Source: a virus
Taxonomy: Duplodnaviria; Caudoviricetes
Length of the DNA stretch: 59,155 nucleotides
IMG/VR virus record: IMGVR_UViG_3300020468_000007
Span: 1 to 59,155 of that record
Reading direction: 5' to 3' (one strand)
A model generated the notes under the pieces. It searched no databases and had not been told where the DNA came from. It saw only the letters and a list, made by a program, of their open reading frames with translations. Numbering within the stretch: the stretch's first letter is position 1; each line of letters begins with the position of its first letter. The position numbers and the translations under genes were made by a program. This document shows positions 1-59,155 of the stretch, piece by piece.

Positions 1-148
1 AACTTGGTCAGCCGTAAAAGCAAAGGCTGACGAGATAAAGGCAGCAGAACCTATGAAGCTGCTACGGGAAGAGCGTAACCGCTTGATTGCAGAGACAGAT
101 TGGTGGGCATCCAGCGACCTAGCTGGTTCAATGAGCGGTGCCCGTACA
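1..148 (+). repeat. Imperfect terminal direct repeat, copy 1 (matches 59008-59155)
   Basis: Ungapped manual alignment with the last 148 nt gives 11 mismatches. Confidence 0.95.
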
Positions 149-229
149 GCATACCGTCAGGCACTGCGTGATATTACCAAGAGCGCTACCAGCCTTGATG
201 ATGTAACGTGGCCTACTAAGCCGGAGTAA
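2..229 (+). CDS. Tail fibre assembly chaperone, 5'-truncated by window edge
   Basis: Translates TWSAVKAK...LREERNRLIAETDWW...YRQALRDI...WPTKPE*, the R-x2-R-N-x-L-x3-D-W / YRQALRD / WPxxP pattern of phage tail assembly chaperones. Confidence 0.8.
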   Translation, partial: TWSAVKAKADEIKAAEPMKLLREERNRLIAETDWWASSDLAGSMSGARTAYRQALRDITKSATSLDDVTWPTKPE

Positions 230-232
230 GAC

Positions 233-1279
233 ATGAGCAACGCCCGTAATCTTGCAGATCTACTTGGTACTGGAACGCAGATAACTACTGCCGATATTGC
301 TGATGAGGTGTTTCGGTCGAACAAGAATATTATAAAAAATGGGGCAATGGTTATTGCACAAAGAGCAACCTCAGTAACAGGTGACACGGCTGGTGGAAGC
401 GTTAAAACTGTTGATAGAATGAATCCAGAAATGAACGCGGCTGGAACTTGGACACAGAGCCAATCAACAGATGTGCCAAGCGGTCAAGGATTTGTATATT
501 CATTTAAGTTAGACTGCACGACAGCAGATGCGTCTTTAGCCGCAAATGATTACGTTGCTTTTGGTCATAGAGTAGAAGGTTTAGATTTACAGCGTTTAAA
601 CTATGGAACATCAGGAGCAAAAAATTCAGTTCTTTCATTTTGGGTAAAAACAAACAAAGCAGGTAATTACGTTGTTGGCATTCAAAATGGTATTACTGGC
701 GGCACGAGTAAAAATTGTTCTTTTCTTTACACAGTATCATCAGCAAATACATGGCAAAAAGTTGAATTCTCTGTTCCCGGAGATACAGCAGCAGCATTTG
801 ACAATGATGCAAATGCATCAGCTTATATTTATTGGTGGTTAGCTGTTGGCTCAAACTATAACACAGGAACGCTTAGAACTACTTGGACAAATAATGTTAG
901 TGCTGATTTTGCTGCTGGCTTAAATGTTAACCTAGCAGATAGCACAGACAATGAGTGGTACATTACAGGCATTCAGTGGGAAGAGGGCGATGTAGGCACG
1001 CCGTTTGATTATGAGGACTACGGAACTACGTTGGCTAAGTGTCAGAGGTATTTTTGCAAAACATCAACTACTGGTCTAATCAGTCCCTACGGCGCACCTT
1101 ACAATTTTGTAAATTGGCAATACCCAGTAGAAATGAGAGCAACACCAACTTTAGGGGGTGGGGTTCAAGGAACCGCAGACAATCTTAATAACGTAAATGC
1201 TACCTACTATAATACCGGCAACAACTATGCAAAGTTTGGGGACGGTTCTAATGCGGCAACTGCAAGTGCGGAAATATAA
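233..1279 (+). CDS. Tail fibre / receptor-binding protein with carbohydrate-binding-module-like domain (paralog of 53739-54758)
   Basis: 348 aa; NIIKNGAMVIAQR ... ITGIQWEEG..TPFDYEDYGTTLAKCQRY motifs shared with 53739-54758. Confidence 0.7.
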   Translation: MSNARNLADLLGTGTQITTADIADEVFRSNKNIIKNGAMVIAQRATSVTGDTAGGSVKTVDRMNPEMNAAGTWTQSQSTDVPSGQGFVYSFKLDCTTADASLAANDYVAFGHRVEGLDLQRLNYGTSGAKNSVLSFWVKTNKAGNYVVGIQNGITGGTSKNCSFLYTVSSANTWQKVEFSVPGDTAAAFDNDANASAYIYWWLAVGSNYNTGTLRTTWTNNVSADFAAGLNVNLADSTDNEWYITGIQWEEGDVGTPFDYEDYGTTLAKCQRYFCKTSTTGLISPYGAPYNFVNWQYPVEMRATPTLGGGVQGTADNLNNVNATYYNTGNNYAKFGDGSNAATASAEI

Positions 1280-1453
1280 ATGAATATTAAATCAGCAAAA
1301 TATCAAAACAATTTAAACGGTGAGGCTGTCTGCATTCATGTTGTAGTCAATGATGTGACTATGTTTGTGCCGATTGACCCAGACAACCGTCACTACGCAG
1401 AAATCATGCGCCAAGTGGACGCTGGCACTCTAACAATAGAGGACGCTGACTGA
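1280..1453 (+). CDS. Small tail-fibre-associated protein, 57 aa (paralog of 54755-54940; not in ORF track)
   Basis: MNIKSAKY...FVPIDPDNRHYAEIMRQVDAGTLTIEDAD*; abuts both neighbours. Confidence 0.8.
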   Translation: MNIKSAKYQNNLNGEAVCIHVVVNDVTMFVPIDPDNRHYAEIMRQVDAGTLTIEDAD

Positions 1454-2175
1454 TGTTCGGTGAGTTGGCATTATCCGAAAGGGCTATAGCGGATCAAGGT
1501 ATTCTAGCCTTTGGTTCTGCAACTGCTGATGCCAACTTCACTGTAGACGGCGCATCTATGTTTGTAGCAAACGGCTCCGCAGATATGGAAGCAATTGGTG
1601 TTAAAGCTACAATTGGCGTAGGTGTTCTTGCAGGTATCTTTGAGGCTTCTGCTTTGTTCCTGCAAAGCACAGAGCTTACCCGCTTTGGAACAGTTATCGC
1701 GGAGATGGATTTTAGCACTGTGCAAACTACGAATGGTACGTTTGTAGCTTCAGCAATATCCGAACAAGACGCTGCCTTTATACAAAGCACAAACTCCGTT
1801 ATGACCCTAAGTGCAGCCTCTGAGCAGAGTGCTAACTTTGAGCAGACATCCGGGGCAAGTGTGTTATACTCCGCCTCGCAAGAAATGACGGCAGAGTTCA
1901 TACAGTCTGTCGCGCCTACATTTATTATAAACTCTCGTCCTTTGGATATTGAGTCTGTTTTTATACAGTCTGCTCTCGGGACCAAAGTTATTCTCATGGA
2001 CGAACTGCAAATTAATGCAGTGTTCATTGTGTCAGCCGAAGGTAGGTTCTATTGGGAGCGTATAGATGCAGACACCCCGTCAGAAAACTGGGTGCAAGTT
2101 GTCCCAAGTGGTGGAACATGGACAGAAATCAACGCGGGTGGTACAATAGAAACGTGGACAAATAAGGTGGTTTAA
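1453..2175 (+). CDS. Putative virion structural protein
   Basis: 240 aa A/S/T-rich repetitive protein in coupled tail operon. Confidence 0.55.
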   Translation: MFGELALSERAIADQGILAFGSATADANFTVDGASMFVANGSADMEAIGVKATIGVGVLAGIFEASALFLQSTELTRFGTVIAEMDFSTVQTTNGTFVASAISEQDAAFIQSTNSVMTLSAASEQSANFEQTSGASVLYSASQEMTAEFIQSVAPTFIINSRPLDIESVFIQSALGTKVILMDELQINAVFIVSAEGRFYWERIDADTPSENWVQVVPSGGTWTEINAGGTIETWTNKVV

Positions 2176-2988
2176 ATGCCCAGTACATATACTTCAAACA
2201 CTGGTATTCAAAAACCCGGTTCCGGCGAACAGGCAGGAACTTGGGGCACAACGACTAATACCAACTTCGACATAATTGATCAGGCGCTTCACGGTCAGGC
2301 GCAGATAACTATTTCAGGTAGTCAAGATCTGACCACCAACGATGGATCTACTAGCGACGGCGCAAACACCGTTCTTGTTCTTAGCGGATCTCCGGGTTCT
2401 ACCTTTGAGCTAAGAGTTACTCCAACAGATCAGGAAAAATTTTATACTATCAGAAACGACACAAACGCTGCCTGTCGTATCATATACAAAGGTGTAACCT
2501 ACTCCGCATCCAACGGCGTAGAAATCGCAGCAGGTGCATCAGCCGCTGTGACAGGTGACGGTGGTGGAGGCTCCGGTGTTTTCAAGAGCCTGACACCAAC
2601 TACCGATCTGGTTAACGACACGAGTCCCGAGCTTGGCGGCAACCTTGATGTTGTTACGCACAGCATTGTAACCACAGCAAGTAATAGAGATATTGCGATT
2701 ACCCCGCATGGTACAGGTTCTGTTATACTTGACGGCTTGTCTTATCCGCAAGCAGATGGAACAGCAGGTCAGCTATTGAAGACTGACGGTTCCGGGCAGC
2801 TTTCGTTTGTTAGTGCAGGCTCTAGCTTTGGGAGCACATTAAGTCTGACTGGTGGTAGCGGTTGGACAATTTCTGTGGACGGCAACAATAACCTAGTGTT
2901 TTCCTACGGTGGCTCGGCAGTGGCTAAAGTAGCTTCTAACGGCGCAATAACTTCTGTTGACGATGTAACCGCATATGGATCGATCTAA
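2176..2988 (+). CDS. Putative tail / fibre protein
   Basis: MPSTY...GEQAGTWGTTTNTNF N-terminus typical of podophage tail proteins; DTSPELGGNLD and YPQADGTAGQLLKTDGSG fibre motifs. Confidence 0.65.
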   Translation: MPSTYTSNTGIQKPGSGEQAGTWGTTTNTNFDIIDQALHGQAQITISGSQDLTTNDGSTSDGANTVLVLSGSPGSTFELRVTPTDQEKFYTIRNDTNAACRIIYKGVTYSASNGVEIAAGASAAVTGDGGGGSGVFKSLTPTTDLVNDTSPELGGNLDVVTHSIVTTASNRDIAITPHGTGSVILDGLSYPQADGTAGQLLKTDGSGQLSFVSAGSSFGSTLSLTGGSGWTISVDGNNNLVFSYGGSAVAKVASNGAITSVDDVTAYGSI

Positions 2989-3617
2989 TGACGTTGCCAT
3001 CTTCTGGAACACTGTCACTTTCTGATCTTCAGACGGAGTTTACTGGCTCACATCCGATTTCTATGAGCGAGTATTACAAGAGTGGTGGTAACGGATACGT
3101 TCCTAGCACCGTTGCAGAAGCGGTAACTGCATCAAGTCTTGGAGGCAGTAACTCAGCCAACTATAGATACCCCGCCATTGGCGGCTTAGATCCGCAGATA
3201 AACACTTATAGTCGTTTGTATACACAAGCCCTTTGGGGTGACAACGGCAGTACAATTACTATGGATAGGAATTTCACTGTCAGTAAAACCGGATCTTATC
3301 AGTATTACGTTGGTTATTACATACAAGGTAGCGGAACAGCCAGTATTACTATGTATGCAAACGGTAGCGTTGTTCGATCACACAGCCTAGTTGTGGGGTA
3401 TAATACCACCACTTCAGCCGTTAACACACTTTCTCTGGGTGCTGGACAGGTCATACGGGTTGCTGGAACCGCCCCATCTTCTGGCTGGGCAGTGATCTAT
3501 GTTTATGTTGGCGGAAGTTCGTACAACAACTCTTCCATCACTACAGCCGTTAACTCAGGCATTCCGACATCTGGCGCTTTAGATATATCTGATTTTTATG
3601 GCGGGAGAAAAACATAA
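2988..3617 (+). CDS. Putative fibre-tip / adhesin-like protein
   Basis: LPSSGTLSLSDLQTEF..PISMSEYY N-terminus and PTSGALDISDFYG C-terminus enclosing a G/S/Y-rich insert. Confidence 0.55.
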   Translation: MTLPSSGTLSLSDLQTEFTGSHPISMSEYYKSGGNGYVPSTVAEAVTASSLGGSNSANYRYPAIGGLDPQINTYSRLYTQALWGDNGSTITMDRNFTVSKTGSYQYYVGYYIQGSGTASITMYANGSVVRSHSLVVGYNTTTSAVNTLSLGAGQVIRVAGTAPSSGWAVIYVYVGGSSYNNSSITTAVNSGIPTSGALDISDFYGGRKT

Positions 3618-5788
3618 TGCCGCTAACAAAATTACAATTTAGGCCCGGGCTTGTACAGGATCTTACAGCATACTCCAACGAAGGTGGATGGAGAGATGGT
3701 GACAAAGTACGCTTTCGTCTAGGCTATCCTGAAAAAATAGGAGGATGGGCAAAGTACGCTAGTTCAACTTTTCTAGGTACTTGTCGTGCTTTACATAACT
3801 GGATTGCTCTTGACGGATCTAACTATCTTGGGTTGGGTACGAACTTAAAATATTACATAGAAGAAGGCGGCACATTCAACGATATAACTCCTCTTCGTAC
3901 TGGATCCCCTACAAGTGCAGGTGTTATCACCTTTGCCGCAACAACATCAGCACCGTTTTCTAGCACGATTACGGTAACCCACGTTAACCACGGTGCGGTA
4001 ACCGGGGACTTTGTTACTTTTTCCAGCGCCGCAAGTCTTGGCGGAAACATAACTGCCACCGTACTAAATCAGGAATATAGTATTGATCAGGTTCTCTCCG
4101 GCAGCACCTATGAAATTACAGCCAAAGATCTTCTTGGAGTTGCAGTAACATCCAACGGCTCTGACACAAGTAATGGCGGCGGCAGCACGGTAGGTAACTA
4201 TCAGATCAACGTAGGTCTTAATACCACAGTGGGTGGTACAGGTTGGGGCGCAGGTTTGTATGGCGGTAGAACTTCAGCACCACTACAGACAACGGTCAAT
4301 GAGGGCGGCACTCTTTCAAATAGTGACACCACAATTACCGTAACCAGCACCACAGGCATTGTGGCTACTGACATTGTAATGATTGACAATGAGTTGATCC
4401 TTGTTGGTGGTATCTCGGGCAACGATTTAACGGGCTGTACCCGTGGACACTCTGGCACAACTGCGGCTAGTCATGTGGATGGAAGTCTAGTCATCCTAGC
4501 TAAAGGTAACGCTGATCCAGCCGACGACTTCTCCGGTTGGGGTGTTGCAGCTTCTGGTGGTCTGACAACTACAACACAGATACGTCTGTGGTCACACGAC
4601 AATTTTGGGGAAGATCTCCTCATAAATCCTCGTGACTCCGGTGTGTTTTACTGGGACAAATCTACTGGTACGGGAGCCAGAGCAGTAGAACTATCCACCC
4701 GATCAGGCACAAAGAGAAGCGTACCCACCATTTGTAAGCAGATCATGGTGTCGGACAGAGATCGTCACGTTCTTGCCTTTGGTTGTGATGGTCTTGGTGG
4801 TGCGAGTGACGCACAAGGGGACGGGGTTCAAGATCCGTTGTTAATACGTTTCTCTAGTCAGGAAAACCCAATTGACTGGTATCCTGTAACAACCAACACC
4901 GCAGGAGACTTGCGGCTTGGTTCTGGTTCTACCTTTGTAAAAGCCATTGAAACAAAGCGTGAAATTCTGATATGGACTGACACTGCACTAACCTCCATGA
5001 GATTTATCGGGCCTCCCTTTACCTTTGGTCTACAGCAGCTTGCATCCAACATAACTATCGCCGGACCAAACGCCGCTGTTGCCACGGAAGATTTTGTGTT
5101 CTGGATGGGTGACGATAACTTCTACGTCTATGCTGGTCAGACAGCGCAGCTACCATGCACTGTCAAGGACAAAGTATTCAATGATATCAATCTGGAACAG
5201 AGTGACAAGATATACGGTGGGGTAAACTCTGAGTTCAGTGAGGTGTTCTGGTTTTACCCGGCATCTGGATCAACAGAGAATGACCGCTATGTGGTGTACA
5301 ACTACCTAGAAAAGCTGTGGTACTTCGGTACGTTAGCAAGAAGTGCGTGGTTGGATCGCGGTACTCGGCCCTTTCCTTTGGCTACAGAGGGCGGATATGT
5401 ATACAACCAAGAGTTTGGGCATGACGACGATGGCAATGCAATGACATCATACATTGAGTCAGCCGTGATGGACATAGGAGATGGGGATCACTTCACTTAT
5501 GTTAGAAGGGTTATACCGGATCTAAGCTTCTCTGGTTCTACTGCTATATCTACCCCGCAAGCCACGTTCACAATTAAGTCAAGAGATTTCCCGGGTGAGG
5601 ATTTTGGAAATACAGCAGCATCCACAACGACGAGGACGCAGACTAGTCCTGTTGAAGAGTACACAAAACAGTTGTACGTCCGTGCCCGAGGTCGGTCTTT
5701 TGCATTGAGAGTCGAGTCAACTGCACTTGGTGCTAAGTGGCGGCTTGGCAGTCCTAGAGTTGACTTACGTCAGGATGGGAGGCGCTAG
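3617..5788 (+). CDS. Tail tubular (nozzle) protein, P22 gp10/T7 gp12-like, with inserted decoration domains
   Basis: 723 aa; MPLTKLQFRPG...GWRDGDKVRFRLGYPEKIGGW start, IRFSSQEN..W, C-terminal RVDLRQDGRR; beta-rich; precedes ejection genes. Confidence 0.7.
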   Translation: MPLTKLQFRPGLVQDLTAYSNEGGWRDGDKVRFRLGYPEKIGGWAKYASSTFLGTCRALHNWIALDGSNYLGLGTNLKYYIEEGGTFNDITPLRTGSPTSAGVITFAATTSAPFSSTITVTHVNHGAVTGDFVTFSSAASLGGNITATVLNQEYSIDQVLSGSTYEITAKDLLGVAVTSNGSDTSNGGGSTVGNYQINVGLNTTVGGTGWGAGLYGGRTSAPLQTTVNEGGTLSNSDTTITVTSTTGIVATDIVMIDNELILVGGISGNDLTGCTRGHSGTTAASHVDGSLVILAKGNADPADDFSGWGVAASGGLTTTTQIRLWSHDNFGEDLLINPRDSGVFYWDKSTGTGARAVELSTRSGTKRSVPTICKQIMVSDRDRHVLAFGCDGLGGASDAQGDGVQDPLLIRFSSQENPIDWYPVTTNTAGDLRLGSGSTFVKAIETKREILIWTDTALTSMRFIGPPFTFGLQQLASNITIAGPNAAVATEDFVFWMGDDNFYVYAGQTAQLPCTVKDKVFNDINLEQSDKIYGGVNSEFSEVFWFYPASGSTENDRYVVYNYLEKLWYFGTLARSAWLDRGTRPFPLATEGGYVYNQEFGHDDDGNAMTSYIESAVMDIGDGDHFTYVRRVIPDLSFSGSTAISTPQATFTIKSRDFPGEDFGNTAASTTTRTQTSPVEEYTKQLYVRARGRSFALRVESTALGAKWRLGSPRVDLRQDGRR

Positions 5789-6015
5789 TGTCTAGCAATC
5801 AAACGCCACCACCCAGACTGCCGGAAGCTCCGCAAGAGTATAGCGTTGGCTACATGTCTGACCTTGTCCGGGCACTGGAGATATTTATTGAGCAGGAACG
5901 TAACCCGGGTGACCTACGGGCATCGACTATAACAATAACAGACTTGCCCACAAGCGCCACTGGACTTGAGACGGGGACGCTGTATAATGATTCCGGTACT
6001 GTAAAGGTAGCATAA
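5788..6015 (+). CDS. Small virion protein
   Basis: GTG start coupled to upstream stop; LPTSATGLETGTLYNDSGTVKV. Confidence 0.6.
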   Translation: MSSNQTPPPRLPEAPQEYSVGYMSDLVRALEIFIEQERNPGDLRASTITITDLPTSATGLETGTLYNDSGTVKVA

Positions 6016-6881
6016 TGGCAATATTTGGTGATCTTGGAAAAGCATTAGGACTAGGCAGTGCAAAAGATGTACTGCCTGTTATCGGTACGGCTGCTGGTTT
6101 TTACTTTGGCGGACCCTTGGGTGCGTCCATAGGTTCCGGTATTGGTAGTTTAGCTGGCGGCAAGTCAGTTAACGACGCACTTACCAATGCTGCACTGGCC
6201 TATGGTGTAACCTCCTTTGTCCCATCAAGTATGATGAGTTCTGGAGCACAGGCTAACACAGGTATGTTTGGCCCCAATGCCTTGCAGAGTAGTTTGTATT
6301 CGGGTAGTGCCAGAGTTCCTACTACACTGGCTGGTCCTGAGAATTTTCTGTCAGAGGGAATGACTACTGGAAGCACCTCGGGTGGAGGTAGCAGTATGTT
6401 CGGTGGAGTAATGGACTTTGTTAAAGAAAATCCGATGACATCTCTCGGTCTTGGGTCCTTGGCCCTCGGAGCTTTGTCAAGCCCAGAAGAGGAAGAAACA
6501 CGCAACCCTGACTACGGTAGACCCGGTGAAGCGTGGGATGTAGAGTATCGAGGCGTTCGGTACGATCTTGATGACCCGGAAGAGCGTGAGGAATACAAGG
6601 CCAGAAAGGACGCAGATCGCAAAGAGTACAGCGAAAGAGAGCCTGTTTTAGCAGCGCATGGCGGGGCTATGTACGGACACGATAAAATGAGTTATGATAC
6701 CCCGATAACGGGTGAGGTCAGCGGACCGGGGACAGGGACATCTGATTCCGTTCCTGCTAGGCTGTCAGATGGAGAGTTTGTTTTAACAGCAAAGTCTGTT
6801 CGTGGTGCAGGTGGTGGAGATAGAGATATCGGAGCCGCACGTTTATATGATATGATGGCGGAGTTGGAGGCCACAGCGTAA
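6015..6881 (+). CDS. Putative internal virion (ejection) protein with tape-measure-like GPGTGTSDSVPARLSDGEFV motif
   Basis: Gly-rich hydrophobic N-terminal helices; AAHGG then GEVSGPGTGTSDSVPARLSDGEFVLTA. Confidence 0.6.
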   Translation: MAIFGDLGKALGLGSAKDVLPVIGTAAGFYFGGPLGASIGSGIGSLAGGKSVNDALTNAALAYGVTSFVPSSMMSSGAQANTGMFGPNALQSSLYSGSARVPTTLAGPENFLSEGMTTGSTSGGGSSMFGGVMDFVKENPMTSLGLGSLALGALSSPEEEETRNPDYGRPGEAWDVEYRGVRYDLDDPEEREEYKARKDADRKEYSEREPVLAAHGGAMYGHDKMSYDTPITGEVSGPGTGTSDSVPARLSDGEFVLTAKSVRGAGGGDRDIGAARLYDMMAELEATA

Positions 6882-7762
6882 TGGCAGTACAAGAACAAAC
6901 AGTTACCCAACGGTTAGCTCCGTTTCAGGAAGACTTCCTAAAGGATATCTTTGCTCAAGCCACCGCTCTAAAAGGCGGGATGGGATATACAGACCAGAAA
7001 ATGGCTGGTCTATCCCCAGAGCAGAGACGAGCTATTCAATTGGCTGGACAGGGTGTGGGTGCCTACAAGCCATTTATGCAGGGCGCTCAAGCAGCAATGA
7101 CGCAAGCTGGAGCCTTTGCACAACCCGGCGCAGCCCAACAATTTATGAATCCTTACGAGGATCAAGTTGTTCAGCAGACAATGGCTGATATTAGAAAGGC
7201 TGGGCAGGAACAACAAAATCAACTTAGTTCTCAAGCAGTGCAAGCTGGAGCTTTTGGCGGGTCACGTTTTGGGGTCGGTCAAGCAGCGCTTGGTGAGGCT
7301 AATATACAGGAACAGTCTCGAGCAGCAGCCAATCTCAGGCAGCAAGGCTATCAACAAGCACAGCAAGCGGCACAAAATGCAGCGCAGTTGCAGGCACAGC
7401 AGGCCGGGATGTACGGAAATTTGGGCGGTCAGGCTCAAGCAATGGGTGTGCAGGATGTGAATAGCCTGCTTGGTATTGGTGGACTTACACAGCAGTTTGG
7501 AGATGGCGCTGGTTTCAAAGGTCAGGCGGCGTTGGACCTAGAACGTGCTAACATAATGGGTCAGCAGAATGCTCCTTATCAGGAGATAGGTTTCTTATCT
7601 GACCTGTTCCGTGGTGTTCCTTCGTTGCAACAGACAACAAGTCAAACAGCTACTCCTAATCCTAGCCTGTTCTCACAGATTGCGGGTCTTGGGATCGCGG
7701 GTCTCGGTGCTGCTGGAAAAGCTGGCGGGTTTAATCAATTATTTAATTTTGGGGCTGGATAA
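6881..7762 (+). CDS. Putative DNA ejection/pilot protein
   Basis: Q/A/G-rich; FMNPY and GAFGGSR motifs; hydrophobic Gly-rich C-terminus. Confidence 0.65.
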   Translation: MAVQEQTVTQRLAPFQEDFLKDIFAQATALKGGMGYTDQKMAGLSPEQRRAIQLAGQGVGAYKPFMQGAQAAMTQAGAFAQPGAAQQFMNPYEDQVVQQTMADIRKAGQEQQNQLSSQAVQAGAFGGSRFGVGQAALGEANIQEQSRAAANLRQQGYQQAQQAAQNAAQLQAQQAGMYGNLGGQAQAMGVQDVNSLLGIGGLTQQFGDGAGFKGQAALDLERANIMGQQNAPYQEIGFLSDLFRGVPSLQQTTSQTATPNPSLFSQIAGLGIAGLGAAGKAGGFNQLFNFGAG

Positions 7763-7764
7763 AC

Positions 7765-9522
7765 ATGAACCCATTAAATCGCAGAATGTTCCGTCAGCCC
7801 GGTGCGTCACGACGACCAACCGGGATCCTCGCATCTTCGCCGCAGCTTGCTAACACCGTAGCCAACCGTCAGCCAGTGCGTATGGCTAACGGAGGAATTA
7901 AGACAGGTAGCCGTGATGCTAATGAACGTAAGTTTCGGGAAGAACTTAACAGAGGTCTAATACCTGATTTATTTTCTGGCACAGGAGATTTATTGTCAAA
8001 GTACGCCAAGATGCTCCCAAGGTCTGGTTTTGCAAGACCAATGCTTGATAAGACTGTTTCAGGTATTTTAACAGCGGTTCCTAAAGCAGGAGACATACTT
8101 AAAGAAAGAAGGGCAATACAAAGCGGAGTTCTGCCGGGTAGAGTACCTGACTTTGAACTACCTAGAGTAATATCTGAGGAAGATTCACCCACCGAAAGGT
8201 TACTTGCTAGTGAGATTCTTGGTGGAAGGCGTGATGAACAATTTATGGGAGAGAAAAGAGATCCGAATCTTGATGTAGATATTGGTCTTGGTGATCAAGG
8301 CGGTGTTGAGATTAGAGATGAAATCCTTGACTTCGAGATTAACCCAGACAAAAAAGATGCAGGTGACGACGAAGACGGAATGCCAGTGCCAACATCAAAG
8401 CCAAAACGGAAAGAAAGCCCCGAGGTTAAAGTCAAAAAACTTGACAAGTTAGTTGACGCAGAAGTTATGGGGGAAAAACTAGATAAAATGTTTGTGGGAG
8501 AAGTTGGTTCTATTTTAAACTCGGATGTTTCTGAAGAGGAAAAGAACGATAGTATTTTAGAAGTTATGGGTGAGAAAGACCCAAAGAAAAAACTTACTAT
8601 GGAAGAACGTGTAAAGAAAAACATTGCACTATACGAAAAATATTTTCCAGAAGACGATGCAGATAAGTTTGACATGAATGACTTTGCCATTAGCTTTGGT
8701 CTTGCTTTGGCTACTGGACAAAGTCCCGATCTAATTACTAATGCTGCTAATGCTGCTAAGACCGCTCTTGGTGAAAAAGCTGAAAGTGATAAAACTCGGA
8801 AAGCTAGAAAAGATAAACTTAGAATGCTCGGTCTAACCAAAGCTTTTGATGATGAAAAAGATGAGAGGCAGTGGGGCAGAGAACTTGAAAAAATAAGTAT
8901 AAATCAAAAGTATGACTGGACTAAAACTGTATTCAAAAACAAGAAAGATTTGGAAAAGTTTAATGCTAAAATGGCATTTGACAAGACATCTTTGTACGCA
9001 AAACTAAATACTCAGATAGATATAGCGAACAACAACGCTGAAAACGCTGCTCGTAGGGAAGAGGCTAATCAAGCTGCTGCGTTAATTAGAGCTAAAATAG
9101 GCGCACTTTCAGATGCACATGCCGCAGCCTATATTGAGTTTGAAGGGCAAGATCTTACTAAGCCAGAGGTTGCCGCAGCTTTCCATAAAAAGGCTGATGA
9201 AATAGCAGATAGCCTAGCTAAAACTTCAAGCACTATGCAAAAAGATTACGGCCCGAAAAGAATTGAATTTGAAATAGCTGAAGCAATTGCTAACAGAATT
9301 AAGGCAGAAATAGCGGGAGGGAACCCTAATCCTGATGTGGATAAAATAACTAGAGAGACTAGGAATATCTATAGTAAAGCGCTGCAAGGAGCACAAGGAA
9401 TTAATAGTAATATCCCATCGTATGATACAGCCCCTGATGCTGATACACTGCAAATATTAGGTGATGCAGGTATTACACAAATTATAGTTGGTGGTAAGTT
9501 GTACCCAATCAATAAAAACTAA
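7765..9522 (+). CDS. Putative internal virion / ejection protein
   Basis: 585 aa charged helical protein between ejection-type genes; MANGG motif. Confidence 0.5.
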   Translation: MNPLNRRMFRQPGASRRPTGILASSPQLANTVANRQPVRMANGGIKTGSRDANERKFREELNRGLIPDLFSGTGDLLSKYAKMLPRSGFARPMLDKTVSGILTAVPKAGDILKERRAIQSGVLPGRVPDFELPRVISEEDSPTERLLASEILGGRRDEQFMGEKRDPNLDVDIGLGDQGGVEIRDEILDFEINPDKKDAGDDEDGMPVPTSKPKRKESPEVKVKKLDKLVDAEVMGEKLDKMFVGEVGSILNSDVSEEEKNDSILEVMGEKDPKKKLTMEERVKKNIALYEKYFPEDDADKFDMNDFAISFGLALATGQSPDLITNAANAAKTALGEKAESDKTRKARKDKLRMLGLTKAFDDEKDERQWGRELEKISINQKYDWTKTVFKNKKDLEKFNAKMAFDKTSLYAKLNTQIDIANNNAENAARREEANQAAALIRAKIGALSDAHAAAYIEFEGQDLTKPEVAAAFHKKADEIADSLAKTSSTMQKDYGPKRIEFEIAEAIANRIKAEIAGGNPNPDVDKITRETRNIYSKALQGAQGINSNIPSYDTAPDADTLQILGDAGITQIIVGGKLYPINKN

Positions 9523-9536
9523 TAGCGGGGCGATGA

Positions 9537-12500
9537 ATGGCTACTTATACACTTGGAGATCCCATCAAAGAAGATCAACAGGTTTCTTCTCAGGTGACAC
9601 CCACGACCGGGGGCTACACACTTGGGGATCCCGTCGAAGAAAAAGGTTTCTTTGAAACAGTTGGGGATGTCGCGGTAAACACTGCCGGGAACATTGGATC
9701 TAACATTACAGACATTTCCAAAGGTGTTTTTTCTGGTCTCATTAACATTCCTACCGGGGTCTTGCAACTCGGAACTCTAGGCATTGACGCTGCCTTTGAC
9801 ACCAATACTACAAGAGCAGTAACAGAAGCTTCCAACTATGTTAAGGATGTAACAGGTCTCAGACCTACCGGAACTGCGGGGCAAGTTGCAGAAGGCATAA
9901 CTACTTTTGCCTCTGCTTTTATACCTGTGGTTGGTTGGCTTGGTCGTGCTTCAACGGTTGCCCGTGGCGGAACATTACTACCGAGCGCAGGAGCTTCAAC
10001 TCTTTCCAAATTTGGACAGTCAGCCGTTGACTTTGGTAGCTCTGGACTTGGTAAAACTTTATTAAAAACTAGAACAAGACAAGCTGTAACCACAACTCTT
10101 GCTTCCGGTTCTGCGGATATTTTTGTGGCTCCTGACGGTACAAAGACAATGTCTGATTCCTTCGATGGATTGCCTGAGATGTTACAAACAGAAAGTGACA
10201 CAGGGCTTCTAGGAAGAGATGAAGCTGGGCGAGTTTTTCGCAATAAACTCCGTGTTGGGGCCGAGGGCACTGTGTTTGCCGGAGCTTTCGAGGCAGCGTT
10301 CCCTGTTATAAAAGGAGTTACCTACGGCGCTGGACAGGTTATGGGAGCCACGGGTGCCGCTTCCGCTTTGAGTAAAGGCTTTGATAAATTGGGTGATACT
10401 TTGGTTAAAGTACCAAAGCTACAACAATGGTTTACCACCGCCGGGTCTACCCCAAAAGATTTTGCTGAAGATATTCTTTCTGCGGAGGGCATTAGAGATC
10501 AGCTAACAGACACTGCCGCCAAAAACTTTGTAGCGTTTGAAACCGCAGTGAAGAAAACTGTAAAGGGACAAGGTCTTTTTGGCAGGGGTAAAGAGGGCAT
10601 TCAAAAAGCTATGACTGATCTTAACGTATTCCTTGAGGGGGATATAAAAGCCCTTGATGGATACGATTCCTCTGTCAAAGCTGCTGCTCAAACCATGAGG
10701 GGGCAGATAGATGGACTGTCAGATCTTTTATCTGTTCAATTAAAATCAGCTAAAGATGCCGGAGAGATATCAGCTAAAAAAGCAGAATCCATCCTTCAAG
10801 AATTTGAAACCAATCAATTGAAATATATACGTCGTGTATATGAACTGCACTTAGATCCGAACAAAATAATAGATCCTAAAATTTTACAGTCCAAGCAATA
10901 CATGAAAGCGGTTGACGAAGTAGCTAAGTTTTACAAAAACTCTCAAAACGCAAAGATAGATAAAAAAGTTAAGGGATATGTTAAGGGTGATGAAGGTAAG
11001 ATAAAAACGGATGAAGAACTAACTCAACTAGCTAAACTGTTTACTGCTAAACAGCTTGGCTTAGACATGATTGAAAACGGGTTAACTCCCGAAGCCGCAG
11101 CCAAACTTGCCGCAAAAAGTGCAGAGCAGGGGAAGGACATGGTCAAGGGAAGGGTTCCTTTGTATAAGTTGTCCGAAAGTTTGTTTAAGAAAAGAATAGG
11201 TGTTCTAGATGCTGCTCCTACTCTTAGAAAAATAATGGGTGAGATCACCGATCCAAGACAACGATATCTCAGAACAGTAGGAGACATGAGTTCCTCCTTT
11301 GCTTCTCTTGGACTTTATAGAGCACTTGCGAACAACCCTAGCTACACAAAAACTTTATCTGATGTTGTAGAAGCACAAAATGCTGGCAGTTCTTTAAGAC
11401 CTTTAATTGTTGACGCTGGGGAACAATCCGGGAAAGAGTTGGAAAAATTTGCAGCACAGACTGGCTATAAGATGCTACCACTGGATGCTAAATCTGTGTT
11501 TGGCGGAGAGTTTGGAGCATTAAGTGGTAAGGCAGTAGCCCCAGAAATATACAACGCTCTTACTGTAGTTGGTAAAAATAAAAATTTTTTTAACGAAGTG
11601 TTAGCTGCATCACTGGTCGCAAAAGGTTTATCCCAAGTTGCTAAGACCGTGTTAAACCCATTAGCACAGATTCGTAACTTTAACTCCGGTTCTTTTATGA
11701 TTATGGCTAACGGTAACGTACCGCGTAACCTAGAACTTGGAGAGTCGATGCGTCTTACTTTAGGTAAGGGAGCTAACTTAGATCAAAAAGAATTTAAGCA
11801 GGTGTATGATTTTCTAGGTCGCGCAGGTATCCGTGATCAAAATATCGTTGTTAATGAGTTTCGCCAGCTTTTAAATGAGGGGTCAAATGTAGCGACAGGC
11901 AGTAGGCAAGCTGGTGCCGTACAATCATTTATGGATAAAGCTCCTATTATATCCGGCTTGCAAAAAATATACTCCGGTACTGATACTTTTTGGAAAGTTG
12001 CAGGGTACTTTGCAGAAAAAGGAAAGTATGCAGCAGCATTTAAAAAGGCTGGCTTAAACGCATCTTTGAAAGATGAAGTTGGATCCGTTGTTCAGAAGCA
12101 ACTTGTAGATCAGAAAATTGCACCTCGATCCTCGGCTCTTGATATGGAAGGGCTAGATAAAATAGATTTTGTAGATGTCATGTCCACTGACATAGTCAAG
12201 AAAACCATGCCTACATATTCTAGAGTTCCCGCAGCCGTAAAAGCTGTTCGCAGAATTCCAATTGCAGGAAACTTTGTTGCGTTCCCCGCTGAAATAATTA
12301 GAAACACGGCTAACATAACAAGTCAAAGTCTTAAAGAAATGAGCTTTAAGGTGACCGACGAGTTGGTAGGTGCTATGGCTAAGAAGATAGCCACAGAGGC
12401 CGGGACTGAAGTTACAGAAGAAGTAACAAAACAGGCTATGAAAAAAGCTAATAGTATGGCCCGTGAAATAAGAGCCATCGGTGCTAGAAGAATGTCTGGA

Positions 12501-13859
12501 TACGTTGCTTCAGCATACGCAATACCAGTGGGTGCTGGCGCTGCTGCGAATAGTGTTCTTGAAATAACTCCCGAGCAGTCTGCTGCGCTGCAAAGAAGTC
12601 TTCCCAGTTTTTTAAGGGGTCATACCATTGTCCCCATGTCTAAACCTGAAGACGGTAAACTAGAGTATATAGATTTTAGTTACATGAACCCTTATGACTT
12701 TATGCTTGCTCCAGCAAGAAAAGCTTTGGAAATATACTCAGAAAAATCTGAGCTAGGTAAGTCAGATGTTGATGCCATTACCTCGGGTATGTGGGAAGGA
12801 TTCAAATCAATTGCTGAACCATTTGCAGGACAGTCTTTAGCCTTTGAAAGAGTCCAAGATATTATACCTTTTAGTGCAGGTGGACGAGGTGGAAGAACAC
12901 CATCAGGGGCAGAGATTTATGACGAGTCAGACCTAGAAGCAGGTTTCCCTTGGGAAAAAAGCGTTAACCATGTCCTTGGAGGATTTAACCCGGGATTAGT
13001 GGAGATGTTTTACAAAGAAAACAGAGGGAGACTTGGACCCGGAAGAGTTACTAAAGCCCTAACTGGAGAACCGGGGCCATACGGTGAACAGTATTTTACA
13101 GAAGATGAAGCTTTGGCTTTGGTAACTGGCTTTAGAAAAATGGAACACAACAGCCGCAAGTCTTTAGGCTTTTTAGGCAACAGGTACTCTAAGCTACGCA
13201 ACCAAGCTTCAGGTAACTTTTCCTCAATAGCTAAAAGAAACGACGCTACCGAAGCAGAAATAATAGATAAATATGTGGAGCAAAACAACACCTTGAAAGT
13301 AATACAAGGTAAGTTAAAGCAGCAAATAGATGACGCTATCGCTTTAGGTATGTCTGAGAGCGATGTGCGTCGAACTTTAATCAAGGATGGTAAGGTTAGC
13401 GCCAAAGAACTTAGTGCTATAATGAGAGGTGAGTTTGCTCCTTTTAGAATTACTCCAAGTTTAATTCGTTCAATCAACATCGAAACCAACATTAAAGAAG
13501 AAAAAAGACTTACGCCCGTGTTACCGAGAGAAAAACTGTTTGATATTTTCGACTCATTAAGAGGATCCCCACTGTTAGTTCCTGACGAAGAGGAAGCTAT
13601 AGATGAGCCTCAAGGATCTGAAACAAACAATAACAGACCGACGTATAGTCTTGGACCTGTGTCACAAGCACAACCAGTACAACAATCACAACAAGTTGCT
13701 GCAACCTTGGCTCCTCCCGGGGTAGCGCAAGCGGGACCCACTACAGCCCCTTCGGTGGGTCCCGCATCCTCTACAACTACTGATCCAGCTACATTAGCAG
13801 CTATAATACCTAACCCAAGGGATCAGGTATTAGCCGCACGATTGAGAGGCACAGCATGA
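9537..13859 (+). CDS. Large internal virion (ejection) protein
   Basis: 1440 aa helical protein; FVAFPAEIIRNT and YIDFSYMNPY motifs; last gene of virion block. Confidence 0.6.
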   Translation: MATYTLGDPIKEDQQVSSQVTPTTGGYTLGDPVEEKGFFETVGDVAVNTAGNIGSNITDISKGVFSGLINIPTGVLQLGTLGIDAAFDTNTTRAVTEASNYVKDVTGLRPTGTAGQVAEGITTFASAFIPVVGWLGRASTVARGGTLLPSAGASTLSKFGQSAVDFGSSGLGKTLLKTRTRQAVTTTLASGSADIFVAPDGTKTMSDSFDGLPEMLQTESDTGLLGRDEAGRVFRNKLRVGAEGTVFAGAFEAAFPVIKGVTYGAGQVMGATGAASALSKGFDKLGDTLVKVPKLQQWFTTAGSTPKDFAEDILSAEGIRDQLTDTAAKNFVAFETAVKKTVKGQGLFGRGKEGIQKAMTDLNVFLEGDIKALDGYDSSVKAAAQTMRGQIDGLSDLLSVQLKSAKDAGEISAKKAESILQEFETNQLKYIRRVYELHLDPNKIIDPKILQSKQYMKAVDEVAKFYKNSQNAKIDKKVKGYVKGDEGKIKTDEELTQLAKLFTAKQLGLDMIENGLTPEAAAKLAAKSAEQGKDMVKGRVPLYKLSESLFKKRIGVLDAAPTLRKIMGEITDPRQRYLRTVGDMSSSFASLGLYRALANNPSYTKTLSDVVEAQNAGSSLRPLIVDAGEQSGKELEKFAAQTGYKMLPLDAKSVFGGEFGALSGKAVAPEIYNALTVVGKNKNFFNEVLAASLVAKGLSQVAKTVLNPLAQIRNFNSGSFMIMANGNVPRNLELGESMRLTLGKGANLDQKEFKQVYDFLGRAGIRDQNIVVNEFRQLLNEGSNVATGSRQAGAVQSFMDKAPIISGLQKIYSGTDTFWKVAGYFAEKGKYAAAFKKAGLNASLKDEVGSVVQKQLVDQKIAPRSSALDMEGLDKIDFVDVMSTDIVKKTMPTYSRVPAAVKAVRRIPIAGNFVAFPAEIIRNTANITSQSLKEMSFKVTDELVGAMAKKIATEAGTEVTEEVTKQAMKKANSMAREIRAIGARRMSGYVASAYAIPVGAGAAANSVLEITPEQSAALQRSLPSFLRGHTIVPMSKPEDGKLEYIDFSYMNPYDFMLAPARKALEIYSEKSELGKSDVDAITSGMWEGFKSIAEPFAGQSLAFERVQDIIPFSAGGRGGRTPSGAEIYDESDLEAGFPWEKSVNHVLGGFNPGLVEMFYKENRGRLGPGRVTKALTGEPGPYGEQYFTEDEALALVTGFRKMEHNSRKSLGFLGNRYSKLRNQASGNFSSIAKRNDATEAEIIDKYVEQNNTLKVIQGKLKQQIDDAIALGMSESDVRRTLIKDGKVSAKELSAIMRGEFAPFRITPSLIRSINIETNIKEEKRLTPVLPREKLFDIFDSLRGSPLLVPDEEEAIDEPQGSETNNNRPTYSLGPVSQAQPVQQSQQVAATLAPPGVAQAGPTTAPSVGPASSTTTDPATLAAIIPNPRDQVLAARLRGTA

Positions 13860-14299
13860 ACAAAGATCAATTAAGACAAGAGCTTGCAGACGACGAGGGC
13901 TGCAAGTATGAGATATATTTAGACCATCTAAATCTGCCAACTTTCGGAATTGGGCACCTCATTACCGAGTCCGACCCAGAGTTTGGTGAACCTATTGGTA
14001 CGGAGGTATCCGAGGAGCGAGTGCGTAAAGCATTCAACTTGGATGTGGCTGTAACCATCGACGAATGCAAAGTATTGTACGATGACTTCGATGATCTGCC
14101 CGAAGAGGCACAATTAGTCATTTGCAATATGATGTTTAACATGGGTCGGCCTCGCCTATCCAAGTTCAAAGGCATGAAGGCTGGAGTTGATGCCCGGGAC
14201 TGGAATAAGGCCGCAGACGAGATGGTCGATTCGAGGTGGCATGATCAGGTTCCGAACCGGGCCAAGCGTTTGGTTAAGCGGATTCGTGATCTAGCTTAG
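13856..14299 (+). CDS. Phage lysozyme / endolysin (GH24, T4-lysozyme-like)
   Basis: DDEG..YEIYLDHLNLPTFGIGH, MMFNMG, AADEMVDSRW. Confidence 0.9.
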   Translation: MNKDQLRQELADDEGCKYEIYLDHLNLPTFGIGHLITESDPEFGEPIGTEVSEERVRKAFNLDVAVTIDECKVLYDDFDDLPEEAQLVICNMMFNMGRPRLSKFKGMKAGVDARDWNKAADEMVDSRWHDQVPNRAKRLVKRIRDLA

Positions 14300-14304
14300 T
14301 AACA

Positions 14305-14703
14305 ATGGCTACGAAGCTAAACGAAAACACAGAGGTTGCTCTACCTTTACGCAACATCATAAGCATGGTGGCTGCGGCAAGCGTAGCGACATGGGCATAT
14401 TTTGGTATCATAGAGAGGCTAAATCAGATAGAAACCAACATCACCATGATGGAAGCTGACTTGGGTCAGAACACAGAGTTTAGAATAAAATGGCCCCGAG
14501 GTGAGATGGGGTCACTGCCAGCCGATTCGGAACAGTTTATGCTGATAGAACATCTGTCGAATCAGTTGGATGATTTGTCCGCACAGATAGATGAGGGCAA
14601 AGCCCCATATGACCAGCAGCAGAAGCTAACACTAGAGTTTTACGAAAAGCGTTTAAATGCATTAGAAGAAAACTTGGAGAAGATGAGAAATGGAAATCAT
14701 TAA
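14305..14703 (+). CDS. Membrane-anchored coiled-coil protein (lysis-region hypothetical)
   Basis: One N-terminal TM segment then coiled coil; follows lysozyme. Confidence 0.55.
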   Translation: MATKLNENTEVALPLRNIISMVAAASVATWAYFGIIERLNQIETNITMMEADLGQNTEFRIKWPRGEMGSLPADSEQFMLIEHLSNQLDDLSAQIDEGKAPYDQQQKLTLEFYEKRLNALEENLEKMRNGNH

Positions 14704-14911
14704 AACCATAACTCTCATACTATATATGGGCGGTGATGTAGCTGAACACACCGCCTACGAAAAGATATCCAAATGTCTTAAAGCCAAGCGCACTATTGAA
14801 AGAAATCTGTATAAGAAAAGCCAGTCCGTCAGGTACTCATGCGAGAACAAGACCGTTGAGGTATCAAAAAATGCAGATGGCACTAGCTACATTGTAAAAA
14901 TAATAGAGTAA
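14690..14911 (+). CDS. Hypothetical protein
   Basis: 73 aa, overlaps upstream gene, GGAG upstream. Confidence 0.6.
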   Translation: MEIIKTITLILYMGGDVAEHTAYEKISKCLKAKRTIERNLYKKSQSVRYSCENKTVEVSKNADGTSYIVKIIE

Positions 14912-15027
14912 AACTAACCAAAAACTAATCCCAGCATAAAACTAAGGAACCAGAGGCTAATCAGTAGCATTGTTAAGTCACTGTGTTTACTATATAAAAA
15001 CATCGATTCTCGTGGAGCTCGTGATTA

Positions 15028-15210
15028 ATGAACGTACCAGTATACCCTCAAGGCCCTGAGAATCGCTGTCCGAGGTGTCAAGCACCGCTAAAAGTGATCC
15101 AAGTGCACGGTCATGGGCAGTGCGCTTACTGTAAAGCAGTGATCGACGACTGTTGTCAGGGCGAGACATGTTCAGTTACGTCTTCAGACCAGAAATCTTG
15201 TCGCACCTAG
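15028..15210 (+). CDS. Small Cys/His-rich zinc-finger-like protein
   Basis: CPRC...VHGHGQCAYC...DDCCQGE. Confidence 0.55.
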   Translation: MNVPVYPQGPENRCPRCQAPLKVIQVHGHGQCAYCKAVIDDCCQGETCSVTSSDQKSCRT

Positions 15211-15382
15211 CACCGCTAACTACAAATTGTTCCAGCTTCGAGTCGTTCATTACTTCGATGGTCATCTCTGCTGCTCGGTCGTTGCACTGACCAATGGTTT
15301 CATACGGACCTCGAGTATCCTCGAATACCTTACAGTCTGATGTATTAACAACCAGACACACTAATATCATTGCTTCAAACAT
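15176..15382 (-). CDS. Hypothetical small Cys-containing protein
   Basis: MFEAMILVC...C...RGPYET..QC; GGAG RBS. Confidence 0.65.
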   Translation of the reverse strand: MFEAMILVCLVVNTSDCKVFEDTRGPYETIGQCNDRAAEMTIEVMNDSKLEQFVVSGARCDKISGLKT

Positions 15383-15387
15383 TATCT

Positions 15388-15864
15388 TTACTCCACAAGA
15401 GTTTCTATTGGTTGCAGTGCTTTATCGGGCACAAAATAGCAGGGCCTACCAGTGAACGTCTGCCAATACTCTTCTTTTTTCCCCAGTTTTCCAGTGCACC
15501 AACCAGCTAATAATATATCTGGAGCATCTTGAGTAATTGCAACCACGAATTTTTTATCGTCGTCGTCTTTGGGGTGAAGAATTAAATTTCTTCCCTTTTC
15601 TGTTCTTGTCCGAACTTCAACTCCGTTATTACCACCCACATCTGTGGTTCCATGTTGCCCCACGTTACCCGTCCAAAATTTATTTAAAGCTTTAGCTACT
15701 GCCATTTCACCCAACACCCCTGTCAAGCACAAACCAACAGCAGAACCAAAATCATTGGCTGCGCCATACCTTGCCTTACGACCTTGTTTAAAGTTTTGAA
15801 CTTGTTGTTGCCCTGCAATTTGCACAGCCAGCAACATTTCTGCGTAAGATAACCTTACAATCAT
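15388..15864 (-). CDS. Hypothetical protein, possible PD-(D/E)xK-like nuclease
   Basis: GVLGEMAVAK ... TDVG..VEVRT pattern. Confidence 0.45.
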   Translation of the reverse strand: MIVRLSYAEMLLAVQIAGQQQVQNFKQGRKARYGAANDFGSAVGLCLTGVLGEMAVAKALNKFWTGNVGQHGTTDVGGNNGVEVRTRTEKGRNLILHPKDDDDKKFVVAITQDAPDILLAGWCTGKLGKKEEYWQTFTGRPCYFVPDKALQPIETLVE

Positions 15865-17735
15865 TCTACTTCCCCCCAGTTATCCACCAAAGCCATGTCA
15901 ACTTCAAATGGTACGTTAAGTTTCGGGATACAATTTTCCATAATATCAACTATCCTATCTGCCTGCTCTTTAGATTCGATGCTAAAACAAAGCTCATCAT
16001 GTACGGTTAACATAGGAAGCAGGCCCTCCTTATAACAGTCCACCATCGCTTTCTTTGTCTGGTCGGCACTCGAACCTTGGATTAGTTTGTTCAGCGCCTT
16101 GTATGTAAAAGCACGACGTATCATGCCCTTGCCGCCATACTCCTTGGCAGCTTCCTCGAGCTTCATAGCTTTGTTGTAGCCGAAAGACTTAGGCTCCCAC
16201 ATATCAAACCTGCACTTGCGACCAAGCCATGTTCTGATAGCACCGTTGGTAGCTGCTGTCCCGGCTGCTAGATCTGCAATACCTTTCACAAAAGGCACCC
16301 TTTCATGGTACTTTTCAAGCAAGGTCTTGGCTTCTTCTTCCTCGATGTCCATCACACCAGCCAGCTTCTTGCGCCCCATACCGTACATGATACCGAGGTT
16401 TACAGTCTTGGCCTCCTTACGGGTTATCTCAGCAAGGTCTGCTACCATCTGGTGGAAGTCAGCGTTGCCCTCTTTATACATTTCAACTACAGTATCAATT
16501 TGAGGATGACGATTTACCCCGGTCAGTTGAGCGCAGTAATGCGCTAACCATCGAGGCTCTTGAGAAGCATAGTCAAAGCTGCCCCACTTCATGCCTTCTT
16601 CTGGCAGGAACAGGCCACGGATTAAAGACTTAATCTCTGGATCTCTCGCCGGGATCTGTTGTAAGTTCGGGTTGCTGGATGAAAACCTACCTGTTACCGT
16701 GCCGCCCTCATCAGAACGCAGAGGATTAAAATCACAATGAATGCGACCATTACACGAATGTTCAAGGATTGTCTCAACAAAGGTAGTATTTGCCTTGTTA
16801 AATTCACGCAACTTCACAATCTTCTGTGCAATTGGGTGAGGGTGGTTCACAAGAAACTGTTTTGTAAAGGAGGGAGCATCCGTATTTTTTGTCCTTTTGT
16901 ACGAGATCCCAAGAGAGTCGAACGCTCGTGCTATAGATGCAGCTTCCCAAGGGGAGACAGCGACCCCTGTCTCTTCCTTTATTTGTTTAAGTAAAACATC
17001 CTCTCGTTTCTTTAAATCCCCCTTGACCAACTCAGCTTTGTCTATGTCAACCCGAACGCCTTTAGTCTTCATGTCTAACAGGCATGGCAGAAGACTGGAC
17101 TCTAATTCAAAGATGCCACTAACTTCATCCTTGACAATATCAGAACGCAACCTGTCCCACAGACGCAGGGTTACCGCAGCATCTTGCTCCGCATATCTTC
17201 CAACGAAGTTAGCATGCAACTGCCACATACCAGACTTGGCATCAACACCATGCATTTCAGCAGCGGAACGAAGCATCTTTTCGTTCTTCCACTCACCGAG
17301 ATACTCACCAGCTAGTGAGTTTAGATTGTAATACCTTCTGTTCTCATTGAGCACAGGGGCAGCTATCATAGTATCGATAATTTTACCCTGCACCTCTATG
17401 CCAGCCCACCGTAGCCAACCAAGATCATACATAGCGTTATGCATAACCTTCTCAATGTTCGGTGTTTCAAGCTGCTTCTTTAACCAGTTGATAACAATCT
17501 TTTCCGGCATATTTCCACCAGCCTCGTGGCGGATAGGAAAGTAACCAACGAAGTCTCCTGCCGCTACAGCAAAACCAATGACGTAGCCATCGTTCCTACA
17601 CCATCCCGGTCCCAGTGTAGTCAGATTTGGATCTCTGGTTTCCAAGTCAATCGCTATGCGCTCACAGTTTGTAAGGTCAGGCAGTGACGACGGAGGTGCC
17701 CACTCTTCTTCTTCATCAAATAAATCAGTCTTCAT
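15861..17735 (-). CDS. polA: DNA polymerase family A with 3'-5' exonuclease
   Basis: Exo motifs IDLET, HNAMYD, YAEQDA; TGRFSSSNPNLQQIP; motif A DYASQEPR; motif B RKEAKTVNLGIMYG; motif C TVHDEL. Confidence 0.97.
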   Translation of the reverse strand: MKTDLFDEEEEWAPPSSLPDLTNCERIAIDLETRDPNLTTLGPGWCRNDGYVIGFAVAAGDFVGYFPIRHEAGGNMPEKIVINWLKKQLETPNIEKVMHNAMYDLGWLRWAGIEVQGKIIDTMIAAPVLNENRRYYNLNSLAGEYLGEWKNEKMLRSAAEMHGVDAKSGMWQLHANFVGRYAEQDAAVTLRLWDRLRSDIVKDEVSGIFELESSLLPCLLDMKTKGVRVDIDKAELVKGDLKKREDVLLKQIKEETGVAVSPWEAASIARAFDSLGISYKRTKNTDAPSFTKQFLVNHPHPIAQKIVKLREFNKANTTFVETILEHSCNGRIHCDFNPLRSDEGGTVTGRFSSSNPNLQQIPARDPEIKSLIRGLFLPEEGMKWGSFDYASQEPRWLAHYCAQLTGVNRHPQIDTVVEMYKEGNADFHQMVADLAEITRKEAKTVNLGIMYGMGRKKLAGVMDIEEEEAKTLLEKYHERVPFVKGIADLAAGTAATNGAIRTWLGRKCRFDMWEPKSFGYNKAMKLEEAAKEYGGKGMIRRAFTYKALNKLIQGSSADQTKKAMVDCYKEGLLPMLTVHDELCFSIESKEQADRIVDIMENCIPKLNVPFEVDMALVDNWGEVE

Positions 17736-17979
17736 CTATCCGCTCCAAAGCATCTATGGGGTGTTGTGTCCACACAAATATAGGTGTTCCTTTACCTACA
17801 TAAGCACCGGATACGTTAAACGAAAAGTATTCCACTGCTTCCTCGTGAGTCATGTCATGTTCTTCTACAAGGATCTCAATACATTTCGCAGCATCATATG
17901 CCAAGACGTTATCGTCCCCGCATCTTTCAGCTATACCTATTATAGCATTATCAAAGCCATCAGCTATCATCGCAGTCAT
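17725..17979 (-). CDS. Conserved phage hypothetical protein
   Basis: ADGFDNAIIG...EEAVEYFSFNVSGAYVGKGTPIF. Confidence 0.7.
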   Translation of the reverse strand: MTAMIADGFDNAIIGIAERCGDDNVLAYDAAKCIEILVEEHDMTHEEAVEYFSFNVSGAYVGKGTPIFVWTQHPIDALERIDED

Positions 17980-18238
17980 TTATAATCTCTCCTCCAAGTG
18001 CAGCATAACCTATGATATCTACCCACGAGTCATCCTTAGACATGTCCTCGGCTAATCTAGCCAGTTTCAGTCCAATCATGCAAGCGACCACCTGTTCTGG
18101 TGTTACACACCTACCGAGCACAACACTCCATATGGTTGCTATACGCTCGTGGTTGAACTTAGCTGGTCCATACTCCTTGGCCCTCGGACCGTTGATTAGC
18201 TCTTCGGCTTTATTAAGAAAGTCTTCTCGTGTTTTCAT
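17960..18238 (-). CDS. DUF6378-like (dNTP diphosphohydrolase-like) protein
   Basis: INGPRAKEYG...RIATIWS...MIGLKLAR...DSWVDIIGYAAL. Confidence 0.75.
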   Translation of the reverse strand: MKTREDFLNKAEELINGPRAKEYGPAKFNHERIATIWSVVLGRCVTPEQVVACMIGLKLARLAEDMSKDDSWVDIIGYAALGGEIINDCDDS

Positions 18239-19749
18239 AGCGGAAATCCATAGTGTGATTGTGATTCAATAATATGTAGTGACTTACGAGCACGAGTCAG
18301 CCCGACGTAGAACGTCCGAACTTCGGAGTCCTGATCAAGGCTTTCAGCGCATGCTCTGGATGAGTCTAGTAATAGAGCGACGTTATCCGCCTCGCCACCT
18401 TTTGCTTTGTGAATCGTCGATATCTTGATCCTCGGGGTCCCAGTCAAAATAGACTCGCCCATACGACGTACTGATGTAATGTATATTCTCTCCGTCTCGC
18501 TCACCCGCAGCACTTCGTACCACGGTGTCTCCTTCGTTGCTGACAGGGAGCACTGGCTCTGAATATCGGTTAGCCTGTAAGTTTGTTCGGGGTCTAAGTT
18601 TGCGAGGACTTTCTTGCCAGCCTTTGTAATTATGGTTGGCGTTAATAAGGTGGACAGCTTCTTCAACTCTTGTGCAGACAGTTCCTGATCCTTGCATAGT
18701 TTTAACCATACCTCGATACCTGTTAATACATTTGGAGAAATGGACCAACCGGAACCTTCACGCCAGTACAGGAACCCTTGTTCTTTGAGGTCACTTGCGA
18801 TTCTGTTGGCGATGTAATTGGTACGAGCAAGGATTAGCCACTCACCAGTTGTTATGTCCACATCCATGATATCACGATGCCAGACTATACTTCCAGTTTC
18901 TTTAGTGCTTGACCAAGTTTTTTCTTGTCTCGTTTGCAGGCGCTTAACTAAGTTATCTGCTTCTTTATGTATAGATATGGGAAGACGATATGATTTATCT
19001 AATACTATCTTATTATCGCATGCCCCCAAGAAATCTCTTACGTTCACACCCATCCAAGAATAGATGCACTGATCATCATCTCCAGCGTAGTATATGCGCT
19101 TGGCATTGGGCTTCATTACTTCATGCACCATACGCCACTGAAGCGGGACAAGATCCTGTGCTTCGTCCACAATCAAGACATCGAGTAGCGGACACTCGCC
19201 CTGCTCGATAAAGTTCTCGATCATGTCTACAAAGTCTACCTTGCCTGTCTTTCTTTTGTAGTCATTCAAAACTTGGTTTACCAACTTTAGCTGCTGGTAG
19301 TGTAGTCTGCGGTCAGCGGTCTCATTAAATTGATCCTCAACGCTAATCCCCTTGACCCTCGCCATTTGGATGATGGACATGTACGCATCACCACTTTTCC
19401 CGGGAGAGAATAAAAGCCCATCCGCCATAGTCACTGAGGAGTTAGAACTAAACTCAAGACCTAGCAGCTTTCCTAACTCTGAGTAGTCTTTACCACTTAA
19501 CACTTGTTTTGTAGTAAGCCCCAACACCTGAAACGCAAAGCTATGTAGTGTGCGAAACCAGATCATCTGATTTACATCCATGTTCAGCTTTGATGCGGCC
19601 CTCTCTCGAGCTTCTTCTGCCGCCTTACGACTGAACGAAACAAATGCTATAGACTCTGGTCTAGTGCCACTGTCCAGTTCCTGTTGTACGATCTCAATCA
19701 ACCGTGTTGTCTTGCCCGTGCCCGGGGGTCCGAAGATAGTTGTTTCCAT
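18235..19749 (-). CDS. UvrD/Rep superfamily 1 helicase
   Basis: GPPGTGKT, RTLHSF, VDEAQD, GDDDQCIY, STIHKAKGGE, YVGLTRA. Confidence 0.93.
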   Translation of the reverse strand: METTIFGPPGTGKTTRLIEIVQQELDSGTRPESIAFVSFSRKAAEEARERAASKLNMDVNQMIWFRTLHSFAFQVLGLTTKQVLSGKDYSELGKLLGLEFSSNSSVTMADGLLFSPGKSGDAYMSIIQMARVKGISVEDQFNETADRRLHYQQLKLVNQVLNDYKRKTGKVDFVDMIENFIEQGECPLLDVLIVDEAQDLVPLQWRMVHEVMKPNAKRIYYAGDDDQCIYSWMGVNVRDFLGACDNKIVLDKSYRLPISIHKEADNLVKRLQTRQEKTWSSTKETGSIVWHRDIMDVDITTGEWLILARTNYIANRIASDLKEQGFLYWREGSGWSISPNVLTGIEVWLKLCKDQELSAQELKKLSTLLTPTIITKAGKKVLANLDPEQTYRLTDIQSQCSLSATKETPWYEVLRVSETERIYITSVRRMGESILTGTPRIKISTIHKAKGGEADNVALLLDSSRACAESLDQDSEVRTFYVGLTRARKSLHIIESQSHYGFPL

Positions 19750-21281
19750 TAGAACGGCACCTCATCACCTTGGACCTCGATCCCCGGAACTTGGACCTCT
19801 CTATTGAACGCAGGAACCCACCACACACGAAGAGGCTTACTATCCCCTTTTGTGGTTTTAAATCGCTTTAAACCATTGGCAGAACCACCAGCATTTAGTT
19901 CTTTCAAACGCTCTTGTATCTGTCCACGACTATATGTCTCGAACTTGTTGTTCCGAAGAAACTTTATCAGTGCCTCTATCTTAAAGTACGTCATGTTGTC
20001 TTCATCAGTGAATGGCTTACCAAGAGTAATCTCTTCCGCTGACTGAGCCTGCACCCTGCCGTCACAAAATCCTTCAAGTAGATCCATGAACTGACCCTTG
20101 TAGGTTAGCTCTTCTGGAACCTCGATCTCGCTCATGTCTTCCATCATCATAGAAACTATCTGTTGCCACGCATCCATCTTCATCAGCGGTGGCATCTTGC
20201 GGATCTGTTCCATGCAGGCTTTTTGAAATCTTTGTGGTGTCTGCAAGTCATCAGTCGTTAGCTCGACACGTTGCCCAGCTACATCACAAAACCACACAGG
20301 CGGCTCTGACTTAACAACACACAACCCCGACACATCCATGTTCGATACATGACTGCCGATACCAAACTTCTTTGTTTTGCAAAGTGTCTTGTTGCAAAAA
20401 CTTTTAAGGGGCTCCTGATCACACGGGAATCCATACTCCTTCTTCTCATGCTGGCTCTGAATTGTTACGATCTCTGAAGCTGGCAGGGAAGGAGTGCAAT
20501 ACTTACTGTTGATTTCTTCGAGTCTAGCCTTCCAGTTATCTGGCTGCTCTTTCTTACAGCCCACGGCTGCTGCAAACATAACTGTGTTGCGTGTGCCTTC
20601 GGGAATCCCCTGTCCGAACATGCAGCCCAGACAGGGGGCCCAATCCTTGAACTCGTCCACATGCTTACCAAATGTCAAACCAACAAAAACATTTGGATCC
20701 ACACTCCTCCGATCTACAAGTTCAAGAAATTCTTTTAATGACGCTGGCTCTCCGTCTTCCTTAATCGCGAAGCGGAGAGTTTGTTCCTCATCAAAGTACG
20801 GCAGGTTAATAAAGTTCCCCACATCGCCACGCTCGACAAGAATCTGTTCTTGCTTTGGGAAAATTTCACAGCCGCCGTAACCAAGTACGGCAGAAATTTC
20901 TGAAGCTTTATCACGGAACTCTCCTGCATTTATGTAGTCTTGGAAGAAAAAGAATATATGTGCACCACCAGACTTTGAACGGCACACCACACAAGGAACC
21001 TTCATTTTCTGAAGCTTCTTATCCAGTGCCACCAGATCCAGTGGATACTGATCGATGTCTAGTGCACCGAACTTACAGTTATTGTCTTCGTTAATCGGAA
21101 TAGAGCCAACACCATTGGTGCCTTTTAAATGCTCCTGAATTAGCTCTTCCGTTAGTGGTTTGCGAACGATGAATGACTTAGCTTTCTGTTTGCCAGCCCT
21201 TCTCTCATTCGATATTTGTGTCTGTCCATGTGCTCCGCTGAATCCTTCAAACGCAGCCATGAACCTTTTAAAATAGGTCAT
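19749..21281 (-). CDS. Primase (AEP-like catalytic domain + PriCT-like domain)
   Basis: LDID, RSKSGGAHIFF, NLPYF; PEGTRN...PSLPASEI. Confidence 0.8.
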   Translation of the reverse strand: MTYFKRFMAAFEGFSGAHGQTQISNERRAGKQKAKSFIVRKPLTEELIQEHLKGTNGVGSIPINEDNNCKFGALDIDQYPLDLVALDKKLQKMKVPCVVCRSKSGGAHIFFFFQDYINAGEFRDKASEISAVLGYGGCEIFPKQEQILVERGDVGNFINLPYFDEEQTLRFAIKEDGEPASLKEFLELVDRRSVDPNVFVGLTFGKHVDEFKDWAPCLGCMFGQGIPEGTRNTVMFAAAVGCKKEQPDNWKARLEEINSKYCTPSLPASEIVTIQSQHEKKEYGFPCDQEPLKSFCNKTLCKTKKFGIGSHVSNMDVSGLCVVKSEPPVWFCDVAGQRVELTTDDLQTPQRFQKACMEQIRKMPPLMKMDAWQQIVSMMMEDMSEIEVPEELTYKGQFMDLLEGFCDGRVQAQSAEEITLGKPFTDEDNMTYFKIEALIKFLRNNKFETYSRGQIQERLKELNAGGSANGLKRFKTTKGDSKPLRVWWVPAFNREVQVPGIEVQGDEVPF

Positions 21282-21298
21282 GGTTTGCCCCTAGTTGG

Positions 21299-21331
21299 TT
21301 TGGGGTGGCGTAAGGGAGAACACCACCCCAA
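21299..21331 (-). other. Intergenic GC-rich stem-loop
   Basis: Minus strand TTGGGGTGGTG-TTCTCCCTTA-CGCCACCCCAA between SSB-like and primase genes; no U-tract. Confidence 0.6.
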
Positions 21332-21336
21332 GAGGT

Positions 21337-22125
21337 TTAAAACGGTACGTCTGCTCCTTCTGTTTCACTCCGTTTATCTTCGCCAGTGCCCGTCTTAATC
21401 TCACCAGCCTTGAATGAGTTGTATAGATCACGGGCTTCCATGATTGCAGCTTGCGGTACATCACTCATCTCAAGTTGAGCAACAGAGTAGTTGAACCACG
21501 AACCTTTGTCGTTGGACTCCTGAATCGAGGTTAACTTCCAAGGCACTGACCACATGGGTGGATTGAACAAGCCCTTCTCTGGGTGCATGATCTTCAGCCC
21601 CGCACGACGAGTGTTCCACTGCTTTGCAACTTTCATCTGTGTCTTCTTCATGTCACAGATCATTTGCGTGGTAACGCCACTGGAGTCAACTCCCAAGACC
21701 AAGAACTGAGCGGATCGAACAAGCTCGTTACCTGAAGGTAACATCTCAGCCGAACCATTCCTTTCAGTCTTGCGGATGTCTGGATCATCGGGCATTAACT
21801 CACCCATGAACCCACCACCAGCTTCTCGAAGCTGGAACTCCAGAAACTTTGTAGTGTACGCACACATCAGCACTGTAAGGCCAGTGTCAGCTTCCCAATA
21901 CTGACCAGTTACTGTGTTGAAAATATCTCCTGCCGACGCACCCTTTATAAACTTGGGGTCTGTCTTCAGAAGTTGTGGTGACAGGGGCTGCAAAATTCGT
22001 AAGAACGGAATCTGCATATCGTCTGCACCAATTGTTTCCATGCCCTGACCTGCGCTTGCGAACAGATCGTCCATGATATTTGCCACTGCTGTGGTCTTTG
22101 CTTCTGCTACTGCTGTATCAGCCAT
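21337..22125 (-). CDS. Putative single-stranded DNA-binding / annealing protein
   Basis: IPFLRILQPLSPQ, NDKGSWF, acidic C-terminal tail ending DVPF. Confidence 0.65.
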   Translation of the reverse strand: MADTAVAEAKTTAVANIMDDLFASAGQGMETIGADDMQIPFLRILQPLSPQLLKTDPKFIKGASAGDIFNTVTGQYWEADTGLTVLMCAYTTKFLEFQLREAGGGFMGELMPDDPDIRKTERNGSAEMLPSGNELVRSAQFLVLGVDSSGVTTQMICDMKKTQMKVAKQWNTRRAGLKIMHPEKGLFNPPMWSVPWKLTSIQESNDKGSWFNYSVAQLEMSDVPQAAIMEARDLYNSFKAGEIKTGTGEDKRSETEGADVPF

Positions 22126-22127
22126 CT

Positions 22128-22691
22128 CTAACTCCTCGATATCTTGGCTTCGGTTCCGACAAAAACACCGAACGTGTCAAAGTCGATCTCTTTTCCTGAT
22201 TCAATACGCCCCTTCACCCAAGCCTTCAAAGTTTGTGGGTGTACATGCGTCTTCTGGGCTGGATCCAAACCCTGCTCCTCGAGATCCGCGACTACGGATC
22301 CGGCAACATTGTCCTGTCCAGCTTTGAATGAAACAGTTACATCATGTTTAATTAAGTCTCCCTCACCAATGGAACGTAGCCACTGGAAAGCTTCGTCTCG
22401 TTTGTCTTCCGCTATTCGAGCATGAACAAACTGACGTAAGGCAACCTTATTACCATCCACGGTAATACTGTCCATGCCCATCTCTTGCATAAGAGCGGGA
22501 ATGTCCTCTTCGTTTACTTTTCTTTTTTTGAATTTAAGATCCTTCAGATACTGCTCTGCTGTTGCAATGTCTTCATCGATCTTCATAGACTCACGGATGA
22601 GAGTAGACAGCGCACTGCCCTTCTCTCCGCTTACCTTGTCGAACTTATTGGCATCGACTTCCTCATCTATCAGCGAGAATATATCGCTCAT
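22128..22691 (-). CDS. Conserved replication-module protein
   Basis: IPALMQEMG...AFQWLRSIGEGDLIK...VHPQTLKAWVK; usual neighbour of the SSB-like gene in such phages. Confidence 0.65.
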   Translation of the reverse strand: MSDIFSLIDEEVDANKFDKVSGEKGSALSTLIRESMKIDEDIATAEQYLKDLKFKKRKVNEEDIPALMQEMGMDSITVDGNKVALRQFVHARIAEDKRDEAFQWLRSIGEGDLIKHDVTVSFKAGQDNVAGSVVADLEEQGLDPAQKTHVHPQTLKAWVKGRIESGKEIDFDTFGVFVGTEAKISRS

Positions 22692-22732
22692 CTTTCTACT
22701 CCTTCGTTAAAGTTTTACCCCTTCGGGTTGGA

Positions 22733-22767
22733 TGAAGGTGATACGATGTACCACCTTCAGTTGTCAA
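22733..22767 (-). promoter_or_regulatory. Candidate sigma70 promoter overlapped by a palindromic operator
   Basis: Minus TTGACA-N18-TATCAC; inverted repeat TGAAGGTGATAC-GAT-GTACCACCTTCA (12-bp arms, 1 mismatch) at 22733-22759. Confidence 0.55.
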
Positions 22768-22916
22768 GCAGCTTCTTTTCTAGCTACCTTGACCAGATGT
22801 GCAAGCTGTCCGCTAACACTTCTATCTTCTTGTTCTGCCATCTGTTTCAAAGCTTCATAAACAGTCTTATCAATAGCCACTGTTTTCCAAACTTTATTAG
22901 ATTTACTTTTAGCCAT
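22764..22916 (-). CDS. Arc/ribbon-helix-helix DNA-binding protein, 50 aa (not in ORF track)
   Basis: MAKSKSNKVWKTVAIDKTVYEALKQMAEQEDRSVSGQLAHLVKVARKEAA*; AAGGAG RBS. Confidence 0.75.
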   Translation of the reverse strand: MAKSKSNKVWKTVAIDKTVYEALKQMAEQEDRSVSGQLAHLVKVARKEAA

Positions 22917-22960
22917 AGCTTACTCCTTCTTAACTCTTATCATATAGAACGTATAAATCG

Positions 22961-23383
22961 TCAACTATTTTTTATAACTTCATCTAGTTTCGCAGGTATT
23001 TCCCCATTAAACCTGCGGTTCCCAGCGTTTCGCTCAGAAAATTGAGGCGGGGTAGCCCTCGAGAATTGATGTGGGTACTTGTGCACCTCACCTGTTTCGA
23101 GATCTACATAAACCAGTTGCACCCCTATCTGTCTCTGAAGATCAGTCAGTGTTCGAGATATAATCGACTCGTCCTTTCTTCTCGACACAGTCTTGACATC
23201 GAAGTAATGCCACTCGCCTGACTTATCTAGTACGACCAGATCAACAGGGCCTTGCTCCATTACCTGATAGTAAACGTGACAGCCCTTCGATATGAAATAA
23301 CTAGCAGCAATCAACTCTGATCTTTTGCCAATAGCTATGTTTGTATCAGGGCCATCACCCACTTTCTTCCTGCGGTTAGCCAT
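22961..23383 (-). CDS. PD-(D/E)xK endonuclease
   Basis: GKRSELIAA...GPVDLVV...FDVKT; likely start MANRRKK coupled to helicase stop. Confidence 0.7.
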   Translation of the reverse strand: MANRRKKVGDGPDTNIAIGKRSELIAASYFISKGCHVYYQVMEQGPVDLVVLDKSGEWHYFDVKTVSRRKDESIISRTLTDLQRQIGVQLVYVDLETGEVHKYPHQFSRATPPQFSERNAGNRRFNGEIPAKLDEVIKNS

Positions 23384-24837
23384 CACCCACCCCTCTTCGG
23401 TGATAGCTCGAGCCACTGCCTTGCTTCCTCACCCAGCGTCTTTGCTGACAGATCAATCTTAGCCCGAAGAGATTTAACTATGTGCTCATCCACTGTACCC
23501 TTCGATACAAAGTCTACATAGGTAACGCTGTGGTTCTGCCCGATACGATGACATCGGTCCTCTGACTGTACCCGGGTCTCGAGGTTGAAGTCGTTTGCAT
23601 AGTAGATCACGTTAGTTGCTGCGGTCAGCGTCAAGCCATAGCCTGCGGTCTGAGGGTTAGCCACAAAAAATCTCGCATCTCCAAACTGGAAATCCTGAAT
23701 CGCTTTCTGCCTGTCCTCATCAGAGGTGTCCCCAAAATAACTGACAGTGGAGCTCGAACCGTGAACCTTGGACAATGCAGCTTCGATGTTTCTTATATCG
23801 TACCTGAACCTCGACCATATGATCACCTTGCCAGACATCTCCTCGATGGTCTCCATCAGTGCAGTGATGCGATTGGTTTTGAATTCCACCAGTTCCTTAT
23901 CATCACTCATTACATGACCACACAACACCTGTTGTAGCCGGAGCAGTTGCGTCATAACTGACGGAGCAGTTACCATCTCACCATCCTCTAGCAAAGCAAT
24001 AGCTGCGTTCTTCAGTGACATGTAGTGCTTGATCTGTTCGTCCGTCAGGCTGACATGGCGTATGGTATACACCTTCGCCGGAAGATCGAGTGCTTCTTCT
24101 TTCGTTACGCGATACGAGAAACTATCCAGTTTGGTAGAAAGTTCGTCAAGATTTCTGTATCCCACGATTTGCTGAAAGCTGTGGCTGCCCATCCGTTGAG
24201 TTCTGACGATGGCGTACCTTCCTTGGAACGAGTAGTAAGAGTCATGCCCCAAGAGTTCGGTATCCATAAATCCGCATTGCGAGTATAAATCCATCGGTGA
24301 TTTTGTAACGGGCGATCCAGTGAGTATACGGCGAAACGATGCACTCTTACCAATTGCAACCAGAGCTTTAGTCCTCTTGGCTTTCGGGTTTTTAATAGTC
24401 GTTGACTCATCAACCGCAAGTAGAAACGACGATCCGCGAACGAACATCTCCATGTATTTTCGTACTTTGGTTGTTGCAAAACCTTCGACATTGATGAGGA
24501 GAATACGGAGCTTTTTACGCTCCGTAACACCTTCCTCGAGGTGCTTCTTTTGATTCTTGTTTGGGTTCGGATTCCAAACATATACCTCGTGTTCAATGTC
24601 CTCTCGTAGATGAGCAGGTATTTCAGATATCTGCCAGTTACGGTACACACCTTTGGGTGCAACGATGACGGCTGTGTCAATCTTCTTTTGTTCATATAGC
24701 CACGCCATGTTGTCGATGAGAACTTTAGACTTTCCACAACCCATCTCCATAAAATAGCCGTAGTTAACTTTGTTGTATGAACGCTCGAGCGCAATGCGCT
24801 GGTGCTCATACGGTTTGGTTTTGTACTTGAATTCCAT
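23383..24837 (-). CDS. SNF2-family (SF2) helicase
   Basis: MEMGCGKS, VDES, LTGSP, GYGLTL, QSEDRCHRIGQ. Confidence 0.92.
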   Translation of the reverse strand: MEFKYKTKPYEHQRIALERSYNKVNYGYFMEMGCGKSKVLIDNMAWLYEQKKIDTAVIVAPKGVYRNWQISEIPAHLREDIEHEVYVWNPNPNKNQKKHLEEGVTERKKLRILLINVEGFATTKVRKYMEMFVRGSSFLLAVDESTTIKNPKAKRTKALVAIGKSASFRRILTGSPVTKSPMDLYSQCGFMDTELLGHDSYYSFQGRYAIVRTQRMGSHSFQQIVGYRNLDELSTKLDSFSYRVTKEEALDLPAKVYTIRHVSLTDEQIKHYMSLKNAAIALLEDGEMVTAPSVMTQLLRLQQVLCGHVMSDDKELVEFKTNRITALMETIEEMSGKVIIWSRFRYDIRNIEAALSKVHGSSSTVSYFGDTSDEDRQKAIQDFQFGDARFFVANPQTAGYGLTLTAATNVIYYANDFNLETRVQSEDRCHRIGQNHSVTYVDFVSKGTVDEHIVKSLRAKIDLSAKTLGEEARQWLELSPKRGG

Positions 24838-25102
24838 TTGTTTTCTTTTGCCCCTTGAGCGGTCTGCCCCTTTGAATTTTACCTATTGCAGGGCTTCTCT
24901 CCACTTCAGCCCTGACTATCTTCCCGTTCAAACTTTCCCCTCGCTTTGCAGGGTAAGACTCTTCGTTCGTATTTAATTTGTACCATCCTCTGTACGGTTC
25001 TTCTTGAACGCCAAAGTCTATTGGACTCCAGTTCATTGTGTCGAAGTCCTTGTCCACATCACAAGTGAATATGTGGTTTTGCAGTTTTAAATTAAAAGCC
25101 AT
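24806..25102 (-). CDS. Hypothetical protein
   Basis: 98 aa in operon, AGGGG RBS. Confidence 0.55.
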   Translation of the reverse strand: MAFNLKLQNHIFTCDVDKDFDTMNWSPIDFGVQEEPYRGWYKLNTNEESYPAKRGESLNGKIVRAEVERSPAIGKIQRGRPLKGQKKTNGIQVQNQTV

Positions 25103-25119
25103 CCTCTTGCCCCTTTCAA

Positions 25120-25374
25120 TTACTGCTGTTCGTCTGACTCGTCAATACCGCCTGACAATAGTGAGTACTTTGCAGTCTCGAGATACCACACAATGTCTGC
25201 GACATCCTCGACTGTGGTCATCATCTTTATCGTACCGTCCTTGCTTTGACCCACAATTATAGCATCCGCGAGTATCTTGCCTGCGAACTCGCACACTGTA
25301 GGTACTGGGTCTGCGGACAGTTTTATCCTCTGGTTTAAATAAACCACATTATCGTTATCATTCTCGTCAGTCAT
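25120..25374 (-). CDS. Hypothetical protein
   Basis: Probable start MTDENDNDNVVYL; tiles with neighbours. Confidence 0.6.
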   Translation of the reverse strand: MTDENDNDNVVYLNQRIKLSADPVPTVCEFAGKILADAIIVGQSKDGTIKMMTTVEDVADIVWYLETAKYSLLSGGIDESDEQQ

Positions 25375-25558
25375 CGGAGTGATCCTTTTCATCAAGTGCA
25401 TCATTTATAATATGAGCCGTGTTCCGCATGTCAATGTAAGTCTCCAGCCGCTTTCTGGTTTTCTCCGCTTCACGATATAAACCCGCAGACATTTGTTCTG
25501 TAAGTTCCTCATCGAGGATACGAATAATTCGGTTCATCCCTGCAAAATTCTTTTCCAT
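25367..25558 (-). CDS. Hypothetical protein
   Basis: 63 aa in tiled operon. Confidence 0.55.
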   Translation of the reverse strand: MEKNFAGMNRIIRILDEELTEQMSAGLYREAEKTRKRLETYIDMRNTAHIINDALDEKDHSDD

Positions 25559-25899
25559 GCTTCTCGCACCTCTGCTTCCGTGTCCTTATCCACTGGCTCT
25601 GGATCGTTCAACCAGCCTTCGATCACATCTTCTATTATACTCACCGCATCAGACCAATACATCTTTTCCGGTGTAGCGCAAAAATCTTCTTCGCTTGGCA
25701 TCAGTTTGGTTTCCAACATTGTGACCTCCTTCGGATCTTTTTGGATTATTTCTAGCTTACATAAAGGACACTTCAATAGTTGTGTGCCCTGCCTTACACC
25801 GCTTAACACAGTGTAAGACTCCAGTTTATGGCGGCACTTCGGACACTGCCCTGCGTCCAACCGCTTTTGCCAACTGCCATCGCCAGCCTCAATCACCAT
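25534..25899 (-). CDS. Zinc-ribbon hypothetical protein
   Basis: CPKC...CPLC; probable start MVIEAGDG. Confidence 0.6.
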   Translation of the reverse strand: MVIEAGDGSWQKRLDAGQCPKCRHKLESYTVLSGVRQGTQLLKCPLCKLEIIQKDPKEVTMLETKLMPSEEDFCATPEKMYWSDAVSIIEDVIEGWLNDPEPVDKDTEAEVREAWKRILQG

Positions 25900-26131
25900 C
25901 GTAGACCTCCACATTCCCGTAGGCTTCTTTACCTGCGGTCTCTTGGACTTCGCCCCATGTCTCCGCCATCATGTCATGTACGTCAGATAGATTTAAATGA
26001 CTGACCATGTCCATGTGACCTTCCATCTCCGAAGTGAAACTAAAATAAGTTTCACTCCGGTCTGCGACCTCAAGCATTTTTTCCATGAATTGCTCTTCAA
26101 GTTCCAGAGCCATTTGCTTCATTCTACCCAT
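25889..26131 (-). CDS. Hypothetical acidic protein
   Basis: 80 aa, tiled. Confidence 0.6.
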   Translation of the reverse strand: MGRMKQMALELEEQFMEKMLEVADRSETYFSFTSEMEGHMDMVSHLNLSDVHDMMAETWGEVQETAGKEAYGNVEVYDGD

Positions 26132-26390
26132 GCTCTTCGACCTCCTCGTCCGCAGACTCTTCCTTAACGTCCTCTTTCAACACCCACTCACCCCAGTAAT
26201 ACGACTGGTTAGTAGCTGGTGCAAAATTAAACTCGCTATGCAACGTGCAAACAGCTTCACGCAGATTCCTAACGTCAGACAAATTGCAGTCCGAAGTCTC
26301 TTCGATCATGTTGCACATAGCCTTCAACTTGTTATGCATATCCAGAAACTTGATACGCATATCCCTAGTCACTCTTTTACCATTAGACAT
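26124..26390 (-). CDS. Hypothetical protein
   Basis: 88 aa, tiled, GGGAG RBS. Confidence 0.6.
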   Translation of the reverse strand: MSNGKRVTRDMRIKFLDMHNKLKAMCNMIEETSDCNLSDVRNLREAVCTLHSEFNFAPATNQSYYWGEWVLKEDVKEESADEEVEEHG

Positions 26391-26548
26391 TACTTTGCTC
26401 CCTTCGGGTTTGTCTTCTTCACTTTCTTTACATCAGAATAATTATTCTTCTTGATGACCCTGCCCATAGCGTCATGCCGGACAGTTATTTCCAAGGGCAG
26501 CTTCAATGCTTCCCTTATCTCTTCAAATGTCGGTACTTTGTTGCTCAT
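26390..26548 (-). CDS. Hypothetical protein, 52 aa (not in ORF track)
   Basis: MSNKVPTFEEIREALKLP...NPKGAK*; GGAGCAAGGA upstream; stop overlaps next ATG. Confidence 0.6.
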   Translation of the reverse strand: MSNKVPTFEEIREALKLPLEITVRHDAMGRVIKKNNYSDVKKVKKTNPKGAK

Positions 26549-26560
26549 TCCTTGCTCCTC

Positions 26561-26794
26561 TCAAGTGCTGTGCAAATCTTGATATTTAATACTTTCGCAA
26601 ATTCGTTCATACGAGTCGGACACCCAGTAACCACCATTGTTATGTGTGCCATTGTCCACGATACATGTATCGCGTTCTAACTTTCCCCACTTGCGCGTAA
26701 CAGAAGTGACGCAAAACGTATCGCCTGTCAGTAAAACCTTCCCATCATCACGACCACTTGTCCTGCACACGCGAGTTAATTCAAGAATTATCAT
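26561..26794 (-). CDS. Hypothetical protein
   Basis: Probable start MIILELT; similar in style to 28589-28804 (ELT...Y.V..SY..I). Confidence 0.55.
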   Translation of the reverse strand: MIILELTRVCRTSGRDDGKVLLTGDTFCVTSVTRKWGKLERDTCIVDNGTHNNGGYWVSDSYERICESIKYQDLHST

Positions 26795-26972
26795 TATCAA
26801 TCTCCCATACATTTTCCAGAGTCCAGTCGTGACCCTGATCTACTTGAACCCAATCAACAGTGCCATCGCCACCTGAGTCGGCGGCTATATCCCAAGCCGC
26901 TTCCTCATTTGGTGCTTCAACAATGGCTTCGTAGCCCACATCCATCGTGGCAGTTACCTTAAACTTCGGCAT
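26781..26972 (-). CDS. Hypothetical protein (VEAxxEEAA motif)
   Basis: 63 aa; resembles 28092-28310. Confidence 0.6.
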   Translation of the reverse strand: MPKFKVTATMDVGYEAIVEAPNEEAAWDIAADSGGDGTVDWVQVDQGHDWTLENVWEIDNDNS

Positions 26973-27183
26973 CTTTCTCGACTCCCTTGGTCAGGTTTAA
27001 AATCTCCAGCCTATCTTTATGCAAAGCAATTTTATCCAACTCACCTTGAATGGCTTCCAAAATATCGGAATGCTCACCAATTCCAGCAGGGTTGTTTAGA
27101 TAGACTTCAATGTTAGCCCTATGCAGGGCAATGTTTCCTCGCGCATGTTCTTTCAATGCATTCAAAATAATTTTCTTCATCAC
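26959..27183 (-). CDS. Conserved phage hypothetical protein
   Basis: ANIEVYLNNPAGIGEHSDI motif common in marine phages. Confidence 0.7.
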   Translation of the reverse strand: MMKKIILNALKEHARGNIALHRANIEVYLNNPAGIGEHSDILEAIQGELDKIALHKDRLEILNLTKGVEKDAEV

Positions 27184-27371
27184 TTGTCTCCTTGCATAAG
27201 ATTTCTTACGTCAACACAAAAGCACTGCTGATCTGGATAATCAAAACCACGCTCTGTCAGTGCCACATGGCAAGCGGAAAAATATTTATGTGTTGACCAA
27301 ATTTCTAAATGTATCTCCGCTGGTGTCAGCGTACCCATACACGCCAACACCACTCCGCCTATTATGTTCAT
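27180..27371 (-). CDS. Hypothetical protein
   Basis: Probable start MNIIGGVVLAC. Confidence 0.5.
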   Translation of the reverse strand: MNIIGGVVLACMGTLTPAEIHLEIWSTHKYFSACHVALTERGFDYPDQQCFCVDVRNLMQGDK

Positions 27372-27817
27372 TCTTCTTCCCAGTTCTGGTCTTCCATCCA
27401 CTTTCTGAAGTCGTCATTCACCGCTTGCATAGCTTTGGTGTAAAACTCACCAGATATCGACCAGCGTTCAATGCCACCATCCAGATTTAAACCATTAGCC
27501 CAGTTGTCTTCAAACTGTGGCGCGGATGCATGGGTTCCCCGATCAGTGCCGTTCAGTGTGTTTAAATAGTACCGACTGACAAACTGACCTCGCTCCTTGA
27601 TCCTTGCGTCATGCTCCTCATCGCCTGTCTCTGTGTTAGCGACCAGTGAGTCCATGTCGTAGAACTCGACCAATGGATTGTCGGGGCTTTCATATGGGTT
27701 GAAGTCACCGCCATATGTACACATGTCGTTAAGACCATAACTGTCGTGCCAGTACACTGTCCGAACACACCACTTAATCCCAGACCAATTGTCTGTATCT
27801 TTATATAAAAACGGCAT
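27368..27817 (-). CDS. Hypothetical protein
   Basis: 149 aa; PLVEFYD, GQFVSRYY, GLNLDGG..W. Confidence 0.65.
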   Translation of the reverse strand: MPFLYKDTDNWSGIKWCVRTVYWHDSYGLNDMCTYGGDFNPYESPDNPLVEFYDMDSLVANTETGDEEHDARIKERGQFVSRYYLNTLNGTDRGTHASAPQFEDNWANGLNLDGGIERWSISGEFYTKAMQAVNDDFRKWMEDQNWEEE

Positions 27818-28095
27818 TATATATCTCCTCGCTTCAAAGCATTTGTGATTAACTTGTTGGACAACGCATGGCGGTCTTCAACCAACCCCCAATCCTTTGC
27901 CGTTGTCATATGTGTGTCAGGGTCAATGGTTTGGACATGTCCTGACCTCTCAAAAATTTCCCAACTTTCCATCTTGGCAAGTGTACGTTTGAATTGCTCG
28001 ATTATTTCATCAGGCGTGACCTTGTCAGGATCAGCCTCAAAAGAAGGAACACTGAACATAAAATCAAAGTCGTGTATAAAAACAGGTTTGCTCAT
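27817..28095 (-). CDS. Hypothetical protein
   Basis: Probable start MSKPVF with AGGGGG RBS. Confidence 0.6.
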   Translation of the reverse strand: MSKPVFIHDFDFMFSVPSFEADPDKVTPDEIIEQFKRTLAKMESWEIFERSGHVQTIDPDTHMTTAKDWGLVEDRHALSNKLITNALKRGDI

Positions 28096-28310
28096 TCTAC
28101 ATCCCCCTTTACCCAAGCTGGCTTTTCGTAACGATCTTCATCACTCACTTCCGAAACGTCTAACGTGTTTTGTTCGTGTTTAACGTACATTTGATCAGAA
28201 TCGAATAATTCATGCGCCATTTCACGCGCTTCACTTTCATCAACCGCCCCGACGCGAATTGTCTTGGTGACAATCGCTTCGATCTGGACATCATATGTTT
28301 TGGTTTTCAT
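28092..28310 (-). CDS. Hypothetical protein
   Basis: 72 aa; VGAVDESEA motif; AGGGGG RBS. Confidence 0.6.
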   Translation of the reverse strand: MKTKTYDVQIEAIVTKTIRVGAVDESEAREMAHELFDSDQMYVKHEQNTLDVSEVSDEDRYEKPAWVKGDVE

Positions 28311-28322
28311 TCTACTACCCCC

Positions 28323-28589
28323 CTAATCCAACAAAACCATATAGGCATGCGGCTCGTGCTTCATAAACCAACGACAACCCTTTTGGACTTCCTCGTACAG
28401 CTTATCCCTCATCTTTGGATCACTGGTTTTTTCAGCCATCAATTGACCACCTATAATAACGTCATAGACTGCAACCGCATCGGCAGGTAAACCCACCTTT
28501 TCGCCACTGAATATGTTTTCACAAACCTCTGGCTCATCGCCCACGATACATTCAAACGGTAACTCTCTACCCAAAAATCCCTTAGTCAT
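28323..28589 (-). CDS. Hypothetical protein
   Basis: Probable start MTKGFLG; AVAVYDVIIG...WF..HEPHAYMVLLD. Confidence 0.65.
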   Translation of the reverse strand: MTKGFLGRELPFECIVGDEPEVCENIFSGEKVGLPADAVAVYDVIIGGQLMAEKTSDPKMRDKLYEEVQKGCRWFMKHEPHAYMVLLD

Positions 28590-28804
28590 TATTTCGCCCC
28601 CTTTGCTTTGCGGATCATTGCGATCACTTCGGAATAAGTTTCCATCACTGAATAACCATTTACCGAACAAGCATCATACAAAAGATGATGTTCATCCGGC
28701 CTGTTGCGGTGTTCACGCATCACAACAAATGCTCGATCACAAATGTAATACTCATCGCCATTCATCAGCGTTAATTCCAACTCAATAAACTTTTCCATTA
28801 GCAA
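28589..28804 (-). CDS. Hypothetical protein
   Basis: 71 aa, GGAGG RBS, tiled. Confidence 0.55.
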   Translation of the reverse strand: MLMEKFIELELTLMNGDEYYICDRAFVVMREHRNRPDEHHLLYDACSVNGYSVMETYSEVIAMIRKAKGAK

Positions 28805-29274
28805 TACACCTCCTTACCAAATACACCCAACTGGATGATATAATCACAATCGTTGGCATCCAACTGACCCAACTCACTGACAGTCAACGCCAACCGTTGC
28901 CGCTCTGGATCAAGCAAATTGATGCCTTCAACAATCACATCAAAAGCTTTGACCCTTTCAATATCCACATCGTCATCGCCCCAACCATCACTGCCATGAT
29001 GGATAGCGATATCAAAATTATACTCGACCACTGAGTAACCGTTCTTCAGATCAAACTCGTCCTCAGTGTGTATGTTATCGATCCAGTGACCCGATCCACC
29101 TTCGAGCGCGGTAATCCAGATTGTTTCAGCAATCTCTTCCCACTCTTCCTTGTTCGGTGTGTACTCAACCATGATGGTCGGATAAAACTTCTTGGGCTTC
29201 AGCAACTCCGCGAATGGCTCTGCCAATACTTCAGCAAAATGGCTGTCAGTCAGATTTGGTTTATCTTTAGTCAT
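28798..29274 (-). CDS. Hypothetical acidic protein
   Basis: TALEGGSGHW ... DANDCDYIIQLGVFGKEVY. Confidence 0.7.
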   Translation of the reverse strand: MTKDKPNLTDSHFAEVLAEPFAELLKPKKFYPTIMVEYTPNKEEWEEIAETIWITALEGGSGHWIDNIHTEDEFDLKNGYSVVEYNFDIAIHHGSDGWGDDDVDIERVKAFDVIVEGINLLDPERQRLALTVSELGQLDANDCDYIIQLGVFGKEVYC

Positions 29275-29416
29275 TATTCTTACTCCCTCTTGTGATGGGC
29301 TTGGCTAACGCTTCTTTCTGCCATGCCCGATTATTAATAGTAATATGCAAAATCCTCGCACCCAGTATCGGCTTCCTTAAACCTACTTTGAAAATATATG
29401 GCGGCTTCGCTTTCAT
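29267..29416 (-). CDS. Hypothetical basic protein, 49 aa (not in ORF track)
   Basis: MKAKPPYIFKVGLRKPILGARILHITINNRAWQKEALAKP...*; AGGGG RBS; overlaps next gene. Confidence 0.55.
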   Translation of the reverse strand: MKAKPPYIFKVGLRKPILGARILHITINNRAWQKEALAKPITRGSKNND

Positions 29417-29583
29417 GTCCTTGCCCCTTGATCCTCGAACCTTTGATATATATGATATACTGGTTGAATATATAATCTTATATAAGTCTTAGCATACTAT
29501 ATTCAATACCGCAAACAGTAAAATGCAGTCAGATAATGATTTTTTTGGGTTGAAGAAAAATAAAATAAAAATTCTGAAAATGG

Positions 29584-29660
29584 CGTTACAAACGTTACAA
29601 ACGTTACAAACGTTACCCAGTAAGGGTTGTAGCTGTAACACTTCTGTAACGTTGTAACAC
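29584..29660. repeat. Iteron-like tandem and inverted GTTAC repeats (candidate replication origin)
   Basis: (CGTTACAAA)x3+CGTTAC at 29584-29616, then three inverted TGTAAC at 29634-29660; AT-rich tract upstream; at divergent strand switch. Confidence 0.7.
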
Positions 29661-29700
29661 TTTTAACCCTCATAAAGCTGACTAAGAAAGGTTTTTTACT

Positions 29701-30279
29701 TTGAAAAACACTGAACCCACAGAAAACACTATTAAGAAAGGCGGAAGACCGGCTGGTCTTACCAACCGCCAGAGAGAGTTTGCCAAACTTTATGTCGATG
29801 GCAGATACAGCAATGCTGAATGCGCTAGGAAGGCAGGATATGCTGCCGACAGTGCGAGAAATCATGCTGCTAAACTTCTTGACGGTAAATCTTTTCCAGA
29901 AGTTCCAGAACTTATCAAAGAACTTCGGGAAGCTAGAGAGCGAAAATATGGCGTGACCTTGGTCAACCAACTTAAACGCTTTGATGAGTTGTCCCATGCG
30001 GCGGAAGAAGCTGGTCAATTTTCTGCTGCTATCAATGCCGAAAAAATTCGTTCCAGTTTGGGTGGCTTGACTATTGATAGGCGAGAACAGAACCACGTTC
30101 ATCAACTCGACAACTTGTCTCGTGAAGATATTGTCGCTCGACTGAGCGCGATCAGGAAGAATTACCCACACGCTTTTGGTGACGATATGAAGAGGGTTGA
30201 AGATGCCAAAGACAGAACGATCACTGTGGACGTTATTGAAACAGAACCTACCAAAGAAAACGCACTTCGAGAGGATTGA
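29701..30279 (+). CDS. terS: Terminase small subunit
   Basis: LTNRQREFAKLYV...NAECARKAGYA...AAKLL HTH pattern; TTG start. Confidence 0.8.
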   Translation: MKNTEPTENTIKKGGRPAGLTNRQREFAKLYVDGRYSNAECARKAGYAADSARNHAAKLLDGKSFPEVPELIKELREARERKYGVTLVNQLKRFDELSHAAEEAGQFSAAINAEKIRSSLGGLTIDRREQNHVHQLDNLSREDIVARLSAIRKNYPHAFGDDMKRVEDAKDRTITVDVIETEPTKENALRED

Positions 30280-30622
30280 AAACCGCACTGGTGAAGGAAT
30301 GCCGGACGTATACCTATGCATGAATGGTGTGCCAGTGTGGCTGGAATTAAAAATAGTTAAAAATGGCAGGGTTAGCCTGTCAAAATCACAGATTGCGTGG
30401 CATTCCTCACATTTTAGATGTAAAGGCGTAAGTTTTTTCTTGCTGCACGACCCCTTGACCAGCGACCTATTTTTATTTGGCGCGGACAAAGCGATCGAGT
30501 TGCTAGGTTCGAGGATCGATGACCTGCGGCCTGCGGCCTTGTATATCGGTGATATGCGCGGCCTGATTGAGAGCCTGCGGCCTGCGGCCTGCGCCCTATG
30601 GTCTGATGCCATGAGTCGATGA
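30203..30622 (+). CDS. VRR-NUC / Holliday-junction-resolvase-like nuclease
   Basis: ERIEN..GEGMPDV...WLELK...SQIAWH. Confidence 0.75.
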   Translation: MPKTERSLWTLLKQNLPKKTHFERIENRTGEGMPDVYLCMNGVPVWLELKIVKNGRVSLSKSQIAWHSSHFRCKGVSFFLLHDPLTSDLFLFGADKAIELLGSRIDDLRPAALYIGDMRGLIESLRPAACALWSDAMSR

Positions 30623-30639
30623 CCTGCGGCCTGCGGCCT
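30516..30639 (+). repeat. CCTGCGG heptamer repeat cluster 1
   Basis: CCTGCGGCCTGCGGCCT at 30523, 30574, 30623; exact 24-bp repeat 30516-30539 = 30616-30639. Confidence 0.95.
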
Positions 30640-30653
30640 AGGTCCTATGGATA

Positions 30654-30695
30654 TATAAAAAAAGAAATCCCCTGCCAGCAAAGCTGGCAGGGGAT
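30654..30695 (-). terminator. Intrinsic terminator of the early island
   Basis: 13-bp stem ATCCCCTGCCAGC-TTT-GCTGGCAGGGGAT followed on minus strand by TTCTTTTTTT. Confidence 0.85.
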
Positions 30696-30706
30696 CAGGG
30701 GAAACC

Positions 30707-30868
30707 CTATTTTGTTGTAATGACAAGGTGACCATCGTCTAGCCTATCATCATCAAACACGATCTTAAAATCGCCTTGATAAAACTCGCCATCTATTTCG
30801 ACGGTAATATTATTTTCGCCTTGTCTATGCTCCGATATAGCAATTAATAGTTCTTCGTAGGTTGTCAT
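30707..30868 (-). CDS. Hypothetical acidic protein, 53 aa (not in ORF track)
   Basis: MTTYEELLIAISEH...DRLDDGHLVITTK*; AGGGGG RBS. Confidence 0.65.
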   Translation of the reverse strand: MTTYEELLIAISEHRQGENNITVEIDGEFYQGDFKIVFDDDRLDDGHLVITTK

Positions 30869-30877
30869 GGCTACCCC

Positions 30878-31465
30878 CTAGTGTTTGTGATAGGAAACTG
30901 TTTTAACATTCTTGTCCCAACATGCGCGGCACTCGCCACACTTGCCCTCTTGTTTTGGGGCTGGGCACTCATGCCCGATAGGCGCGGCGTTCTTAATTAC
31001 CGCACTTGAATTTTGCCACTTAGCAGGCGGGGCTTGATCGACCATTGTTTGAGATAACCGCAGCACTGCATTATCTGGCAACGGTTCGATCTTCAAAGCT
31101 TCCGCCCAAATCTTATGTTCTTTTGTTGGTATCCAGTGTTTTTTGTTTGGTGTAGCCTTAACAACGTCAATAATATTCAACGCCATGCGAACGTCGTGAA
31201 CGTCACCACTATCAAACCACCTAAAATATTCTGATCTTGTCTTGTCTAATAGCTTGACCATTTGCGGCACAAAATCGATCGAGAAAAAGAACTCTTCCCG
31301 TTCTTCCATTTTGTTGACCACGTTCGGCATTCTGTACATGCCTTTCCGCGCATAGCAATCATAGCATACTGAGCCTTTAATCTTGGCTAGCTTTGATCCG
31401 GTCCTACACTTGAACGCTGACCGGGATATTGATTTGCCCGGCATTTTTGAAACATTCGATAACAT
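30878..31465 (-). CDS. GP88-family protein (radical-SAM-like Cys-rich phage protein)
   Basis: SKMPG...C..GSKL..GSVCYDCYARKGMY...FRWFDSGD...HWIPTKE...CPAPKQEGKCGECRACW. Confidence 0.8.
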   Translation of the reverse strand: MLSNVSKMPGKSISRSAFKCRTGSKLAKIKGSVCYDCYARKGMYRMPNVVNKMEEREEFFFSIDFVPQMVKLLDKTRSEYFRWFDSGDVHDVRMALNIIDVVKATPNKKHWIPTKEHKIWAEALKIEPLPDNAVLRLSQTMVDQAPPAKWQNSSAVIKNAAPIGHECPAPKQEGKCGECRACWDKNVKTVSYHKH

Positions 31466-31496
31466 AGCAATTCCCCTTACTATTGGTTTATGATTT

Positions 31497-31526
31497 TATT
31501 CTATACTATTCTACAAGGTATGCAAA
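31497..31526 (-). promoter_or_regulatory. Candidate sigma70 promoter for GP88 gene
   Basis: Minus TTTGCA-N17-TAGAAT, AT-rich, upstream of AAGGGG RBS. Confidence 0.55.
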
Positions 31527-31536
31527 CAATAATTTC

Positions 31537-31602
31537 CCTGCGGCCTGCGGCCTTGTTCCTCTTTTTATATATACAACGGCCTGCGGCCTGCGGCCTTGTT
31601 CC
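31537..31602 (+). repeat. CCTGCGG heptamer repeat cluster 2
   Basis: Exact 23-bp repeat CCTGCGGCCTGCGGCCTTGTTCC at 31537-31559 and 31580-31602. Confidence 0.95.
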
Positions 31603-31612
31603 CCTGTATATA

Positions 31613-31654
31613 TAAAAAAAGAAAAGAGGATCGAGCACCGTGGCGCTCGATCCT
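31613..31654 (-). terminator. Intrinsic terminator
   Basis: Minus AGGATCGAGCGC-CACG-GTGCTCGATCCT then CTTTTCTTTTTTT. Confidence 0.8.
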
Positions 31655-31661
31655 GTGTTGT

Positions 31662-31853
31662 TTAAAGATCCCACTTAATCCCATTCCAATTGTCCAAGTC
31701 ACCACCGATAACGATGGGTTCGCCTTCATCCTCGTAACAGGCAGAAAGCCCGGCCTCGCCTTCCGTTATGATCCAGCTAAACACACGACACTGACTTTCC
31801 GGAACCGAGATTAACCAGCCTTTCTTTTGTCTTTTGACAGTCACTTGATCCAT
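31662..31853 (-). CDS. Hypothetical early protein
   Basis: Probable start MDQVTVKR; AGGGG RBS. Confidence 0.6.
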   Translation of the reverse strand: MDQVTVKRQKKGWLISVPESQCRVFSWIITEGEAGLSACYEDEGEPIVIGGDLDNWNGIKWDL

Positions 31854-31855
31854 AA

Positions 31856-32131
31856 TTATTCCCCTGTCCTGACCCAAAAACCGGATGGTCTTAATTCTGA
31901 TATCTTGGTCAGCTTGTCACCATGTAGCCGATATTCTTTTATCGGTCTGACCCCGTGACGGCCTCGCTGCTTTTTACCGATCGTGATAACCTGACCCTCG
32001 CTAGAAGAGTCAGGCCAGATTTGATTATGCTTGGCGAGTGTCTTGCCAATCTCAGTCAGAGAGTTTCCGACCGACCAAACTACTAGGCTGGGACAGCCTA
32101 GTATTGGTGTGTGATAATAAATGTTAGCCAT
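31856..32131 (-). CDS. Hypothetical early protein
   Basis: Probable start MANIYYH overlapping upstream stop. Confidence 0.55.
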   Translation of the reverse strand: MANIYYHTPILGCPSLVVWSVGNSLTEIGKTLAKHNQIWPDSSSEGQVITIGKKQRGRHGVRPIKEYRLHGDKLTKISELRPSGFWVRTGE

Positions 32132-32327
32132 GTTCTTCGATCCTTTCATCCGCCCAATAATTTGAGTCTTCAAAAATGTCCGCTCGGTAGCGTCGGCGAT
32201 TTTCAGCCATTACACGATCCGCACAGTCACAGCACATCAGACCGCCGAGCTCGATCCCTCGAGCATCGCGCTCGAGCCATGTATATTGTTTTCGCCCGTC
32301 GGCATCACGATGATCACAGTATTCCAT
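32124..32327 (-). CDS. Hypothetical early protein (Cys-containing)
   Basis: CDH...WLERDARGI...CCDC...YRADIF..SNYWADE. Confidence 0.7.
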   Translation of the reverse strand: MEYCDHRDADGRKQYTWLERDARGIELGGLMCCDCADRVMAENRRRYRADIFEDSNYWADERIEEHG

Positions 32328-32329
32328 AA

Positions 32330-32518
32330 TTACCCCCTTAAAAATTCATCTAGAAGAATGATAGAGCCAGTCATAACAGCACCAGCCCCAACGAATGCCA
32401 TCCAGCCATTGTCTACTTGCCACCAGCTAGTAATGAACAATGCGGTCAATACTATCAGCGAGGCATAGAACAGGCCGACAAGCCCGACAAACTTTATTCC
32501 TGTAACGATACTATTCAT
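32330..32518 (-). CDS. Small two-TM membrane protein (first gene after the ribozyme)
   Basis: 62 aa with two hydrophobic segments; AAGGGG RBS. Confidence 0.65.
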   Translation of the reverse strand: MNSIVTGIKFVGLVGLFYASLIVLTALFITSWWQVDNGWMAFVGAGAVMTGSIILLDEFLRG

Positions 32519-32540
32519 TTTAATCCCCTTCTATTTGATT

Positions 32541-32593
32541 TACCGTTTCGGCCTCTTGGCCTCATCAGCGACAGCACACACTGCCGGACGGTA
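32541..32593 (-). ncRNA. Type III hammerhead ribozyme
   Basis: Minus RNA UACCGUC/CGGCAG-UGUGUG-CUGUCG-CUGAUGA-GGCC-AAGA-GGCC-GAA-ACGGUA: full CUGAUGA and GAAA core, GUC cleavage triplet, stems I (6 bp), II (4 bp), III (6 bp) all pair; intergenic. Confidence 0.93.
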
Positions 32594-32610
32594 GGGGGCG
32601 GATGCCCCCT
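32593..32610 (-). other. GC hairpin immediately 5' of the ribozyme
   Basis: Minus AGGGGGC-AUCC-GCCCCCU, 5 nt after upstream stop, no U-tract. Confidence 0.75.
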
Positions 32611-32615
32611 TGTTT

Positions 32616-32819
32616 TTAATCCTCCTCTTCGTTCCAGACCGTCACCATTTTATATTGAAGATTTTCCAAGTCAGTTTGGATATCTTCGATATTGCCGGAT
32701 AAATCCTCACACCAGTGTCCACTATCTTGTAAGACATTCTCGATTATTTCCAATGCATGGTCTACCTTGTCATTGGCTAGTGCGACTTCGTGAAGGATGC
32801 TTTGTAATGTTCTTGTCAT
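32616..32819 (-). CDS. Hypothetical acidic early protein
   Basis: 67 aa; AAGGGG RBS. Confidence 0.65.
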   Translation of the reverse strand: MTRTLQSILHEVALANDKVDHALEIIENVLQDSGHWCEDLSGNIEDIQTDLENLQYKMVTVWNEEED

Positions 32820-32831
32820 TGTTTTGTCCCC

Positions 32832-33107
32832 TTATGCGACGTTAGAAATAACAGTCTTTCCAGACTTGATTGTGTACACCGTACCAGCTTCGAGCTTCAT
32901 ACGACGGACGTTGGACTTACCAGCCTCGAGCATTTCAGCAGCAATAGAGTAATCGATGAACGTGATCACGTTCGGCTGGTCATCGGTTAGCCGATCGTCG
33001 GCAATAACCTGACCGTATGCATGACGCAAGCTGCCATCGGCTTTTGTGAATGTAGCAGTGAACAAGCGACCGCCAAGCTGCTCGATGATTTGGTTTCTTA
33101 AAGTCAT
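32832..33107 (-). CDS. Hypothetical early protein (SH3/WYL-like beta barrel)
   Basis: FTATFTKADGSLR motif; first gene of the early island. Confidence 0.65.
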   Translation of the reverse strand: MTLRNQIIEQLGGRLFTATFTKADGSLRHAYGQVIADDRLTDDQPNVITFIDYSIAAEMLEAGKSNVRRMKLEAGTVYTIKSGKTVISNVA

Positions 33108-33140
33108 ATCTAATCCCCTTATATTTGATTTGATATGATT

Positions 33141-33178
33141 ATCTTAACTATATTTTTCATATAATCAAATAAAAAATG
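33141..33178 (-). promoter_or_regulatory. Candidate early promoter
   Basis: Minus TTGATT-N16-TAAGAT with T-rich upstream tract. Confidence 0.5.
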
Positions 33179-33310
33179 CATAAAAACCGAGTAAATCGTC
33201 GGTTTTTTGGGGTTACTGGCATCGATCGGCAGTCAGTTTTCGAGCAGCGCGACCCCCTACCCCCTATTTTTTTGGGATAGTCTATTGACATACGGTCGCA
33301 TTTTGCTGGG

Positions 33311-33339
33311 TTGATAAATTCATTGCTGAGTATTATCAT
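33311..33339 (+). promoter_or_regulatory. Candidate sigma70 promoter of terL (leaderless)
   Basis: TTGATA-N17-TATCAT; ATG begins 7 nt after the -10 box; no SD. Confidence 0.55.
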
Positions 33340-33345
33340 TCGGGC

Positions 33346-34836
33346 ATGGATGACACAGCGAACCTAGAACTGCTGCCAGAGGATGTCCTTAAAGAGATCC
33401 TGTTACTGGAGGAGCAGCAGAAGCGTCTTGAAACCAGAGACATAGCTCAAGATAAATTCATGGCTTACGCCAAACATGTGTATGACGGGTTTATAGAGGG
33501 GACCCATCATAGAATCATAGCCGAGAAGCTAGAGCGGATAGCCCGGGGTGACTTAAAAAGATTGATTGTCAATATGCCTCCCCGGCATTCCAAGTCAGAA
33601 TTTGCATCTTATCTAATGCCTAGCTGGTTCTTGGGCCGCAATCCAAAATTAAAAATCATTCAAGCTACCATGAACACCGAACTTGCTGTAAGATTTGGTC
33701 GAAAGGTCCGAGATTTGATTGCTGATCCTATTTATAAGGAGATCTTTCCAAACACGGACCTGAAACCGGACAGCCAAGCGGCAGGTCGTTGGGAGACCAG
33801 CGCTGGTGGGGAATATTTTGCAGCCGGGGTGGGCGCTGCAATGACTGGTCGTGGTGCTGATTTACTTATTATTGACGATCCGCACTCGGAGCAGGATGCA
33901 TTATCGCCTAGTGCGTATGACAATGCGTGGGAATGGTACACTTCTGGCCCTCGTCAGCGTCTTCAGCCGGGGGGAACCATCATTATTGTGCAGACTAGGT
34001 GGTCCAAGAAGGATATTACGGGCCGTTTACTGCAAGCACAGCAGAAAGATTTGATGGCTGACCAGTGGGATGTGGTGGAATTCCCTGCAATTATGCCTTC
34101 GGGGGAACCATTATGGCCTGAATTCTGGAAAAAAGACGAGCTTTTGAAGGTAAAGGCTTCACTTTCGGTGGGAAAGTGGAATGCTCAGTGGCAACAGAAC
34201 CCCACATCAGAAGAAACCGCTATGGTCAAGCGGGATTGGTGGAAAGTCTGGGAAGAAGATGACATTCCTGACTTAGATTATGTAATTCAGTCCTATGATA
34301 CGGCGTACAGTAAGAAAGAAACTGCCGATTACTCTGCTATTACAACGTGGGGTGTGTTTCAGCCCTACGGAAACGGGGATCAGCACCTGATATTGATGGA
34401 TGCGAAGAAGGGGCGGTGGAATTTCCCAGAGTTAAAGTCTATTGCACAGGAAGAATACGAATACTGGGAGCCGGAGTTGATGTTAATCGAGGCGAAAGCT
34501 TCTGGTACACCTTTGGCGGACGAAATGAGGTTACTGAACCTCCCTGTCGCTACCTTTAGCCCCGGTCGAAAACGTGGTGGGGGAGGTATGGACAAAACAA
34601 CTCGTATGCATATAGTCTCTCCTATATTCGAGTCGGGAAAAGTATGGTATCCTGAAGGCGAAAAGTTTGCAGAAGAAGTTATTGAAGAGATTGCTTCATT
34701 CCCCAATGGCGATCACGATGACTTTTGTGATAGCATGACGATGGCCTTGATGAGATTTCGTCAGGGTGGCTTTGTTAGTTTAGCAGGGGAAGAATTTGAA
34801 GATGATCCACCCCGCGTAGCAAGAGAGTATTACTGA
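33346..34836 (+). CDS. terL: Terminase large subunit
   Basis: MPPRHSKS Walker A, LLIIDDP Walker B, QTRW, YDTA, IEAKASG, HDDFCDS nuclease motif. Confidence 0.96.
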   Translation: MDDTANLELLPEDVLKEILLLEEQQKRLETRDIAQDKFMAYAKHVYDGFIEGTHHRIIAEKLERIARGDLKRLIVNMPPRHSKSEFASYLMPSWFLGRNPKLKIIQATMNTELAVRFGRKVRDLIADPIYKEIFPNTDLKPDSQAAGRWETSAGGEYFAAGVGAAMTGRGADLLIIDDPHSEQDALSPSAYDNAWEWYTSGPRQRLQPGGTIIIVQTRWSKKDITGRLLQAQQKDLMADQWDVVEFPAIMPSGEPLWPEFWKKDELLKVKASLSVGKWNAQWQQNPTSEETAMVKRDWWKVWEEDDIPDLDYVIQSYDTAYSKKETADYSAITTWGVFQPYGNGDQHLILMDAKKGRWNFPELKSIAQEEYEYWEPELMLIEAKASGTPLADEMRLLNLPVATFSPGRKRGGGGMDKTTRMHIVSPIFESGKVWYPEGEKFAEEVIEEIASFPNGDHDDFCDSMTMALMRFRQGGFVSLAGEEFEDDPPRVAREYY

Positions 34837-36740
34837 TGGCTGCAAAGCTTTACAAAGATCTCACACCCACCGAACAGAAAGCTCGTGACACAGAGTTAAA
34901 GGACATGGCTCGTGGTGCGAAGTTTGCCCCTTTTGATTTGCTTGGTGCTCCTGTCGATTTAATAACAATGGGCATGCGCGGTGTGGGGATACCTGTGCCG
35001 GAAAAACCTTTTCTTGGCTCCGAATATTTAATTGACAAGTATGCTGATCTAGGTGAGGCAATTGGTGTTGACTATGACCGCCCGACTGGATCCACTTCAG
35101 AGACCGCTGGTCGTCTAATCGCGGGTATAGCTGGTCTTGGAGGTGAGGCTGCTTTACTTGCATCCAACATATCTCGAGTGGCTCGTTCTTCAAAGGGAAC
35201 CAAAGCTCGTGGTTCGGGGGCCGAGAAAAAAGGTGTTGGGTCTGCACAAGCAAAAGAAATTGTTAAGACAAAGAAGGCTTACAAACTTTTTGAGCAGGAT
35301 CCCGAAACTGGGACCTTATATCCTTTGTTCGTGGACGCTAAGACTCCAGTTAAAATTGGTGAGTGGCAAACAGCAGAGATCCCGTTTAATTTCACTGCGC
35401 CTAACGGCAAGCAGTATGTGCCTTCTAAAAAGTGGGATGGCTCCGCTGGAACGGGGGATAGTGTTGCTATTCCTGATCAAGCTACACGAGACATGCTCAT
35501 AGAAAAAGGTTATTTACCAAAAGGGTCACAGGCGAAAACAATAAAGGCTGTTGCGTTACGCCCGGGCTGGCATTCAGGCGAGTTTCCTGTTGCGTCACAT
35601 ATTGGTCCTGAAGAAATGTTTATGGGCCAGAAGATGAAAGTTCGTGGACGTAATCAGGTTTGGGCTGAAGTCGAAGTTCCAGATGACGTAGACTTGCAGA
35701 GTGTTGCGGACGCACGAGCATCGATTGTTAAGTCTGGTCCTCGTAAGGGTGAGATTAACCGCGCCGAAGCTCAGATTACAGATGAGTTGCCTATGGGTGG
35801 TAGCTACAAGTACCAGCAAGGTCAGGCTCGAGATGGTAACTGGATTATATCTGGTCAGATGAAAGTAACTCGTGTGCTTGACGATGATGAGGTTATGGCT
35901 ATTAACGAAGCTGCGGGGATGCAGGATCTTCCTCGATTGTCTCAGTTAATGGCGAAGAGTCAATCTCGGTCCTCGGACCTTGCACCTGTGTCGAAGAAAG
36001 AAGTCCTCGAGGGTGAGATTGTAGGGGAGAAGAGCGCCGCGTATGCGAAGCTAGAAAAGGAGGCCGCTGAAACTGGGTCCTCGGGCATTCGTTCTTTAAA
36101 AGAGTTAAACATGGAGCTTCAGGGTGTAGACGATGCGTTTAATACTGGCAATGCATCTATAAACATTGACAAGTCCTTTGATTTTGTGAGTGGCGGCGAT
36201 CCGGTTCGATCTACGTCTGATGAGTTTGTTGACTCTGTCAAGGATTCTTATGAGTTCGCTCGGGAAGAGGGCTTTAGCCGTGGCGAGGCTTTGATATCTG
36301 CGGTTCGTGAAAGAGTTGATGATTACAATAATATTTACCCTGATGCGTTAGATTTGAATTCTGTTCTTGACGATGTATCTCGTAACGTGAACGACGACTT
36401 TGGTTTTGATCAGGCTCTTAGCAGGTTTCGTGAGGGTCAGACTAACCGCAAGGCTTTGGAAGCGGAGTTAACCACAAAGAAGAACAAAGCTCGTTTTGCG
36501 GAGTTGGAGGCTGAACAGCAGCAGTTTCGTCAGTCTCTGGGTATTACTGATGATACCCCGCCGGAAGAGGCTCAAAGAATTATTACGGAGTTTGCCAACA
36601 AGCAGCAGGCTGGTATTTCTGGGATAGGCATTCCAGATCCCACTCCACCAAAGCCTAACTTGCGCCTAGTTAAAAAAGCTGCGGGTGGCAAGGTTGACAT
36701 GCGTTCTGGTATAGGTGACTTATTTAAGGTATATTCGTAA
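34836..36740 (+). CDS. Putative internal virion / polyvalent-type protein
   Basis: 634 aa; DLLGAPVDL N-terminus; AYKLF...LYPLFV...RPGWH...EVEV domain; C-terminal KAAGGKV. Confidence 0.5.
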   Translation: MAAKLYKDLTPTEQKARDTELKDMARGAKFAPFDLLGAPVDLITMGMRGVGIPVPEKPFLGSEYLIDKYADLGEAIGVDYDRPTGSTSETAGRLIAGIAGLGGEAALLASNISRVARSSKGTKARGSGAEKKGVGSAQAKEIVKTKKAYKLFEQDPETGTLYPLFVDAKTPVKIGEWQTAEIPFNFTAPNGKQYVPSKKWDGSAGTGDSVAIPDQATRDMLIEKGYLPKGSQAKTIKAVALRPGWHSGEFPVASHIGPEEMFMGQKMKVRGRNQVWAEVEVPDDVDLQSVADARASIVKSGPRKGEINRAEAQITDELPMGGSYKYQQGQARDGNWIISGQMKVTRVLDDDEVMAINEAAGMQDLPRLSQLMAKSQSRSSDLAPVSKKEVLEGEIVGEKSAAYAKLEKEAAETGSSGIRSLKELNMELQGVDDAFNTGNASINIDKSFDFVSGGDPVRSTSDEFVDSVKDSYEFAREEGFSRGEALISAVRERVDDYNNIYPDALDLNSVLDDVSRNVNDDFGFDQALSRFREGQTNRKALEAELTTKKNKARFAELEAEQQQFRQSLGITDDTPPEEAQRIITEFANKQQAGISGIGIPDPTPPKPNLRLVKKAAGGKVDMRSGIGDLFKVYS

Positions 36741-36741
36741 A

Positions 36742-36921
36742 ATGCGAACAGACAAACAGATCATGGCAGCGGCCCAACGTGACATCCGTTTATTGACCGA
36801 TAAGGAATATGATCGATACAGAGAGATACAGGACAGTCGTTCTGTAAATAAAGTTGGTGGTGGTATGGTCAAGGGTTTCAGTCCTATTGCCCGTCCACAG
36901 AGATTCAAAGGAGTGTTCTAA
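36742..36921 (+). CDS. Small basic protein
   Basis: MRTDKQ...GGGMVKGFSPIARPQRFKGVF. Confidence 0.6.
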   Translation: MRTDKQIMAAAQRDIRLLTDKEYDRYREIQDSRSVNKVGGGMVKGFSPIARPQRFKGVF

Positions 36922-37232
36922 TGGGTGAAAAGAACTTTAGTGCTAGAATAAGTAGAACAAAGATAGATAAAGCCAGAGAGGGCCTAGCTAACGCCAAGAC
37001 TGAAAAAGATAGAAAGTATTTTTCTGGTCTATTAAGAATAGCTTTAGATGATTATGAGGGTCGTAAAGACGGCGGCATGAATGATGTGCCTTCTAAATAT
37101 AAAGGTTTTTCAAAACTGCCAGAAGGTGTGCAGGAAAAAATAGATTCAAAGCTTGCAAAGAAGTACAAGACTGGTGGTATGAGTAAGGCTGTGATGAAGG
37201 CCCGTGGCGGAACATTTAAAGGAACATTCTAA
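36921..37232 (+). CDS. Small basic protein with repeated xxGG motifs
   Basis: RKDGG, YKTGG, ARGGTFKGTF. Confidence 0.65.
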   Translation: MGEKNFSARISRTKIDKAREGLANAKTEKDRKYFSGLLRIALDDYEGRKDGGMNDVPSKYKGFSKLPEGVQEKIDSKLAKKYKTGGMSKAVMKARGGTFKGTF

Positions 37233-39628
37233 TGGCACTACCTCCACAGATGGTTGCACCTGCAATGGGTCCCGGCGGACCGGGGATGACGGCAGAAGAA
37301 CAGATGACCGAGGTCCAAGTACCGTTGCCCGGTATGGAAGAGCTTCCGCCCGGTATTGAGATTGTTGGTGAAGAGCAGTTGATCGAGGTTGAAGCTGAAG
37401 AGTACGATCACAATGCGAACTTGGCTGAAGTACTTGATGACTCCGTCCTTGGAGCTTTGTCCTCGGACCTTGGTTCTAAGGTAGATGAGGACAAGGGTTC
37501 TCGAGAGGATTGGGAAGAGGCTATCTCGAAGGGTCTTACGTTACTCGGTATTAATTACGAGGAGCGTTCAGAGCCATTTCTTGGTTCATCTGGTGTAACG
37601 CATCCGTTATTGAGCGAGGCTGTTACGCAGTTTCAGGCGCAGGCTTACAAGGAGATGTTACCTCCCGGTGGTCCTGTGAAGACGCAGATTTTGGGCATGC
37701 AGACCAAGGAAGTTGAGGATCAGGCCCAGCGTGTCAAGGACTTTATGAATTACCAGATTACGGAGGTAATGGAGGAGTTTGATCAGGATACGGATCAGAT
37801 GCTGTTTTATCTGCCGATTACTGGTTCGACATTTAAGAAGGTTTACTTTGATCCCACTCGTCAGAGAGCGGTATCCAAGTTTGTACCAGCAGAGGATTTG
37901 ATTGTTCCTTACTCTGCTTCTGATTTGCGTACAGCAGAACGATACACTCACGTTGTTCGTATGAGTGAAAATGATATTAGAAAGTTACAGGTAGGAGGTG
38001 TTTATCGAGATGTTGACTTGTCTGCAACAGAAGATGATGAATCTGACTCAACAATCCGTGGAAAGGCTGATGAGATTCAGGGACTTCGCCCGGGATACAG
38101 TGACGAGCTTTATACTATCCATGAAGTCCATGTTGACCTTGACCTTGAGGGATTTGAGGATATTGACGAGGAAGGTGAAGCTACAGGTATCAAGCTGCCG
38201 TATATCGTCACTATGGACGGCGATTCGGGAAAAATTCTCTCGGTAGTACGGAACTATCGTGAGCAGGATCCAATGCGTCGGAAGCGTGATTATTTTGTTC
38301 ACTTTAAATTCCTGCCCGGTTTTGGTTTCTACGGGTTTGGCTTACTGCATATGATTGGAGGATTATCTCGTGCTGCCACATCTATTCTCCGTCAGCTTAT
38401 TGATGCGGGTACGCTCTCGAATTTACCGGGTGGTTTCAAGGCTCGTGGAGTTCGTGTCAGAAATGACGATGAGCCTATCAATCCGGGTGAGTTCCGCGAT
38501 ATTGATGTTCCCGGCGGTGATGTTCGGAATGCTGTTGTCCCACTCCCGTACAAGGAGCCTTCTGGTACGCTGGCTCAATTACTCGGGGTGGTCGTTGATT
38601 CGGGTAGAAGATTTGCACAAGTTGCGGACACAAAGGTCGCAGATGTCAACTCCCAAGCTCCCGTGGGAACAACAGTGGCCCTGATTGAGCAGGGTTCAAA
38701 AGTTATTTCAAGTATTCATAAGCGCCTACACTACGCACAAAAAGCAGAGTTTCGCATGTTAGCGGAGATCTTTGCTACGAATCCGGTGCCCTATCCATAT
38801 ATGGTCGGAGCAAACGTAAACCCTCAGATTATGGCACAAGACTTTGACGGGCGTGTAGATATCCTCCCTGTCTCTGACCCGTCAATTTTTTCTATGGCAC
38901 AGCGTTTGTCTCTTGCACAAACACAGTTGCAGTTAGCGCAGGCCGCACCGCAGATGCACAATCTGTATGAAGCCTATCGTCGTATGTATGATGCGTTGGA
39001 TGTGAAGAACATCGACGCTATCCTACCAGCGCCGCAGCCACCGCAAGCGAATGACCCGGCTATGGAAAATTCTATGGCTCTGAAGGGTATGCCGAGTCAG
39101 GCATTCAAGGAGCAGGATCATCGTGCTCATATCAGAGTGCATGCATCCATGATTCAGTCTCCTGCCATTCAAGCTAGCCCACAGGCTTTCTTGTTGTTGC
39201 AGGCTCACATTCAGGAGCATGTATCTTTGTTTGCTAGGGATATTGTTGAAGAAGTATTCAAGCAGGCGATTCAAAAGTCTCAAATGGCTGGTGAGCCTAT
39301 TCCTCAATTACCACCTGAAGCGGTAGAGGCAGCGGTAGCGCAGCAGATATCAGACACACTCGATCAATTGTCACCGCTTCTGATTCCACCGCAAAAGCCT
39401 GACCCACTGGTTGAGATTCGCCAGCAGGAGTTGCAGAACGATACAGCAGAGATTCAGCGCAAGACACAGAATGATGCAATGGATTTCCAGATTGATCAGG
39501 CTAAATTGGAACAGTCTGCTCAGTTGGCTATGCAGCGGTTACAAATGCAGCAAGGTATCGCTGATGATCGTAACGATGTGAACATCTATCGTATTAATAC
39601 TCAAGCTGCCCTGAAGAGAGGTCAATAA
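37232..39628 (+). CDS. Portal protein (P22-like)
   Basis: 798 aa; HPLLSEAVTQFQA, LPITGSTFKKVY, PGFGFYGFG, LIDAGTLSNLP. Confidence 0.9.
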   Translation: MALPPQMVAPAMGPGGPGMTAEEQMTEVQVPLPGMEELPPGIEIVGEEQLIEVEAEEYDHNANLAEVLDDSVLGALSSDLGSKVDEDKGSREDWEEAISKGLTLLGINYEERSEPFLGSSGVTHPLLSEAVTQFQAQAYKEMLPPGGPVKTQILGMQTKEVEDQAQRVKDFMNYQITEVMEEFDQDTDQMLFYLPITGSTFKKVYFDPTRQRAVSKFVPAEDLIVPYSASDLRTAERYTHVVRMSENDIRKLQVGGVYRDVDLSATEDDESDSTIRGKADEIQGLRPGYSDELYTIHEVHVDLDLEGFEDIDEEGEATGIKLPYIVTMDGDSGKILSVVRNYREQDPMRRKRDYFVHFKFLPGFGFYGFGLLHMIGGLSRAATSILRQLIDAGTLSNLPGGFKARGVRVRNDDEPINPGEFRDIDVPGGDVRNAVVPLPYKEPSGTLAQLLGVVVDSGRRFAQVADTKVADVNSQAPVGTTVALIEQGSKVISSIHKRLHYAQKAEFRMLAEIFATNPVPYPYMVGANVNPQIMAQDFDGRVDILPVSDPSIFSMAQRLSLAQTQLQLAQAAPQMHNLYEAYRRMYDALDVKNIDAILPAPQPPQANDPAMENSMALKGMPSQAFKEQDHRAHIRVHASMIQSPAIQASPQAFLLLQAHIQEHVSLFARDIVEEVFKQAIQKSQMAGEPIPQLPPEAVEAAVAQQISDTLDQLSPLLIPPQKPDPLVEIRQQELQNDTAEIQRKTQNDAMDFQIDQAKLEQSAQLAMQRLQMQQGIADDRNDVNIYRINTQAALKRGQ

Positions 39629-40014
39629 TGTTACAGGCTCTTATAGGTCCGATTTCATCCTTGGCAGGTACTTGGTTGAACGGGAAGGTAGAAGAAAAGA
39701 AAGCTCAAGCGGCTACGAAAGTAGCTATCGCTCAAGCTGAAGCTGTGGTGATGCAGAAGAAAGCTACTGGAGAGATCGATTGGGATCTGAAGATGGCTGA
39801 TGCCTCTGCTCATTCGTGGAAGGACGAGTGGTTAACTGTGCTTTTTTCGGTTCCGTTAATTCTAGCATTCTGTGGAGATTGGGGGAGACAAATTGTTTCT
39901 GATGGATTTACTGCTCTTGAGGCCATGCCGCAATACTATCAATATACTCTTGGCACTATCGTTGCTGCCAGTTTTGGTATGCGCGGTGCCGCTAAGTTTT
40001 TTGGTAAGAAGTGA
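39628..40014 (+). CDS. Putative holin-like membrane protein
   Basis: SWKDEWLTVLFSVPLILAF...IVAASFGMR; TM segments. Confidence 0.6.
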   Translation: MLQALIGPISSLAGTWLNGKVEEKKAQAATKVAIAQAEAVVMQKKATGEIDWDLKMADASAHSWKDEWLTVLFSVPLILAFCGDWGRQIVSDGFTALEAMPQYYQYTLGTIVAASFGMRGAAKFFGKK

Positions 40015-40331
40015 TGTCAAAGCGCCTGCAAAAAGACAGCCAGTACGACCAGTACGACATGGATGGCGATGGTATAGTCACCGATGAAGAACTGGAGCAT
40101 GCAAAAGAAATTAAGAAGACAGAGTATGAGTTACGCAAACAGCTTGCTCAAAGGCGTATGGCTACAGCTACTCTAATAGCTATGGGTGTATTCACTTTTA
40201 TGATGTTTATGCCATTCATTAGTATTGAGCGGATTAACGCTCTAAGCGACATTAGTAACTTATTTTATATCAGTGGTGCTGGTATCGTTGGAGCATTCAT
40301 GGGAGCTACGGCGTGGATGAATCGAAAGTAA
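40011..40331 (+). CDS. EF-hand-containing membrane protein
   Basis: DMDGDGIVTDEE loop plus two TM segments. Confidence 0.7.
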   Translation: MMSKRLQKDSQYDQYDMDGDGIVTDEELEHAKEIKKTEYELRKQLAQRRMATATLIAMGVFTFMMFMPFISIERINALSDISNLFYISGAGIVGAFMGATAWMNRK

Positions 40332-40534
40332 AACCAATAGAAGCTAAAGTTGGTGACAATAGCTTCGAGTTGATCCTTCGGATTTTGGGTAATGAGTTTG
40401 TTGCGATTAAGATTGGATCGTCGAACTTTTCTGGCAAGTTAATTTTCGGTGGTGTTCTGTTGCTGTTTTTTACTCTTGTCCTTATGGAGATGTTTGGTAT
40501 TAATGCTTTGATAGGTGTTCCTAGCTATGAATAA
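40313..40534 (+). CDS. Small membrane protein
   Basis: ELILRILGNEFVAI + C-terminal TM. Confidence 0.6.
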   Translation: MDESKVKPIEAKVGDNSFELILRILGNEFVAIKIGSSNFSGKLIFGGVLLLFFTLVLMEMFGINALIGVPSYE

Positions 40535-40649
40535 AAGTCCATGCGTAGGTATTTGTGTACTAGACAAAGAACGTGTAAGATGTATTGGTTGCGGACGCAC
40601 CATAGATGAAATTATAAACTGGGGTAAGAAATGCCAAGACCAAGACTAA
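40527..40649 (+). CDS. DUF1289-like small Cys-rich (putative Fe-S) protein, 40 aa (not in ORF track)
   Basis: MNKSPCVGICVLDKERVRCIGCGRTIDEIINW; SPC..IC...C.GC.RT..EI..W signature. Confidence 0.8.
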   Translation: MNKSPCVGICVLDKERVRCIGCGRTIDEIINWGKKCQDQD

Positions 40650-40855
40650 ATCAGTTTGCAGAAGATCTTGGTATTAGTCGTGGCTCCGCTGAGAAGCTTA
40701 TGGCTAAAGCTCGTGGTCGTAGGGATGGCGGTTCAACCGTATTGGAGAATACTATGAACAAAACAAAAAATATTGTCGAAGCCAAGGACGGTAAGTATGT
40801 TCGTGGTATGGGTAAAGCATCTGTGTGTCCTCGTAGAAAAGTTAAGGTTAGATAG
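40631..40855 (+). CDS. Small basic protein
   Basis: RRDGG, AKDGK, VRGMGKA. Confidence 0.6.
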   Translation: MPRPRLNQFAEDLGISRGSAEKLMAKARGRRDGGSTVLENTMNKTKNIVEAKDGKYVRGMGKASVCPRRKVKVR

Positions 40856-40857
40856 CA

Positions 40858-42819
40858 ATGGCTATTGAATACTCTGATGAAGATTTTGATCAGGACTTAC
40901 AGCAGGACATAGCTGCTGCCGCCGCTCAAGCCGCTGGCATAAATATGGACAGCTACGACTTCGGAGGTTTTGATTCGGGTGGCTCCGACTTTACTGGCGC
41001 GAGTAATCAAGGTGTTGTTGATTCGATTGTAAACTCTTACATGGACAGCCCCACCAGAACAGGAATGGCTATTAGAGAAAGCTTTCCTATGTTCAAAAGT
41101 CCAAGGTCTGGCCTTAATCAATTCGCTAATTTATACACCTCCCGCAGGGGACCTATGAGTAGGTCTGATTTTAATTCTTTATATGATATATCCAGAACTA
41201 ACACGGGCGGTATTGATACCCTTGGGTATGACACTGCAAAAGCTCTTCAAAGAGTAGGTATAGGCTCGGGGCAGGTTAAAACCGATCCCAACGTAGGCAG
41301 ACTTACTGGCACGGTCTTCGGCAAGAAGAACGAGCTCGGGGAAACAGTTTTGATGTCCGACGGCAAGTCAATGGGCATTGACGCTGGGGACTATTACAGC
41401 GGAAAGTCAGGTTCCGACGTTGGTCGTCCAGATTTAGAAACATATCAAGACAAGTATGGCTATGCGGATCCGACAGCAAGAGCCATTAACAGAGCATACG
41501 ATCAGTATTTAAATCCATACAATGATCCTAGTCTTCGAGGATATAATCGAGACATTGATCCTAATTTCAATCCTCAAGCTTTTGATCTTAGGGGTCAAGT
41601 CAGACCGGGCCTACAGTCTGGTATTTTTGGCAGGAAAGATGGAACACCAACTGCTCTAGGCCCAATAGCTACTTATGATAGAAACTACAGCGGCATGGAC
41701 AACATTGCTATGGGCGTGACGGGCGGCATGGGTATGCTTGCAAGAGCTTTGACAAACAAAGTTACAGGAATTGCAGGTCAGCCTTTACCTCAAGATGCAA
41801 TGGCTCCCACTCCTGAAATGATGGCTAGGGGTGAGACATATGGTGGCCTTGGTAGATCTTTTGGACAGATACCGGGTCAGGCTGTACAAGGTTTTAAAGA
41901 TGCTGGCGCTGCTCTAAGAAATGTTATAGATGATTTCACAACGCCTAACGTCCCGGGAGTTTCTACAAGCTCACTCGATTTCATGCCTCGTGGTGCTTCC
42001 CCTGACTTAGCAGGATTTGAACAGCGCTTCGGAGGCACTAATCCTTTGAGTGGTGAGACAACGGTTAAGCCATCAGGGTCTTCTATTGTGGATGGTAAAA
42101 CCGGGTTTCAAACAGAAACACTCCCTGATGGAAGTGTTCGATCAGTTCAAACAACAGGCGGCATGACTAAAGCAGAAGCGGATGAAATAAAAAACTACTT
42201 TGAAGATACTAAGAACCTTAGTGCCGATGAAGCTGCCGCCCGGGCTATGGAAAGATTAGAAAATCCTCCACAATTTCCTGCCGCTGGTAACTATGGCTCA
42301 CGACTTTCTGGAGAACAGCTTGCGGGGGGTTTTGGGATTGACACCATTGGCGAAGCTCTTGGTAGAAGTTCTGTGGAACTAAGCCCCGAGGTTCAAGATT
42401 TTCTAGACGAGCATGGAATGTCTGTAAGAGACTTAATGGATAAGGATTTTTCAAAAGTTCCAGATGGTGCCCGTCTTCCTTCAGGACAAATAATGGGTCC
42501 AGAGTTTAGGCCGAATCAAACTCCTCCAGCGCCAGCAACTGATCTTCAGCAGTTAATTCGAGATGCAGTATCTTCGAGAGAACTTGGTGGCCCTTCAACG
42601 GCTAATCAATTAGCTTTTGATTCGACTAATATGGTTCGCTCCGGTGACCTTCTCACCAGCAAGTACAACACCCCTAGTACGTTTGATAAAATCGTATCTG
42701 AGGTAGGTATTGCGCCCCTTCTTAGAAGTATGGGTATGAAGATTAAAAAAGGTCCTAGTGCTCAAATCTACAGTAAAGAAAGCCCGAGTTTCTTTTCAAG
42801 ACTTATTGGTGCCTCGTAA
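40858..42819 (+). CDS. Hypothetical low-complexity protein (possible internal virion protein)
   Basis: 653 aa G/S/P/D-rich, no recognised domain. Confidence 0.5.
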   Translation: MAIEYSDEDFDQDLQQDIAAAAAQAAGINMDSYDFGGFDSGGSDFTGASNQGVVDSIVNSYMDSPTRTGMAIRESFPMFKSPRSGLNQFANLYTSRRGPMSRSDFNSLYDISRTNTGGIDTLGYDTAKALQRVGIGSGQVKTDPNVGRLTGTVFGKKNELGETVLMSDGKSMGIDAGDYYSGKSGSDVGRPDLETYQDKYGYADPTARAINRAYDQYLNPYNDPSLRGYNRDIDPNFNPQAFDLRGQVRPGLQSGIFGRKDGTPTALGPIATYDRNYSGMDNIAMGVTGGMGMLARALTNKVTGIAGQPLPQDAMAPTPEMMARGETYGGLGRSFGQIPGQAVQGFKDAGAALRNVIDDFTTPNVPGVSTSSLDFMPRGASPDLAGFEQRFGGTNPLSGETTVKPSGSSIVDGKTGFQTETLPDGSVRSVQTTGGMTKAEADEIKNYFEDTKNLSADEAAARAMERLENPPQFPAAGNYGSRLSGEQLAGGFGIDTIGEALGRSSVELSPEVQDFLDEHGMSVRDLMDKDFSKVPDGARLPSGQIMGPEFRPNQTPPAPATDLQQLIRDAVSSRELGGPSTANQLAFDSTNMVRSGDLLTSKYNTPSTFDKIVSEVGIAPLLRSMGMKIKKGPSAQIYSKESPSFFSRLIGAS

Positions 42820-42822
42820 AAA

Positions 42823-43290
42823 ATGAGAGAACTCATAGAGGAATGGATACACACTGATTTAAGTGTTGTGGACAAGGACGCTGGATTTGCTCCTTGTCCT
42901 TTTGCAAAGAAGGCACTACATGAAGGTAAATTAAGAGTTGTAGAATGTCTGGACACGGAAGATCTGTGGTTAACAATAGCAACTCAGTGTAAGAATTTTA
43001 GCGATAAACACTCTGTTGTAATCTGTTTAGAGGAAGAAGCCGAACAGCCTTATGATCAAGTTGAAGCCGCATGCGTAGCTATGAACAACTGGTTTGCTGT
43101 TAATAAAATAGATTTATGGTTACTGGCTTTTCAAACAAACTTTACAATGGTATTTATACAGAAGTTATCCGAACTGGATGAGGCTAGTAAAAAACTAGAA
43201 AAAATGGGATACTACGAAAATTACACAAAAGAAGACTTTATCAGTTTAATCTTGGCTAGAAGAAGGAAACGAGAAAATGGCTGGAGCTAA
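42823..43290 (+). CDS. Hypothetical protein (PCPFAK motif, DUF1415-like)
   Basis: EWI...PCPFAKKA...LDEASKKLEKMGYYENY. Confidence 0.6.
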   Translation: MRELIEEWIHTDLSVVDKDAGFAPCPFAKKALHEGKLRVVECLDTEDLWLTIATQCKNFSDKHSVVICLEEEAEQPYDQVEAACVAMNNWFAVNKIDLWLLAFQTNFTMVFIQKLSELDEASKKLEKMGYYENYTKEDFISLILARRRKRENGWS

Positions 43291-43417
43291 AAAGAAAGTA
43301 ATGCGCCGCAATCGTGGTGGTAAGGTAGTGGCTAAAAAGATGATGGGCGGCATGAACAAAGCCAAGAAGATGGCTATGCGTCGTATGCGTGGAGGCACTG
43401 TAAAGAAGAAAGTTTAA
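43277..43417 (+). CDS. Very basic protamine-like micro-protein, 46 aa (not in ORF track)
   Basis: MAGAKKKVMRRNRGGKVVAKKMMGGMNKAKKMAMRRMRGGTVKKKV*. Confidence 0.7.
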   Translation: MAGAKKKVMRRNRGGKVVAKKMMGGMNKAKKMAMRRMRGGTVKKKV

Positions 43418-43426
43418 GGGGCTTAT

Positions 43427-43636
43427 ATGGATATTATAAATTTTATCAGTCAGTACAATAAACGATTGACTGAAAGAATAGATGACATTAGTCATTCTAT
43501 TACAAGTGGTGGTGTTTCCGATTGGGAAGACTACAAAGCAAGAGTCGGCGAAATACAGGGTGTCGCTTATGCTCTTGAGGAATTAAAGGCCCTGCTAAAA
43601 AAGGTGAATTATGTCGAAGACACTGATAGTACCTGA
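43427..43636 (+). CDS. Conserved small protein upstream of GroES
   Basis: GGVSDWEDYKARVGEIQG. Confidence 0.7.
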   Translation: MDIINFISQYNKRLTERIDDISHSITSGGVSDWEDYKARVGEIQGVAYALEELKALLKKVNYVEDTDST

Positions 43637-44042
43637 CTACGTTGTCGCGCAACGCGAAGCGAAAAAGAAGGCCGAAGAGGCCGCAAAGAAAAAATCCCTT
43701 ACAGAAAGAATCCCACAACCCACTGGATGGCGCATATTAGTCATGCCGTACATGGGTCGTGATAAGACTGAAGGGGGTATTTATGTTCCTGATCAAGTTA
43801 GAGACCGTGAGTCAAAGGCTACCGTTGTAGCCTATGTCGTAAAGGTTGGACCTTTAGCATACAAGGATGCCGACAAATTTGGCGGCGGTGACCCTTGGTG
43901 TAAGGTGGGTGATTGGGTGTGTATCGGTCGCTACGCTGGCTCTCGGTTTAGTATCGAGGGCGGTGAAGTCCGCATTATCAACGATGACGAAGTCATCGCA
44001 ACCATCGTCGATCCAGACGATATCAAGTCATACGGAGGATAG
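43611..44042 (+). CDS. groES: Co-chaperonin GroES (Cpn10) homolog
   Basis: PTGWRILV, KTEGGIYVP, VVKVGP, KVGDWV..GRYAG, RIINDDEVIA. Confidence 0.9.
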   Translation: MSKTLIVPDYVVAQREAKKKAEEAAKKKSLTERIPQPTGWRILVMPYMGRDKTEGGIYVPDQVRDRESKATVVAYVVKVGPLAYKDADKFGGGDPWCKVGDWVCIGRYAGSRFSIEGGEVRIINDDEVIATIVDPDDIKSYGG

Positions 44043-44044
44043 TT

Positions 44045-44938
44045 GTGTCAACTAACGCCGCAGAAACCGAAGAAAAAGAAATCGAAATTGTTGAAGAAAA
44101 AGAAGAAGATACTTCTTCTGAAGTCGAAGTTGTTGAAGAAAAACAAGAAGAGGAAGAACCCGAGTCAAAAGAAGAGGAGCTCGAGCAATACTCTAAGTCT
44201 GTGCAGACTAGAATAAATAAATTAACGCACAGATATCGTGAAGAAGAAGCTCAAAGAAAAGCTGCTGTTGATTTTGCGGCGGAAGTGAAAAAGCAAAACG
44301 ATGAGCTAAGACAGCGTTTGGAATCTTTGGACCAGTCTTATGTCGGAGAATTCGACACTAGGATTAAGTCGCAGGCAGATGCTGCTAAACAAGCATATCA
44401 AAAAGCTTACGACGAGGGTGACGCTGAAGGAATGTTTGAGGCTCAAAAGAACATAAGCCGTTTAGCCTTGGACGAAGCGCAATTAGAGCAAGCTCGAAAA
44501 AGACAAGAGAGGGCTAGTGTTGCTAAAGAAGAAGCAACTAATGCCCCAGCCTCACAACAACAAGCACAACAACCCGCTCCTCCTGATCCAAAAGCGGAGG
44601 CTTGGGCTTCTAACAATGAATGGTTTGGTACTGATCAACCTATGACATACGCTGCCTTTGGCGTACATAGACAACTAATAGAGGATGAAGGATTTGACCC
44701 AACGTCCGATGAGTACTATAATGAACTTGACAAGAGGATTCGTGCAGAGTTTCCACAAAAATTTAAGGAAACAAAGCGCAATGATTCTGGACCCCGAGTC
44801 GCTTCTGCGGAGTCCAGTGCTTCTAAAGCACCGTCAGGAAAGGGGCGCAGAACAGTCAAATTAACTCCTTCGCAGATTGCAATAGCGAAGCGGTTGAATG
44901 TTCCGCTCGAAGAATATGCTAAGTATGTTAAGGAGTAA
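44045..44938 (+). CDS. Capsid scaffolding protein
   Basis: Acidic coiled coil; C-terminal VKLTPSQIAIAKRLNVPLEEYAKYV. Confidence 0.75.
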   Translation: MSTNAAETEEKEIEIVEEKEEDTSSEVEVVEEKQEEEEPESKEEELEQYSKSVQTRINKLTHRYREEEAQRKAAVDFAAEVKKQNDELRQRLESLDQSYVGEFDTRIKSQADAAKQAYQKAYDEGDAEGMFEAQKNISRLALDEAQLEQARKRQERASVAKEEATNAPASQQQAQQPAPPDPKAEAWASNNEWFGTDQPMTYAAFGVHRQLIEDEGFDPTSDEYYNELDKRIRAEFPQKFKETKRNDSGPRVASAESSASKAPSGKGRRTVKLTPSQIAIAKRLNVPLEEYAKYVKE

Positions 44939-44941
44939 GAG

Positions 44942-45406
44942 ATGACTGATTCTACAAGAACGCCACGCGAAGCGACAACTCGCGCAAAGACCCAGAGAAG
45001 AAAGCCTTGGGCACCTCCTTCTAAACTGGAGGCCCCAGAAGCACCAGACGGCTATAAGCATCGTTGGATTCGTACTTCACTTCGTGGTGAGGACGATAAG
45101 ATGAATGTAAATGCCAAGCTTCGGGAAGGTTGGGAGCCTGTAAGGGCTGACGAGTATCCTGAGATGGCTGGTAAATATCCAACCATCGATGATGGTCAGC
45201 ATGCAGGTGTAATAGGAGTAGGCGGTTTAATGCTTGCTCGTATCCCAGAGGAAACGGTAGAAGAGCGAACTGAATACTATCGGGAGCAGACCCGTCAACA
45301 AATGGAAGCCGTGGACCAAAGCCTAATGAGGGAACAACATCCCTCAATGCCTATCCACTCGGATAGGAAAAGCCGTGTATCATTCGGAGGTAAGTCGGAT
45401 GGCTGA
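44942..45406 (+). CDS. Conserved head-module protein
   Basis: WAPPSKLEAP..PDGYKHRWIR...REGWEPVRADEYP; between scaffold and capsid genes. Confidence 0.65.
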   Translation: MTDSTRTPREATTRAKTQRRKPWAPPSKLEAPEAPDGYKHRWIRTSLRGEDDKMNVNAKLREGWEPVRADEYPEMAGKYPTIDDGQHAGVIGVGGLMLARIPEETVEERTEYYREQTRQQMEAVDQSLMREQHPSMPIHSDRKSRVSFGGKSDG

Positions 45407-45431
45407 CCTCCTACAAAAAAAGGAGTAAGCA

Positions 45432-46049
45432 ATGGCAAATGTTAATGTTGCCTTCGGCCTCAAGCCGATAAACACTGCGGGTAGCACTCCGGCTACTGGC
45501 GGTGTGAATGCATACCCCATCGGCAGTTCCGCAGCAGCAATATTCCAAGGTACTCCAGTAAAGTGTGACAACGGTGGTTCAATCGTTGTTGGCTCTGCTT
45601 CAGGAGATACCGTGGCATATGTTGGCGTGTTCCAAGGATGTGAGTATGTTTCAGCCACTACCGGAAAGAAAGTGTTCTCGAACACTTGGCCCGGTTCAGG
45701 AAGTGCAGACACAAACTTCGACATTACAGGTTTTGTGTATGACAACCCACTTCAGCGCTTCATTATCGCTACTGATGCGACATTTACAGATGAAGCAACC
45801 GCTAAAGCGTCTATCTTTGAAAACACTCAGTTGGATAGTGGCGCAAGCGGAAGTACAACCACAGGAATCTCATCCGCAAAGATGGATGTTGCTACATTAG
45901 ACTCATCAAACGCCTCTCTTCCTCTGAAGATTGTTGGCATCCTTGATGATGTAGACAACGAAGACTTTGCTGCTGCGGGTATTCCTATGATTGTGATGAT
46001 CAACAACCATGCGCTGCTTCAGGCTGATTCTGAAGCTGCAATTTCGTAG
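45432..46049 (+). CDS. Capsid decoration/cement-like protein
   Basis: MANVNVAFGLKP, IFQGTPV, GVFQGCEY; directly upstream of MCP; AGGAG RBS. Confidence 0.6.
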   Translation: MANVNVAFGLKPINTAGSTPATGGVNAYPIGSSAAAIFQGTPVKCDNGGSIVVGSASGDTVAYVGVFQGCEYVSATTGKKVFSNTWPGSGSADTNFDITGFVYDNPLQRFIIATDATFTDEATAKASIFENTQLDSGASGSTTTGISSAKMDVATLDSSNASLPLKIVGILDDVDNEDFAAAGIPMIVMINNHALLQADSEAAIS

Positions 46050-46061
46050 GGAGGTTAGACA

Positions 46062-46973
46062 ATGGCTATTTCTCGCGCACAACTCGCCAAAGAACTAGAG
46101 CCCGGTCTAAACGCTCTCTTTGGAATGGAATATGACCGATACGAAGGTCAGCATGCTGAAATCTTTGACACCGAGTCTTCTGACCGGGCGTTTGAAGAAG
46201 AGGTGATGTTGTCAGGTTTCGGTGCCGCACCTGTCAAGGGTGAGGGCACAGGTGTCACTTTTGATGATGCCAACGAAGCTTACACTGCTCGTTACAACCA
46301 CGAGACAGTGGCAATGGCCTTCTCAATCACTGAAGAAGCAGTTGAGGACAATCTCTATGATCGTCTTGCTTCTCGGTACACTCGTGCCCTTGCTCGTTCA
46401 ATGGCACACACAAAGCAGGTTAAAGCTGCCGCAGTTCTTAACAATGCATTCTCCGCTGGCGCATTTGCTGGTGGTGACGGTGTTGCTCTCTGCGCCACTA
46501 ACCACCCGCTAACAAGCGGCGGCACATTCGCTAACGAGCCAGCAACTGCTGCTGACCTGAATGAGACTTCTCTTGAAGACTCACTTATCAGCATCGCTGG
46601 TTTCACTGACGAGCGCGGTTTGATCATTGCCCTTAAAGGCATGAAGCTTATCGTTCCTCGCCAGCTTCAGTTTGTTGCCGAGCGTCTTATGGTATCAAAC
46701 CTTCGGGTAGGTACAGCAGACAACGACACAAACGCATTGCGCTCAATGGGCATGCTTCCAGACGGTTATGTAGTCAACGACTTCCTAACTGATACAGACG
46801 CATTCTTCATTAAGACTGATGCACCAAATGGCTTCAAGCACTTTGAGCGTTTGGCTCTGTCAACTGCAATGGACCCAGATTTCGACACTGGCAACATGCG
46901 GTACAAAGCTCGTGAGCGTTACAGCTTCGGCTTTTCAGACCCTCGCGCAGTGTTCGGTTCACCGGGCGCATAA
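46062..46973 (+). CDS. Major capsid protein (HK97 fold, Mu gpT-like)
   Basis: MAISRAQLAKELEPGLNALFG...ITEEAVEDNLY...DFDTGNMRYKARERYSFG. Confidence 0.9.
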   Translation: MAISRAQLAKELEPGLNALFGMEYDRYEGQHAEIFDTESSDRAFEEEVMLSGFGAAPVKGEGTGVTFDDANEAYTARYNHETVAMAFSITEEAVEDNLYDRLASRYTRALARSMAHTKQVKAAAVLNNAFSAGAFAGGDGVALCATNHPLTSGGTFANEPATAADLNETSLEDSLISIAGFTDERGLIIALKGMKLIVPRQLQFVAERLMVSNLRVGTADNDTNALRSMGMLPDGYVVNDFLTDTDAFFIKTDAPNGFKHFERLALSTAMDPDFDTGNMRYKARERYSFGFSDPRAVFGSPGA

Positions 46974-46992
46974 GTGTAGGCAAAATGATATT

Positions 46993-47021
46993 AAAGGGCA
47001 GCTTCCATGCTGCCCTTTTTT
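46993..47021 (+). terminator. Intrinsic terminator after MCP
   Basis: AAAGGGCAGC-TTCCAT-GCTGCCCTTTTTT. Confidence 0.85.
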
Positions 47022-47038
47022 ATTGTACAATGATGCAT

Positions 47039-47082
47039 TCCTGACAACTGCATGGTGCGGTTGACACTAGCCACGACAGGAG
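47039..47082 (+). promoter_or_regulatory. Candidate structured 5' leader sequestering the RBS
   Basis: TCCTG...CAGGA outer pairing includes the AGGAG SD; inner 8-bp hairpin CAACTGCA-TGG-TGCGGTTG. Confidence 0.45.
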
Positions 47083-47088
47083 ACTTAA

Positions 47089-47550
47089 ATGGCTACTACC
47101 ACTTTCTCCGGTCCTATTAAGGCCGGAACTATCAAGAACACAACAGGCACGACTCTAGGCTCAAACATCGCTAACGTCGGTCAGGTTGTTATGGCTCAGA
47201 CATTTTCAGCAGACTTATCAGGCGGTGCTCTAGCTGCTCAAGTCACTGACGTTGTTATCCCTGCAAACTCTCAGATTATTGACTGTGTGATTGACGTCAT
47301 TACAGCAGCTAACACTTCTACCAATCTTAGTGTCGGTGACACTGTAGGTGGCGCAGCTACAATTCTGAACACATTTGCAAGCGGAACAACTGCTGGTCGT
47401 AAGTACCCGACAACTCAGGCTGGTGCTGCATTAGCTTGGCAGGATACTGGTACAGCAGACATTCGTTTGACTGTGACTGCTTCTGCCGCAACAAACGCAG
47501 GTCTTGTTCGTTTTACAATTCTGTACCAGCAAAATAACAACCTTGCTTAA
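47089..47550 (+). CDS. Putative capsid-associated/decoration protein
   Basis: MATTTFSGPIKAG...IPANSQII; follows MCP. Confidence 0.6.
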   Translation: MATTTFSGPIKAGTIKNTTGTTLGSNIANVGQVVMAQTFSADLSGGALAAQVTDVVIPANSQIIDCVIDVITAANTSTNLSVGDTVGGAATILNTFASGTTAGRKYPTTQAGAALAWQDTGTADIRLTVTASAATNAGLVRFTILYQQNNNLA

Positions 47551-47562
47551 TAGGAGGGCGGA

Positions 47563-47835
47563 ATGGCTGCTTCTATCACAGCAAAAACAGTCACAGCTAC
47601 CGGGACACTTCTGGGTGGCAGAACTCGTCTAAAAGCTTTTTATGTAAAAACGGCTGGAAGCGGGTCACCTGCGGTGGTGTTTAAAAATGGCAGTAGTGGT
47701 GCGACACAGTTGTCAATGGTTTTTCATCAGTCTGATGACAACCAGATCACCATACCTGACCACGGTATGATCTTCGATGATGAGTGTCATGTGACACTTA
47801 CCAATGTAGATTCGCTTACTGGATTCTTTGGCTAA
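47563..47835 (+). CDS. Small beta-rich virion protein
   Basis: GRTRLKA...IPDHGMIF. Confidence 0.55.
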   Translation: MAASITAKTVTATGTLLGGRTRLKAFYVKTAGSGSPAVVFKNGSSGATQLSMVFHQSDDNQITIPDHGMIFDDECHVTLTNVDSLTGFFG

Positions 47836-48122
47836 TGGCTAGAAAACCAGCCAAAATGCCAAAGCGTAACAAGAAAAATTTCCGCTCCACAGCTTCTGGG
47901 GCGGGAATGACCAAGGCTGGTGTGGCGGCGTACCGCCGCGCCAACCCCGGGTCAAAGCTAAAGACCGCTGTCACTGGTAAAGTAAAAAAAGGGTCAAAAG
48001 CTGCTAAACGTCGCTCGTCATACTGTAGCCGTTCAAAAGGCCAGATGAAGATGCATAACATTAATTGTAGCAAAACACCCAAAAAACGTATTTGCGCTGC
48101 ACGGCGGAGATGGAAATGCTAA
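47835..48122 (+). CDS. Basic protein (DUF6321-like)
   Basis: GAGMTKAGVAAYRRANPGSKLK...KRRSSYCSR...ARRRWKC; start coupled to upstream stop. Confidence 0.7.
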   Translation: MARKPAKMPKRNKKNFRSTASGAGMTKAGVAAYRRANPGSKLKTAVTGKVKKGSKAAKRRSSYCSRSKGQMKMHNINCSKTPKKRICAARRRWKC

Positions 48123-48346
48123 ATATAATTGTTACAGCCATACTTGCCTTTGTAGCTTGGATTGCAATGTCAATTGTGGATCTGAAGACAGAAACGGCTG
48201 TAATAAATCAGAAGGTCAGTGAAAACCACAAGATGTTAAGCGTCTTGTGGGATGATTTCTTGGAGAATAAAAATGGCGATCTCGCGTGGATCAATGACAA
48301 AACAAATATCAAAGCCACCGCAGAAACGAAAAAGACCTTCCAGTAA
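48116..48346 (+). CDS. Small membrane-anchored protein
   Basis: MLNIIVTAILAFVAWIAM TM followed by coiled coil. Confidence 0.55.
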   Translation: MLNIIVTAILAFVAWIAMSIVDLKTETAVINQKVSENHKMLSVLWDDFLENKNGDLAWINDKTNIKATAETKKTFQ

Positions 48347-48434
48347 TCGTAATGTTGCTAGAGGATGTGGCACTGTTTTGAGCGACAGAAGAAAAGTAAC
48401 TAAACGTGCGAGAAGGAAAAAAAGGAATGGCTAA
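48273..48434 (+). CDS. Small basic protein
   Basis: MAISRGSMTKQI...ARGCG...RRKVTK; GGAG RBS. Confidence 0.6.
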   Translation: MAISRGSMTKQISKPPQKRKRPSSNRNVARGCGTVLSDRRKVTKRARRKKRNG

Positions 48435-48600
48435 AGATGCATGCTATCAAAAAGTTAAACGCAGATATAAAGTCTTCCCGTCGGCGTATGCAAGCGGGGC
48501 TATCGCCAAATGCAGAAAAGTCGGCGCAGCAAACTGGGGAAACAGTAAGAAGAAAGCAAAAGGGGGAACATTCAAATACCGCACAACCAAGATATATTGA
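48427..48600 (+). CDS. Small basic protein (PSAYAS motif; DUF5872-like N-part)
   Basis: MAKDACYQKVKRRYKVFPSAYASGAIAKCRKVG. Confidence 0.7.
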   Translation: MAKDACYQKVKRRYKVFPSAYASGAIAKCRKVGAANWGNSKKKAKGGTFKYRTTKIY

Positions 48601-48637
48601 TAGCGGTACTATTATTTTAAGACCGTGAGAGATAATT

Positions 48638-49147
48638 ATGGAACCAATATCAACGGCGTTAGCTGGTATAGCCTTAGTTAAAAGTGCCGTTGATGGTATA
48701 AAAAGTGCCATTGGCACAGCGAATGACATAGGAGATATTGCAAGTCAGATAGATGCTTTGTTCGCAGGTCAGAAACAGGTAAACGAGGCTAGAAACAAAA
48801 AATCTGGTCTTGGCTTGACAGATCAGTTCGGGGTGGAGTCTGTTGCTCGTGAGGTTATTGATGCTAAAGTAGCCGCCGAAAAGTTACAAGAAGTAGCCAC
48901 TATGGTGGATATGCGTTTTGGCCCCGGTACTTGGAAAGGAATTCTTGAAGAGAGGCAGAAGAGAATACAGGAAGCTAAAGAAGCGGCGATGAGAGCTAGA
49001 AGAGAAGCTATTCTTAGACAAGAAGAAATAATGGAAAACGTGAAGATGGCTCTTCTTTTAATCTTTGTTATTGTTGTCGGTATCGGAGCGTTTATTCTAT
49101 TGATGGTTTCTGCTGCAAGTTCTATGAGTATAAAACATGGCTATTAG
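48638..49147 (+). CDS. Coiled-coil protein with C-terminal TM
   Basis: MEPISTALAGIALVK...IDMRFGPGTW-type motif (VDMRFGPGTW), TM at C-terminus. Confidence 0.7.
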   Translation: MEPISTALAGIALVKSAVDGIKSAIGTANDIGDIASQIDALFAGQKQVNEARNKKSGLGLTDQFGVESVAREVIDAKVAAEKLQEVATMVDMRFGPGTWKGILEERQKRIQEAKEAAMRARREAILRQEEIMENVKMALLLIFVIVVGIGAFILLMVSAASSMSIKHGY

Positions 49148-49412
49148 AAAGACAAAAAAGGGTGCGGCTCTCAAGCGGTGGTTCAAGGAAGAATGGAAGG
49201 ATGTTCGCACGGGCAAAGCGTGTGGGCGTCGCAAGGGTGAAAAACGGGGTACTCCATATTGCCGCCCCAGTAAGAGGGTGTCTTCTAAAACGCCCAAAAC
49301 CTCCAAAGAAATGACAGCAGCAGAAAAACGTAGTAGAATATCGCAGAAAAAACGATTAGGACAACCAGCGGGTAAGCCTCGTAGAGTTAAATCTTTAAGA
49401 AGGAAAAAATAA
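49137..49412 (+). CDS. Basic protein (DUF5872-like C-part)
   Basis: LKRWFKEEWKDV..CGR...PYCRPSKRVSSKTPKT. Confidence 0.7.
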   Translation: MAIRKTKKGAALKRWFKEEWKDVRTGKACGRRKGEKRGTPYCRPSKRVSSKTPKTSKEMTAAEKRSRISQKKRLGQPAGKPRRVKSLRRKK

Positions 49413-50080
49413 TGGCTCTTTCAGGATCCAGAAACTTCGAGCTAAACGTCGCTGAAATTATAGAAGAGGCGTATGAGAGATGCGGGTTAGAGGCCCGTAC
49501 TGGTTACGATTTTAAAACAGCCCGACGATCTCTTAACCTAATGTTTGCTGACTGGGCTAACAGAGGTCTTAACCTGTGGACAGTTAAGCAGGGCACACAA
49601 GCTTTGACATCTGGCACAGCCACATACACATTTACCGCAGATTACACAGATTTACTGGAAGTGGTAATACGACGCAGTGGCACAGACTTTGAGTTGTCAC
49701 GGATGTCTAGGGGAGATTATTTAACTCTCCCCACAAAAACAACGGAAGGTCGTCCGAGTCAGTATTACTACAACCGTCAAACACTGCCGCAGGTAATACT
49801 ATGGCCTACTCCAGAAAACTCTACGGACACCTTAGTTTATTATTATGTGCAGCGGATGGATGATGCCGATACTTTGGTAAACACAGCAGACGCTCCGTTT
49901 CGTTTTTACCCCTGTATGGTAGCTGGTTTAGCCTACTATATAGCTATGAAAAAAGCTCCCGATAGAATTCAACTTTTAAAGGCTGTGTATGAGGAAGAAT
50001 TTCAACGTGCAGCAGATGAGGACGAGGACAGGGTGCCGCTGAAACTTCAGCCTAGTATTCAATATCTTCGGGTTAATTAA
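49412..50080 (+). CDS. Head-tail adaptor (P22 gp4-like)
   Basis: IIEEAYERCG...ARRSLNLMFADWANRG...GRPSQY...PFRFYPCMVAGLAYY. Confidence 0.7.
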   Translation: MALSGSRNFELNVAEIIEEAYERCGLEARTGYDFKTARRSLNLMFADWANRGLNLWTVKQGTQALTSGTATYTFTADYTDLLEVVIRRSGTDFELSRMSRGDYLTLPTKTTEGRPSQYYYNRQTLPQVILWPTPENSTDTLVYYYVQRMDDADTLVNTADAPFRFYPCMVAGLAYYIAMKKAPDRIQLLKAVYEEEFQRAADEDEDRVPLKLQPSIQYLRVN

Positions 50081-50649
50081 TGGCTAGACATGCATCTGGT
50101 AAAAAAGCTTGGGGTCTTTCGGATCGTTCCGGGTTCCGGTATCGCCTTGCAGAAATGATTGTTGAGTGGAATGGTCTCAAGGTTGGTCCAGACGAGTATG
50201 AGATTAAACATCCACAATTAAACCCTCGCAGGGTAGGCCCTGACCCTCAAGCTTTGTTTCAACCTAGACCAGATACTGCTACTGAAGAGGCTGGTCAAAT
50301 TCTCTTGATGATGAACCCTTTTCAATCAGGTAGCGCTGGTTCTTCCGTAATTACTGTGTTTGAGCCGTCTCATGGTAGAAGCACATCTAATGTTGTTATC
50401 TTTCGTAAAACACAAGCATTCGACGGTTTTTCAAAAACCGCGTTAGAAAAAGCTGCGGGGTATACAATTACTGTCGTTGATGCTAACTCATATACAATTA
50501 CAATTACTGGAGAAACAGCAACCACTGGTGGCATAAGAGGTGGCGGTGGCGTTGCAACCGCTGCTGCTGGCGTAGCAACAACATCATCGACGTTTGATTC
50601 GATAAGTGTTACATTCGATTCGGCAAGCAAGACTTTTGACGAGGCTTAA
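50080..50649 (+). CDS. Virion protein with inserted FCCH-like beta domain
   Basis: SDRSGFRY...WNGLKVGPDEYEIKHPQL; ITVFEPSHG...YTITVVDANSYTI. Confidence 0.6.
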   Translation: MARHASGKKAWGLSDRSGFRYRLAEMIVEWNGLKVGPDEYEIKHPQLNPRRVGPDPQALFQPRPDTATEEAGQILLMMNPFQSGSAGSSVITVFEPSHGRSTSNVVIFRKTQAFDGFSKTALEKAAGYTITVVDANSYTITITGETATTGGIRGGGGVATAAAGVATTSSTFDSISVTFDSASKTFDEA

Positions 50650-51300
50650 ATGGCAAAACAAGCAGTAGGAATTGGATCATCAGCGAATGACGGAACGGGT
50701 GATACCCTTCGTGCAGGCGCAGATAAAATAAACGACAACTTCGATGAGATCTACAATGCGTTAGGTAACGGAACCACGCTTACAGATATTATCGACACAA
50801 ACGGTGTTCTTGACGTAAGTCAAGGCGCGAACAAGATCGTTTTCTACTATGCAGCTTTTAGTGATCTACCCAGTGCATCAACATATCATGGAGCCATTGC
50901 TCATGTGCATGCGCTCGGAGGGATGTATTTTGCCCACGGCGGTAATTGGCTGCGCCTGAATGATGAGGCAAGCGGTCCTGTAACCAAATACACCGCTGGT
51001 GTGAATGGTTCTACCGCATATACATTTACTGGCCCCGGGGCAACTTCAGGTAACAATCCGAACTTTACCTTCTACAAGGGTCACACATATTTGATTGACA
51101 ATACAGCTAATGTATCAAGCCATCCTTTGCAAATAAGGACATCTAATGGCGGGTCTGCTTTTACAACAGGGGTGACAGACAACTACAATTCTACCACCGG
51201 GTTGACGCAGTTTATTGTCCCGCATGAACCAAGCGATACATCTTTGGTGTATCAGTGCACTAACCATAGCGGTATGGTCGGCAATATAACAATAGTATAG
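50650..51300 (+). CDS. Virion appendage protein with T4 gp9/gp10-like N-terminus and cupredoxin-like C-terminus
   Basis: NDGTGDTLRAGADKINDNFDEIY; SHPLQI...YQCTNHSGMVGNI. Confidence 0.65.
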   Translation: MAKQAVGIGSSANDGTGDTLRAGADKINDNFDEIYNALGNGTTLTDIIDTNGVLDVSQGANKIVFYYAAFSDLPSASTYHGAIAHVHALGGMYFAHGGNWLRLNDEASGPVTKYTAGVNGSTAYTFTGPGATSGNNPNFTFYKGHTYLIDNTANVSSHPLQIRTSNGGSAFTTGVTDNYNSTTGLTQFIVPHEPSDTSLVYQCTNHSGMVGNITIV

Positions 51301-51312
51301 TGAGCAAGTGAC

Positions 51313-51960
51313 ATGTCATTTACATACACAGAGCTACAAGACGCGATAAAGAATTTTACAGAGAATGAGGAAACTTCTTTTGTAACTAATCTGCCTGTGT
51401 TTATTCGTGGCGCGGAAGACCGTATCTCTACACTGGTTGATTTAGAGCTATTCAGAAAGAATGCTACATCACAACTTACAGCTAGTGACCCTTATCTAAA
51501 TGTGCCTACCGATTATTTAGCACCTTTTTCTTTTCAAATCACAACAGCTAATTATAAAGCGTTTTTAGACTTTAAAGATGTGAACTTTGTTCAACGGTAT
51601 TCAATAGATTATGGCAGCAATGCTGTCCCAAAATACTATGGTATTTTTGACGTAGATAATTTTATTGTGGGTCCCACACCGGATCAGGCATATACAGTAG
51701 AGCTTCATTATTACTACAGGCCAGCCAGTATTACGGCTGGAGCGGGTTCAGGTAATACTTGGCTCAGTACTAATGCTCCTAATGCCCTTCTTTACGGCTC
51801 TCTTGTAGAAGCGTATACTTACATGAAGGGTGAACAGGACATGATGCAACTGTATGAACAAAGGTTCATGCAGGAAATACAACGACTAAAGGATTTGGCT
51901 GAAGCTAGAGAGAATAGTGATGCCTACAGGAGAGGTCTACCTGATAGGCCACGCACTTAA
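51313..51960 (+). CDS. Tail adaptor / tubular protein A-like
   Basis: YTELQDAIK..FIRGAEDRI...PKYY...GPTPD...WLSTNAPNALLYGSLVEA. Confidence 0.7.
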   Translation: MSFTYTELQDAIKNFTENEETSFVTNLPVFIRGAEDRISTLVDLELFRKNATSQLTASDPYLNVPTDYLAPFSFQITTANYKAFLDFKDVNFVQRYSIDYGSNAVPKYYGIFDVDNFIVGPTPDQAYTVELHYYYRPASITAGAGSGNTWLSTNAPNALLYGSLVEAYTYMKGEQDMMQLYEQRFMQEIQRLKDLAEARENSDAYRRGLPDRPRT

Positions 51961-51975
51961 ACAGGAGTAAGAACG

Positions 51976-53028
51976 ATGGCAACATCAAACGCAGCAACCA
52001 ATTACCTAGAGAGAAGGGTTCTTGACTTCATATTTAAGAACAACTCACTCTCTTTTGCTACGCCAAACAACGATATATATGTTGGCCTAGCAACCGCCGT
52101 GTCAAACGCGGAGGCTGGAAATGTAACAGAAGTACAGGTGGACACAGATGATGCCAACTATACAAGGCAGCAAGTCACCGCAGCAAACTGGAAACAGTCA
52201 ACAACAACCGTAGCAGTTGCTCTGACAAACAGCGCAACAGAAGTGATATTGACAGACGCAGAAGCGTTTCCGACATCTGGCGCTGTTGTTATCGGTGATG
52301 AGATCATTACCTACACTGGTAAAGATAGCACAGCCACGGCAAATACAAACGGTGCGGTTAGCTCATCAGCTAACGTAGCGGTTGATGGAAACAGCGGCAC
52401 TATCACTGTTGGTATGGTTGTTACTGGCACAGGTATATCTGGCACAGTCAGAGTGGCTACTGTCACAAACCAAAACAACATTGTTTTGAGTTCCGCAGTT
52501 TCAATCAGCGATAATGTAGCGCTAAACTTTGACGGCACAAACACTCTCACAGGTGGTACACGAGGAACATCTAGCACAACTGCCGCCGCGCATAGCGTAT
52601 CAGACGTTGTTGTTTGTGACACTCAGCGAGTGATAAACGACAACAATATTGAGTACGCAGCAGCCGCTGGAACGGCCTCTACTTACACCGTTACCCACGC
52701 TTTTGTCGCAGACAAGAATATTGCTACGGCAACTGTCAATGGTGCGGTTAGCTCATCAGCTAATGTGACTGTTGATGCAAATAACGGAACAATCGCTGTA
52801 GGCGATGTCGTTACAGGCACCGGGATCAGTGGTGTCGTTAGAGTAGCTACAGTAAATAGCCAGACCAGTATTGTTCTGGATACTGCATCGTCAATCTCAG
52901 ACAATGTATTGTTGACCTTTGATGGTTCCAACAAGTTGTTTATTGGAGCATTGGACGCAAGTAAGACAATAGCGGTTGGAGATATATTCCGTATTAACGC
53001 AGGGAACTTGTCAATCGAGTTGAAGTAA
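51976..53028 (+). CDS. Tail/fibre structural protein with nested domain insertions and internal duplication
   Basis: NYLE..IYVGL..YTRQ / VTH..GALDASKTI..GDIFRI core; two ~68-aa NGAVSSSANV repeats. Confidence 0.65.
   Translation: MATSNAATNYLERRVLDFIFKNNSLSFATPNNDIYVGLATAVSNAEAGNVTEVQVDTDDANYTRQQVTAANWKQSTTTVAVALTNSATEVILTDAEAFPTSGAVVIGDEIITYTGKDSTATANTNGAVSSSANVAVDGNSGTITVGMVVTGTGISGTVRVATVTNQNNIVLSSAVSISDNVALNFDGTNTLTGGTRGTSSTTAAAHSVSDVVVCDTQRVINDNNIEYAAAAGTASTYTVTHAFVADKNIATATVNGAVSSSANVTVDANNGTIAVGDVVTGTGISGVVRVATVNSQTSIVLDTASSISDNVLLTFDGSNKLFIGALDASKTIAVGDIFRINAGNLSIELK
52351..52763 (+). repeat. Intragenic direct repeat
   Basis: Exact 23-mer GGTGCGGTTAGCTCATCAGCTAA at 52351 and 52741 within ~200-bp diverged duplicates. 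Confidence 0.9.
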
Positions 53029-53399
53029 TGCCTCTTGTACTTAAAGATCGCGTCAAAGAGACGACCACAACTACGGGCACTGGCACATATACGTTAGCTG
53101 GTGCTTTGACTGGTTTTGAAGCTTTTAGTCAAGTGGGTGACGGTAATACAACCTATTACACTTGCACTGACGGCACTGACTTTGAGACAGGTATTGGTAC
53201 TTTTACTTTATCTGGGACGACTCTTGCTCGTACCACCATATTGCAGTCCAGTAACTCAGATAGTGCCGTTAATTGGTCGTCTGGCACTAGAACAATATTC
53301 TGTACGTTGCCAGCAGAAAAGATGATATTTAATGATGCAACTGGTAGCGCTGTTAACTTCACAGATAACTCGCTAGCATTTGCGATAGCGTTAGGATAG
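53028..53399 (+). CDS. Tail fibre N-terminal anchor-type protein
   Basis: LKDRVKETTTTTGTGTYTL...FETGIGT...IFCTLPAEK...AFAIALG. Confidence 0.7.
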   Translation: MPLVLKDRVKETTTTTGTGTYTLAGALTGFEAFSQVGDGNTTYYTCTDGTDFETGIGTFTLSGTTLARTTILQSSNSDSAVNWSSGTRTIFCTLPAEKMIFNDATGSAVNFTDNSLAFAIALG

Positions 53400-53403
53400 G
53401 GAA

Positions 53404-53739
53404 ATGGCAAACGCATTTAAAACATTCACGGCGCAAAACATTGATACGTCATCGTCTAAAGCTACCTTGTACACTTGTCCAAGTTCTACAGAGACGACAA
53501 TCATTGGCCTTAACATCGCTAACATATTGACAGTCTCAATTACGGTTACAGTCGAGCTACTGGATGGTGGAAGCACTATTACTCATGTGGTTAAAGATGC
53601 AATTGTACCTGTTGGATCGTCTCTGGTGGCAGTCGGAGGACCTCAGAAAATTGTTATGAACGCCACTGACGTATTAAAAGTTTATGGATCACAGGCTAAC
53701 TGCTGTGACGCGGTTCTGAGTGTACTGGAGATTACCTAA
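53404..53739 (+). CDS. Small tail structural protein
   Basis: MANAFK...LYTCP...IIGLNIAN...KIVMNATD...SVLEIT. Confidence 0.65.
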   Translation: MANAFKTFTAQNIDTSSSKATLYTCPSSTETTIIGLNIANILTVSITVTVELLDGGSTITHVVKDAIVPVGSSLVAVGGPQKIVMNATDVLKVYGSQANCCDAVLSVLEIT

Positions 53740-54758
53740 TGGCACTCGGCACTATTGACACTAATCAGATTGCAAGCGAAGCAGTCACTGTACCGAAGGT
53801 GACTGACCAAGTCTTGTCTAACAGGAACATTTTAATTAATGGCGCAATGCGAGTTCATCAACGGGGAAACCAAGCAACTACAAACGGTGGTTCCGTATAT
53901 TTTGTTGACCGTTTCAATGTTTATCTAAGCGCAGCCAGTGCGGTTGCTAACTTACAGCAATCTACTGATACACCATCTGGGCAAGGGTTTGGAAATAGCC
54001 TGTTGGTTGATGTCACAACGGCGGATACCTCAGTGGGTGCAAGTGAAATTAGTGTATTGCGTCAAATACTAGAGGGTTTGAATCTTCAATCACTTAAATA
54101 TGGCACATCAAGCGCGGAGTCTGTCACGCTTTCATTTTGGGTAAAGTCTCCAAAAACAGGAGTGCATATTTGTGAATTGTGGCATTTGACATCACCAGTA
54201 AGAACTCAAAGTCAAAGTTATACAGTAAGTGCCGCAAACACATGGGAAAAACACTCTGTCACATTTTCAGGTGATACTACCACTGCCCTAGACAATGATA
54301 ACAATTACACATTAGCGGTTCAGTGGGGTTTGTTTGCTGGAACTGATTATACTAGCGGCACATTAGCTACTGCTTGGCAAGATTCAGGAAATACTAATAG
54401 GTATGTGGGGCAACAGAACTTTTTTGATAGCACAAGCAACAACTTCTACCTAACAGGCGTACAGCTTGAGGTAGGTGTAGAAACCCCCTTTGAGCATGAG
54501 GACTACTCAACTACGCTACGCAAGTGCAAACGCTACTATGAATTACTAGAGGGTAGTATATATCCGACTAATTACAGTACCGCAGCATTAGGAAATTATT
54601 TTTGGACAGAAGAAAAACGAGCCGTTCCAACTGTAACAGCAGATACTAACACTGGAGGTCTTGGTTTTAATGGTGTGTATAAATCAGGCGGGTACGTCTA
54701 CAAAAGTCCGGCTAATTTTAACTCTGTTGTGAACATTAGGGGAAATTCTGAAATATGA
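53739..54758 (+). CDS. Tail fibre / receptor-binding protein (paralog of 233-1279)
   Basis: NILINGAMRVHQR...TLSFWVKS...LTGVQLEVG..TPFEHEDY. Confidence 0.7.
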   Translation: MALGTIDTNQIASEAVTVPKVTDQVLSNRNILINGAMRVHQRGNQATTNGGSVYFVDRFNVYLSAASAVANLQQSTDTPSGQGFGNSLLVDVTTADTSVGASEISVLRQILEGLNLQSLKYGTSSAESVTLSFWVKSPKTGVHICELWHLTSPVRTQSQSYTVSAANTWEKHSVTFSGDTTTALDNDNNYTLAVQWGLFAGTDYTSGTLATAWQDSGNTNRYVGQQNFFDSTSNNFYLTGVQLEVGVETPFEHEDYSTTLRKCKRYYELLEGSIYPTNYSTAALGNYFWTEEKRAVPTVTADTNTGGLGFNGVYKSGGYVYKSPANFNSVVNIRGNSEI

Positions 54759-54940
54759 TATTTAAAAATGCAAAATACCATAAGGCTCCACTAGACAATC
54801 CAGATAATAAAAATACTGCTGTTGTAGTTGAAATAAATGGGGTTGAATCGTGGGTTCCTATGGATGAGGAAAATAGTGACTACGCAGAAATACAAAAACA
54901 AGTAGCGGCTGGCACTCTAACAATAGAGGATGCAGATTAA
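54755..54940 (+). CDS. Small tail-fibre-associated protein (paralog of 1280-1453)
   Basis: VPMDEENSDYAEIQKQVAAGTLTIEDAD. Confidence 0.75.
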   Translation: MIFKNAKYHKAPLDNPDNKNTAVVVEINGVESWVPMDEENSDYAEIQKQVAAGTLTIEDAD

Positions 54941-55821
54941 TGGCATATCTTGGGCCACCACCATCACAGAAACTAGCAACTCCCACTAGCCAGTATTTTA
55001 GTGGGAATGGTTCTACTACGGCCTTTACATTAAACCGCCCGGTTAATGTGTCTGAAGACCTGAACGTGTTTGTGAATAACGTGCCTCAAGAGCCGGGTTC
55101 TGGAAAGTCCTACACTGCCACAGGAACCACACTAACATTTGATGCAGCCCCAGCCTCTGGGACAAACAATATATACGTTGTCTACCGAGGGCTGGCAGAG
55201 CCAACAACACGACTAGAGCATGATGCTAATCAGGCTCTAGCAGCCACCACTGGTGCTTTTTCTGGGAATGTAACAATTGGCGGAAATTTATCCGTCACAG
55301 GGACAGGCGCTGGCGCTGCGGGGATTACGAGTGCAAGCACAAGTGGGACAGCCATAAATATTGATAGCAGCAATCGTGTTACAATGGGGAGCCAGCCTAG
55401 ATTTTTTTGTGGGCCTTCAGCTAATGCCACTATGAGTAACTCCAACACTGCTCTTACCCAAATTGCTTTTGATACAGAAACCATTGATAGAGGTGGTGAT
55501 TTTGCGTCAAACACATTTACGGCTCCTGTCACAGGAGACTATTTGTTGCATTTTCAGCTTAGAGTTGATTCTGTAGATATTGCTGCCCTTTATTACTATT
55601 TTTTCATACAAACTAGTAACAGAAACTATCAGAATATCATGGCTCCTCACTGGGCATCGGACCCAGAGTACAATCACTTTGCTTTGACTGTGATAGCAGA
55701 CATGGATGCAAACGATACCGCTACGGTTAAATACCAGCAATATCAAGGAACAGATAACCATGCGACAATCATTGGCGGTGATTTACGGTACTCACATTTT
55801 TCGGGCATTTTACTGAGTTAA
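54940..55821 (+). CDS. Tail fibre protein with C-terminal C1q-like domain
   Basis: MAYLG..FSGNGSTTAFTL..VPQEP N-domain; IAFDTE..DF...FTAPVTGDY...FSGILLS. Confidence 0.7.
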   Translation: MAYLGPPPSQKLATPTSQYFSGNGSTTAFTLNRPVNVSEDLNVFVNNVPQEPGSGKSYTATGTTLTFDAAPASGTNNIYVVYRGLAEPTTRLEHDANQALAATTGAFSGNVTIGGNLSVTGTGAGAAGITSASTSGTAINIDSSNRVTMGSQPRFFCGPSANATMSNSNTALTQIAFDTETIDRGGDFASNTFTAPVTGDYLLHFQLRVDSVDIAALYYYFFIQTSNRNYQNIMAPHWASDPEYNHFALTVIADMDANDTATVKYQQYQGTDNHATIIGGDLRYSHFSGILLS

Positions 55822-55831
55822 GGAATTTAAA

Positions 55832-56131
55832 ATGGCAAATCATACGAAAACAATCACACTGACCGATGTACAGCAAAAGATATTAGCTAATGACTTGTAC
55901 AGTGACAGCGATAATGCTGGTCTTGATGAGTGGATACAGTCAGCAGTTGATGGAAAAATAAATAACTGTTGGAAGCGGATGCAGCAAGAGTGGACAAACA
56001 AACTTATGAATGACGACAGCTTCACTGACAGCATCCCAAGCAATCAGGCAGACTTTGTTGCTCTTATCACGGCTCGTTCAGATTACCAAAACCGCAAGTC
56101 GCGGGATGATGCAAATGTTATAGGAAGTTAA
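55832..56131 (+). CDS. Fibre-associated hypothetical protein
   Basis: GKINNCWKRM...IPSNQADFV; AAGGA RBS. Confidence 0.65.
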   Translation: MANHTKTITLTDVQQKILANDLYSDSDNAGLDEWIQSAVDGKINNCWKRMQQEWTNKLMNDDSFTDSIPSNQADFVALITARSDYQNRKSRDDANVIGS

Positions 56132-56136
56132 ATTAG

Positions 56137-56607
56137 ATGCCCATATCTAAAATATTATCAGGCTCCTTAGATAGCGGTAAGGTGTTGCAAGTCAGTCAGG
56201 CAGTAACTTCAGGCAATCAGACTTCTTCTTCACAGACATCTTTAGTTGATATTACTGGTGCTACATTAACCGTTACGCCTACAAGCGCTTCTAACAAGAT
56301 TTTATTGATGTTTGATTTGGGGGCTTACACTAACAATGGCTCTACTTTTCCTATCCCTTATTACGCAATTGTTAGAGGAAGCACAGTTCTACATGCACAA
56401 TCTGGTTGGTATTTAGATGCTCGTAGCGCTGGGACAGTTTTTGGGCAGCAATTATTTAGGATAGGGATGTCATATTTGGACAGCCCATCAACAACTTCAG
56501 CCACCACATATAAATTACAATACAAATCAGCATCTGGGGGTTCGGGGCATCCAACACTTGGAATCGAAGAGGGTAGCACTTTTACACTTATGGAGATTTC
56601 TGCATAA
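56137..56607 (+). CDS. Fibre-tip module, LDSPSTTSATTY family copy 1
   Basis: GKVLQV..TPTSASNKIL..LDSPSTTSATTYK..TLMEISA. Confidence 0.7.
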   Translation: MPISKILSGSLDSGKVLQVSQAVTSGNQTSSSQTSLVDITGATLTVTPTSASNKILLMFDLGAYTNNGSTFPIPYYAIVRGSTVLHAQSGWYLDARSAGTVFGQQLFRIGMSYLDSPSTTSATTYKLQYKSASGGSGHPTLGIEEGSTFTLMEISA

Positions 56608-56608
56608 A

Positions 56609-57337
56609 ATGGCATATATAGGTATAGACCCGAATGTAGGTGACATAACATTCCAGAAGTTCACTGGAACAGGGAGCGCCACTGCCTTCACTCTGGCTCA
56701 ATCCGTTGTGAGCGGTGAGGCTATTGTTGTGACCATAGGAAACGTGGTTCAGGAACCGGGGGTCAGCGCGGCTTATACAGCACAGGCAAACACACTTACA
56801 TTTTCCACTGCCCCTGCCAACGGTGACGTTATTACTGTGCGCTACTTCGGTCGCGCCGTAGACCAGCCAACCAGCTACGCCATGCAGCTATTCAAGTATG
56901 TGGCTACAGCAAGTCAGACTGCGTTTACTGGTGCAGATGCTAACGGTGCCATATTGGCATTCAGTGGGAATGATGTAGACGTTTATCTAAACGGTGTGCA
57001 TCTAGATAGCTCAGACTTTACAGCTAGCAGCGGAGACACAATAACGCTAGGAACGGGCGCGGCGGTAAATGACGAACTTGTAATTAGAGCCTATCGCGCA
57101 TTCACCGTAACTGATACAGTCAGCAAGGCTTCTGGGGGTACGTTTGCTGGTGAGATAACAGCGCCGCAGTTCCAGACAACAAACACAACGGTCGATACGG
57201 CTGTGTTTCGTACAAACGGTCAGAGCGTAACAGAGAACACAACAATAGCGTCAACCAAGAACGCCTTGGCGATTGGCCCTCTAACAATAGGTTCGTCAAC
57301 CACTATTACGGTTAACGGCAACTTAACAATACTGTGA
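56609..57337 (+). CDS. Tail fibre protein (MAYIG N-domain, paralog of 54940 N-terminus)
   Basis: FTGTGSATAFTL..VVQEPG; YVATASQTAF..DVYLNGV; start corrected from 56558. Confidence 0.7.
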   Translation: MAYIGIDPNVGDITFQKFTGTGSATAFTLAQSVVSGEAIVVTIGNVVQEPGVSAAYTAQANTLTFSTAPANGDVITVRYFGRAVDQPTSYAMQLFKYVATASQTAFTGADANGAILAFSGNDVDVYLNGVHLDSSDFTASSGDTITLGTGAAVNDELVIRAYRAFTVTDTVSKASGGTFAGEITAPQFQTTNTTVDTAVFRTNGQSVTENTTIASTKNALAIGPLTIGSSTTITVNGNLTIL

Positions 57338-57344
57338 GGCATAG

Positions 57345-57836
57345 ATGGCTTCGATAATAAATGTAGACCAGATTAGGAATGCGGCTGGCACAAGTGCTAT
57401 GACCATTAATAATTCGGGAAAGGTAAACATTCCGGGTCACACGATTCAGACTGTTAGTAATTTCATAACAACTGATTTTAACACAGCAAGCACAAGTTTT
57501 GTAACAACAGGTCTTTCACAAGCTATTACTCCATCATCTACCAGCAGTAAAATTCTATGCATTGTTAGTATGGGTGGGTGGTATATTTCATCGGGTGGTT
57601 CTTCAAGCGCAACTGTTTATAGAGGCTCAACTAATATTGGCAATGGTAATGCTGGTATCATGGGCGTAGAAACCCCTGCTTTACGCATACCTTCTACGGG
57701 ACAAGTTTTAGATAGCCCTAACACCACAAGTGCAACAACTTATACTGTGTATGCTCTGACAAGTGGTCATACAACTTATATTTCTTACTCTAGTTATGGG
57801 CATTTTACACTTACGCTTATGGAGATTGCACAATGA
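57345..57836 (+). CDS. Fibre-tip module, LDSP.TTSATTY family copy 2
   Basis: IPGHTIQ..ITPSSTSSKIL..LDSPNTTSATTY..LMEIAQ. Confidence 0.7.
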   Translation: MASIINVDQIRNAAGTSAMTINNSGKVNIPGHTIQTVSNFITTDFNTASTSFVTTGLSQAITPSSTSSKILCIVSMGGWYISSGGSSSATVYRGSTNIGNGNAGIMGVETPALRIPSTGQVLDSPNTTSATTYTVYALTSGHTTYISYSSYGHFTLTLMEIAQ

Positions 57837-58303
57837 GTAAGCTCTTTGTGGATGACATTGTTGAGAAGACTAGCGGTCACGGTGTAAATATTCCGGGGCA
57901 TATGGTTCAGATTGTGCAAGGAATAAGCACTACTTATACTTCTCTTGGCTCTACTGGCACATATGTAGACACTAATTTAGCAGCAACAATAACTCCTAAA
58001 TTTTCTAGTAGTAAAATCTTAGCTACACTTCATGCGCCAATTGTTTATCGAAATACTGAAGACGCTGTTTTAAGGCTTCTCAGAGGTAGTACAAATGTAT
58101 ATCAGATGAATCTTTGGGCAGGCTCTACTAACGGTGGTTATGGAATGCTAACTGGTTCGTTTGAATTTCTTGATAGTCCCTCAACAACTAGTGCTACTAC
58201 TTACAAAGTACAAATGTTTAAGGACGGGGGAGATTTTTTGTTTAGCTATAGCAATGTTGTAACGTCTACTTCAACACTGACTCTTACGGAGATTGCACAA
58301 TGA
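57833..58303 (+). CDS. Fibre-tip module, LDSPSTTSATTY family copy 3
   Basis: IPGHMVQ..ITPKFSSSKIL..LDSPSTTSATTYK..LTEIAQ. Confidence 0.7.
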   Translation: MSKLFVDDIVEKTSGHGVNIPGHMVQIVQGISTTYTSLGSTGTYVDTNLAATITPKFSSSKILATLHAPIVYRNTEDAVLRLLRGSTNVYQMNLWAGSTNGGYGMLTGSFEFLDSPSTTSATTYKVQMFKDGGDFLFSYSNVVTSTSTLTLTEIAQ

Positions 58304-58803
58304 CAAGCATCTTGAAAGTCTCCGAAATCCAACCAACAACCACTGGTAATCTTATTCAACTTCCAACAGTTCCTTTTGTACACATTTATGGCGCATCAAC
58401 TCAAACAGGAGTAGCGAATGCTACTACTACAGTAGCAGTAATAGACACGGTGTTTGTTGATACACATGGTTTAGCTGATGTAGCTAATAATAGAATAAAA
58501 ATACCAACGGGATTAGCTGGATATTATTGGATTAAAGCTGGAAGTCGCCAAGATTGGATTTCAACAAGAGACATGCTCACAATAGGCATTGGGCCAGACA
58601 GTCAACCTTTTGAATGGTTTACTGAGATAAATGCCAATAGCAACGAAAACTACCGTTATCCAACTTTACACTGTGATGGGGTTCGTTATCTAAACGAAGG
58701 TGATACTGTTATTGCTAAAATTTATCAAACTTCTACGGCTACCAAAACTTATTACGGTGGACAATCAAGTAGATTCATCATGGCGTATAGGATAGGAGGA
58801 TAA
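58300..58803 (+). CDS. Fibre-tip module with C1q-like fold
   Basis: MTSILKVSEIQ N-terminus; DTHG...IP..AGYY...LNEGDTV...YRIG. Confidence 0.6.
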   Translation: MTSILKVSEIQPTTTGNLIQLPTVPFVHIYGASTQTGVANATTTVAVIDTVFVDTHGLADVANNRIKIPTGLAGYYWIKAGSRQDWISTRDMLTIGIGPDSQPFEWFTEINANSNENYRYPTLHCDGVRYLNEGDTVIAKIYQTSTATKTYYGGQSSRFIMAYRIGG

Positions 58804-58846
58804 TATGACTTCAATTAATGGATTTAGAGTAGGATAGGAGAGTAAA

Positions 58847-59155
58847 ATGAGTATAGCAGAAGCACTTACAGAACTAGGCATTAAGGAATGGGTGCTTAGA
58901 GGTGAGCCAACAACAGAGGCTGAGTTTACCGAGATGTTCCGTAAGGTCACGGGCGCTGACTCCAGTGGCACGGCTATTGAGAGCGCCGACCCTGATGACT
59001 GGGGTACAACTTGGTCAGCAGTCAAAGCAAAGGCTGACGAGATAAAGGCAGCAGAGCCTATGAAGTTGTTACGGGAAGAACGTAACCGCTTGCTTGCAGA
59101 GACAGATTGGTGGGCATCCAGCGACCTAGCTGGTTCAATGAGCGATGAGCGTAAA
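58847..59155 (+). CDS. Tail fibre assembly chaperone, 3'-truncated by window edge
   Basis: MSIAEALTELGIKEWVLRGEP...LREERNRLLAETDWW; AGGAG RBS; open to the end. Confidence 0.8.
   Translation, partial: MSIAEALTELGIKEWVLRGEPTTEAEFTEMFRKVTGADSSGTAIESADPDDWGTTWSAVKAKADEIKAAEPMKLLREERNRLLAETDWWASSDLAGSMSDERK
59008..59155 (+). repeat. Imperfect terminal direct repeat, copy 2 (matches 1-148)
   Basis: 137/148 identical to the window start. Confidence 0.95.

What the first reader, a model, noticed from the sequence alone, without database searches (positions are those of the whole stretch)
32516..32618. Hairpin + ribozyme + duplicated leader: a self-contained mRNA-processing cassette
Seen, in transcript order: stop of the 67-aa gene, a 7-bp GC hairpin without U-tract (32593-32610), the hammerhead, then AAATCAAATAGAAGGGGATTAAAATG into a two-TM protein gene. 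That leader nearly duplicates the leader of the first operon gene, AAATCAAATATAAGGGGATTAGATATG (about 33105-33131). Inference: cleavage would give an upstream mRNA with a hairpin-protected 3' end and a downstream mRNA with a structured 5'-OH end and its own copy of the leader. This would be a protein-free analogue of RNase III processing of T7 early mRNA (5'-OH ends are poor substrates for 5'-monophosphate-stimulated RNase E). It is my best candidate for an undescribed system: ribozyme-punctuated early operons, possibly also serving as a modular boundary for gene swapping.
Basis: partly seen in the sequence, partly recalled or inferred. Interest (0 to 1): 0.85.

Follow-up and report, generated by a model that had tools for sequence, protein, structure and literature searches.

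The report
Hairpin-capped hammerhead cassette in phage operon
A genuine self-cleaving hammerhead RNA sits between two small early genes of a marine phage, preceded by a tight hairpin that would be left at the end of the upstream message; ribozymes between phage genes are already known, but the constant hairpin partner appears to be a new detail.

Summary
On the minus strand the order is: stop codon (32618-32616), a 7-bp GC hairpin (32610-32593), a type III hammerhead (32593-32541, cut after C32587), a 22-nt leader, and the ATG (32518-32516).

The hammerhead scores 42.3 bits against Rfam RF00008, below the 48.5-bit cut-off. Its full core is present, and 10 of its 16 pairs show compensatory changes across 17 variants.

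It occurs in 16 of 80 relatives found by the terminase gene, always after gene 1-3 of the early operon, next to different genes.

Among type III hammerheads in viral contigs, 97 of 115 have a hairpin of 5 bp or more abutting stem III, against 31 of 115 in a control window. Type I hammerheads show no such enrichment (16 of 101, control 19). Their own closed stem III sits just before the cut. So the upstream cleavage product ends in a stable hairpin in either topology.

Best reading (0.6): the ribozyme splits the early mRNA between genes and the hairpin caps the new 3' end. The general idea dates from 2011 (PMC3088659). The duplicated leader is specific to this lineage (3 of 68 loci). Cleavage was not shown.

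The parts
33141..33168 (-). Putative sigma-70-type promoter of the first early transcription unit: TTGATT (33168-33163), 16-nt spacer, TAAGAT (33146-33141). The predicted start is near 33131-33135.
   Evidence: Read by eye. The consensus scan did not list it. Relatives carry TATAAT or GATAAT about 30-35 nt before the ATG of gene 1. This is inference only.
33111..33130 (-). Leader of gene 1, a near copy (19 of 20 bases) of the leader that follows the hammerhead.
   Evidence: 2 matches in the window, 0 of 100 shuffles reach 2; such a pair exists in only 3 of 68 related loci.
32832..33107 (-). Gene 1, 91 aa. It is the conserved first early gene (phrog_2267, function unknown) with a weak sub-threshold WYL_2 match.
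32616..32819 (-). Gene 2, 67 aa, acidic, no family match. Its stop codon TAA is at 32618-32616.
32593..32610 (-). GC hairpin AGGGGGC-AUCC-GCCCCCU with no U-tract. It directly abuts the 5' strand of stem III, sharing U32593.
   Evidence: -14.1 kcal/mol on its own. Relatives keep the stem with loops AUCC, GAAA, UUCG and others, and one compensatory GGCGC/GCGCC form.
32541..32593 (-). Type III hammerhead ribozyme. The predicted cut is after C32587, between 32587 and 32586.
   Evidence: RF00008 at 42.3 bits, E 1.2e-7 on 1 kb; covariation; own model R1 at 81.2 bits; the ribozyme-competent fold lies 1.9 kcal/mol above the minimum free energy fold.
32519..32540 (-). A-rich, unpaired 22-nt leader with Shine-Dalgarno AAGGGGA (32530-32524).
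   Evidence: unpaired in both the minimum-energy and centroid folds.
32330..32518 (-). Gene 3, 62 aa, two hydrophobic stretches, no family match. It is the first gene on the downstream cleavage product.
31627..31654 (-). Strong intrinsic terminator (12-bp stem plus U-run) that ends the transcription unit containing the hammerhead.

Best explanation
The element is an intercistronic self-cleavage cassette in the first early transcription unit of a marine tailed phage. The unit runs from a promoter near 33141-33168 to the terminator at 31654-31627, on the minus strand.

As host RNA polymerase transcribes through, the type III hammerhead folds and cuts after C32587.
- The upstream RNA (genes 1-2) then ends in the GC hairpin plus a 7-nt tail carrying a 2',3'-cyclic phosphate.
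- The downstream RNA (gene 3 to the terminator) starts with a 5'-OH, the rest of the ribozyme, and a free 22-nt Shine-Dalgarno leader.

In effect the cut makes a terminator-like, hairpin-capped 3' end without stopping transcription. The two halves of the operon can then have separate lifetimes.

Shown here: the ribozyme's sequence and covariation, the cassette's architecture, and its recurrence.
Inferred: cleavage in vivo, protection of the 3' end from 3'-5' exonucleases, and any effect on the downstream genes.
For: 1. All core nucleotides, the GUC cut site and three helices are present. In 17 distinct variants, 97.1% of cells pair and 10 of 16 pairs show changes on both sides. 0 of 500 shuffles reach these values, and slid controls give 0-1 such pairs.
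2. The hammerhead is present in 16 of 80 terminase-linked loci, and in 12 of the 52 loci with more than 2.5 kb upstream. It always lies 527-1157 nt from the terminase gene, after gene 1, 2 or 3.
3. A pattern search that did not constrain the hairpin gave 121 unique contexts, of which 115 pass the stem tests. 97 of 115 have a perfect hairpin of 5 bp or more ending within 4 nt of stem III, 67 of them with no gap. The control window gives 31 of 115, and 18% of shuffles reach this.
4. These hairpins have 45 different inner-stem sequences, a median of 7 bp and -12.9 kcal/mol, and 39 of 97 have UUCG or GNRA loops.
5. The spacing is stereotyped: median 25 nt from the stop codon to the ribozyme and 23 nt from the ribozyme to the start codon.
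6. Type I hammerheads do not have an abutting hairpin: 4 of 17, and 16 of 101 against a control of 19 of 101. They begin at or over the upstream stop codon and have a stable closed stem III (median -9.4 kcal/mol) just before the cut.
7. In 4 of 7 contigs that hold both types, the type I stem III is the same hairpin motif as the one abutting the type III ribozyme. I compared these by eye on the output.
8. Relatives use the same GGGGC...GCCCC hairpin in two other ways: with a U-run as a terminator, or bare just before a Shine-Dalgarno site.
9. The leader is unpaired in the predicted folds.
Against: - No cleavage data. The RNA libraries were available only as contigs. Their breaks near the element are explained by strain branching, and one record (X3 record 21, 32540-32667) spans the cut site.
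- The Rfam score is below the curated cut-off.
- The minimum-energy fold does not form stem III, and the z-score is only -1.93.
- The cassette is dispensable. 40 of 52 well-covered relatives lack it, and L009 has the same two genes joined without it.
- L012 and L013 carry a core A9-to-C change.
- In prokaryote genome contigs the hairpin rule is weaker: 9 of 25 against a control of 4.
- The 115 and 101 contexts come from related phages and are not independent.
- A 5'-OH can destabilise RNA where RNase J is present (the glmS precedent, recalled), so the sign of the effect on the downstream genes is unknown.
Confidence: 0.6

Rival explanations
1. The hairpin is a folding insulator or ribosome spacer. 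Its job is to keep upstream coding RNA and the terminating ribosome away from the ribozyme, not to protect a 3' end. The biological point of cleavage would then be something else, for example lowering expression of the downstream genes through the 5'-OH end.
For: - The stop codon lies only 5-6 nt before the hairpin in this family.
- The zero-gap abutment (67 of 97) would also allow stacking on the short stem III.
- Synthetic ribozyme insulators such as RiboJ also pair a hammerhead with a hairpin (listing and abstract of PMC6206723).
Against: - Type I hammerheads of the same kind of phage work with no spacer at all. Their abutting hairpins are at background level (16 of 101, control 19), and in 28 of 75 cases the upstream stop codon lies inside stem I.
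- The same hairpins occur without any ribozyme, as terminators and as bare intercistronic stems.
Confidence: 0.15
2. The roughly 90-nt hairpin-hammerhead unit is mainly a selfish or mobile insertion, or a recombination hotspot. It spreads between phage genomes and is tolerated between genes, with little benefit to the phage.
For: - The distribution is patchy: 12 of 52.
- It is a discrete indel between the same gene pair, L004 against L009, bounded by short AAGG repeats.
- The same unit sits next to 61 upstream and 67 downstream protein clusters.
- Contigs from single samples share the unit but diverge on both sides of it (loose ends).
Against: - It is always in the sense orientation, with fixed spacing to the stop and start codons.
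- The core is kept intact with compensatory changes, which points to selection for cleavage.
- It has no terminal repeats and no associated mobility gene.
- In this family it is confined to the first three gene junctions of the early operon.
Confidence: 0.15
3. The ribozyme is regulated rather than constitutive, and times the switch between the first early genes and the later ones.
For: Perreault et al. 2011 raise regulated cleavage for phage hammerheads. The natural A9-to-C variant might be a slower form.
Against: The ribozyme is minimal at 53 nt, with 4-6 nt loops and no extra domain that could sense anything.
Confidence: 0.05

Closest known systems
Type III hammerhead ribozyme (Rfam RF00008)
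   Same: The core CUGAUGA...GAAA, the GUC cut site, closed stems I and II, and an open stem III.
   Different: It scores below the curated Rfam cut-off (42.3 against 48.5 bits). The stems and loops are short. A constant extra hairpin abuts stem III, and that hairpin is not part of the family model.
Hammerheads clustered between genes of prophages and phages (Perreault et al. 2011, PMC3088659; passages read)
   Same: They lie between co-directional small phage genes of changing identity. The proposed role is to process long phage transcripts into gene-length mRNAs. Other viral records here hold 2-4 such ribozymes within about 1-4 kb.
   Different: This window has a single ribozyme. The words hairpin, terminator and coaxial turned up no mention of an abutting upstream hairpin in that paper's main text. 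Its supplements could not be read.
HHphage of haloviruses HF1 and HF2 (Perreault et al. 2011)
   Same: [quoted passage not shown] A mapped transcript 5' end falls within 3 nt of the cut site.
   Different: That host is an archaeon, the ribozyme is a core variant that needs high salt, and it precedes the first ORF of the transcript rather than sitting between ORFs.
RNase III processing sites of phage T7 early mRNA
   Same: The early polycistronic RNA is cut between genes, leaving a stem at the 3' end of the upstream message.
   Different: That cut is made by a host protein on a long double-stranded stem and leaves 5'-phosphate and 3'-OH ends. Here the cut is RNA-catalysed, next to a 7-bp hairpin, and would leave 5'-OH and 2',3'-cyclic phosphate ends.
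RiboJ synthetic insulator (PMC6206723, search listing and abstract only; design details recalled)
   Same: A hammerhead combined with a hairpin gives the downstream gene a defined 5' end.
   Different: It is engineered, and its hairpin lies downstream of the ribozyme. Here the hairpin is upstream and leaves with the upstream product.

Membership tests
Hammerhead ribozyme, type III (RF00008) | Conserved core C3 U4 G5 A6 N7 G8 A9 and G12 A13 A14 | tested here: met
   CUGAUGA at 32568-32562 and GAAA at 32549-32546. These columns are invariant in 17 variants, apart from N7.
Hammerhead ribozyme, type III (RF00008) | A15.1-U16.1 pair and a cut site N-U-H | tested here: met
   A32546 pairs with U32588, and the cut-site triplet is GUC with C17 at 32587.
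Hammerhead ribozyme, type III (RF00008) | Three helices supported by covariation, with stems I and II closed and stem III open | tested here: met
   10 of 16 pairs have changes on both sides and 97.1% of cells pair. The rows were picked by a scan that required at least 3 pairs per stem, so the percentage paired is somewhat favoured by that choice.
Hammerhead ribozyme, type III (RF00008) | Score at or above Rfam's gathering threshold | tested here: not met
   42.3 bits against 48.5. The shortfall comes from the shorter stem II loop and the different loops, not from the core.
Hammerhead ribozyme, type III (RF00008) | Loop I-loop II tertiary contact needed for activity at low Mg2+ | tested here: inconclusive
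   The loops are biased: loop 1 is mostly GUGU or GAGU and loop 2 mostly AAAA or AAGA. No contact was modelled.
Hammerhead ribozyme, type III (RF00008) | Self-cleavage | not testable with these tools
   Only contigs of RNA libraries were available.
Phage intercistronic hammerheads (Perreault 2011) | Lies between co-directional genes of a phage transcript | tested here: met
Phage intercistronic hammerheads (Perreault 2011) | Several ribozymes flank single genes or short gene blocks | tested here: not met
   There is one match in the 59,155-base record. Other viral records hold 2-4.
Intrinsic (Rho-independent) terminator | GC hairpin followed by a U-run | tested here: not met
   The hairpin is followed by UACCGUCC. 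Relatives do have the same hairpin with a U-run elsewhere.
RNase III processing site (T7 early type) | Long double-stranded stem of about two helical turns | tested here: not met
   The stem is 7 bp. The family's requirement is recalled, not checked.

The most novel reading that the evidence does not exclude
Phage hammerhead cassettes may follow one design rule: whatever the ribozyme topology, the upstream cleavage product ends in a stable hairpin with a tail of at most about 10 nt and a 2',3'-cyclic phosphate. In type I that hairpin is the closed stem III. In type III it is an added, abutting hairpin, often the same phage-specific motif.

The ribozyme would then be a non-terminating terminator. 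It writes terminator-like, exonuclease- and poly(A)-resistant 3' ends inside an operon while RNA polymerase carries on. That would give phages host-nuclease-independent control over the relative lifetimes of early messages.
Probability: 0.4. Interest if true: 0.65.

Novelty: new variant of a known kind. Interest (0 to 1): 0.5.

Why it matters
The biological role of most bacterial and phage self-cleaving ribozymes is still open (2019 review). This element is an ordinary hammerhead in a known kind of place.

The comparative pattern found here is what adds something: an abutting hairpin at type III forms, none at type I forms, and shared hairpin motifs between the two. That turns a vague idea (mRNA processing) into a specific, testable one: the 3' end of the upstream product is what is being built.

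Nature also supplies matched controls. L004 and L009 have the same gene pair with and without the cassette, and L012/L013 carry a core variant.

If the reading is right, the cassette could also serve as a compact natural part for operon engineering.

Tried and rejected
RNA evidence. One search listed 10 RNA-library runs, and I laid X1-X4. All are contigs, so they give no ends, strand or expression level. Contig breaks at 32568-32599 coincide with higher depth over the shared ribozyme and with loose ends that carry other flanking genes. That is strain branching in the assembly, not cleavage. One record spans the cut site. No verdict on cleavage or expression.

Other ribozyme classes at the same junction. 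An Rfam gathering search of 17 of the 64 hammerhead-less terminase loci (143 kb) found nothing. That search is insensitive, because the window's own hammerhead is also below the gathering score.

Cultured phages.
- blastn of the operon found no match.
- blastn of the cassette and of another hammerhead against 50,697 phage records found no match.
- Model R1 found nothing in the four nearest deposited relatives: HTVC027P, 023Pt_psg01, DSL-LC04 and HTVC023P, whose terminases are 54-62% identical.

Prokaryote genome contigs. 91 of 116 unique pattern matches failed the stem test and are chance matches. Of the 25 kept, 9 had the hairpin, against a control of 4. This is a weaker replication.

Antisense terminator. 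On the plus strand the hairpin is followed by a T-rich run. Relatives lack that run, so I rejected this reading.

Duplicated leader as part of the cassette. Rejected: 3 of 68 loci.

Family searches. The small flanking proteins gave no informative family matches.

Literature. Searches found no description of a hairpin abutting phage hammerheads. Felletti et al. 2017 (PMC5785228) and Jimenez et al. 2011 are not held (for the first). The supplements of Perreault 2011, which include alignments and gene maps, are closed. Any of these may bear on the novelty claim.

The genome search with RF02276 failed, and I replaced it with my own scans. My type II scan gave one hit, which I judged false.

Full report
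WHAT THE WINDOW IS

The window is a complete IMG/VR virus record of 59,155 bases, 45% G+C.
- It encodes a terminase (33346-34836), a portal protein, a Mu-like capsid protein, virion proteins and a tail fibre on the plus strand.
- A block on the minus strand holds DNA polymerase, helicases and primase.
- None of the 24 ORFs scanned matched a phage RNA polymerase. Most ORFs were not scanned.
- The nearest deposited phages are Pelagibacter phages HTVC027P and HTVC023P and two uncultured phages, with terminases 54-62% identical.
- At least 597 IMG/VR stretches encode a terminase relative. The best 80 are 83-100% identical.

THE OBSERVATION

- TAA of a 67-aa ORF at 32618-32616.
- A 7-bp hairpin at 32610-32593 with no U-run after it.
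- A 53-nt type III hammerhead at 32593-32541 with the full core (CUGAUGA, GAAA), a GUC cut site (C17 = 32587), a 6-bp stem I, a 4-bp stem II and a 5-6-bp open stem III.
- A 22-nt unpaired leader with AAGGGGA.
- The ATG of a 62-aa ORF at 32518-32516.

Rfam's type III model matches end to end at 42.3 bits. That is under the curated 48.5 bits, with E = 7.1e-6 for the whole window. It is the only hammerhead in the record.

The leader word occurs twice. The other copy is in front of gene 1, at 33111-33130.

The ribozyme-competent secondary structure lies 1.9 kcal/mol above the predicted minimum. The minimum itself does not form stem III, and the whole stretch has a modest z-score of -1.93.

IS THE RIBOZYME REAL?

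Yes. My own scan and a calibrated covariance model built from 17 distinct variants found it in 16 of the 80 terminase-linked loci, plus 7 further loci among those found by an exact-pattern search.

On the 17 variants:
- 97.1% of cells pair.
- 10 of 16 pairs carry changes on both sides. Stem II, for example, appears as GGCC/GGCC, GAUC/GAUC, GUCC/GGAC and GACC/GGUC.
- 0 of 500 shuffles reach these values, and slid registers give 0-1 such pairs.

The rows came from a scan that required at least 3 pairs per stem, so the percentage paired is somewhat favoured by that selection. The compensatory changes are not.

Two loci with the same sequence (L012, L013) have C in place of core A9. From what I recall of hammerhead mutagenesis, this should weaken the ribozyme.

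WHERE IT SITS

Of the 52 loci with more than 2.5 kb upstream of the terminase gene, 12 have the ribozyme. It always lies 527-1157 nt from the terminase start, after the first, second or third gene of the divergently transcribed early unit.

In the window that unit runs from a promoter-like site I read by eye near 33141-33168 to a strong terminator at 31654-31627.

The genes on either side differ between loci. L004 and L009 have the same two genes with and without the roughly 90-nt hairpin-ribozyme-spacer unit. The difference is bounded by short AAGG repeats. So the cassette is discrete and dispensable.

THE HAIRPIN

In this family the stem is nearly always GGGGC/GCCCC, with loops AUCC, GAAA, UUCG or longer. 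One form, GGCGC/GCGCC, is compensatory.

Relatives without the ribozyme use the same hairpin in two other ways. With a U-run it is a terminator. Bare, it sits directly before a Shine-Dalgarno site.

To test the association without bias, I searched IMG/VR for the ribozyme alone, fixing only the core and three stem III pairs.
- Of 121 unique contexts, 115 pass the stem tests.
- 97 of 115 have a perfect hairpin of 5 bp or more ending within 4 nt of stem III, and 67 of those have no gap.
- A window 35 nt further upstream gives 31 of 115, and 18% of shuffles reach this.
- The hairpins have 45 different inner-stem sequences, a median of 7 bp and -12.9 kcal/mol.
- Spacing is stereotyped: median 25 nt from stop codon to ribozyme and 23 nt from ribozyme to start codon.
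- The flanking proteins are small and fall into 61 upstream and 67 downstream clusters.
- Five other viral records hold 2-4 such ribozymes within about 1-4 kb.

In prokaryote genome contigs most pattern matches are chance. Among the 25 that pass, 9 have the hairpin, against a control of 4. This replication is weaker.

WHAT THE HAIRPIN IS FOR

Two readings compete. Either it caps the 3' end of the upstream product, or it shields the ribozyme from upstream RNA and ribosomes. Type I hammerheads separate the two readings. In type I the cut follows a closed stem III, so the upstream product already ends in a hairpin, but any need for shielding would be the same.
- In the loci already fetched, 4 of 17 type I ribozymes have an abutting upstream hairpin.
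- In a larger type I family, 16 of 101 do, against 19 of 101 in the control window.
- These type I ribozymes begin at or over the upstream stop codon. In 28 of 75 cases the TAA lies inside stem I.
- Their stem III is a stable hairpin, median -9.4 and down to -20 kcal/mol.
- In 4 of 7 contigs holding both types (L187, L199, L113, L092), the type I stem III is the same motif as the hairpin abutting the type III ribozyme. I compared these by eye.

The common outcome is an upstream product that ends in a stable hairpin with a tail of 1-10 nt. This favours the 3'-cap reading.

From established knowledge (recalled, not checked here):
- 3'-5' exonucleases need a single-stranded 3' tail of roughly 7-10 nt.
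- Poly(A) polymerase needs a 3'-OH, which a cyclic phosphate denies.

The contexts are related to one another, so these counts are not independent events.

THE LEADER

The leader is unpaired before and after cleavage, so translation of gene 3 should not depend on the cut.

Its near-identity to the leader of gene 1 is seen only in the window, L002 and L003 (3 of 68 loci). Elsewhere the leaders are only generally alike, being A/C-rich followed by a Shine-Dalgarno site.

In type I cassettes the downstream RNA starts with about 6 unstructured nucleotides. A structured 5' end is therefore not a conserved output. Whether a 5'-OH stabilises or destabilises the downstream RNA depends on the host's nucleases and is unknown.

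WHAT IS KNOWN

Perreault et al. 2011 (PMC3088659, passages) report:
- hundreds of bacterial hammerheads near prophage genes;
- several ribozymes flanking single genes of changing identity;
- cleavage of about 2-kb polycistronic RNAs in vitro;
- the proposal that long phage transcripts are processed into gene-length mRNAs.

The 2019 review (PMC6765202) says that different stabilities or translation efficiencies have been suggested but still need work.

So ribozyme-cut phage operons are a known kind. The seven literature searches listed under Tried and rejected found no statement of the hairpin rule or of the type I/type III equivalence. Three likely sources could not be read.

VERDICT

The cassette anatomy is confirmed. 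It extends to a regularity across phage hammerheads that gives the 3'-cap mechanism comparative support. Cleavage and its effects remain untested.

Noticed in passing
window 30523-30634 and 31537-31591, minus strand: Runs of the heptad GGCCGCA (word GCAGGCCGCAGG, 6 matches, 0 of 100 shuffles reach 6) lie just after the two strong terminators (31654-31627 and 30696-30666) and before the next promoter-like sites. Related loci have similar GCAGGTCGCAGG runs at the same places. They could be operator or iteron-like sites.
   Followed up: partly
window 47039-47091, plus strand: A Mu-gpT-DE RNA (RF03012, 68.3 bits, above the cut-off) lies just downstream of the Mu-like major capsid gene (46062-46973). 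It ends in the ATG of the next ORF.
   Followed up: partly
window 29701-30622, plus strand: A plus-strand island sits inside the minus-strand early and replication block. ORF 29701-30279 matches the small terminase subunit (PF03592, 35.4 bits). The overlapping ORF 30197-30622 has a PD-(D/E)XK-like GMPDV...ELK motif seen by eye, with no Pfam match. The 410-aa minus-strand ORF over the same region looks spurious.
   Followed up: partly
IMG/VR loci L324 onward; also L199, L113, L168: In a large family of type I hammerheads with stem I GGUUAA/UUAACC, the stop codon of the upstream ORF is often the TAA inside stem I (28 of 75). The ribosome would therefore terminate within the ribozyme.
   Followed up: partly
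virus records G001-G005: Other viral records of 44-64 kb (three of them at least 99% complete, two fragments) carry 2-4 type III hammerheads within about 1-4 kb on one strand. Some of the same contigs also hold type I hammerheads. These are truly ribozyme-punctuated operons.
   Followed up: partly
L012 699-751 and L013 4037-4089, minus strand: A natural hammerhead variant has core A9 replaced by C, in an otherwise intact cassette with the hairpin and leader kept.
   Followed up: no
window 33182-33207, minus strand: A weak AU-rich stem followed by a U-run lies upstream of the putative early promoter, in the divergent region between the terminase gene and gene 1.
   Followed up: no

What the first reader, a model, noticed from the sequence alone, without database searches (positions are those of the whole stretch)
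32541..32593. Complete type III hammerhead ribozyme inside the phage early operon
Seen: the minus-strand RNA reads UACCGUC-CGGCAG-UGUGUG-CUGUCG-CUGAUGA-GGCC-AAGA-GGCC-GAAACGGUA. UACCGU pairs with ACGGUA (stem III), CGGCAG with CUGUCG (stem I, one G-U) and GGCC with GGCC (stem II). It lies wholly in an intergenic gap on the sense strand of flanking genes. Established: CUGANGA, GAAA and a GUC triplet form the hammerhead catalytic core; capped stems I/II with open stem III define type III; a UG-starting loop 1 with an A-ending loop 2 resembles loop-loop contacts of natural fast hammerheads. Hammerheads have been reported in phage and bacterial intergenic DNA, but their role there is poorly understood. 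Inference: the transcript self-cleaves between window positions 32587 and 32586.
Basis: partly seen in the sequence, partly recalled or inferred. Interest (0 to 1): 0.92.

Follow-up and report, generated by a model that had tools for sequence, protein, structure and literature searches.

The report
Hammerhead ribozyme between phage early genes
A small self-cutting RNA (a type III hammerhead ribozyme) sits between two tiny early genes of an uncultured marine phage, preceded by a stable hairpin; it is a real, conserved element, but of a kind already known from phages.

Summary
The minus strand at 32541-32593 carries a complete type III hammerhead: GUC site, CUGAUGA, GAAA and three stems. Rfam RF00008 matches at 42.3 bits, E 7e-6 for the whole window, below the curated cut-off of 48.5.

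Selection is clear. The same element lies at the same place in 16 of 67 related terminase loci that reach far enough upstream. All three stems show compensatory changes and the core is almost invariant. The 200-nt flanks are unrelated in 13 of 17 loci.

New detail: a stable hairpin abuts the 5' side in 81 of 96 non-redundant copies, against 178 of 908 control positions. A Shine-Dalgarno leader and a start codon follow about 22 nt downstream.

Best reading: co-transcriptional self-cleavage splits the early polycistronic mRNA. The upstream piece ends in a protective hairpin, and the downstream piece gets a fixed structured leader. Neither cleavage nor transcription was shown; the RNA-library contigs were uninformative.

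Phage hammerheads that flank small variable genes were described in 2011 (PMC3088659). This is a new member of a known kind, of moderate interest.

The parts
32541..32593 (-). Type III hammerhead ribozyme. Stem III is 32588-32593 with 32541-32546. C17 is at 32587, with predicted cleavage between 32587 and 32586. Stem I is 32581-32586 with 32569-32574, and loop 1 is 32575-32580. The CUGAUGA core is 32562-32568. Stem II is 32558-32561 with 32550-32553, and loop 2 is 32554-32557. GAAA is 32546-32549.
   Evidence: Sequence; RF00008 at 42.3 bits, E 7.1e-6; own covariance model at 85.8 bits; covariation; RNAalifold predicts the same junction.
32594..32609 (-). Stable 6-bp G+C hairpin (GGGGGC-AUCC-GCCCCC) that touches the 5' end of stem III with no spacer. 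[quoted passage not shown]
   Evidence: A hairpin of at least 5 bp in this position is present in 81 of 96 non-redundant relatives against 178 of 908 random positions, with 64 distinct sequences. It is also kept in relatives that lack the hammerhead.
32519..32540 (-). 22-nt leader between the hammerhead and the next start codon, with a Shine-Dalgarno-like AAGGGG at 32525-32530.
   Evidence: A 20-of-21 repeat of it at 33111-33131 forms the leader of the first early gene. Its predicted accessibility is 0.84 both before and after cleavage.
32616..32819 (-). Upstream ORF (67 aa, no family match). Its stop codon at 32616-32618 lies 6 nt before the hairpin.
   Evidence: Protein-level homologues in L001, L002, L007, L012 and L081.
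32330..32518 (-). Downstream ORF (62 aa, hydrophobic, no family match).
   Evidence: Homologues in L001, L020, L023 and L081; in L020 and L023 there is no hammerhead in front.
32832..33107 (-). First ORF of the minus-strand early arm (91 aa, phrog_2267, weak WYL_2-like match).
33111..33131 (-). Leader of the first early gene, a near-copy of the spacer after the hammerhead. An A+T-rich region with -10-like hexamers lies upstream of it.
   Evidence: Repeat family D5; sequence.
31627..31654 (-). Intrinsic-terminator-like hairpin with a T run on the minus strand. It is the likely end of the first early transcription unit that holds the hammerhead.

Best explanation
This is a genuine type III hammerhead ribozyme under selection, encoded on the sense strand of the first early transcription unit of an uncultured marine tailed phage.

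Inferred mechanism: RNA polymerase transcribes from the divergent promoter region near 33110-33340 towards the terminator at 31654-31627. The hammerhead folds as soon as its 3' strand of stem III emerges. It then cuts itself after C32587.

The 5' product carries the first two small genes. It ends in a 2',3'-cyclic phosphate only 7 nt past a very stable hairpin, which should block 3' exonucleases.

The 3' product carries the remaining small genes. It starts with a 5'-OH followed by the stem I and stem II hairpins and a fixed 22-nt Shine-Dalgarno leader. That gives the next cistron a defined 5' end that does not depend on what lies upstream.

The unit of hairpin, hammerhead and leader thus works as an RNase-independent processing and insulating joint between interchangeable early gene cassettes. 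It uncouples the stability and translation of the two halves of the operon.

Shown here: the motif, its conservation, the covariation, the strand, the hairpin association and the mosaic flanks. Inferred: transcription, cleavage, and the effects on stability and translation.
For: Motif and score.

Homologues at the same place: among 82 sources, the window and 17 loci score 68.9-87.2 bits with model R1, and the next best match is 17.1 bits. 16 of the 67 terminase-related loci with at least 1000 nt upstream carry it, 516-1155 nt before the terminase start and always on the opposite strand.

Covariation, close set: 97.3% of cells are paired, 9 of 16 pairs changed on both sides, and 0 of 500 shuffles reach this. 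RNAalifold finds the same junction on its own.

Covariation, wide set: among 98 distinct sequences 93.8% of cells are paired, stem I is 100% paired with all four Watson-Crick types, and 14 of 16 pairs changed on both sides.

Strand: G-U pairs occur in stems I and II, including the window's own stem I. They would be C-A mismatches on the other strand.

Core: the site is GUC in 92 of 96 copies and the core is CUGANGA in 95 of 96.

Hairpin: 81 of 96 against 178 of 908 controls. The offset is 0 nt in 62 of the 81, there are 64 distinct sequences, and the mean 30-nt folding energy is -12.9 against -3.6 kcal/mol.

Mosaic flanks: the hammerhead is 75-100% identical while the 200-nt flanks are about 50% identical (random level) in 13 of 17 loci. 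L001 has 98% and 93% identical flanks but a hammerhead only 81% identical, with compensatory swaps. The flanking proteins differ between loci.

Relatives without the hammerhead (L020, L023) keep hairpin plus Shine-Dalgarno at the same junction.

The post-hammerhead leader repeats the leader of the first early gene.

Literature: multiple hammerheads flank variable small genes in prophages, three such arrangements (Clostridium scindens, Azorhizobium caulinodans, Agrobacterium tumefaciens) cleaved during in vitro transcription, the Agrobacterium one also after cloning in E. coli, and processing of long phage transcripts was proposed (PMC3088659, section 6 read; PMC6765202, passages).
Against: There is no direct evidence of transcription or cleavage. 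The only RNA-library data were assembled contigs, and these break inside the element in the DNA library as well.

The Rfam score is below the curated cut-off.

The single-sequence folding energy is not exceptional (z -1.32).

In 136-231-nt contexts the minimum-energy fold replaces stem III by pairing with the downstream coding region, so activity depends on co-transcriptional folding.

51 of 67 related loci lack the element. No other Rfam ribozyme was found in 22 of these that were scanned. Three cultured relatives have no match. The element is therefore dispensable.

Predicted Shine-Dalgarno accessibility does not change on cleavage, so no translational switch is predicted.

In bacterial genomes the hairpin association is weaker: 9 of 21 against 44 of about 200 controls.

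A 5'-OH end could destabilise rather than stabilise the RNA in hosts that have RNase J (recalled knowledge).
Confidence: 0.62

Rival explanations
1. Attenuator reading. The hammerhead is active, but its purpose is to lower expression of the genes behind it. The 5'-OH product would be degraded quickly (as with glmS and RNase J1), or would lose coupling to upstream translation. The first two genes would then outlast the rest of the unit.
For: The position after the first two ORFs of the early unit. A hairpin that would selectively protect the upstream fragment. The glmS precedent is summarised in PMC6765202 (passages).
Against: The 3' product begins with two stable hairpins and keeps an accessible Shine-Dalgarno sequence. 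That looks like a stabilised, translatable leader. The leader copies that of the first early gene. In multi-copy relatives nearly every cassette is followed by another hammerhead, which fits general processing better than shut-off of everything downstream.
Confidence: 0.15
2. Recombination-joint or selfish-element reading. The conserved block of about 80 nt (hammerhead plus leader) persists mainly because it offers a patch of homology at which gene cassettes are swapped between co-infecting phages, or because it spreads on its own. RNA cleavage would be secondary.
For: Conserved element between unrelated flanks in 13 of 17 loci. Contigs from four libraries, DNA and RNA, branch inside the element into alternative flanks. 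25 of 78 pattern-scan loci share a protein with this phage and the multi-copy loci share none, so the element crosses phage groups. Distribution is patchy, 16 of 67.
Against: DNA homology alone would not preserve base pairing through compensatory changes, strand-specific G-U pairs, or an invariant catalytic core. L001 shows the hammerhead diverging while pairing is kept and the flanks stay nearly identical. The two roles are not exclusive.
Confidence: 0.12
3. Excision or circularisation reading. Paired hammerheads cut out cassette RNAs whose 5'-OH and cyclic-phosphate ends are joined, for example by RtcB, into circular or spliced RNAs.
For: 22 of 78 pattern-scan loci carry 2-5 copies on one strand. 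The possibility is raised in PMC3088659.
Against: This window has a single copy. The authors of PMC3088659 report that they could not detect spliced or circular products.
Confidence: 0.04
4. Chance match or decayed, inactive relic.
For: Rfam score below the gathering cut-off. Unremarkable folding z-score. One relative allele (L011 and L012) has the core changed to CUGAAGC.
Against: E 7.1e-6. Covariation in all three stems and a consensus core in 95 of 96 non-redundant copies.
Confidence: 0.04

Closest known systems
Prophage- and phage-associated hammerheads that flank small variable genes (Perreault et al. 2011, PMC3088659: Agrobacterium tumefaciens ardA triple arrangement, Clostridium scindens, Azorhizobium caulinodans; intergenic examples in phages PaP3 and Bcep176)
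   Same: Consensus hammerhead in intergenic gaps of polycistronic phage transcripts. The neighbouring genes are small and not constant. Multi-copy arrangements exist in relatives. A processing role has been proposed.
   Different: Here there is a single type III copy in the early arm of an uncultured marine phage of about 59 kb. It has a stable hairpin abutting the 5' side and a fixed Shine-Dalgarno leader. I did not find that architecture described in the passages I read; the supplements were not visible. There is no biochemical test here.
Rfam RF00008 Hammerhead_3 (type III hammerheads)
   Same: Same core, same open-stem-III topology, full-length match to model positions 1-54.
   Different: 42.3 bits against a gathering score of 48.5. 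Relative to the model, loop 1 is 5 nt longer and loop 2 is 4 nt shorter. The context is an mRNA of a DNA phage. That the Rfam seed is dominated by viroid, satellite and plant sequences is recalled, not checked.
HHphage of haloviruses HF1 and HF2 (PMC3088659, discussion passages)
   Same: A hammerhead a few nucleotides (13) upstream of the start codon of a phage gene (an ATP-dependent DNA helicase).
   Different: HHphage has an atypical two-nucleotide insertion in the core and comes from high-salt hosts. The present core is canonical.
RiboJ-type synthetic ribozyme insulators (hammerhead plus hairpin placed before a ribosome-binding site)
   Same: Works alike, by inference. Self-cleavage removes the upstream context and leaves a standard structured leader before the ribosome-binding site.
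   Different: RiboJ is an engineered part with its extra hairpin on the 3' side. Here the conserved hairpin is on the 5' side and stays with the upstream fragment. My knowledge of the RiboJ design is recalled; only a search listing was seen.
Intercistronic stabiliser hairpins with endonucleolytic processing in bacterial operons (recalled textbook cases)
   Same: A stable hairpin at the end of a cistron that becomes the protected 3' end after a cut just downstream. Relatives without the hammerhead keep only the hairpin.
   Different: The cut would be made by the RNA itself rather than by a host RNase.

Membership tests
Hammerhead ribozyme, type III topology (structural class) | Conserved core: C3-U4-G5-A6-N7-G8-A9 and G12-A13-A14 | tested here: met
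   CUGAUGA at 32568-32562 and GAA at 32549-32547. CUGANGA is present in 95 of 96 non-redundant relatives.
Hammerhead ribozyme, type III topology (structural class) | Cleavage triplet N-U-H, with U16.1 paired to A15.1 | tested here: met
   GUC at 32589-32587. The U32588-A32546 pair is invariant in 14 of 14 distinct close sequences and 98 of 98 wider ones.
Hammerhead ribozyme, type III topology (structural class) | Three helices around the core, supported by covariation | tested here: met
   9 of 16 pairs (close set) and 14 of 16 pairs (wide set) changed on both sides. Caveats: the close set was picked by a script that required pairing, and the wide set came from a pattern that fixed part of stem III and was aligned to the model.
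Hammerhead ribozyme, type III topology (structural class) | Stems I and II capped by loops, stem III open | tested here: met
Hammerhead ribozyme, type III topology (structural class) | Tertiary contact between loops 1 and 2 that gives fast cleavage at low Mg2+ | tested here: inconclusive
   The first U of loop 1 and the last A of loop 2 are invariant in 16 of 16. The 7-bp/4-bp stem combination occurs in 66 of 96. No Watson-Crick complementarity between the loops was seen, and a 3D contact cannot be tested here.
Hammerhead ribozyme, type III topology (structural class) | Site-specific self-cleavage giving 2',3'-cyclic phosphate and 5'-OH ends | not testable with these tools
   Only assembled contigs of the RNA libraries were available.
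Rfam RF00008 Hammerhead_3 (curated model hit) | Bit score at or above the gathering score of 48.5 | tested here: not met
   42.3 bits, E 7.1e-6. This is a cut-off of one model, not a structural feature of the ribozyme class. I therefore file the element under the structural class, not as a curated Rfam hit.
Intrinsic (Rho-independent) terminator, considered for the hairpin at 32594-32609 | G+C-rich hairpin followed by a U run on the transcribed strand | tested here: not met
   On the minus (sense) strand the hairpin is followed by UACCGUC, not by a U run. On the plus strand it does score as terminator-like, but the matching A run upstream is absent in most relatives' hairpins.

The most novel reading that the evidence does not exclude
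Hairpin, hammerhead and Shine-Dalgarno leader together form a portable 'cistron joint', a natural counterpart of engineered ribozyme insulators. Marine phages of several lineages would use it to make shuffled early gene cassettes express independently of their neighbours. The joint would also serve as the homology patch at which those cassettes are exchanged. On this reading the 5' hairpin is an integral functional part (a 3'-end protector and a coaxial support of the short stem III) and not a bystander. If so, this would give the long-unexplained phage hammerheads a concrete, testable role.
Probability: 0.3. Interest if true: 0.6.

Novelty: new member of a known kind. Interest (0 to 1): 0.38.

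Why it matters
The biological role of the many hammerheads in bacteria and phages is still described as an open question (PMC6765202 and PMC6155905, passages).

This locus adds no new kind of element. The comparative set around it gives a sharper and testable picture in four respects:
- the ribozyme is kept while the genes on both sides are swapped;
- it sits in a fixed order of stop codon, stable hairpin, ribozyme, leader and start codon;
- relatives without it keep the hairpin alone;
- the leader copies that of the primary transcript.

Together these point to RNase-independent processing and insulation of early gene cassettes. A few reporter constructs could test this. The finding also shows that the default Rfam gathering scan misses this abundant marine phage subgroup.

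Tried and rejected
- Rfam at gathering thresholds lists only Mu-gpT-DE and not the hammerhead. The hammerhead appears only in E-value mode.
- The single-sequence folding z-score (-1.32) is not informative for so short an RNA.
- blastn of the 77-nt element against 50,697 phage records gave no match.
- Model R1 on three cultured relatives' whole records (MN698241, OR003939, MW574966) matched 0 of 3. That tool warns that an empty answer shows little.
- I looked for another ribozyme class at the same place in relatives without the hammerhead. There was none in 7 loci at E <= 0.05 or in 15 loci at gathering scores. The two weak sRNA matches are below their cut-offs and I treat them as chance.
- Expression: three metatranscriptome libraries hold the region, but only as Logan contigs. 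Their contigs stop at 32568/32570 and at 32594-32599. So do those of the DNA library X7, with alternative flanks as loose ends. This is assembly-graph branching at a shared repeat. It is evidence neither for cleavage nor for transcription.
- Translational switch idea (cleavage frees the Shine-Dalgarno sequence): rejected. The predicted unpaired probability is 0.84 before and after cleavage.
- Plus-strand terminator idea for the hairpin: the window's T run is not conserved in relatives.
- The genome contigs pattern scan was mostly noise. 60 of 82 pattern hits do not form stems I and II. By my own arithmetic about 80 chance hits are expected in 596 Gb.
- Host assignment was not attempted beyond noting distant terminase similarity to Pelagibacter phages and to a lake phage.
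- Supplements of PMC3088659 (its sequence alignments) could not be opened. They may already contain members of this marine subgroup or show the flanking hairpin.

Full report
**What is in the sequence.**
- UACCGU (32593-32588) pairs with ACGGUA (32546-32541) as stem III.
- C32587 is the unpaired cleavage-site nucleotide.
- CGGCAG pairs with CUGUCG as stem I, with one G-U pair. It is capped by UGUGUG.
- CUGAUGA (32568-32562) follows.
- GGCC pairs with GGCC as stem II, capped by AAGA.
- GAAA closes the core.

The element fills most of a 97-nt gap between two minus-strand ORFs, 32616-32819 (67 aa) and 32330-32518 (62 aa). The predicted scissile bond, between 32587 and 32586, is placed correctly.

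**Is it more than chance?** A default Rfam scan at gathering scores does not list it. In E-value mode it is a full-length match to RF00008 Hammerhead_3 at 42.3 bits. That gives E 6.6e-8 for the 551-nt neighbourhood and 7.1e-6 for the whole window on both strands. The gathering score is 48.5. The minimum-energy fold of 66 nt is the expected three-way junction, but its energy is not unusual (z -1.32). No other ribozyme match is present in the window at E <= 0.1.

**Context.** The window is a complete-looking virus record of 59,155 bases (CheckV 100%). The plus-strand arm encodes large terminase, portal, major head, virion and tail-fibre proteins. The minus-strand arm runs from small unknown ORFs to helicases, a primase and a family-A-like DNA polymerase. 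The hammerhead lies on the sense strand of that early/replication arm, after its first two ORFs. An intrinsic-terminator-like hairpin with a T run at 31654-31627 probably ends the first unit. Only the terminase DNA shows distant similarity (66-69%) to cultured phages: Pelagibacter phages HTVC027P and HTVC023P, DSL-LC04 and 023Pt_psg01. R1 matched none of the three of these whose whole records were searched (HTVC023P was not searched).

**Relatives.** The terminase protein retrieved 80 IMG/VR loci at 83-100% identity, and an exact 32-nt search added L081.
- A descriptor script found a type III hammerhead on the strand opposite the terminase in 15 loci plus the window.
- A covariance model built from these found the window and 17 loci at 68.9-87.2 bits among 82 sources. 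The next best match scored 17.1 bits.
- The two added loci (L011 and L012, identical) have the core changed to CUGAAGC.
- Of the 67 terminase loci that extend at least 1000 nt upstream, 16 carry the element, 516-1155 nt before the terminase start. It is therefore an accessory, patchily distributed feature.
- In 22 hammerhead-less relatives no other Rfam ribozyme was found.

**Covariation.** In the close set (14 distinct sequences) 97.3% of cells pair. 9 of 16 pairs changed on both sides, no shuffle of 500 reaches this, and slid registers give 22-50% pairing. These rows were chosen by a script that demanded pairing, which inflates the paired percentage. RNAalifold predicts the same junction independently.

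The model then found 112 matches in 76 of the 78 new loci. On the 98 distinct sequences:
- stem I is 100% paired, with all four Watson-Crick types at every position;
- 14 of 16 pairs changed on both sides;
- the covariation score is 0.716 against 0.177 for shuffles. This alignment is fitted to the model, and part of stem III was fixed by the pattern.

G-U pairs in stems I and II, including the window's own, identify the minus strand as the selected RNA strand. Among 96 parsed non-redundant copies the site is GUC in 92 and the core is CUGANGA in 95. L001 is telling. Its terminase is 100% identical and its 200-nt flanks are 98% and 93% identical to the window. Its hammerhead is only 81% identical, and the differences in stems I and II are compensatory.

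**Architecture.** A stable hairpin directly precedes the ribozyme. In the window it is GGGGGC-AUCC-GCCCCC at 32609-32594. It starts 6 nt after the stop codon of the upstream ORF and touches the first nucleotide of stem III.
- Across 96 non-redundant copies, a hairpin of at least 5 bp ends 0-4 nt before stem III in 81 (offset 0 in 62). At random positions of the same loci the figure is 178 of 908.
- The mean folding energy of the preceding 30 nt is -12.9 against -3.6 kcal/mol.
- There are 64 distinct hairpin sequences, many with UUCG or GAAA loops. The structure is conserved, not the sequence.
- On the plus strand the window's hairpin scores as terminator-like, but the required A run is not conserved in relatives.

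Downstream, a start codon usually follows within about 12-25 nt. In the window there are 22 nt with AAGGGG 6 nt before the AUG. That leader (32521-32541) is repeated with 20 of 21 identical bases at 33111-33131, where it is the leader of the first early gene, behind an A+T-rich promoter-like region. Relatives that have a homologue of the downstream gene but no hammerhead (L020, L023) keep a hairpin followed at once by a Shine-Dalgarno sequence and the start codon. The ribozyme therefore looks like an insert between an intercistronic hairpin and the next leader.

**Mosaicism.** The proteins on either side differ among the loci that share the ribozyme. The ribozyme is 75-100% identical while the 200-nt flanks are at the random level (about 50%) in 13 of 17 loci. 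Contigs of four libraries, three RNA and one DNA, branch inside the element into alternative flanks. Only 25 of the 78 pattern-scan loci share any of seven proteins with this phage, and none of the 15 multi-copy loci I listed does. 22 of the 78 carry 2-5 copies on one strand. The module is thus shared among different phage lineages, as was described for prophages in 2011 (PMC3088659, section 6 read).

**Mechanism.** The best-supported reading is co-transcriptional self-cleavage that splits the early polycistronic RNA. Co-transcriptional folding is needed because, in 136-231-nt contexts, the minimum-energy fold pairs the 3' strand of stem III with the downstream coding region instead.

After the cut, the upstream RNA ends in a cyclic phosphate 7 nt past a strong hairpin. 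From general knowledge of 3' exonucleases, that should stabilise it. The downstream RNA begins with a 5'-OH, two hairpins and a standard leader. The predicted accessibility of its Shine-Dalgarno sequence is unchanged by cleavage (0.84). This argues for insulation and processing rather than a switch. None of these steps was observed, because the RNA-library data were contigs only.

Rivals are down-regulation of the downstream genes, a mainly DNA-level recombination joint, RNA excision or circularisation (not applicable to a single copy), and an inactive relic.

**Comparison with the literature.**
- Perreault et al. 2011 (PMC3088659; section 6 and passages read) reported hundreds of bacterial hammerheads near prophage genes. 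[quoted passage not shown]
- Reviews state that the role remains open and that the link to phages is persistent (PMC6765202 and PMC6155905, passages).
- I found no description of the abutting 5' hairpin in the passages of PMC3088659 that contain 'hairpin', 'terminator', 'stem III' or 'upstream of'. Nothing on it appeared in four other full-text searches. The supplements were closed, so I claim no priority.
- A 2026 paper reports that self-cleavage in the 5' UTRs of RNA viruses of fungi and plants can drive translation initiation (PMC13725137, abstract only). This is a distant functional parallel.

**Verdict.** This is a new member of a known kind. The comparative detail, the order hairpin, ribozyme, leader at mosaic cassette joints, is useful but modest. 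Interest is 0.38.

Noticed in passing
window 47039-47091 (+): Full-length Rfam Mu-gpT-DE RNA (RF03012, 68.3 bits, E 9e-14). It lies between the major-head-protein-like ORF 46062-46973 and the ORF 47089-47550, and its 3' end overlaps that ORF's start codon.
   Followed up: no
window 30516-30667 and 31530-31624 (+ coordinates): Five copies of a repeat with the core CCTGCGGCCTGCGGCCT. Some extend to 45 nt with an A/T-rich tail. They form two clusters that sit just downstream (in the minus-strand sense) of the two terminator-like hairpins at 30666-30696 and 31627-31654. They could be phage promoters or regulator sites of the next early units.
   Followed up: partly
window 29584-29616: Tandem 9-nt repeat CGTTACAAA, with three overlapping 15-nt copies.
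   Followed up: no
L111, L102, L089, L129, L110, L151, L123, L120, L095 and others (IMG/VR loci): A+T-rich viral contigs unrelated to this phage carry 2-5 hammerheads of the same build on one strand, each preceded by a hairpin of the GGAGUGUC...GACACUCC type.
   Followed up: partly
e.g. L120:64-120, L110:9882-9938, L111:11267-11323, L151:5380-5436: Fifteen of the 111 non-redundant copies failed my parser. Most of them belong to a subclass with a U-U or A-A mismatch at the first stem II pair (10.1-11.1), often with a GUU or GUA site, though some keep GUC. Thirteen of 98 distinct sequences lack the G-C pair there.
   Followed up: no
L011:697-753 and L012:3419-3475: An allele of the same hammerhead has the core changed to CUGAAGC (position 9 is C), while the stems and hairpin are intact. 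It may be an inactivated or slowed copy.
   Followed up: no
window 33182-33207 (-): Terminator-like hairpin with a T run on the minus strand, inside the divergent control region and upstream of the first early gene. It is followed by an A+T-rich stretch with -10-like hexamers.
   Followed up: no
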